64,000 bases of DNA from Lytechinus pictus (GCF_037042905.1 NC_087263.1:10540001-10604000); one strand, 5' to 3'. Shown: positions 1 through 64,000, counted from the first letter of the stretch. Translations and numbers: made by a program. The notes: generated by a model not told the origin, from the letters alone.

Positions 1-13720: not shown

Positions 13721-13963
13721 CACTGCAAAAACTGCGGCGTTAATTTAACACCAGTCCGGAATCTATATATGACCACACCAGAGAAGTGTTAAAACAACAC
13801 CGGTTTTGTTTTGGACTAATTCCAGATAGGCGTTTGTACAACATCAAGTAATGTTAAAACAACATCGATTTGATTTCAAGCCGGTGTTGTTTTAACACTT
13901 TTTTGGTGTGGTCATATATAGATTCCGGACTGGTGTTAAATTAACATCGCAGTTTTTGCAGGG
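13721..13963. mobile_element. CACTGCAAAAA MITE family, copy 1 (TSD TA)
   Basis: Long imperfect palindrome with many ACACCAG/CTGGTGT motifs; the uninterrupted host repeat is visible at ~63217-63345. Confidence 0.85.
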
Positions 13964-14673
13964 TACGATCATTGCTTATACCCAGTTCCCACTGTCACGA
14001 CGCACACCACGATGGCAACCGTGGTCTATGGAGAAATCGTAGTGATCATGTCGGGTCGTATCAGATCTTGAGGTTAGTCGTGTCAATCGTCATGATTGTG
14101 AAATAAATTTTGGACAGCTCAAAAACTTTCGCGATCAGCAAACAAAAGGCTAATCGTGACAGATCGCACGCCGACAGTGGGAACGAGCTTTTAGCTTTCT
14201 GGTGTGAATCACTTACCACAAGAAAAGGATCACCATAAGTTCGTTAGGGTGCTGGTAATTGCAAACCGCTTGATGACACGCCCACCAGTTGCCCGTTTCA
14301 TCAAGAGATACAACTGTTGTAACTTTGCCATTACGGCAACTACCATGGCAACAGGGTTCAGCAGCCAATCAAAATCAAGGTTATCATGGTAGATGTCATT
14401 ATTGCAAAATTACAACAGTTGCAACTTTTTTATGAAACGGGTCCCAGGTGTTGTAAATGTTTACCGGCGGGAAGGAGTTCCACTGAAAACTGTGAACGTC
14501 GAAATCGGTAGCCTAGCTTCCCAGGTCGAGGTGACCCGTATTCCGAATTCCGATTTAACTTAGGCCTTGGTGTATTTCTGTGTTAAAGTTATGGTAAGGC
14601 TAAAATTCCGAAACTGCACTTATATATCATGTTTTCTAATTCAGTCATTATCCCTACTCAGATAATACATGGT

Positions 14674-15249
14674 TTAAAGGGATGCACCAGGCTGACAAGA
14701 GTATTATTTGAAGTGATAAAGAAAAATCAGACAAACATAACAATGAAAATTTGATTAAAATCGGACATGGAATAACAAAGTTATGGTATTTTGAAGATTT
14801 GCATTGTTCTAGGCATGTCTTCATGAATATTAAATGAGCAAACTGATGATGTCATGTCCCCACTTGTTCTTTTGTATTTCATTATATAAAAGTAGGTTTA
14901 TTCAATTTTTTTCTCCAAGAATTAAAAATATTGGATTGACAACTGCATCAGCTGCAACTTATTTCATAAGAAGGGAGACATAACATTCACACATGTATGA
15001 AAATCAAACAATTATGATTTCATGTATCAACATAAGAAAAAGGAAAGTGGGGATGTGACATCATCAGCACACCTAATGAATATTCATGACGACGTGCATA
15101 TAACTGTTATCACAATATATTGCTAAACTCTAAAATCAATAACTTCGCTATTTGTTTTCAGATTTTGAAGGGATTTTTTTGCGTTTTGCTCTGTGAATTT
15201 TGCTTTATTTCTTCACATATAAATATTTTCAGCCCGGAGTATCCCTTAA
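14674..15249. mobile_element. TTAA-flanked non-autonomous DNA transposon (Kolobok-like)
   Basis: ttaaAGGGATGCACCAGGCTGA...TCAGCCCGGAGTATCCCttaa; internal motifs (gatgtca, aaaatcgg, aaagttat) shared with the other copies. Confidence 0.7.
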
Positions 15250-17127
15250 GTGTCAAATGAGCTTACAAATAGAAATTGTACTGTTACGGATAGTGCCTTA
15301 GTTGGAAATCCATAGTTGTTTTGGTTGTACCACAAGTCCATCCACATCTCGAGACCGAAGTTTGAATTAAACCTGATTTCAGAATACGGGCCATTGAGTT
15401 CCTAACAATGTGGATGTGCTCGCAATGAAGATGCCATTTATTATCACCATTAAGGAGAAAAGGAATTGTCAAACGTCTTGAATTAAGACAGACGGGGCAA
15501 GATGGCTGTATGTAAATGTCATCTCACAAATGTTCAACTCGGATAAGAAGATGATGCATTTCATCACCGGCACCCCACCCCCTTCTCCGACAGTCTCGCG
15601 TTTGTCCTCCGGAGAGCGAATCTACTTAAGTTTAGTCAGTGATTGTCACAGACTAATTTGATCCTAGCCAATCATATTTAAGGATTACAGTAGCTTACAA
15701 CATCTGTCGATGAATATCACTGGCAACGCTCTCCATGATACGCTCCCAAGGCTTAGAACAGAGAACTACGAAAAAACCCTATTGGCCTATCCTCTTGCGT
15801 CCCGCCTGATTCAATTCGTTATACCCGGATAAAAGTAACATTCCTTTCTTCATTTTCAGTATCCAATAGAGCATTTTCATCCTTGTTTAAAACGCCTGCT
15901 AATCCCAAACCTGATGGTTTAACTTGTGTAACCTGTATCCTAATACTGTGAGCAAATCCATTAATTTGCTCACACGTGTTAATCATGAAAAATATACCAT
16001 CAACAACAATCATATCATTTATCATTTTCTCATTCTTTTAACGTCTCAAGAAAAACACACATTGATACTAATGGAATCTTGACTTTGGAACTTCTCGCTA
16101 TTTGTTAAAAACATGCATACCAATCAATCAGCACTCACATCAATAAACCAAATTCATAACCTTTTCATAAAGTTTGAAATTACAAAATACCTACTTTTAC
16201 GCTGGCTTAACAGCGATAATCAAGGAGTTTTAACTGCTGTAATCATTAGAAAGTTCAAGGGGGGGGGGGGGATATTTCCATGATTTCTTGCTGAATATTC
16301 TTTATTTGAGACCGTCATGACATTGTGTGCCATTCAATCCTCTATAAATGCCAAATTAATGACCTTGTTATTAAAAAAGAATGGTATGACAAACACAGTT
16401 ATGACGCTCTTTTGCAAATATTGTCTTTTGTTCTTTTAAAAGCAAATCGAAACCACTTAACACTTTCGGAACGATGTGAAAAAGGAGAACAATACAACAA
16501 TAGAAGTTTTATAGATTTTCGGTGCTTAGTTAGCTGCTTGATATCTTCTTTAAGAAAAAAATTATTAAAGTCAAGAAATTCTTAAATAAGATTTAGTGCA
16601 TATATCACCAACCTAAATTATTTAAACTTTTTTTGCAGGAGTTTCTGCATTTATTGTAAAGTCAAAATAAATTTACAATACATAAACATAATCGTAGTAT
16701 GACATTTAAGTACATTGCAATGTGACAAATTTATATCAGTGTCATAACAAAATTTTGACATGAATACAATTTAAGGATAAGACAAAGTAGTGAAATACAA
16801 ATGTAGTGGCAAACTTATGTAAGCAAAATAAATGCTAGAATAATAGCAGCCAAAACCTTAAAGACATGTTGCACAAAAAAAAATGCATTAATTTTTTTTT
16901 CGGATAAGAGTGATGAAAATTCTACACTCCCTTAACATTTACCTTCGGAAATAATAGATTAAACAATATCACTTGTTATTTGGGGGATTTGTCTGTTGTG
17001 GTTAAGACTTAGCTTCTTAAAATCACGAAGATATTGTGCAAATGAATTCACGCCTAAAGAGTGGGTGTTCTTATACTCTCTAAAACATAGCTTTACCCAA
17101 TATTGGGTAAAAACATGCATGTTGGTT

Positions 17128-17505
17128 GATAATAATAATAGCCAATTTTTATAAAGCGCTTTTCCCAGAATGGCTCAAAGCGCGTTACAGCATATTATTA
17201 CCCCGGTCATTGGATTAATTTCAATCCCGCACGAAAAGTGCACAACTTCCACTCCCTGGGGAGCATTCCTTGCATTCATCGCAGCCTCATTATGGCGCTG
17301 GCAAAATCAAACATACAATATCTTTCGCATCCTACCGGGTACCCATTTAGCACCTGGGTCGAGAGTGGCAAAGTGTGGATTAACGTCTTGCCAAAGGACG
17401 CTAGACCGCGGTGGGATTCGAACACACGGCCCTCTGTTTACAAGGCGAGAGTCAGAACCACTACACCACGGCTCTTCCATGGCTCTTCCACGGCTCTTCC
17501 ACGGC
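17128..17505 (-). mobile_element. tRNA-derived SINE inserted in a CACTCT-type MITE
   Basis: Reverse-complement SINE head (gttcgaatccc), central domain and (taa)n tail; flanked by the two halves of the element at ~17075-17605. Confidence 0.75.
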
Positions 17506-18109
17506 TGATACCAAATATTTTGTAAATTTTACGCAATGTTGCGTTGCAATTTACCCTTACTACAAGCATTTTGCCCAATATGGGGTAAAAAATGTTTTTA
17601 GAGTGTTTACGACAAAATGACATTTTTTTTCTTTTGCACATTACAGAGTCAAAATCATAAACATTAGTTATACAGAAAAATAACACTTATTTGTTTGTGT
17701 ACTCAATTGATGAGACCCACGGCCAAATCATGCCAAAAGCACTAAGCTCAGTCAAAGCAGATTAAACAATGTGATCATTGGTTCACATTGTTACTTCTGA
17801 TTCTTCCTTTAAAGTTGAGAAGTGTCAGATCTCGTGCAATTCAACTCACGATTCACGAATTAAAACAATGAAAGCTTAGTAATGTGACTAAATATTACTC
17901 ATTCGGGGATTACCTCATTTTACCCCCACCCCAACTGTGCTATCCTTGCACAAAAACCATTGTTTTTAATCCAAGACCCAGTCTGAGCCCTCTGCTTTCC
18001 CCCAAGTGCTGGCATCAATTGTTGACATATATTCAACAAAAGAGTGTATATATTGTGCAATGTCACCTCTAGTTACAAGGATAAATGTTAGCCAAGCCGA
18101 GGGATATTG

Positions 18110-18117
18110 TATAAATA
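18110..18117 (+). promoter_or_regulatory. Putative TATA box of gene 2
   Basis: gTATAAATAagat 117 nt upstream of the ATG; same context as genes 3 and 4. Confidence 0.6.
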
Positions 18118-18226
18118 AGATCTGAGCATCGATGAGATAGAGTATTATCATCGTCGATGGTTTAAGTGAGTCCTCTAGATATCACTCTTCGAGAAATTAA
18201 CCTCACAGAATCGAGAAGTCGTAAAG

Positions 18227-18720
18227 ATGCGGGCATTTGTTATCGTGGTTTTATGTCTGGCGGCTTTAGCTGCTCATACCCGAGGGCAGGTTCCACCATG
18301 GCAACCGGGAGGGCAGCAGGGAGGACAACCCGGCGGACCACCAGGGGGACAACCCGGCACACAACCAGGGGGACAACCCGGTGTGCAACCAGGGGGACAA
18401 CCAGGGGGACAACCCGGCGTGCCACCCGGTGGGCAACCCGGCGGTCAACCCGGGGGACAACCCGGGGGACAACCTGGCGGACAACCTGGCGGACAACCCG
18501 GGGGACAACCCGGGGGACAACCAGGGGGACAACCTGGCGGACAACCCGGTGGGCCACCCGGCGGACAACCAGGCGGGCCACCCGGTGGGCCACCCGGCGG
18601 GCAACCTGGATGGCAGCCACAACAACCTGCAGGTGGACAGCCAGAGCTACCTCCGAATAATTATTCATGCCCACCGATGTGGATGAAAAGCGATGTGTCA
18701 ATCGGTGGAAGCTGTTATCG
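18227..18720 (+). CDS. Divergent SM30-family gene 2, exon 1 (signal peptide + (QPGG)n repeat)
   Basis: MRAFVIVVLCLAALAAHTRG|Q signal peptide; about 25 QPGG/PPGG units; CPPMW...GSCYR; donor CG|GTAAGT at 18720/18721, same phase and position as gene 1. Confidence 0.9.
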
Positions 18721-18967
18721 GTAAGTTTTCTTTCTGCTCTCTTCTCATTCCAATTTTGCCACACATTCCTTCGTAATCTTGTTCGGAATAAAATTAGAAC
18801 ATGAAATTTGTACATAAATGGTAGTAGAGAGTTTTCGTAACTGCACCGGGGATGAATTCAAGAACACAGTAAATCTATTGAAAATGGCCGCCAAATGACG
18901 ATGAACAGCTGGGAGTTTTTTCCCCGAATATTTGTGAACCAGAACAGCAGTTTCGTCCTCAATTTGT

Positions 18968-19487
18968 GGAAGCGCCGTGGTGTAGAGGTTCTGACTTTCG
19001 CCTTGTAATCAGAGGGTCGTGTGATCGAATCCCATATGGCCTAGTGTCCTTTGGCAAGGCGTCAATCCACAATTTGCCACTCTCCACCCAGGTGTTAAAT
19101 GGGTACCCGGTAGGATCCCAAAGGCTATGTAGTATGCCTAGCAATTGAGTCTTGGAACTCTTGTTGGAATGCTCCCCAGGGAGTGGAGAATGTGCACTGT
19201 AAAAAAAAAATTAAGTGCTAATTTAGCACTGACAGTGCTTGTATAGTGACTGCACTACGAGTGCCGATTTTATCATTTAAAGTTGAACAAGAAAATCAGC
19301 ACTCGTAGTGCAGTCACTATACAAGCACTATAAGTGCTAAATTAGCACTTCGTTTTTACAGTGTGCATACATTGTATGCGGGCATGCAAGGATCCGATGA
19401 CCGGGGTAATAATGTATCTGTAAGGCGCTTATAGTCGTCGTTCCGATGTGTTAAGCGCCATATAAATGCCGAATATTATTATTATTA
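18968..19487 (+). mobile_element. tRNA-derived SINE in the gene 2 intron, interrupted by a MITE
   Basis: gcgccgtggtgtagagg head, gatcgaatccc B-box, cacccaggtgttaaatgggtacc core, aagcgccatataaat..tattatt tail. Confidence 0.8.
19195..19363. mobile_element. Palindromic MITE, CACTGTAAAAA...TTTTTACAGTG, 2-bp TSD TG
   Basis: Almost wholly self-complementary 169 nt; TG on both sides; sits inside a SINE. Confidence 0.85.
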
Positions 19488-19693
19488 ATTTTGGAGCCGA
19501 CGAAAAAAATGAAAATATGTCGTTTGTCTAGGGTCCAGGACGAAACTGCTGTTTTAATTTACCAAGTGTTGACAAAGACTTCTTGGTTATTCTTTGTCAT
19601 CGAGGGCCATTTGGCAATAAATTTTCTATGCTCACGAAAGCGTCTTGCGTCGTGGCAGCGGAAACTCCCTACTATATTAATGACCCTAAACCC

Positions 19694-19881
19694 TAGCCTG
19701 CAGGCCCAGACCCTGATTGAAAATTTTATCCACAAGTGTGTCTCCACGCAAAGACTAGCACATGCAAAACTTGCTGTTTCAAGGCCTTCAGTACACAGGG
19801 CATGAGTTGGCTGCAATTCAGACCCTTATTAGTTTGCTTTGCAAACCCCTCACTCGAGTAAAGGGTTTGCACAGCAGACTA
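19694..19881 (+). repeat. Dispersed ~180-nt repeat; other copies at ~13108-13280 and ~13437-13600
   Basis: tag(c/t)ct(g/a)cagg..accctgattgaa..aagactagca..gctgtttca..ggctgc..gggtt(t)gcac in all three copies. Confidence 0.75.
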
Positions 19882-21041
19882 TCTTAACCCGGGTCTTTAA
19901 ACCAGGGGCGGTTACCATGACTACACCCACAATGGGTACACGATCGCAGTCACATCTGACTAGTTACGTTATTCTGCAGCAATGGAGCTGCAGTGCCATT
20001 TAGTGACACAGACGGAAAATAAAACAAAAACTTTTTTTAAAGAAAAACTTTGAACACATAAGAGTAGACAATCAGCTAAATATCAGTTTGGAAAACGAAA
20101 AAAAAGTCCTGAACATTTAATTGTAAAGATTTGTAATCTCTGTAACTATTGACATTTGCCCCATACCTAGTGCCGAAATATGACGTCATAATTTTTTTTT
20201 TTTTGCATTTTTGATTTTTATTTCGGTATAGAATGATGAAATACCCCAAAACCGAAAACGAATGGGAGTCCGTCCATGGGGGCCCAATAAGACATCATGA
20301 ACTCATAATTAGTCTCTTTCAAATCAATGTTTATTGGCCCGGTTCGAAATGATATGAACTAGGCCAATAATACATTGAGGTATATCGGGCTAATTATGTA
20401 TTCACGGGGTCTCATCTGGGCCCCTTTCGACAGAGTCCCACCGGCCACCAAACTTGGTTTATGAGTGTTTTTCATCATGCACCGTCCAGGTGTGATGTAA
20501 AAACACCGACATTCATATTTTGGGTGACATCATCTCATCGGTACTCTATAATTGTAGGGCAGGGTAAACTCTTCTATTTCCTCAAAACAATCACTGACAA
20601 AAACGTATTGTTATTTTTCACACTTTTACTTTGGAGACATTAATGTGTTAATATTTTCATGGTTTTAGTGAAAGTTCTATTTGTCTTCTGAGGATATATT
20701 TACTTCTTTACTTTTGAAATAAGAAAGCTGCATACTTGGATAATGTAAGATATGGGACTCCCCCACCACAGGGTATTAGAAACTACATTTATTATTTTGT
20801 TCCACCCTTTCCGAGTTGTGTTTCACTCGAAATGCATCTTAAGCTAGTACTGCGGATTTCGTTGCTTTCAATACCGGGGAGAAAATTAACTTTTCTGTTA
20901 ATATTGCAAAATAATGTTTCATTTTTTTAATGAAAAGTGATTCACCAAACTCTATGTAAGTTATCTTTCGAGGATAGGTCATGAACGAACAATACTGCCT
21001 TTCCTTCTGCACAGTTTTGTTCACGATGAGGTCACATTTAA

Positions 21042-21633
21042 TAAAGGACAAGTCCACCCCATAAAAAGATGATTTTAATAAAAGGAGAAAAATCCAACTA
21101 GCATAACACTGAAAATTTCATCAAAATCGGATGTAAAATAAGAAAGTTACAGCATTTCGCTTGATTTTACAAAACAGTTATATGCACATCCTGGTCGGTA
21201 AGCAGATGGGCTGACTGATGACGTCACCCACTCACTATTTCCTTTTGTATTTTATTATATGAAATATGAAATTTTTTTAATTTCTCCTCATTGTCATGTG
21301 AAACAAAATAGTATTCCTCCCTGAACATATTGAATTGGCATTGTTTAATACTTAATGGTTAAGTCAGGTTGGTCCTTAATTTTCAAATCTGTAAAAATTG
21401 AAATATTCTATAATTCGAACAATAAAAAACAAAAGAAATTGTGAGGGACATCATCGTCTGTCTCATTTGCATATCACTGTGTTGTGCATATAACTGTTGT
21501 GTGAAAAATAAGTGAAACCTAAAAATATCATAACTTTCTTATTTTACATCCGATTTTCAGCTCAGCGTTATGCTTGTTCGATTTTTCTATATCGATTCAA
21601 ATCAACAATTTTCTTAAGTGGACTTGACCTTAA
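21042..21633. mobile_element. TTAA-type non-autonomous DNA transposon in the gene 2 intron
   Basis: taaAGGACAAGTCCAC...GTGGACTTGACCttaa; long TIRs. Confidence 0.7.
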
Positions 21634-22130
21634 CATTAATCTACCTTAAACCAAACTGAGATTACGCCGTTGAAAATAACGTAATTGCTTTGATCGCTTT
21701 CGTGTGACTGTGACATTTCGAATATGATGCAATGACGATCTATCGTGAAGGCGAGATCATAGTTTTTGCTCTGCGACGCACGACAAATTAAAAAAGAAGT
21801 AAATCTATCGCAAAATCAACATCAACTGACAATGAAAAGCAGGAACGTCTTCGTCGAAAATTGGTGAATTGAAACAGCAGTTTAAATAGTATTTGATTCT
21901 GCCCGTACTTATCTTCAAAGGGGAGGGAATAAATTTCAGAAACTGGCATAATTACTCTCCCCAAAATGTGTCAAAATATGAGGGTTATACTTGTCCATAT
22001 TGGCCTGGCCTGGGGAGGGGAAGCGCCCCAACCCCCACCCCATCGGTACGCCTCTAAATAATGATATTGTAATTAAAAAGACAACTAATCATTTTCTGAT
22101 AAGGCAAACATTTCTCTCAATTTGTTTCAG

Positions 22131-22731
22131 TTTTTCAAGCGGACCCATACGTTCCCGCCAAAGTAGGCCGTGGGCCGCTCCCGGGTTTTTTGAAGGACTC
22201 ATGCAGCCAGATGCCCAGCGGGCGTGTGAAAATATGATGCCTGGTGCCCACCTTGCAACAATCAACTCCGTAGCAGAGAACGAATACATTTTTAAGTGGG
22301 TGGTAGATATGATGGGCACCCAGGCTCCCCCGACCTGGATCGGTGCTTACACCGACCTCATGGGCCGGCAACAGTGGCACGGCGGGCAACAGGGCCTGAA
22401 CCCAGGATTGTGGGAAGAACCACCACAGGCCAATGAAGGTGCAGTTATGTTCGACGTTCAATCAAGAGCCCAATGGAATACCCCGCTTGACCTCGAGCCA
22501 GTTTGGAAACGAGAGGATGTTGAAAACTTCCGACACTTCATCTGTGAGTTCACCCCAACAGCGCCATCCGCGCCCCAGGAACCTCCTGCTCAAAGGCCAC
22601 TCCTGCTCAACAGCCGCAACAATCCTGTAGGCATTCGCAGACAAGACGCCTTCGGAGGATCCCGCCTTCATGAGATTCTTCGTAGACCTTCCAACTTAAG
22701 AATGAGCCCGTATCTAGCAGTACGGCCTTGA
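22131..22731 (+). CDS. Divergent SM30-family gene 2, exon 2 (CTL domain + basic tail); spliced protein 364 aa
   Basis: Acceptor tttgtttcag|T at 22130/22131 is in frame; AQRACENMMPGAHLATINSVAENEYI, WIGAY, HFICEF; tail FGGSRLHEILRRPSNLRMSPYLAVRP*. 494+601=1095 nt. Confidence 0.9.
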
Positions 22732-23984
22732 GGCTTTACAGCAACCCCTTGAACTTCTTTGTGATAAGAATGCTACACTCACACCGACAAAACCGACTCC
22801 AACTCGACCGATTACATACCGTTCGAAGCAATCTAATAGCTTTGATCGTTCTGGAGTAGAACCCGTTGGCGTGATCTTACCATAAACTATTACTTACATT
22901 CATTCAGGCATATTGAAACACATCATCCACTGCTAGTCGAATCTGAATCGGGCTCTCTGGTCCCGCTGATGGTCTTGTGCAACAACGAAGACTTGTTCTA
23001 CACCGCGGGTTTTAACGCAGCAACAGCAACACGCATATCAAGGACGATTATAGTGAAATGTGACACCATTCCAGAAAAAAATACTAAAATTAATTTGACC
23101 AATTTTTGCTTTTAATCAGGTTGTTATCCATACACTTATGAATCTTTCTGCTATGTCCTCCGTTTAACAAGTGTCTGACTAAATTCGTTCGATCCCTTCC
23201 TTGTCTACGGACAAGAAAAGGGACCATACTTCATGCCTTCAGAGAACTGTTATCTAGAGAAATTAGTATGCAATCGTATGGCAATAGAAGAAGGAAACAA
23301 ATATGCTTGCAAACAAAGGAGCTTTTTGTGTGTTATGTATCGAACTTGACTGTGATGGACGGAAAAAGAAAATTGCTTATAATAATCCCAAATGAATTAA
23401 AGCAAGTTATACGAGATTGGATATTTTACGTGTGACATCTTTTACCACCATATTTGCATATACTTGAAAAGGCAGGGGTGTTCGACTGATGATTGTAATG
23501 TTCGATACCTATCGGCCCAATGTGCCTTGCCATTTTGCGGCACAAAATCCCCCTCTCGTTCGGCCCTCTACTGATGTCCTAGATAATCTGTGATGTTTGA
23601 AAACTTATTCCATATTTTTTTTTATTTATTCAAACATTAAACGCATTGTGTATATAATAAATATAAGAAATGATTCGTATATCATTAAATGACGTTGAAT
23701 ATGAAAACTGATTTTTTTTCTTTCTTTTGCATCGTTTAAAAAGATAACCAACAAGAGCATGAGAACAAGAACCTGAAATAGAGAACGCAAAAATGAGAAT
23801 CATCCCTACTTCATTTAAAGCCCCACTTAGCCCCTTTCGCAATTGACGTACGACCATTTGCGACCTTTTGGTCGCGCGACAGGCTGCAACAGGCATCAAT
23901 CCCTATCTATCTAATAAGATCGCAGAAAGGCATTCACAATTGCAACAACTGTCAAACAACAAAAGCAATACAGCTTTCACAAAT

Positions 23985-24564
23985 GGGGGGGGGGGGGGTG
24001 AACATTTTTACCCATATTTTCCCCGATCGGGCGCTCAAAGTTGATTTTTGTTTGTTTCTTTGAAAGGGTAGCCCTCAGCTTTATTCTTACATATAACACA
24101 ACATAAATATGAAATAATCTCATAGGCCCCACTTAAATAGTGGGAGAGCGGCTATTTTTTTTTTTTTTTTTTTTTTGGGGGGGGGATTTCATGTATTTTT
24201 TCCTGACTCGAATTTAACATTCTGGCAATGTACGTGATCCTGAACAATATAAGTATGTAACAAAATGATTACTTCGAGTTCCAAGCGCGAGCGAAACATT
24301 TTAATAAACGTTCGGGCCTGATCGAAAAGGGACCTGTTAAGGACTGTTTGCAGTTACCCATGAAGTCGATACATATTTCAACAATTGAATAGTGCGATCG
24401 CGGAGCGCGAGCTGAAAATTTTTACATTTCGACCCAAAAATGGTCCTTCTAAGCTTTTTTGTAATCATGAAAGGGAAAGGTATGTAACAAAACAATATTG
24501 GGCTATCCTGTCAAGGTATTTCCTCAATTTCATTGTAATCTCCTGTGATATTCTTGACGAATAA

Positions 24565-24609
<45 letters not shown>

Positions 24610-25115
24610 ATGCAGGCGCGAAGTGCGAGCGAAAGAAAATTGAGATTTTAGACCTAAAAACGATATTGTTGTTGTTGATAAAATGTAATGAAAATTTTAA
24701 GTAGCTTGTTGTAGAATTAATATAGTTATAAATAACTCATCAATCAAAACGCAAGCGCGCAGCGCTATAGCGGATAGGCCTACGTTTTGACAATCACACC
24801 TGTAAAGGGATATTTTGAAAACGTTATCATACACGAAGCTAATCAAATAATGCGAGCGCGCAGCATGAGCTGAAAATGTTGATATTTAGACCATTATCAT
24901 AATTATCGAACAGGCAATGCGAGCGCATAGCGTGAGCGAAAATTTCATATAGTGACGTGTAATATATTTTTTTCAAATCTTCCCCTCATCTTATTTTATA
25001 TTAACTCGTCTTCCTCCTCTTATTTCCTCCCTTTTCCTTCTTTCTTTCTCCCTTTTCCCTTTTTTTTGCTCCGCCAAGGGGGGGGGGGGGGGTTGCCTTG
25101 GGTCGCCTATGTGTG
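23985..25115. repeat. Poly-G-bounded repeat with periodic GCGAGCGCG(A)AGCGCGAGC motifs, probable DNA-transposon derivative
   Basis: The motif recurs at ~24284, 24394, 24612, 24750, 24852 and 24918; includes (ATCA)n at 24566-24608; a fragment also lies at ~10015-10130. Confidence 0.5.
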
Positions 25116-26367
25116 AATAACATATGGGCATAGTGATTATTGGGTTAAGCACGAAATGTAAATGATGCTGGAACTTGGGCCCTACCATTTTCCCCCCAGC
25201 AAAATATCTATTTTCAGTGGGGGGGGGGGGGAGGGCACCTGGGGGCACACCAAAACTCGGGGGGGGGGGGTGGCACCTGCCCCCCCCCGTAGCTTCGCCC
25301 CTGAGTAAGATGGCCACACCAAACATTTAACACCAGCCGTGAATTCATGGTGTTAGTTCAATACCCTCTGGTGTTATGACTATATGTTATAATAATTATA
25401 CCCGGGGTTGCGGTCCTCTCACAGCAGTGTTTGGTGGTGTTTGGTGTTTTTAACTGGGGTGGATCCCTCGAGAATCCCCCATCCCCATTTTTTTATATGA
25501 ATTATTCACGTCGCTTGACATGTAGATACGCTTTTGGTTTTCCGAGGAATCCGGTTTGATGTCCATTTGTGGGTGTGTATGTGTGTGTGTGTGTGTGTGA
25601 TCCTTTTAGGAAATAACTATTTAATCGGGGACTGTTAGTGAGACTACTCATCAGAAGATTTAATTCAACAGTGTGGATGTGTCTTGAACTATAAATGTTC
25701 TAGGACCAGTAACACAAAATCACTTTTTAAGTCCCCGCAATATGAGTGGATTCTCTATCTGAAGTGCATTAATAATTCTGCAGTATAATAAAAAAAATGG
25801 TGAAATCTCGAAGGATTTTGACTGAGTAATAGAGGTATAAACTCAACGTTGTGATTTCGTGGGGTCTAAAAATGCAAAAATATTTTTGTTGTGTATTTCT
25901 CGAGACTTTCGAAATGGATAGATAATAATAATAATTACCGTATATTGGATGGCTTTATTTCATGGATTACCAAAAATATTCCACTCGTTAGGGTCAATAT
26001 TCCACTCTTCCTAGATTCGTGGATTGTTTGCTCAATTTCTTGGAATATTTCAGGTATTCCATTCTGAACTAAAAGTGTTATCTACAGATTGTTATATCTT
26101 CCTGTTGGTGTCTGATATACTACGCAGTTCAATGGGTCCAAACATGCTGTATGGACAATACATGATGGAGCGCCATTTCTAAAAAAAGTCGCGAGCGAGC
26201 ACAATTTTGAACCTTATATAAGCCATCTTTGTGATAGATTTTCAAAATACATTCTGAAAATAACATCGCATTTTACCCTTTCTACTGTTTTTTCTTTCTC
26301 TTTCTATTTTTTTGGTGATGTGATTTTTTATTGATCTATCTATCTATCTATCTATCTTGGTATCTAT

Positions 26368-26575
26368 AATAATAATAATAATATAGAGTATTTCTAAAGC
26401 GCCAAATCCACATTTATTATGTGCTCAAGGCGCTGAAATATACTTGGTATATTATTATTACCCCGGCTGTAGCTGAGCGGCCATATAGGCGCTATAGAAG
26501 CATTCAAGGAATAAATCCTACCGGGTACCCATTCACCTCACCACGGTCGAGTGCAGCACAATGTGGATAAATTTA
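26368..26575 (-). mobile_element. 5'-truncated SINE
   Basis: taccgggtacccattcacctcacc..gagtgcagcacaatgtggataaattt core and (aat)n tail, in reverse orientation. Confidence 0.65.
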
Positions 26576-27248
26576 TTTCTATCTATCTGTTTATTTATTT
26601 ATTTATCATTAATATTTTTATTTTCATTTTATTATCAATATTATCATTATCTATTTATCTTTTTTTTTTGCTGGGGGGGGGGGGGAGATGCCCATTCCCT
26701 CCCTTCTGAAAAAATAGATATCTAGTAGATATTCGATAGACCAATTCATTTTTTTTCATAGATATCCCGGCTCCGTGAGGCCTATACACACTTAAAATGT
26801 TGGGCAACATACTGTCCCCTGTGTTGGGTAATGTATGTTATAGTAAAACAAAAAAACACACATATTGTGGGCAATTATCAAATTGAGCAAATTTATTACC
26901 CAGGTATTAATCTTTATTACCCAATTTTGACAGATTTTAACCAATAGTTGTGTGAACAGTACGTTACCTAGGGTTGGTTAAAAGTTTGGCATTTTTTTGC
27001 CCAATTATTTCAAGAGCGTAGTTTTACCTATGTTTATCTTGTAGTCGTGTCAATATACGACAAAAATGTTCCTACCCCAAAATATTTTAACGTTTTTCAA
27101 CGGTTTTTGGTCCAATTTGATCTTAAGGAATGCTATTACGAATATAATTTTACCCTTAAAACATGGTTTAGAAATCTAAATATTTCCCTGTTACTCATAT
27201 TTTTCTTTGTACTTGCTTTTTCAATCCGTTTGAAATGAAGAGAAAAAA

Positions 27249-27362
27249 CCAACCAACCAACCCAGCCCAACCCAACCCACCCACCCACACCCAACCCACC
27301 CCAACCCACCCCACCCCACCCCACCCACGCCAACCCAACCCAATCCACCAACCAACCAACCA
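27249..27362. repeat. (CCAA/CCCAC)n simple repeat just outside the DIRS end
   Basis: Direct read. Confidence 0.9.
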
Positions 27363-27720
27363 CTTGGTGATAATAAAATAATTCGTAAATTATACAAATA
27401 GTATGAAGTATAATTAGAATTCTATTAGTAATAATGAAGTATAAGTCGAGGAGGATAGCATTTCCCAGGTGTTAGGCAGTGAAATTCACACAATGGGATT
27501 CAAAGCAATCAAAATTCCACACAGGACCAGTTCTCTATAAAAGGCCCTAACCAATAAATAGGAACCATCTTTTCAAAGACGGCTAAGATCATACAAAAAC
27601 ACAAAGATCTTGTAAAGAACTAAAAACAGGATTGCTTTCCAATCCACTTAAGTAATTTTTCAAGATGTATACACCAAATAATCATTTGGTTTGCAAAAAT
27701 TTGTTGTATGTGTTTGAATG

Positions 27721-27982
27721 GGGCGCCGTGGTCTAGTGGTTACGACTCTCGTCTTTCAATCAGACGGACATGGGTTCAAATTCCAGGCATGATGTGTTTT
27801 CCTTCTGCAATAAAATATATACCCACCATGTGCTGCACTCACCCCAGGTGAGGAGAATGGGTACCGACAGGATCAACTCCTTGATTGCACTGAGCGCTAA
27901 GAGGCAGCTCGTGCTTAAGTCGGGGATAATAATACTAACAATGTGCCTCGGAATAGATTATTTCTAGATAGATGGCGCTATA
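27721..27982 (+). mobile_element. tRNA-derived SINE nested in the DIRS element
   Basis: ggcgccgtggtctagtgg A-box, gggttcaaattcc B-box, gctgcactcaccccaggtgagg..aatgggtacc core. Confidence 0.8.
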
Positions 27983-28071
27983 TTCCCACAAAATAAGTTC
28001 TGCATTTCAAAATTGACTTCTGTATAATCGGGAGGGAATAAAATTGTTTTGATGCAGTCATGCAGGGTGGG

Positions 28072-28188
28072 ATCCTCCTCGACTTATACTTCATTATTAC
28101 TAATATAATTCTAATTATACTTCATACTATTTGTATAATTTACGAATTCTATTACGTAACATTCGTATAAGTCTTCAGAGGATAGCAT
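28072..28188. other. Internal complementary region (ICR) of the DIRS element
   Basis: 28072-28148 is the reverse complement of 27380-27456 (1 mismatch); 28147-28188 is the exact reverse complement of 37535-37576; the halves overlap at TT 28147-28148. Confidence 0.92.
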
Positions 28189-28244
28189 GTTCAAAGCCAC
28201 ATATCAGAAGTCAATTTCAAACAATTTGAAAGTTATCTCCCATA

Positions 28245-29172
28245 TAGTCCGGGGGCTGGGAGAGTTTATTCAGCTGATCGGGTACAAAAGGTTTGATGGT
28301 TCCATCATGTTGGCATGAAAGCAGTGATCAAGGAAAAGTGTTGCTGCCTGGCCATATCCTGTACGGAAGGCCCCAATGGCCCCAAATACGGGCCCCAAAA
28401 ATGGGTTTATTCAGCTGAAAAGGTACATGGCTAATTCTTTTTGCAATGGACCGAGGATACATTGTGATTTTCAAAAATACCCATGCCAGCAACTTCATTC
28501 TGCACGGGGGCCCAGACAGTAGCCCCAAAGTGCCCATATATCTTGTATATGTCCCACAACTAATTTATTAAGTTAAAAATGTACATGGATAATTCCTTTT
28601 GCAATGGAGGCAGTATACATTGGGATTTTCAAAAATACCCATGCCAGCAATTTTATCCTGTACAGGGGCCCAGACAGTAGGCCCGAAGGGCCCCCGAAAA
28701 TGGGTTTATTCAGCTGAAAAGGTACATGGCTAATTTTTTTTGCAATGGACCGAGTATATATTGGGATTTCCCAAAATACCCATGCCAGTAACTTTATCCT
28801 GTACGGGGGCCCAGACAGTAGACCCAAAGGGCCCATATATGTCCCACAACTAATTTATTCAGCTGAAAATATACGTGGATGATTCCTTTTGAAATGGAGG
28901 CAGTATACAATGCGATTTAAAAAGAAAAACCCATGCTAGCAACTTCATCCTGTATAGGGGCCTAGACAGTAGGCCCGAAGAGCCCCCGAAAATGGGGCTA
29001 TTCAACTGAAAAGGTACATGGCTAATTCTTTTTAAAATGGAATCTGCATACTTTAAGGATCACAAAACTACCCATGCCAGCAACTTTACCCTGCCATGGG
29101 CAGCATTTTACCTGTGTGGGGTCCAAGACAGAATTCATGCAGGGCCCATTAGAATGGTGCATTATCAATATA

Positions 29173-29205
<33 letters not shown>

Positions 29206-32200
29206 GGGGGGGGGGGGATACAAAAGATCATGAAGGCCTCCATTGATAACAATGTAAGGCATGGGAGTGTTCAGGAATATCCAGCCGCATTAGACAAAAT
29301 AGTTTGAGAGGCCGACTACTGTGCAAAAACAATATGGCCCCTGAAATGATATTGTGGCTAATCTAGCTCCACGCCCTGAACCTCTTTTTATTGGGATTGC
29401 CTGATATTGCATAATGGCAACAGCCGCCTACTCTGATTTGCCTTCAACTACTTGTCAGTGATTCCAGACTACTGTACATCATGGCTTCCACAAAACAGGT
29501 GAGAAATGTTAATTGTACTCATAATTTCAGTCAAACCGATTAGACTGATTTAACTATCTTTTGAACATAATAATGATCAAGCATCATCCATTAGTTATCA
29601 ACAATAAAAAGTTTGTGCATATTTCATTAATGTGTATATACTTCATAATTAATCAATCATTACTTGTTGCTCAAAACGACCAATTAAATGATACAGTAGA
29701 TGATACCAGTTGATGTAATAAAAAGATTACAGCAAACGGAGAGTAGCACTTAGGCCGGGATGACCTTGAAGGTAGCAGCAGGGCCGAATGCAAAACAATT
29801 AAATGTTTTTTATTCCAATTTTCTCCAAACATTTATTGCATTAATTGTGGTATAATAGTCGACATGCATGCAAATTTTATAATCACAACTGCCCTCACTT
29901 GCCAGATACAATGTCCCGCCATGCGTGGATCCAATGGGCCTTAAATGCCCCCCTATCCTCCCCTCAAAAGAGGGGGGGGGGGGTAGAAAGGAGAATAGGG
30001 AAATGTGAATAGGACTGAGGGAGAAGAGAAAGGGAGAGCGGAAAGGATAGGAGGTGGAAAGGAGAGAAAATGATGAAGGGTTGGGAAAGAAAGGGAGGAA
30101 ATAGAAAAAAAGAAGGGAACAGGGGAGGGGAGAGAAAAAGAAGGGGAGGTAAGAGAGAAAAATGAGAAGGGGAGAGAGAGAGGGAGGGAAAGGGAAGGTG
30201 AAAAGAGAAAAGGAAGCAGGGAGAGAAAAGCAAGGGGAGGGTGAACAAAAATAGAGGAGAGGGTGAGAGAGGGAAGGGGAAGGGAAGAGAAAGAGGAAAT
30301 ATAAAAACTAATAGAGATTGAGAAATAACAGAATAAAAGATAGAGAAGGAGAGAAAAATGATAACTGGATAAAGGAAAGTAATTGAGGAAACAGAATGAT
30401 ATAGAGGCGATCATATAAAAGGGGAAAAGGAAAGGATAATAAAGAGAAGAAATGTATTTTTGTTTGACAAAAGCCCTTGCCGTCTCATATACAATTAAAA
30501 AAGAATAAAAGGGAATTGGAAAATATAGTTGGGTCTTGGAAGCTGAAGCAGCCTCGTCCCTTAAATGGCGACGCACAGGATTATGAGGGATAAAAGAGGA
30601 AAATAACAAGAAAGGGGGAAGAAGTTTTAAAAATATATAAACTTGGAAATAGAAAGAAAAGTAACCAAAATGAGAGGAAGAGAGGAATTGGCAAATATCA
30701 CACCTTTCAGGTTAATAAATCAAAATACTATTCTACTATATTCAGGCCTTTAACTGTAATCACCAAAAGGGATAGATATTAGTTTTAGGCACCCGGCAAT
30801 ATACTCCCATATACATAGCCCTTGTGATAATTACAAATCACTTGAAAGAGGTTTCTGGGGACACGCCATTCTGCGCGCTCGCTTCGCTCGCTGCTGCTAC
30901 TGTCATTATTTCAGTTCAAGAAAGATTATGCATGTTTCAATCTATTTTGTAAACCCTCACTTATGATGTAATTATGTAAATAGGCCTAACTACCCCTCTA
31001 TGTCTTCAGCCCGGTAAATCAAGTGTAGGTATTTCCGCCAGTTCCAAGCATACATTCGTTATCCCAAATTGAAACTAATAGGCCTATGTATTGCACACTG
31101 GGGCCCTTTCAGGCATTACTGGAAATAAGGACCAAGGTATACTGATTACATTACAAAATTAATTATCCATGTATATCTTATTATCCTTGGGGCTTTTGGG
31201 GTCGACTGCAAGTCTGGTCCTCATACAGAATAAACTTGATTGCATTGGTATTTTTAGAAACCTTAGCTAAGTGCATACAAATTCCATCCAAAAAAATTAT
31301 ATCCATGCATCACTTCTGCCAAACAAATTAGTTTTTAGACATCTGTTCCCTTTTTGGCTGCTATCTGGGCCCCCATACATGGTAAATCAGCTGGAATTGA
31401 CATTTATATGACCCCAAAGTATATGCAAGTTCCATTTAAAAAAACAATCACCCATGTCTGTCTTCAGCCTAAAATACACTTTTTGGGGAGGGGCACTATT
31501 GGGCTACTGCCTGGGCCCCCGTGCAGAATGAAGTTGCTGGCATGGCAGCTAAATAACCCCATTTTCGGGGGCTCTTCGGGCCTACTGTCTGGGCCCCGTA
31601 CAGGATAAAGTTGCTGGCATGGGTATTTTTGAAAATCCCATTGTATGCTGCCTCCATTTCAAAAGGAATTATCCGTGTACATTTTTGCTGAATATATTAG
31701 TTGTGGGGCATATGGGCACTTTGGGGCTACTGTCTGGGCCCCCATACAAGGTAAAGTTGCTGGCATGGGTAGTTTTGTGATCCTTAAAGTATGCAGATTC
31801 AATTTTAAACAGAATTAGCCATGTACATTTTCAGCTAAATAGCCCCATTTTCGGGGGCCCTTCGGGCCTACTGTGTGGGCCCCTATACGGGATAAAGTTG
31901 CTGGCAAGAGTTTTCTGTTTAAATCGCATTGTATACTGCCTCCATTGCAAAAGAAATTATCCATGTAAATTTTCAGCTGAATAAATTAGTTGTAGGACAT
32001 ATATGGGCCCTTTGGGGCTACTGTCTGGGCCCCCGTACAGGATAAAGTTGCTGTCATGGGTATTTTGGGAAATCCCAATATATACACGGTCCATTGAAAA
32101 AAGAATTAGCCATGTACAGGATAAAGGATAAAGTTGCTGGCATGGGTATTTTTGAAAATCCCATTGTATGCTGCCTCCATTTCAAAAGGAATTATCCGTG

Positions 32201-33119
32201 TACATTTTTGCTGAATAAATTAGTTGTGGGGCATATGGGCACTTTGGGGCTACTGTCTGGGCCCCCATACAAGGTAAAGTTGCTGGCATGGGTAGTTTTG
32301 TGATCCTTAAAGTATGCAGATTAAATTTTAAACAGAATTAGCCATGTACCTTTTCAGCTGAATAAATTAGTTGTAGGACATATATGGGCCCTTTTGGGGC
32401 TACTGTCTGGGCCCCCGTACAGGATAAAGTTGCTGTCATGGGTATTTTGGGAAATCCCAATATATACACGGTCCATTGAAAAAAGAATTAGCCATGTACC
32501 TTTTCTGCTGAATAAACCCATTTTCGGGGGGCCCTTCGGGCCTACTGTCTGGGCCCCTGTACAGGATAAAATTGCTGGCATGGGTATTTTTGAAAATCTC
32601 AATGTATACTGCCTCCATTGCAAAAGGAAATATCCATGTACATTTTTAGCTTAATAAATTAGTTGTGGGACATATACAGGATATATGGGCACTTTGGGGC
32701 TACTGTCTGGGCCCCCGTACAGGATGAAGTTGCTGGCATGGATATTTTTGAAAATCTCAATGTATACTCGGTCCATTGCAAAAAGAATTAGCCATGTACC
32801 TTTTCAGCTGAATAAACCCATTTTCGGGGGGCCCTTTGGGCCTACTGTCTGGGCCCCCGTACAGGATAAAGTTGCTGGCATGGTTTTTTTTGAAAATCTC
32901 AATGTATACTCGGTCCATTGCAAAAAGAATTAGCCATGTACCTTTTCAGCTGAATAAACCCATTTTTGGGGCCCGTATTTGGGGCCATTGGGGCCTTCCG
33001 TACAGGATATGGCCCGGCAGCAACACTTTTCCTTGACCACTGCCTTCATGCCAACATGATGGGACCATCAAGCCTTTTGTACCCGATCAGCTGAATAAAC
33101 TCTCCCAGCCCCCGGACTA
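28245..33119. mobile_element. Non-autonomous foldback DNA transposon with long, internally tandem TIRs (Academ-like)
   Basis: Ends TAGTCCGGGGGCTGGGAGAG... / ...CTCTCCCAGCCCCCGGACTA. 3-bp TSD ATA (28242-28244, 33120-33122). The arms (28245-~29150 and ~31100-33119) are built of ~140-158-nt units alternating between two variants. No transposase ORF. Confidence 0.8.
29968..30700 (+). repeat. Polypurine (G/A-rich) low-complexity tract in the foldback spacer
   Basis: About 700 nt strongly purine-skewed on the + strand. Confidence 0.85.
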
Positions 33120-33599
33120 ATAATGATCTCATAAAGATCATATTATCTCAACGTGGTCATACGATGTTGCCACTTGCCAAACTAGAAATATTTATAACAC
33201 TTCAGAATGAATTGACATTATGAAAATGTAATTAAGGAACACTGAATCAGCCAATGATTATATTTATATAATTATTAATAAATTGTTTCTCAATGAAGGC
33301 GAGGAAATTAATCAGTGAAATATTCCTCATCGATTCATCTTGCAAATTATCTCCAATCAATCAAGTACATATCATACTTCTATATAATCCATTGATATAA
33401 ATGTGAAATATTTTCAAATATATTTGAAATATTTTCAAATATATTTGAAATATTTGAAATATTTGAAATATTTTCAAATAATTTTATACCATTTTAAGGT
33501 TTTCTACATCAGCAGTAGAGGCGAAAATGGCCTCACTGGAAGAGCCATATATAATAATCGACGTTTAAGATAAGAATAACTAATGTTGGAAGATTCATC

Positions 33600-36500
33600 G
33601 TACTATAGGATGAAAATAATATCTTGCTTCAGATATCAAAAGTCAAGATATTTCTCTATGATCAAATCAAAAGTTTAGTGGTGAAGGAGGTAGTTAATTA
33701 TTGATGAAACGCGGAACAATTACTGAGGCATCATGGTCAGATGGTATAAAATGTAAAAACTAATTCAGTTTTTGATCTGAGACAAGGTTACTAAATATTT
33801 TTAGGGGGTTCCAATGGGTGAATACTAGACAGTACTCTTTGTCATGTTTGTGCACCTTTAACCTGAGAAGAGTAGTTTAGAAAAAGCAATCAACAAAGAA
33901 GAATTCATAATTGAAGAGAACAAAGTAGTGATGTTCAAATAATTTTCTCATCGTACAAAATAACTTTCATGACAACTCTTGAAAGTGAAATTTGGATGGT
34001 TCATTCAGCGTTTGAGCACGCTGGACGTAATTGCTGTCAGCAGAGAAGAGCAGAATTATTGACGTCAAAATAAGAAGATATAATTTATGATTGCCCCAAA
34101 AAGATTAACATTCAACAATTTGGTACAATGAAATTGAATCAAACTTCCTTGTAATTTGGTGTGCCAAGTAAAAGGATATTCTCCCGAATTGGAAGTCCAT
34201 AAAAGGCTGTAATGAATTTAGATGTAAGAATACTTGAAAAAAAAAAGCTTCCTGAAAGATTTATAAACTTGATAACCATGGTTTAGATTAAATGAAATTT
34301 CATGTTTTCAAATTTTGTTCGACTAATAAATTTTATCATTACAATTGATAAAGAGTTATATTGCTGTCAAATACTGTAATTGAGACAAGGAGTTCAACAA
34401 GGATTTGTAGGCAGTAAATTGCCTTAATTCAATAATACTTGATTATCAGCATAGTGGTGGTCGAGGGTGTAGTTTACAGCACAGCTTACAAAATTGGAGT
34501 TTATTCTTCTAATCAATCATACGTATCAATTTGAATAGTTAATGATATTGGTATTCATTTGTTTGTGAAAAACAAACGTGTTTAAAAAAAAATATTGTTC
34601 TAGGGCATAGGTGCCGTGCAAGAAATTGATTCCTAAACATTTATGTTGGTAGTTAGCAGGTCAGATACCTTACAAAACATGATCGCGACACCTTAACATG
34701 CTAACGATATTAGCAGTGATTGCGATAAATCATAGGTTGTGGAGTTTCCGGTTGGAGTATATGCATAGTTGACTGGCAAAATAAGTAATGAATCTTAATG
34801 TTGATAATTGTCAGAAATTAATTTGAGATACAAGTCCAAAATGATGACACTTCGATCTCCAATTTTTGATACATGACATAACATAGTCGTCTGATTGAAT
34901 GATGTAAATAGTAAAAGAACCAACCAGGTTAGGTCCTAGATGTGCCAAGTCAGGTGTTTTTAACTTTCCCCTGTAAAACAGACCTCGAGAGCTCGCTTCC
35001 AGAAATCCCAGTTTTATTGTTATTCATTTTTTTTTTTTCAAACTATTTATCACCACAAGTTCATTTTTTTGTGTGTGTGTATTTCCCTCGTGATCGAGGA
35101 GTTAGTAATGAAAAAACTCAATTTCAGCGATACAAATGTACAAATCAAAGCAGCATCCTCTAGGGATCATAATGGCTTATACAATATTTTATATCAGATG
35201 ACTGATTGTTAACATTCATGAAAAGTTCTCTTGGGAATCCATGTATTATATAAAGTTACTTTAAATATAGTTAAGTCTTCTGGGTAGCATATTGTATAAT
35301 TTTGCATGGCACAACGTTGATGGTTCATGGTTGAGTCTTGTACAAGATGAGTACAGGGTGGAAGAAATTTCAACTTTGATTAAACAATGGATCTCTGTCC
35401 AGTGTTTTTACCAATACCAAAATTGTCGGAATGCATGTCTGCATACATTCTAAACTTTTGAAAGGTTTAAAGGTTACTTAATCCAACTTGTTGTACACTT
35501 CGGGAATTTGGAATACTCTTAGTATCAACGGCTTGCGTTGGAAAGGATAATTAGGTGCTTTGTCAAGTTAGAAATCCGATCTGTTTAAATCTTCCTTGTT
35601 CAATCTTTTTAATTAAAATATTCTTTGTTCAATGAATAGATAACAAGAATACATGTACATGTAGATAGGCCCATGATCTGACAAATCTTCAATGTAGGTT
35701 GTCAAGGACAACATGAATGAATGGGAAGGTCTATCAGCAAAAGAATGTTCAGGCTTGGGCATGTAGCCTATTTACAAAGTCTGGTGAAAATGTACTAGCT
35801 ACCTCTTTTAATATAAGAATATAGTAATGAGCTATTCATTTAGGCGCCTTGCACGGATGAACTACTAGTTGGAACAATTTTGCGTGTATTATCTATTGTT
35901 GTCTGGTAAACCTCAGACAATGAGATTTGCATCTTGGCAATTAAAATTTTCATTTCAACATGAAGTTCCTTCCAGATCCATAATCATTTAACATGTTTTA
36001 ATGAAGCATTTTTCATCATGTTTTTTTTTTCCTTTGAGGAATGTAAAGCTTCATATTACAAGCAACAAATGGATGATAGTTGAATTTCGTGACAAAACTT
36101 GGCTTTTCCCGGCTTAAAAGCAATTCAAATGACTATGAATTTGCCACTAACCAATCGGGTTATGCGAATATGTAAAATGGTACAGTAGTAAGTCTAAGCA
36201 TTGTCCACGCGAGTTGTGAGATATCTAGCGATAATATCGCTGTTGTGAAGCTCTTGGTACAACTGTTTAATTTGTTTAAAATTTAACACAAGAGCATATC
36301 GATCATCGTTTTATAAGCAGTGAAGAAGATTCCCTGCGTTGTGCAAAATGCCTTTTGTGTACAATGTACTCTAGGTTATAAAGAGAGGCCTGCGCCAGTA
36401 CATGTTATAGCGATGTCAGTTTATACTCCAAATCGATGCTTTTTAAACATGTTTAAACGAAAATGGTTCTTGTAAAAGATTCCTATGAGGGATGATTCAA

Positions 36501-37280
36501 AATGTAGGCATAACAATTTTTATACATAGATACACATGTTCATAATGTCCGGGAACGTCACCCATTATTATGATATGGCGAAAGATTCATGCCAATCTAT
36601 GGCAAAGGAATGGTAGCATCTATAGAGTAAGAAACTCTCCATCTTTGGGATGGTGAAAACAAAATCGACTGTCAGAGCAGTATTAACTAATACAAGTAAA
36701 TCCAGTACACAGTTGGCCATGACCATCAGTATTATCGGTGCTCCGGTGTCGTATTGAATTCTTCTGTACACAATCCGATTGGAATATAGGCGTATATAGC
36801 AATTACTCGACAACAATTTTAAGAAGGGTTAAATTAAATCCCTTGGTCCAGCACAGTTGCTGTTATTGGTTGGTATACTAACCACACATTAGAACGAGTA
36901 TTGTAGAAAATTTGGCAATGGCTAGTAAGAAAAAGTTGGAAGCAATTTTATTATTCGGATGAATTGAAGTCAAAATAAGGCTGTAATAAGGGTAAGGCTC
37001 GCAATCCAAATCAATGACATGTATCGATGTCATATCAGCATACGGCTTATTTCGATAAACCAAAGAGTTTACAGAGTAAATCATTATAATGATGTGAAGG
37101 TGTGCTGAATCAGCGAAATTTCTAGAAGAAAATATAAGGCAGCGCCCCAATGAAGAAACAGTGTAGGGCAGCCCCCTGATGTAGAAAGGTATGGCTCACA
37201 TACCAAAAATATGGGTGGAGGAGCCCTCCTGCCCAAGTCAGCATGACTCGCATGCCTTAAAATATCAGAGACTGCCATGA
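33600..37280 (-). pseudogene. Decayed DIRS gag / RT / tyrosine recombinase coding remnants
   Basis: RT-like IKKIEQGRF...LSFP (~35613-35540; cf. PKKxxGxFRLIxxLSxP) and AFRQ (35434-35423); YR box-I-like FITAFYGL (34216-34193); weakly gag-like ORF 36816-36568. Many stops and frameshifts; boundaries approximate. Confidence 0.55.
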
Positions 37281-38939
37281 TAGCTGCCGCTTTTACTCAA
37301 CTCCAGGCGGCTTTCCATGCCTGCTCCCCAACGGAAAGCAGGGCTGAAGGAGACCGTAGGCTCACGTCTCCTCAATACTCACCATGAAGATAAAGATGTG
37401 TAGTCACTGCCGTCACACTTGAAAAAGATGGTTCCTATTCATTGGTTAGGGCCTTTTATAGAGAACTGGTCCTGTGTGGAATTTTGATTGCTTTGAATCC
37501 CATTGTGTGAATTTCACTGCCTAACACCTGGGAAATGCTATCCTCTGAAGACTTATACGAATGTTACGTAATAGAAACAGATTTAAAACAACAGCATAAC
37601 TCAGGAACTTAACAGCAAACATAACATGTCTGTGAGTGTCATACTCTTTCTATTTATACCTTTGGCCTTCCTCGGCCCACATCAAAATTGTTGCTACAGT
37701 AACATAACAATATTTAAATCATCTTAAAGCTAACCAATGAAATTAAAGGAAATAGAAGAACCCAACTGAAATGTAGTAATCCAGTTCATAATATAAACTA
37801 ATGAGGAATAAGATGAAGGTGATAAAAGATGTCTGGGTAATTATGTAATAATAGCATGAGAAACTAAGGAGTCAGGTGAGGGATGGAATGAGTGGAACAC
37901 CTGAATAGAGAAGGAATGAAGATGACAAAAGAGAATCAGTGGAAAAGAATCCAATGTGGAGAAGGATGAATGAAAACTGAATATAATTAAACTCAAATAA
38001 CCTAAGTTCAGACTGCAAGGGCAGTGCTGAAAAGAAATGCAAATGAACTCAAGTCTAGACGGAACAGAAATGTAAAACAGCTGAAGGAAGCACAAGTTAA
38101 AGAAAATGAACAAAATAGGAAAATGACAAAATAACCATCCTACACAATCAAATATGAAGTGATTTATGTCCGCTTCAAGTCATTTTAGACTCCTTTTTTT
38201 AAAGCCATCTTGGATTTTTGGGAATACCAGAACATAGAATGTCCTTGTAACTTTCCCAATGTACTACTTGACCCTTAATATCATTGAATAGAAACCAAAT
38301 TAAGGCAACTTAATACATCGGTCACATTTACTCTACGGCGGCCGTACGGCGAGTCGAAAATAGCCGTTTTATTCATTTTTATTCAAACCACCTATATGTA
38401 GCTGGTACAAAAAATGTTAAAACGACTGTTTTCGACTCGCCGTACGGCCGCCGAGGTATAAGTAATAGATGAAGTGCGAATTTTCAGGCTACGAAAGCCA
38501 TGTTGGACGCCATTTCGGATTTTCTAGGTAACCTCGATTGCTTATGTTCACTCTAACCTGTATCAACAAATCTTTTAGTCCATAGACCATGAGATATGCA
38601 TGGAAATAAAATGTGTATCGTGGATAGTTGGTGAGTTATGTCTATTTTCAGTGATTGGCAGCCATCCTGAAAAAAAAATCCCGGATGCGGATTTCGGTAG
38701 ATTTTTATTGTGTTATTTTCTGAGGTCAAATAGTACCAGAAACAGTTGAAAAAAGATTTGTTGCAATTTTTTAGGCCCAGCCAATATATTGACCCGACTA
38801 TAGGTATACATCAGATATTTCTCTTAGCTGATCTTTAAATCATCTTGCTTATCTGAAGTAGGGTTTGATTTAAGCTTTGGTCTAAAGCTGCGGTTTAAAT
38901 ATGGACAGCCAATCGTGGCATTAATCTATATCTGTAGGG

Positions 38940-39928
38940 CAGGGGTTCTCAAACTTTTTCTTTAAAGGGCCAGATGAGACTCCAAGTAAACCTGAAAGGG
39001 CCAGGGTGAAGTGAATACTTAGAAAAAAATGTGCGCGAAGCGGTCGAGGTCCTACATGCTCTCTTGTACAATCTGGCCCTTATTTTGGGAGCATTTGATC
39101 CAAAAAAAATTATTACAGTTTCATATGAAACGCAGGTAAAATAAGAAAAGATTTCAAATACAGCGAGAGTTAATATTATGATAACAAAATTGTAGTATTT
39201 TTTAAAAGGAATCTAGATTGTATTAATACATACCTGGTATTGGGGAGACATATAATGTCTTGAAGTATCAATATGTTGTGTAGTCAAAGTAGAGTGAATA
39301 ATAGAGCATGACTGTTGTAGACTCTAACAAGAATAGTCTCCTATAGTCACTTTCAATATGGGATAAGTGACAGTCTGTCAGCAAAAAGTTGCTTGAACCT
39401 TGGCACAAAAGGTGTAATTGCCAGACGAAGGCACTGGTGCAAATGTTCACTGGTCAATCATGGGCGGCGGAAGCGGGATGGGGGCGGCTTCAGCCCCCTC
39501 CCCCACACTTTTTTTTCCAAAACCATGTACAAAAACGTAAAAATGACCTCATTATTGTGATTTTTTACATGGCCAGCCCCCCCCCCCCCCACACTTTGAA
39601 AACCGTTCTGCGGCCCCTGTCAAGGTACTTCGGTATGAGTTAGTTCTTTAAAATGTTCATTGTGGAAAATGCACTTTCGCACCTGCATGTAGATCCAAAC
39701 ATGGTGAGAACACCGCTGGTCTAATAAGAAAGTAGATTGAACATACAGAAAAGACTCCACTAAACTATTTATTTGACAGCCATTATACGGTTAGGTCTAC
39801 ATGGAAACACAATGTAATCATATTGAGCTATGTTTCATATTGTGACTTAAAAGTGATAAAAAAAAAAACCAGCAGAATCTCGCGGGCCAGATTTAGAAGC
39901 TCCGCGGGCCGTAGTTTGAGAACCCCTG
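38940..39928. mobile_element. Non-autonomous hAT (Charlie-like) element, 8-bp TSD CTGTAGGG
   Basis: TIR CAGGGGTTCTCAAACT / AGTTTGAGAACCCCTG; perfect TSD at 38932-38939 and 39929-39936; contains a poly-C MITE at ~39459-39619. Confidence 0.9.
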
Positions 39929-53434: not shown

Positions 53435-54257
53435 TCATGGTTGGACGGCATAGACGGGACTGTTCTTGTAGTTTGCTGGCCTGTCCCGTGGAACCTCACG
53501 TAGAAGGGAACCTCCGAAACCACCACCACTCAATAGGTTCATGAGGTTAGCCGGGTGGTTCATCATCACTGGTCGCCTGCCAGGTACACGGGAGCCAGGT
53601 TGACCGGGTTGACCGAATCCGGGTTGACCGGGTCTGGGTTGACCAAATCCGGGTTGACCGGGTCTGGGTTGACCGAATCCGGGTTGACCGGGTCTGGGTT
53701 GACCAGGCCTCTGCCAGGGTTGACGCGGCCCCTGCCCTGGTTGACGGGGATTCGGCATTCCGGTGCCAGGTACTGTGTTGGTTGGCGTAGGGTTAACCGG
53801 ATATAGATCCATGGGATGGTACTCGCAGATCAACGCGTGCTGCTCCGCTCGGGCCTCCTCCATTCTCCACTGAGGGGTGATCTCAAGCTGGTTGTTGAAA
53901 ATCTGATTCTGCAGGTCAGCGTCGAAGATAACGGCTCCGTGATTTGGAGGGGGACGGGGTCCTGGTAGCTCGACCCAGGGTAGGTAGTTACCCACTGGTT
54001 CCTTGCTATACCATTCCCACTGTCCGCTTGGGCCGACGTGGAGACCAATCCAGACAGGAACAGGCTCGACCATCATGCGGACCGCCCACTCGTAAAGGAA
54101 GTTATTCTCCTCTCTGGTGTTGACTGTCACAAGTGAGGCGTTCGGGTGCATCTGCGAGCAATAAAAGTTGGCGGTGTCTTGGAATAGACCGTCCGGACTG
54201 TTTACAACCATTGGGTTGTTGGCTGATACTCTTCTTAGGAAGGCACCACTGTCAAAT
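53435..54257 (-). CDS. SM30: SM30-family gene 4, exon 2 (CTL domain, [10 protein letters not shown] repeats, basic tail); spliced protein 573 aa
   Basis: Acceptor cttttcttgcag|A at 54258/54257, then FDSGAFLRR; [42 protein letters not shown]; ICEYHP; tail [29 protein letters not shown]. 899+823=1722 nt. Confidence 0.93.
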
Positions 54258-54303
54258 CTGCAAGAAAAGCCAAAACAGATGATACATGTGTTTGTGAACA
54301 GGG

Positions 54304-54780
54304 TTTAAAGGGGAATGTAACCTTTGGAACATGTGGGCTTGTGAGGAAAGAGAGAAATCAAAGGATGAGATCAAAGAAAGTTTGTGAAAAAGCAGACAAA
54401 TAATGAGAAAATTATGAGCATTTGAATATTGCGATCACTAATGCTATAGAGATCCTCCCATTGACAATGAGACAAAGTTGTGCGATGTCACATGTGAATA
54501 ACTTCCCTTGTGTTGGACTATAAAATACCCCCCAAATGTCTCTTTTTGCTCTTTCTTATGATGATACAAACTCTTTATCCATTACATATTCTTGGAAAAT
54601 TCGTATTACATGCCCCTATAGAAAGAATACATGATCTACTGATAGAAGTGATAAAAATGTCAGTTTAAGCATGTTAAGTGAACTACATACAAAAATAATG
54701 GGAAAGTTGTTCACATGTGACATCACACAACTTTGTCGCATTGCCAAATATGAGATATTATTATCAAGATATCGATAACT
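54304..54780. mobile_element. Truncated TTAA-type element in the gene 4 intron; reverse-oriented relative at ~63410-64000
   Basis: Starts ttaaAGGGGAATG; ~54380-54750 matches the reverse complement of ~63640-64000. Confidence 0.65.
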
Positions 54781-57700
54781 GTAAAGCGCCATTCGTGAAA
54801 CAGTTGTTCATTGGCAGAAGGACATTTGACAATGCGTTTTCTATATGTTCTTCAATTCGGCGCACGCCGTGGAGCGAGAACTCCTTAATCATTAGCAATC
54901 TACTATGATCTTTTTAAAGAAAATTTTAAAACAGAAAAATGGGTCTTTTTCATCATGGGGTTAACCCGGTAATTGGAACGTCGGCGTGCATACTTGCGGC
55001 TTCCCGTCCCTGACAGTCCATTATGGGATCGGGTAAAAAGTGGGGACTGACTCATTACCCCTGTCTCTCCCAACGGAAGGTGAGTTTTCTTTATCTGTAC
55101 CTCAAGTGCGACCCCCTGCTACCCTACATGACCCTCCTGCTCCTCAAGGAATAGTTAAGAAGGTGAGGTTTACCGCTCCCCAGAAAGGAGGTCACACCCC
55201 CACGCTCCTTCAGCATCGCAACTTTGACTTTATTGGATAATGTTAACCATACCAGCTTCATGGTGACGGAATAACTATTTTTATCACTTTCCATTAAAAA
55301 TATTCATATTTTGGGGTAACATCCAAGTAACATATTGCCAAGCGTCGAATTGCAAGACTACGTGAAGGCAGTATTTCCCTTTGTAATTTGGTAGACTGTA
55401 TGAGCGGTCCACTATCATTTTACAAAAAATGTAGGATATTATATAATTATATATATATATATATATATACATATAATATATACATCTTTATTATAAAGGC
55501 AACATTATTTATAAGGTTTTGCTTTCGGATTGTTTCCTTTTTTATACCAATATTTTTAATTGATATTTTTTCTTGAGATTTGCAAAGTAATATAATTTCG
55601 AATAAATTTAAACCAAGTTGGTTAAAAATTGATCATTTTTTCAAACGAACGATACGGTATCAACTTAAGACGAAAATAAAGAAAATAACATAAATTTCTT
55701 TATAAAAGGAACATGTGACTGTACTATGATTTTAGGCTGATGATGAGATGTGAACCTCGAAACATGTTCCGTTTAAAACAATGTTACGTTCCTTTCCTTA
55801 TTTTCGTCTTTAAGTTATTATTTATGTCCTGTTGGTATGTCATTTTCAGTGTCCTCTATTCAATCGCTTTGGAGTGTGTTTTATGGTTTTAACAACGATA
55901 GTACGTGTTAGATACGCCAGGGCCCCGTCTTACAAAGAATTGCGATTGATCCGATCAACCAAAACTATGGAAAGCCAAGAAAGCAGCTTCTAAAATGCAT
56001 ATTTGTTCAAAAAAAAATCTAAATACAATGTACATGTATATTCATACATTCATCGTTTTCTTAAAAAATTAAGTGGACTTCTTTGTGCTTATAAAGGACA
56101 TTGTGCAAATTTCCTGTACAAATGAATTTTTACGTTCATGGATTTCCATATACTTGAGGTTGATCGAATCAATCGTAATTCTTTGTAAGATAAGGCCCAG
56201 ATCGACGAACGCTATAACGCAATTTTCAATGACATACCGTCGGTCGGTTTGGAGTCGGGTTATTTAAACCATGGACCTACTTGCTAGTAGGTCCATGTTT
56301 AAACACGTGTACACGGTGGTATCAATAATGAATGCACAAAGCATTTTCATTCACTTGATGCAAGTTAAAAGAGCAATGTATGGAAATACGCCTCGGTCAA
56401 GGGCCGTGCCGGGAATCGAACTCCGGACTTTGTGTAGTCGTGCGCCTTTGGCCACTCGACCAAGGCATCACACAATACTACGGACCATTCACACCAGAGT
56501 TATCCATTCAAGACCGTTCAAAGATATTCCGTTATTTCCAATGACAGACCAAGGGTAGGATCGCAATCGGTTTGTGACTGTGACATCAGTGTTCGCCATT
56601 AAAGCTCATTCTTCATGCATGGATAGCAGGGGGTTTTAGAATGTCTTGAAATAATCTATTTATTTCCATATGTATTCATAAATTTATTTATAAATTCATG
56701 TATTTATTTATTTATTTACTTATTCATCAATCGATTCATTAATTCCTTTAACTACTTATCTATCTATCCATCCATTCATCCATCTATCTATCATTTTGAA
56801 TCATTTATTTCCTAACGATTTCTGCTTCTTGAAGCTGAATAAAATTTCATTACATACTTTCTGTATATATCTTATATAAAATGCTGTTCTTAGTTAGGTT
56901 TGACATAATTTGTTTTTATTTGTGCAGCCTTACAAATAATTAAGATATCATCAGCATTATATTTAACCCTCCAAGCAGTAATAAAAAAAGAAAAAGGTGA
57001 ATAAATATCACACTGTAGAGAGATAGTGTTCTTTTTTTTTCTCGGAAATACGAGGCCGTCTTAAATACTCGAGATCGTTGATCGTGCCCTCCAAAAGAAA
57101 AGGAAAATTTTTGAGATCGAAGCAACTCAGGTAGCTCAATGAAAGTACATCAGAGCCAAAGCTGAACACTACGATGCGCTAAAACTATCTTTCAAAAAAT
57201 TATATTTTTTTAAACTGATAGATAAGATAATAAATTTTGTCTGTTAAGGAATGCTCTTAGCAGCTGCCTGTGAAGGCTTTAATATTGCAATTTTGCGGCA
57301 TGTTTTGTTTTCATAGGTAATTAACGTAAATTTAAAAGGCACTGTATAAAAAACGAAAATTATTAAGAATAGTATCGTTTCTCTATAACAACGGCTAACT
57401 TTAGTTTTCAGTCCTTACATTACATTCAGAACTTTAACTTTCTTTAACAAGATGTACAGTTCGTCTATATAATTGAACCGTGACTAGAGTTTAGACCGAT
57501 GATAATTTTGAACTAAAAATCAGCCTGTACGCGGATACAGTCACCTCATTCGAGACAGAAATCGACATTTTGTTTTAAATCAATGCTCCCTCCTTTTTTT
57601 GTACAAAAGGATCTTTGAAGGTTCGAAATCATTTATAGACAATCGCAATGTTGATTTGGATTGATCATCACCATGATCACGTGTTGACGTCTTAAGTTAT

Positions 57701-57949
57701 TGATTAATCTATATATTTCTAAAAAGCATAGAGTGAAGGTTGATTAACTATAAAGAGCCCAAAACATAAACTGTGCCATCGTTCATGTTCACACGACCTT
57801 TCAAACAGGGAAAGTTTTTCAATGTTGGGATGTCAAAATCAGTCACCTTAGGTTATTTTTTTTAGATATAGAATACGGACAAGACAGACATCGCAGGGTT
57901 TGGACTATACATCCGGCATTATGAAATTAGAAAATGCTTTGGAACTTAC

Positions 57950-58848
57950 AGATAACAGCTGTTTCCTTCCTCAATCCAATATTTAGCGCATCTCTCCCTC
58001 CTGCTGGGATCGGGAATAACTGGTTCAATATTAGGTCTGCCAGCGCCAGGCCATTGACCACCGGAACCTCCTGCACCTTGGCCAGGCCATCCTCCTCCAG
58101 GTTGACCGCCAGCTCCCCATCCAGGCTGTCCACCAGGTTGACCAAAGCCAGGTTGACCAAAGCCAGGCTGACCGAAGCCAGGCTGACCACCAGGCTGACC
58201 GAAACCAGGTTGACCACCAGGCTGACCGAAACCAGGTTGGCCAAAGCCAGGCTGACCGAAACCAGGTTGACCACCAGGCTGACCGAAACCAGGTTGACCA
58301 AAACCAGGTTGACCAGCTCCGGGTTGTCCCCATCCAGGTTGACCAGTTCCAGGTTGTCCGGCTCCAGGTTGTCCCCAACCAGGTTGACCAGTTCCGGGTT
58401 GTCCCCAACCAGGTTGACCAGTTCCTGGTTGTCCCCATCCTGGCTGACGTCCCCCAGGAGTTCCAGGGAATCCTGGCTGTCCACCTGGTTGTTGTCCTCC
58501 AGGAGTTCCAGTTCCAGGGAAGCCTGGTCGTGCACCAGGTTGTTGACCACCAGGGGTTCCAGGCCTAGGGAAGCCCGGCTGTTGTCCACCCGGCTGTCCA
58601 GGCCTACCGCCAACTCCTGGCTGTTGTGCACCAGGGGTTCCAGGCCTGGGGAAGCCTGGTTGTTGTCCACCCGGCTGTCCAGGCCTCCCACCAACTCCAG
58701 GCTGTTGTCCTGGTTGTTGACCAGGTTGCTGATTTCCAGGTTGACCGGGTCTTCCGAATGGCGGTTGTTGCCTTCCCGGGATCTGGGGATTCTGAGCTTG
58801 CACAGACAACGCTGCAACACACACCAACACACAAATATAACCCCTCAT
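57950..58848 (-). CDS. SM30: SM30-family gene 4, exon 1 (signal peptide + ~260-aa Gly/Gln/Pro repeat domain)
   Basis: ATG at 58848 (gtaaagATG); [18 protein letters not shown]|Q; [17 protein letters not shown] repeats; [22 protein letters not shown]; donor CT|GTAAGT at 57950/57949 on the minus strand. Confidence 0.93.
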
Positions 58849-58994
58849 CTTTACAGCAGCTACCGGCCTGATTATGGAAATTATATCACAGTGACTCAAC
58901 TAAAGTCTAAATTGAAAAAAAAAACGGGTGCTGGATGACCAACTCGAACCTGCGATGTTGGCACTATCTGTTCCCCGTCATGAAGGAACGATCC

Positions 58995-59002
58995 TATTTA
59001 TA
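58995..59002 (-). promoter_or_regulatory. Putative TATA box of gene 4
   Basis: Minus-strand gTATAAATAggat 154 nt upstream of the ATG. Confidence 0.6.
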
Positions 59003-62000
59003 CTAGGTCCTCTTGATAAAAAAAGTAGCACTCTTCCTTCTACGTACTTCTGGTTGGATACAGCGCAGGCTCATCTGTTAAACAGCATCCGTCATCATCC
59101 ATTGCCAAATCCAGTTAGGGATACCCCTGAGGAAAGGGGCGGGGCTTCATCGAGATGTCATGTGGAGGGAAATTACTGAACGAGGATGGGGCTATTTCGA
59201 ACTCTAATAAGCCTTGACATCTCTCGCGCCACTGTGAGTAATGCCCAAGAAAATCGAAACGATTATAATAAACCCTTTTCTATATATCTCAGGTATTGTT
59301 TCTTTGGTGTAAATGACCCTGTAAACATTACCTCAAAAGAAACGATTAACACAATAAACGTTCTCTCAATATCATTTCACATTCAATTTCTTTTTCATGT
59401 TAATATGTCTTTGGANNNNNNNNNNNNNNNNNNNNNNNNNNNNNNNNNNNNNNNNNNNNNNNNNNNNNNNNNNNNNNNNNNNNNNNNNNNNNNNNNNNNN
59501 NNNNNNNNNNNNNNNNNNNNNNNNNNNNNNNNNNNNNNNNNNNNNNNNNNNNNNNNNNNNNNNNNNNNNNNNNNNNNNNNNNNNNNNNNNNNNNNNNNNN
59601 NNNNNNNNNNNNNNNNNNNNNNNNNNNNNNNNNNNNNNNNNNNNNNNNNNNNNNNNNNNATTACCACTTCTACTACCTCTACTACTGCTGCTGCTCCTCT
59701 CCCCGACTTCTGCAACTACTATTCTACTATTTTTTTTCATTTGTGATTTCATTATTTAATATATTAACTTATTAACAAAACAAGGTATCACAATCACATT
59801 AAAGATAAATTCATGTAAGATCGGGTACCGTCTTCTTTCATCCCTCTTTTTCGTAATCCATACACCTGTGGCAATCCTAAATAAATTCCGTGACTGAAAG
59901 TATGAGTATAGTTTGAAAACAAAATAGTTACACGGTTTCCTTTGTGATTTCGCAAATCCCACGTAAGCGCTTGATGCCAATTACGAGTCTTAAGGTATAC
60001 TGCTGACAAATTGTCCCTGAAAAAGTCTTTAATAACCAATTGATTAGTCATTTCTGGGAATATGACGTCCGACAGTGATTTAAATGTGGAGACACATTTA
60101 ATACATGTACCTCAGAAAAAAAAAATAAATGTGGAGACACATTTAATACATGTATCTCAGAAAAAATAGGATAGCACCCATCCCTCCCCTTCATTTACCC
60201 ACCCACATTCGTATGCGTCACAGATACGTGATATGTCGATTTTCACCATGAACCTAGCACTGGATTTCGTTGATATTTCATTATAATGCGTGGTGATTAA
60301 CTTTGGCCCATCTTACATTTTCATCTCCTCCCTTCTCTCTATTTTCTCTTCTCTTTCTTAGTTTTTCTCTGTAACTCTCTTTCTATCTTTTTTTGATCTC
60401 CTTTTTCTGTCGCCTTAGATCTTTAAGAACTTTTCCCCGCTCCGAATTTACACAAGGGTTTTGTAGCTTCCTCCTCTTCACACGACCAGCACAATTTTTG
60501 CTCGCTCACTTTACTCCCTCGGGACTTTTAAGTAATTTGTCACACACGTCATGTTGTGCCCACTGAATTTTTCTAATTATACTACTTTCACCCTCCTCAT
60601 CTTCCTCATCTTTTCCTCCCCAATTTTTTTATTGTTACAATTTTTTTATATCCAGGCAGCATTTATTGGTAAAAAAAGCAAATTGATGGGAAATATAAGT
60701 TTTACATATTCTTCAATAGACCTTAGTGAAAGTGGGCTTAGCGGCTTCGTTGGGCTATCAAAGAACAATAAAATCGCTTGTCCATACATTGCAAATAAAG
60801 CTTATTGAATAAAACAATGCAAAATGAATAATAAAATAAATAAACATACAAACAACAACAACAAAAACCTCCACAAAACGACGGTTCCAACAATCTTTAA
60901 TCTTCTTTAGTGTTTTTATTTTAAAGTGGTAAATGGTTACTCCTTCTACATGTATATAAACAATATGCAACAATATGTGACTTCATATGCCTACAAAGAT
61001 GCCCCGCCCCTGCTTCTAGAAGTATCAAGTTTTTAAAAATTCTTTCAAATAAATTTAGAGGTGTATTCAACTCCCCTTCCCTAGAATTAATTACCACCCC
61101 ACCAGCGCGGCAGTACGCAAAAACTCGAAAGCAAGGGCTGAAGCGATCGAGCTTGTAATTTGGACGCTCTTGTATTTTCCAAAGTGAAATTGAAGGATTC
61201 CGTGTACATCTTAAGATAATTTTGTGGAGATTTCCAGAGAAAATTTAGTCGCCCCCCTCCCCCACTGAGTATGGTCATGTATCCTACACGTTTCCTCAAC
61301 CGCTGTTCCTTTTTATCAGGATAGCAGATACTGATCTGTTGGAACTATTTATAGACATGATCTTTCGACGGTAAGTAACATTCTCTTTAAAAGAAATTGT
61401 ATCAACTCGCGCAAGAAATGACAGGGACTAACCCTTTTTTCTGTACAGATTTTTGGCACTATAAAACACAAGGCCTTGCACTAATTCTGTTAGCATCATG
61501 AATTTCTCCCATGATATCTTAAGTGAGGAAATTCAAAGACTTGAAAATAAATAAAAATTTTAAAAGAAATCGCACTATGAGACACCTTGAGCCGCAAAGC
61601 TGCTCGTAATAGTAATAAAATTACGAATAATACCTCTTAGTTGTGCACTTATAATGTATGAACCTGTAATATACACATTATACTGACGTTCATATTCTCT
61701 TTGGTTGTTCATTCCAAATTATTTCAATGGTAAGTTCCATTCTTTTTTCACTCCTTTTGACATCATCCCCAAATATTTGTATTTCACTGGAAATCATTAA
61801 TTTACCTGGTTAAAATAAATGTTGACCCTAAAATATCATATCTGACACCATTTCCTTCAAATTGACCCATGTTCCCCATCCTACTATATGTTCTCGTTTT
61901 CACACATATCATTTATTTTCAAATGCTATTTCTATCTGAATTTGTTATTGTTTGATATAAAGTTCATGTATATGTTTCTTTTCTCGTGGATGTTACCTGA

Positions 62001-62261
62001 CTATCCCGGTACGGGTATAGGAGATCCTGCTGGTTGTAATAATTCATTTTACTTTTTCCTTTCCCAGGCAACCCTTAAACATTCTTGTTCTTTTTTATCT
62101 CCGTATGTTCTCATGCAAACTGCTTTGTAATTTTGTTTGAAATGCAGAATAAATTGATAATAACTTGCAAATGATGTTTTGCGCAGGGCTGGAGAGGAAG
62201 CAAGGCTACAGGGTCCGGTATACTCGAGGAACAAAACACCACGCAAGTTTTTCCATTCATG

Positions 62262-62607
62262 CACTGCAAAAACCCCGGTGTTGATTTAACACCAGCCCGG
62301 AATCTACATATGTCCACATCAGAGAAGTGTTTAAGAACACCAGTTTCGTTTTGGTCTTACACCAGTATACAACACTAATTAGTATCAAAACAGCATCGGT
62401 TTGATTCCAAACTGGTGTTGTTTCAATACTTCTCCAACAACACCAGTTTGGAATCAAACCGATGCTGTATTGATACTAATTGGTGTTGTATAAACACTTA
62501 TCTGGTGTTTAACCAAAACGAAACTGGTGTTGTTTAACACTTCTCTGGTGTGGACATAAATGTAGATTCCGGGCTGGTGTTAAATCAACACCAGGGTTTT
62601 TGCAGTG
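62262..62607. mobile_element. CACTGCAAAAA MITE family, copy 5 (TSD TG), longest copy
   Basis: Near-complete 346-nt foldback; TG on both sides. Confidence 0.85.
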
Positions 62608-62660
62608 TGTAAGTTATTGACATATGGTTGTTTTTCTTATTTCTGAAATATTTCCTATTT

Positions 62661-62915
62661 GGGGCGTCGTGGTTTAGTGGTTATGGGCGTGGGTTCGAAT
62701 CCCAGCCATGGTGTGTTTTCCTTCAGCAAGAGATTCACCTGCATTGCGCTGCACTCAACCCAGCTGAGGTTAATGTGGACGCAGCCCGTGTTCTGCTAAA
62801 GCCAGGGTAATTATGCTGCATTACTATTACTGTAGAGCGCTTACAGACTTCTGATAAAGTAAGAGTTAAGCGCTATAAGCAAGTATATTAATAATAATAA
62901 TAATTATTATTATTA
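62661..62915 (+). mobile_element. tRNA-derived SINE (internally deleted)
   Basis: ggggcgtcgtggtttagtgg, gggttcgaatccc, gtgttttccttcagcaag core, aagcgctataag..(taa/tat)n tail. Confidence 0.75.
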
Positions 62916-63216
62916 GCCTCGTCCCGACTTCGTCCGAGATTCTTCCCCGAGGAGAACGCCAATGACTTTGGACCCAAGTCCAAGAGCCGGCAAAGACAAA
63001 TGCTTAATCTTGTACACCAGAGATCATTATGTCATTTTAATATTCAACCGAGGACATCTGATATCGTTGCTAATCGAGGACATTTTATCTGTTTCCCTAA
63101 AATGATTTATGCAAGGGGTCGACATTCAAACTATTTGTAACGGTCCGCGAGGAAGTAATCGGTGTGCTGTATGTACATGTACACGGTCCAAAAGAGAAGC
63201 TAATGTGAGAGTCCAG

Positions 63217-63345
63217 GTTCCCGTAACACAAAGGTTAGCGATTGATCGTACGCTTGATTTTCACGATTGATTGTGTATTGTAGTCAATGGAATCAATCGT
63301 AGAAAAATGTTCTACGATCATTGCTAAGTTTTGTGTTACGGGCCA
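63217..63345. mobile_element. Short MITE (CCCGTAACACAAA...TTTGTGTTACGGG); relatives at ~13621-13977, ~49341-49627, ~55919-56198
   Basis: Terminal inverted repeat and shared gattgatc/aatcgta motifs. Confidence 0.65.
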
Positions 63346-63409
63346 TAGGTTTTCAACAAACATACGCGCACATCCACGCTACACACACACACACACACCC
63401 TTTTCAGTA

Positions 63410-64000
63410 ACTGTGTGTGCTTAGATTTCAATGGGTGAAGCCCTCTTCAATCATGAAGACCTATGGTAACCTAGCTCAAGTATACCCATCAAAAAAGTAG
63501 TTTGAATGAAAACAAAAATCATACGTATAAATTCGAACACAACATTCGTGGATATGCACGAATTTAAATTGAATAAATGATAAGAAAGTTATGAGCTTTT
63601 AAAGTTAAGATCATTATTGTAATGTAGATCCTCCCATATGCAATGCGACAAAGATGGGTGATGTCACATGTGAACAACTTTGCCATTACTTTGGTATATA
63701 TTTCACTTAAACTGCCTCTTTTATCACATCTATCAGTAGAGCATGTATTCTTTCTATATAGGGGGCATGTAATACAGATTTTCAAGGAATATATTATGGA
63801 TAAAGAGTTTGTATCACCATAAGAAAGAGCAAAGAGAGACATTTTGGGGGGTATTTTATAATCCATCAAAGGCAAAGTTGTTCACATGTGACATCACACA
63901 ACTTTGTCGCATTGTCAATGGGAGGATCTCCAGAGCATTACAGTTATCGCAATATTTAAATGCTCATAACTTTCTCATTTTTTCCCGATTTTTCTCAAAC
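63410..64000. mobile_element. TTAA-type element running off the window end
   Basis: Homologous to 54304-54780; internal inverted repeat gatgtcacatgtgaacaacttt / aaagttgttcacatgtgacatc. Confidence 0.6.

What the first reader, a model, noticed from the sequence alone, without database searches (positions are those of the whole stretch)
27380..37576. Cryptic DIRS retrotransposon with near-perfect termini and ICR but destroyed ORFs
Seen: inverted LTR cores differ at 1 of ~120 nt. The ICR matches one outer end exactly (42 nt) and the other with 1 mismatch (77 nt). There is no TSD and no long ORF, only faint gag/RT/YR motifs on the minus strand. Known: DIRS1-type elements have inverted LTRs plus an ICR that templates the ends, and they integrate as circles through a tyrosine recombinase. 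Inference: cis-signals this fresh around so decayed a body suggest a full-length NON-autonomous DIRS lineage that kept being mobilised in trans long after losing coding capacity. An ORF scan misses it entirely.
Basis: partly seen in the sequence, partly recalled or inferred. Interest (0 to 1): 0.8.

Follow-up and report, generated by a model that had tools for sequence, protein, structure and literature searches.

The report
Non-coding DIRS1-type retrotransposon family copy
This is one young copy of a 5.3-kb DIRS1-type retrotransposon family that has no genes and must borrow enzymes from other elements; that kind is known but rarely documented, and this copy is also split by an unrelated DNA transposon.

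Summary
The structural observation holds. There are inverted terminal repeats with a 121-nt core (1 mismatch). An internal complementary region (ICR, 28072-28192) is the reverse complement of the left end (77 nt, 1 mismatch) joined to the right end (45 nt, exact). There is no target duplication and no ORF.

The element belongs to a family found at about 28 loci, with at least 12 full-length 5.3-kb copies that differ by 0.5-8%. None has an open frame over 105 aa. Only 1-2 of the 79-95 stop triplets per sense frame are private to this copy, so the family amplified while already non-coding.

- No gag, RT or YR trace exists by Pfam or by profiles of this genome's own DIRS proteins.
- The body is not a decayed coding region. 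A relic with the same termini (L039) keeps a YR fragment, and its interior is unrelated to this one.
- The SINE at 27721-27982 is inherited by every copy, not private.

Only 28245-33119 is a private insertion; it is a TIR DNA transposon with a 3-bp duplication.

Paired substitutions in both repeat arms, a conserved ICR and AAT at both junctions fit the published DIRS-1 cycle. No autonomous partner with these termini was found.

Verdict: a new member of a known kind (compare TOC1), of moderate interest.

The parts
27380..27578 (-). 3' inverted terminal repeat (the element's sense strand is the window's minus strand). The outer 77 nt (27380-27456) are complementary to the ICR. The core 27451-27571 is repeated in inverted form at the other end. 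The first three bases, AAT (27380-27382), are the junction trinucleotide.
27721..27982 (+). Full-length 262-bp tRNA-like SINE, antisense to the element. It inserted in the family's ancestor and was then copied with the element. It is present in all copies that are at least 90% identical and absent from the older lineage (L041, L021).
   Evidence: not called as a tRNA or Rfam family
28072..28192 (-). Internal complementary region (ICR). 28072-28148 is the reverse complement of the left (3') end, with 1 mismatch. 28147-28192 is the reverse complement of the right (5') end, exact. The junction reads AATAG-AAT-TCG on the sense-equivalent strand.
   Evidence: homologous to the ICRs of autonomous DIRS1-like elements of the same genome
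28193..28241 (-). The last 49 nt of the non-coding body before the ICR, cut off from the rest of the body by the nested insertion.
28242..28244 (.). Left copy of the 3-bp target duplication (ATA) made by the nested transposon. The right copy is at 33120-33122. Uninterrupted family copies have this triplet once.
28245..33119 (.). Nested 4.9-kb non-coding TIR DNA transposon, private to this copy. Its long terminal inverted repeats are built of ~146-bp subrepeats (28245-29093 and 31568-33119). The centre is purine-rich and low in complexity.
33120..37417 (-). Non-coding body of the element (4.3 kb). It has no RT/RH/MT/YR/gag similarity, and its stops are shared with the other copies. The 5'-proximal ~330 nt (about 37090-37417) are the best-conserved part of the body. 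The few RNA-seq reads cluster there.
37418..37576 (-). 5' inverted terminal repeat. The core is 37425-37545. The outer 45 nt (37532-37576) are complementary to the ICR. The element ends ...AATAGAA. The next base is T in 12 of 13 copies, giving AAT; in this copy it is A.

Best explanation
The region 27380-37576 is one copy of a non-autonomous DIRS1-type (tyrosine-recombinase) retrotransposon. It is 5,319 bp long once a later 4.9-kb DNA-transposon insertion is removed.

The element keeps every cis feature of the DIRS-1 replication cycle: inverted terminal repeats, an ICR that carries the complements of both outer ends side by side, and a junction trinucleotide (AAT). Its 4.3-kb interior encodes nothing and is not recognisably derived from DIRS genes.

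The proposed cycle has four steps.
1. Minus-strand transcription starts at or near the inner edge of the right-hand repeat.
2. A DIRS reverse transcriptase supplied in trans makes the cDNA.
3. One repeat core is restored from the other, and the outer ends are restored on the ICR. This gives a junction AATAG-AAT-TCG.
4. A tyrosine recombinase supplied in trans recombines the junction AAT with a genomic AAT. AAT then lies at both ends and no target duplication forms.

What is shown and what is inferred:
- Shown: the anatomy, the multi-copy ORF-less family, the shared stops, the conserved ICR, the paired changes in the repeat arms, the AAT at both ends, and homology of the ICR and junction to those of intact DIRS1-like elements in the same genome.
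- Inferred: the RNA intermediate, supply of enzymes in trans, and which helper family supplies them.
For: STRUCTURE.

FAMILY
- A genome search finds about 28 loci with these termini and at least 12 full-length copies.
- Substitution divergence is 0.5-2.9% within subfamily A, about 5% between A and B, and about 7.5% to L018. This copy is 1.3-1.5% from L002, L003 and L005.
- No copy has an internal open frame over 105 aa.
- Of the 79-95 stop triplets per minus frame, 59-68 are kept in at least 10 of the 12 other copies, and only 1-2 are private.

CIS CONSTRAINT
- ICR divergence between subfamilies A and B is 0.5%, against 5-6% in the body.
- Each copy's ICR matches its own ends with 0-3 mismatches.

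HOMOGENISATION OF THE REPEAT ARMS
- Subfamily B carries 4 substitutions in the repeat core, L011 carries 2 and L006 carries 1. Every one is present in both arms.
- Single-arm differences are private to single copies.
- This matches the published step 'left LTR restored using the right LTR as template' (PMC7192593).

INTEGRATION
- All 13 copies start AATTCG and end AATAGAA. The next base is T in 12 of 13. The ICR holds AAT only once.
- This is the 3-bp junction rule described for DIRS1-like elements (PMC3266345; PMC7192593).

KINSHIP
- The genome has intact DIRS1-like elements with an RNaseH/MT ORF and an overlapping 331-aa YR. Only the 3' part of the upstream ORF lies in the fetched loci.
- These have the same ICR and 3'-repeat layout. 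Their ICR and junction align with ours at about 60% identity, sharing the motif ACGTnATAnAAT.
- The relic L039, with 88-92% identical termini, retains a YR C-terminal fragment upstream of its ICR (E 6e-14).

RNA
- The few stranded RNA-seq reads inside the element all have one orientation. They cluster at 37231-37412, just inside the right-hand repeat.
Against: - No autonomous element with these termini was found. Apart from the L039 relic's YR fragment, none of the loci carrying them has RT or YR. No YR hit lies within 10 kb of any terminus hit. The closest YR to the L039 fragment is 64-65% identical.
- The RNA evidence is thin. There are 28 reads in one run and 6 in another. They carry variants of other copies, the library's strandedness is assumed, and the read ends may be duplicates.
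- The ICR is nearly invariant across the young copies. Direct covariation between the ICR and the ends therefore could not be shown. The old relic L039 has simply decayed, with 11 mismatches in 82 nt.
- Genome searches score only the best candidates.
Confidence: 0.85

Rival explanations
1. It is a single dead autonomous DIRS copy whose genes eroded in place after insertion. This is the 'destroyed ORFs' reading taken literally.
For: The length (5.3 kb) is that of a coding DIRS element. The structure is complete.
Against: - The termini differ from the ICR and from each other at only 2 of about 240 compared positions. The interior meanwhile has random stop density in every frame.
- The same stops occur in 12 other copies in unrelated flanks.
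- No protein remnant is found, although broken controls are detected.
Confidence: 0.02
2. The family moves or moved as DNA, by tyrosine-recombinase excision and integration of a circle (Crypton-like), without reverse transcription. The ICR would be a leftover.
For: - Integration at a shared trinucleotide without a TSD is a YR signature that does not itself need an RNA step.
- No helper RT was linked to the family.
- The RNA evidence is weak.
Against: - The ICR is the most conserved part of the element. It diverges 0.5% between subfamilies against 5-6% in the body.
- The ICR stays matched to both ends in each copy. That makes sense only if it templates the ends.
- Substitutions appear in both repeat arms together, as expected from template-directed restoration.
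- The ICR is experimentally essential for DIRS-1 retrotransposition (PMC7192593).
- Copy number has risen through several waves.
Confidence: 0.06
3. The family is a non-autonomous DIRS whose cognate helper is extinct. On this reading all copies are fossils and nothing mobilises them today.
For: - No cognate autonomous element is in the assembly.
- The only relative that carries a YR remnant (L039) is old. Its ICR differs from its own end at 11 of 82 positions.
Against: - L002, L003 and L005 differ by only 0.5-0.6%. L009, L010 and L013 differ by 0.6-1.0%. Several copies have perfect ICR-to-end matches. A helper was therefore active very recently and should still be recognisable in an 812-Mb assembly.
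- Intact DIRS1-like families with related junctions are present.
- The family is transcribed at a low level.
Confidence: 0.25

Closest known systems
DIRS-1 of Dictyostelium discoideum and the DIRS1-like superfamily, including the sea-urchin and other animal DIRS1-like elements (PMC3266345; PMC7192593)
   Same: - Inverted terminal repeats whose outer ends are non-identical.
- An ICR made of the complements of both outer ends placed side by side, lying near the 3' repeat.
- The 3-bp junction sequence at both ends and no TSD.
- The repeat arms are homogenised.
- The ICR and junction are homologous (~60%) to those of intact DIRS1-like elements (RNaseH/MT ORF plus YR) in the same genome.
   Different: It has no gag, RT, RNase H, methyltransferase or YR, and no detectable remnant of them. 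A hitch-hiking SINE lies between the ICR and the 3' repeat.
TOC1 of Chlamydomonas reinhardtii, described as a non-autonomous DIRS retrotransposon (PMC9940879)
   Same: It is a non-autonomous member of the DIRS order. By my recollection, not checked here, TOC1 is also several kb long with no recognisable coding capacity.
   Different: By my recollection, not checked here, TOC1 has the PAT/split-direct-repeat type of termini rather than inverted repeats plus an ICR. TOC3 is a DIRS retrotransposon of the same alga (named as such in PMC9940879), which I recall, unchecked, as TOC1's related coding element. No cognate helper was found for the family described here. TOC1 is from a green alga; this family is from an animal genome, apparently a sea urchin by an unverified note on a neighbouring gene.
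LARDs and TRIMs, the non-autonomous derivatives of LTR retrotransposons
   Same: LARDs likewise keep their termini and cis signals around a long non-coding interior that is conserved within the family but unrelated to the helper's genes. They too amplify in trans.
   Different: LARDs and TRIMs have direct LTRs, a tRNA primer-binding site and polypurine tract, DDE-integrase integration and a 4-6 bp TSD. None of these is present here.
Engineered truncated DIRS-1 (trDIRS-1bsr) in a helper-donor assay (PMC7192593)
   Same: A DIRS transcript without RT is reverse transcribed by endogenous RT acting in trans.
   Different: In that experiment a complete trans cycle could not be scored. In this family, repeated complete cycles are implied by the natural copies.

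Membership tests
DIRS1-like retrotransposons (order DIRS) | Inverted terminal repeats with non-identical outer ends | tested here: met
   The 121-128 nt inverted core has 1 mismatch. The outer 77 nt (left) and 45 nt (right) differ from each other.
DIRS1-like retrotransposons (order DIRS) | An ICR carrying the complements of both outer ends side by side, located upstream of the 3' repeat | tested here: met
   28072-28192: 77 nt with 1 mismatch and 45 nt exact, overlapping by 2 nt. The same holds in 12 other copies with 0-3 mismatches. The layout is the same in this genome's autonomous DIRS elements.
DIRS1-like retrotransposons (order DIRS) | No TSD; the same trinucleotide at both ends, one copy coming from the circle junction and one from the target | tested here: met
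   AAT begins all 13 copies. AAT follows AATAG at the right end in 12 of 13. The ICR holds AAT once. The rule is described in PMC3266345 and PMC7192593.
DIRS1-like retrotransposons (order DIRS) | Encodes RT/RNase H (plus methyltransferase) and a tyrosine recombinase | tested here: not met
   No hit by Pfam on pieces, by in-genome YR and RH/MT HMMs, or by RT phmmer on six-frame translations of 13 copies. Controls were positive. The element is therefore filed as a non-autonomous derivative, not as an autonomous member.
DIRS1-like retrotransposons (order DIRS) | Sequence homology to bona fide members | tested here: met
   - The ICR and junction region aligns with three autonomous families, with 61% mean column identity and shared flanking motifs.
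- The relic L039 has the same termini and keeps a YR fragment (E 6e-14).
- The homology is limited to cis regions.
DIRS1-like retrotransposons (order DIRS) | Replication through an RNA/cDNA intermediate | tested here: inconclusive
   Evidence in favour is indirect. The repeat arms show paired substitutions. The ICR is conserved. There are a few reads of one orientation in RNA-seq. No cDNA or circle junction could be examined.
Non-autonomous retrotransposon mobilised in trans (TOC1-like or LARD-like) | Many copies in unrelated flanks, all lacking coding capacity, with the defects shared between copies | tested here: met
Non-autonomous retrotransposon mobilised in trans (TOC1-like or LARD-like) | An autonomous partner with matching termini and cis signals in the same genome | tested here: not met
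   - None of the ~28 loci carrying these termini has RT or YR, apart from the YR fragment in the L039 relic.
- The nearest YR is 64-65% identical to the L039 fragment.
- Only related junction motifs are seen in the intact families.
- The search was limited because only the best candidates are scored and no more genome DNA could be fetched.

The most novel reading that the evidence does not exclude
This is a long-lived DIRS1-type parasite-of-parasites. Its interior was never, or is no longer, related to DIRS genes, and it has no cognate helper in the genome. It is cross-mobilised by heterologous DIRS1-like families that share only about 60% of the ICR and terminus sequence and the junction motif. 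That would mean the DIRS RT and YR machinery recognises the architecture (end-to-ICR complementarity plus the junction trinucleotide) rather than a specific sequence. It would also be natural proof that every DIRS protein acts in trans.
Probability: 0.3. Interest if true: 0.55.

Novelty: new member of a known kind. Interest (0 to 1): 0.35.

Why it matters
DIRS elements are the least understood order of retrotransposons. The only experimental system, Dictyostelium DIRS-1, showed that the ICR is essential and that RT can act in trans. It could not score a complete trans cycle (PMC7192593).

A natural, recently amplified, gene-less DIRS1-type family gives population-scale evidence on three points:
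- The whole cycle works in trans.
- The repeat arms are restored from one another.
- The 3-bp junction rule holds.

It also delimits the minimal cis requirements: two repeats, the ICR and roughly 330 nt of 5'-proximal sequence.

Practically, ORF-based and profile-based TE annotation misses such families entirely. They would be labelled 'unknown repeat' in echinoderm genomes.

Tried and rejected
- Pfam on the 10 longest minus-strand stop-free pieces: nothing.
- tblastx and blastn of the element against 12 YR-encoding loci: nothing.
- HMMs of in-genome YR and RH/MT, and phmmer with five RT/pol queries and a gypsy gag-region ORF: nothing on any copy.
- The 105-aa open frame at 36881-37195 as a possible gag remnant. 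It matches only family copies, is broken in subfamily B, and has no Pfam hit. Rejected.
- The RT next to the older relative L041 as the family's own RT. It belongs to a LINE family with about 1,044-aa ORFs and over 14,000 candidate hits. Rejected.
- The Ty3/gypsy-type pol in L025. It is a nested LTR element inside another copy, not a partner.
- Covariation between the ICR and the ends across lineages. This was uninformative: the ICR is nearly invariant in young copies and the relic L039 is simply decayed.
- tRNA and Rfam calls on the SINE and on the whole region: none.
- The search for a cognate helper through the L039 YR fragment and the L039 interior. It found only 58-65% aa relatives and one 74-75% DNA relative on C12.


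Full report
WHAT IS THERE

The repeat finder reports inverted arms 27451-27578 / 37418-37545 (128 nt, 98% complementary). An anchored comparison shows one mismatch in the 121-nt core. That mismatch is private to this copy.

The stretch 28072-28192 is the reverse complement of the left 77 nt (1 mismatch), immediately followed by the reverse complement of the right 45 nt (0 mismatches). The two halves overlap by 2 nt. This is the anatomy of DIRS-1: inverted repeats whose outer ends are repeated side by side in an internal complementary region (PMC7192593).

The interior has no open frame longer than 105 aa. Stop density is 0.054-0.073 per codon in all six frames, about what I estimate by hand (~0.07) for unconstrained sequence of this base composition.

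THE WINDOW AND GENOME

The window is C19:10540001-10604000 of an 812-Mb eukaryotic assembly. An earlier, untested note about an SM30/SM50-like gene elsewhere in the window suggests a sea urchin.

IT IS A FAMILY, AND THE FAMILY IS GENE-LESS

A search of the window's own genome with 33120-37576 finds many near-full-length matches at 83-96% BLAST identity, gaps counted as differences. A search with the left repeat finds about 28 loci.

I removed 28242-33119 and laid the remaining 5,319 bp on the fetched loci. Every other copy is contiguous across the 28241|33120 junction, so that 4.9 kb is a private insertion. Every copy is also contiguous across 27721-27982.

Twelve further full-length copies were cut out. 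All begin AATTCG and end AATAGAA, and all sit in unrelated flanks.

Substitution divergence:
- 0.5-2.9% within subfamily A; this copy is 1.3-1.5% from L002, L003 and L005.
- 0.6-1.0% among L009, L010 and L013.
- About 5% between subfamilies A and B.
- About 7.5% to L018.

No copy has an internal open frame above 105 aa. This copy has 79-95 stop triplets in each minus-strand frame of the body. Of these, 59-68 are stop triplets in at least 10 of the 12 other copies, and only 1-2 are private. The ancestor of the whole family was therefore already non-coding, and it was copied many times in several waves.

NO TRACE OF DIRS GENES

- Pfam finds nothing in the ten longest minus-strand pieces even at E<=10.
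- The genome does contain intact DIRS1-like elements. They have a roughly 370-aa ORF end with RNase H and Dam-like methyltransferase matches, overlapped by a 324-336-aa tyrosine recombinase.
- Profiles built from ten of these YRs and eight of the upstream ORFs were run against six-frame translations of all 13 copies, with stops written X. So was phmmer with five RT/pol queries and a gypsy gag-region ORF. They gave only E>=0.5, non-colinear hits. Broken control copies scored 1e-18 or better with the YR profile and 2e-5 with the RNaseH/MT profile.
- The 105-aa frame matches nothing outside the family and is broken in subfamily B.

THE BODY IS NOT AN ERODED CODING REGION

One locus, L039 (C16:28179581-28182250), is a 2.66-kb element whose repeats and ICR are 88-92% identical to ours. 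At the place where a DIRS YR gene ends, it keeps a YR C-terminal fragment. The fragment scores E 6e-14 against the in-genome YR profile and is 42-56% identical at the amino-acid level to the autonomous families over its two aligned pieces.

Outside the repeats and the ICR region, L039 and our family share no similarity by blastn (word size 7) or tblastx. The termini differ by only about 10%. A body descended from that coding region by decay should still align, and it does not. The interior of the 5.3-kb family therefore looks replaced or of other origin.

More distant relatives of that interior exist at 68-80% identity (L022, L023). In the stretches fetched they have no open frame of DIRS-gene size: none of 150 aa or more in L022, and 172 aa at most in L023, with no Pfam hit. 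This suggests the non-coding body is old.

THE SINE

27721-27982 is a full-length copy of a tRNA-like SINE family with about 3,400 candidate matches. Free copies are 82-85% identical to it. The 20 best matches at 90% or above comprise this copy itself and 19 matches lying inside other copies of this DIRS family. An older lineage with 83-85% identical termini (L041, L021) lacks it cleanly. It is thus an insertion into the family's ancestor that has been copied along ever since. It is an independent marker that a defective master was propagated.

EVIDENCE ON THE MECHANISM

(a) ICR conservation. The ICR is the most conserved part of the element. It diverges 0.5% between subfamilies, against 5-6% in the body. 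In each copy it matches that copy's own ends with 0-3 mismatches.

(b) Paired substitutions. Subfamily B carries four substitutions in the repeat core relative to subfamily A, L011 carries two and L006 carries one. All seven are present in both arms. Single-arm differences are private to individual copies. The two arms are therefore made identical at each round of copying. The Cappello model proposes exactly this: the left LTR is restored using the right LTR as template, and the outer ends are then restored on the ICR (PMC7192593).

(c) The junction trinucleotide. AAT occurs once in the ICR junction (AATAG-AAT-TCG) but at both ends of integrated copies. Twelve of 13 right flanks start with T after the terminal AA. 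With T at a frequency of about 0.31, my hand estimate of the chance probability is about 1e-5. This is the published 3-bp junction rule for DIRS1-like integration without target duplication (PMC3266345; PMC7192593).

(d) Orientation and kinship. On the window's minus strand, the region from the ICR to the end aligns with the sense strand of three autonomous families downstream of their YR genes. Shared blocks lie before, within and after the ICR, and the junction motif is ACGTnATAnAAT. This fixes the sense strand and places the element among this genome's DIRS1-like elements.

(e) RNA. In two ribo-depleted RNA-seq runs of the same species label, 28 and 6 reads lay on 33120-37900. All reads in the element bins up to 37439 have the first mate on the + strand. 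They cluster at 37231-37412, just inside the right-hand repeat, and they carry variants of other copies. This fits a minus-strand transcript that starts near the inner edge of the 5' repeat. The numbers are small and the library's strandedness is assumed.

THE HELPER

No locus carrying these termini has RT or YR apart from the L039 relic. No YR hit lies within 10 kb of a terminus hit. The nearest YRs to the L039 fragment are 64-65% identical. L039's interior has only one 74-75% DNA relative.

Some copies differ by only 0.5%, so a helper must have been active recently. The likeliest candidates are the intact DIRS1-like families with related junctions, but I could not read more genome DNA to test this. 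Contigs from DNA runs of a second species label hold pieces of the family at 95% identity or above.

THE PRIVATE INSERTION

28245-33119 has perfect terminal inverted repeats starting TAGTCC. Its long arms are built of ~146-bp subrepeats, and it has no coding capacity. It is flanked by ATA on each side, where uninterrupted copies have the triplet once. Its terminus recurs in the genome as inverted pairs 4.7-6.7 kb apart at about 95% identity. It is a TIR DNA transposon that landed 52 nt from the ICR after this DIRS copy had inserted.

COMPARISON WITH WHAT IS KNOWN

All cis features of DIRS1-like elements are met. The coding features are tested and not met, so this is a non-autonomous derivative.

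Non-autonomous DIRS-order elements are known: TOC1 of Chlamydomonas is described as one (PMC9940879). A phrase search of the paper library for 'non-autonomous DIRS' returned only that work. Trans action of the DIRS-1 RT has been shown experimentally, but a full trans cycle could not be scored (PMC7192593).

The finding is therefore a new member of a known kind. It is well suited to illustrate the DIRS cycle, but it is not a new mechanism. Other first-stage notes on this genome mention a possible non-coding Ngaro/PAT-type element and an intact PAT-type element on other pieces. I did not test them.

VERDICT

It is wrong about the origin of the body and about the SINE. Interest is moderate.

Noticed in passing
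window 28245-33119: A non-coding 4.9-kb TIR DNA transposon. Its long inverted arms are made of ~146-bp tandem subrepeats and it has a 3-bp ATA target duplication. Its termini recur genome-wide as inverted pairs 4.7-6.7 kb apart at about 95% identity. The superfamily was not determined.
   Followed up: partly
window 27721-27982: A tRNA-like SINE of 262 bp with A and B box-like head, belonging to a family with about 3,400 candidate matches in the genome. Neither ARAGORN nor Rfam recognises it.
   Followed up: partly
L039:1581-4250 (C16:28179581-28182250): An old 2.66-kb deletion derivative with the same repeats and ICR. It keeps about 88 aa of a YR C-terminus and a 147-aa open frame of unknown nature. 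It appears to be the only relic of the coding ancestor of these termini.
   Followed up: partly
L007:1-1804 (C1:26129572-26131375): Two 3' portions (repeat, SINE, ICR) of different subfamilies, 93% and 98% identical to this copy, abut tail-to-tail. Both are truncated at about position 75-80, exactly where the outer end meets the repeat core. This could be an insertion into, or recombination with, another copy. It is unexplained.
   Followed up: no
G000:C19:3362357-3386160 (L041, L021): Two older 3' ends of the lineage (83-85% identical, without the SINE) face each other 23 kb apart. LINE insertions lie between them.
   Followed up: partly
G000:C6:21258884-21259414: A YR match inside a 952-aa open frame, much longer than the usual ~330-aa DIRS YR ORF. 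It may be a fused pol-YR frame. It is also the weak DNA relative of the L039 YR fragment.
   Followed up: no
window 27250-27365: A CCAAC/CCCAC-type microsatellite-like tract lies immediately left of the element's insertion site.
   Followed up: no
window 37760-37900: The flank just right of the element has very high summed contig depth in the second species' DNA run (about 2,860), so it belongs to another abundant repeat.
   Followed up: no
L025:3-4137 (C3:53262002-53266136): A Ty3/gypsy-type LTR retrotransposon with intact 795-aa pol and 656-aa upstream frames is nested inside the 3' region of another copy of this DIRS family.
   Followed up: partly
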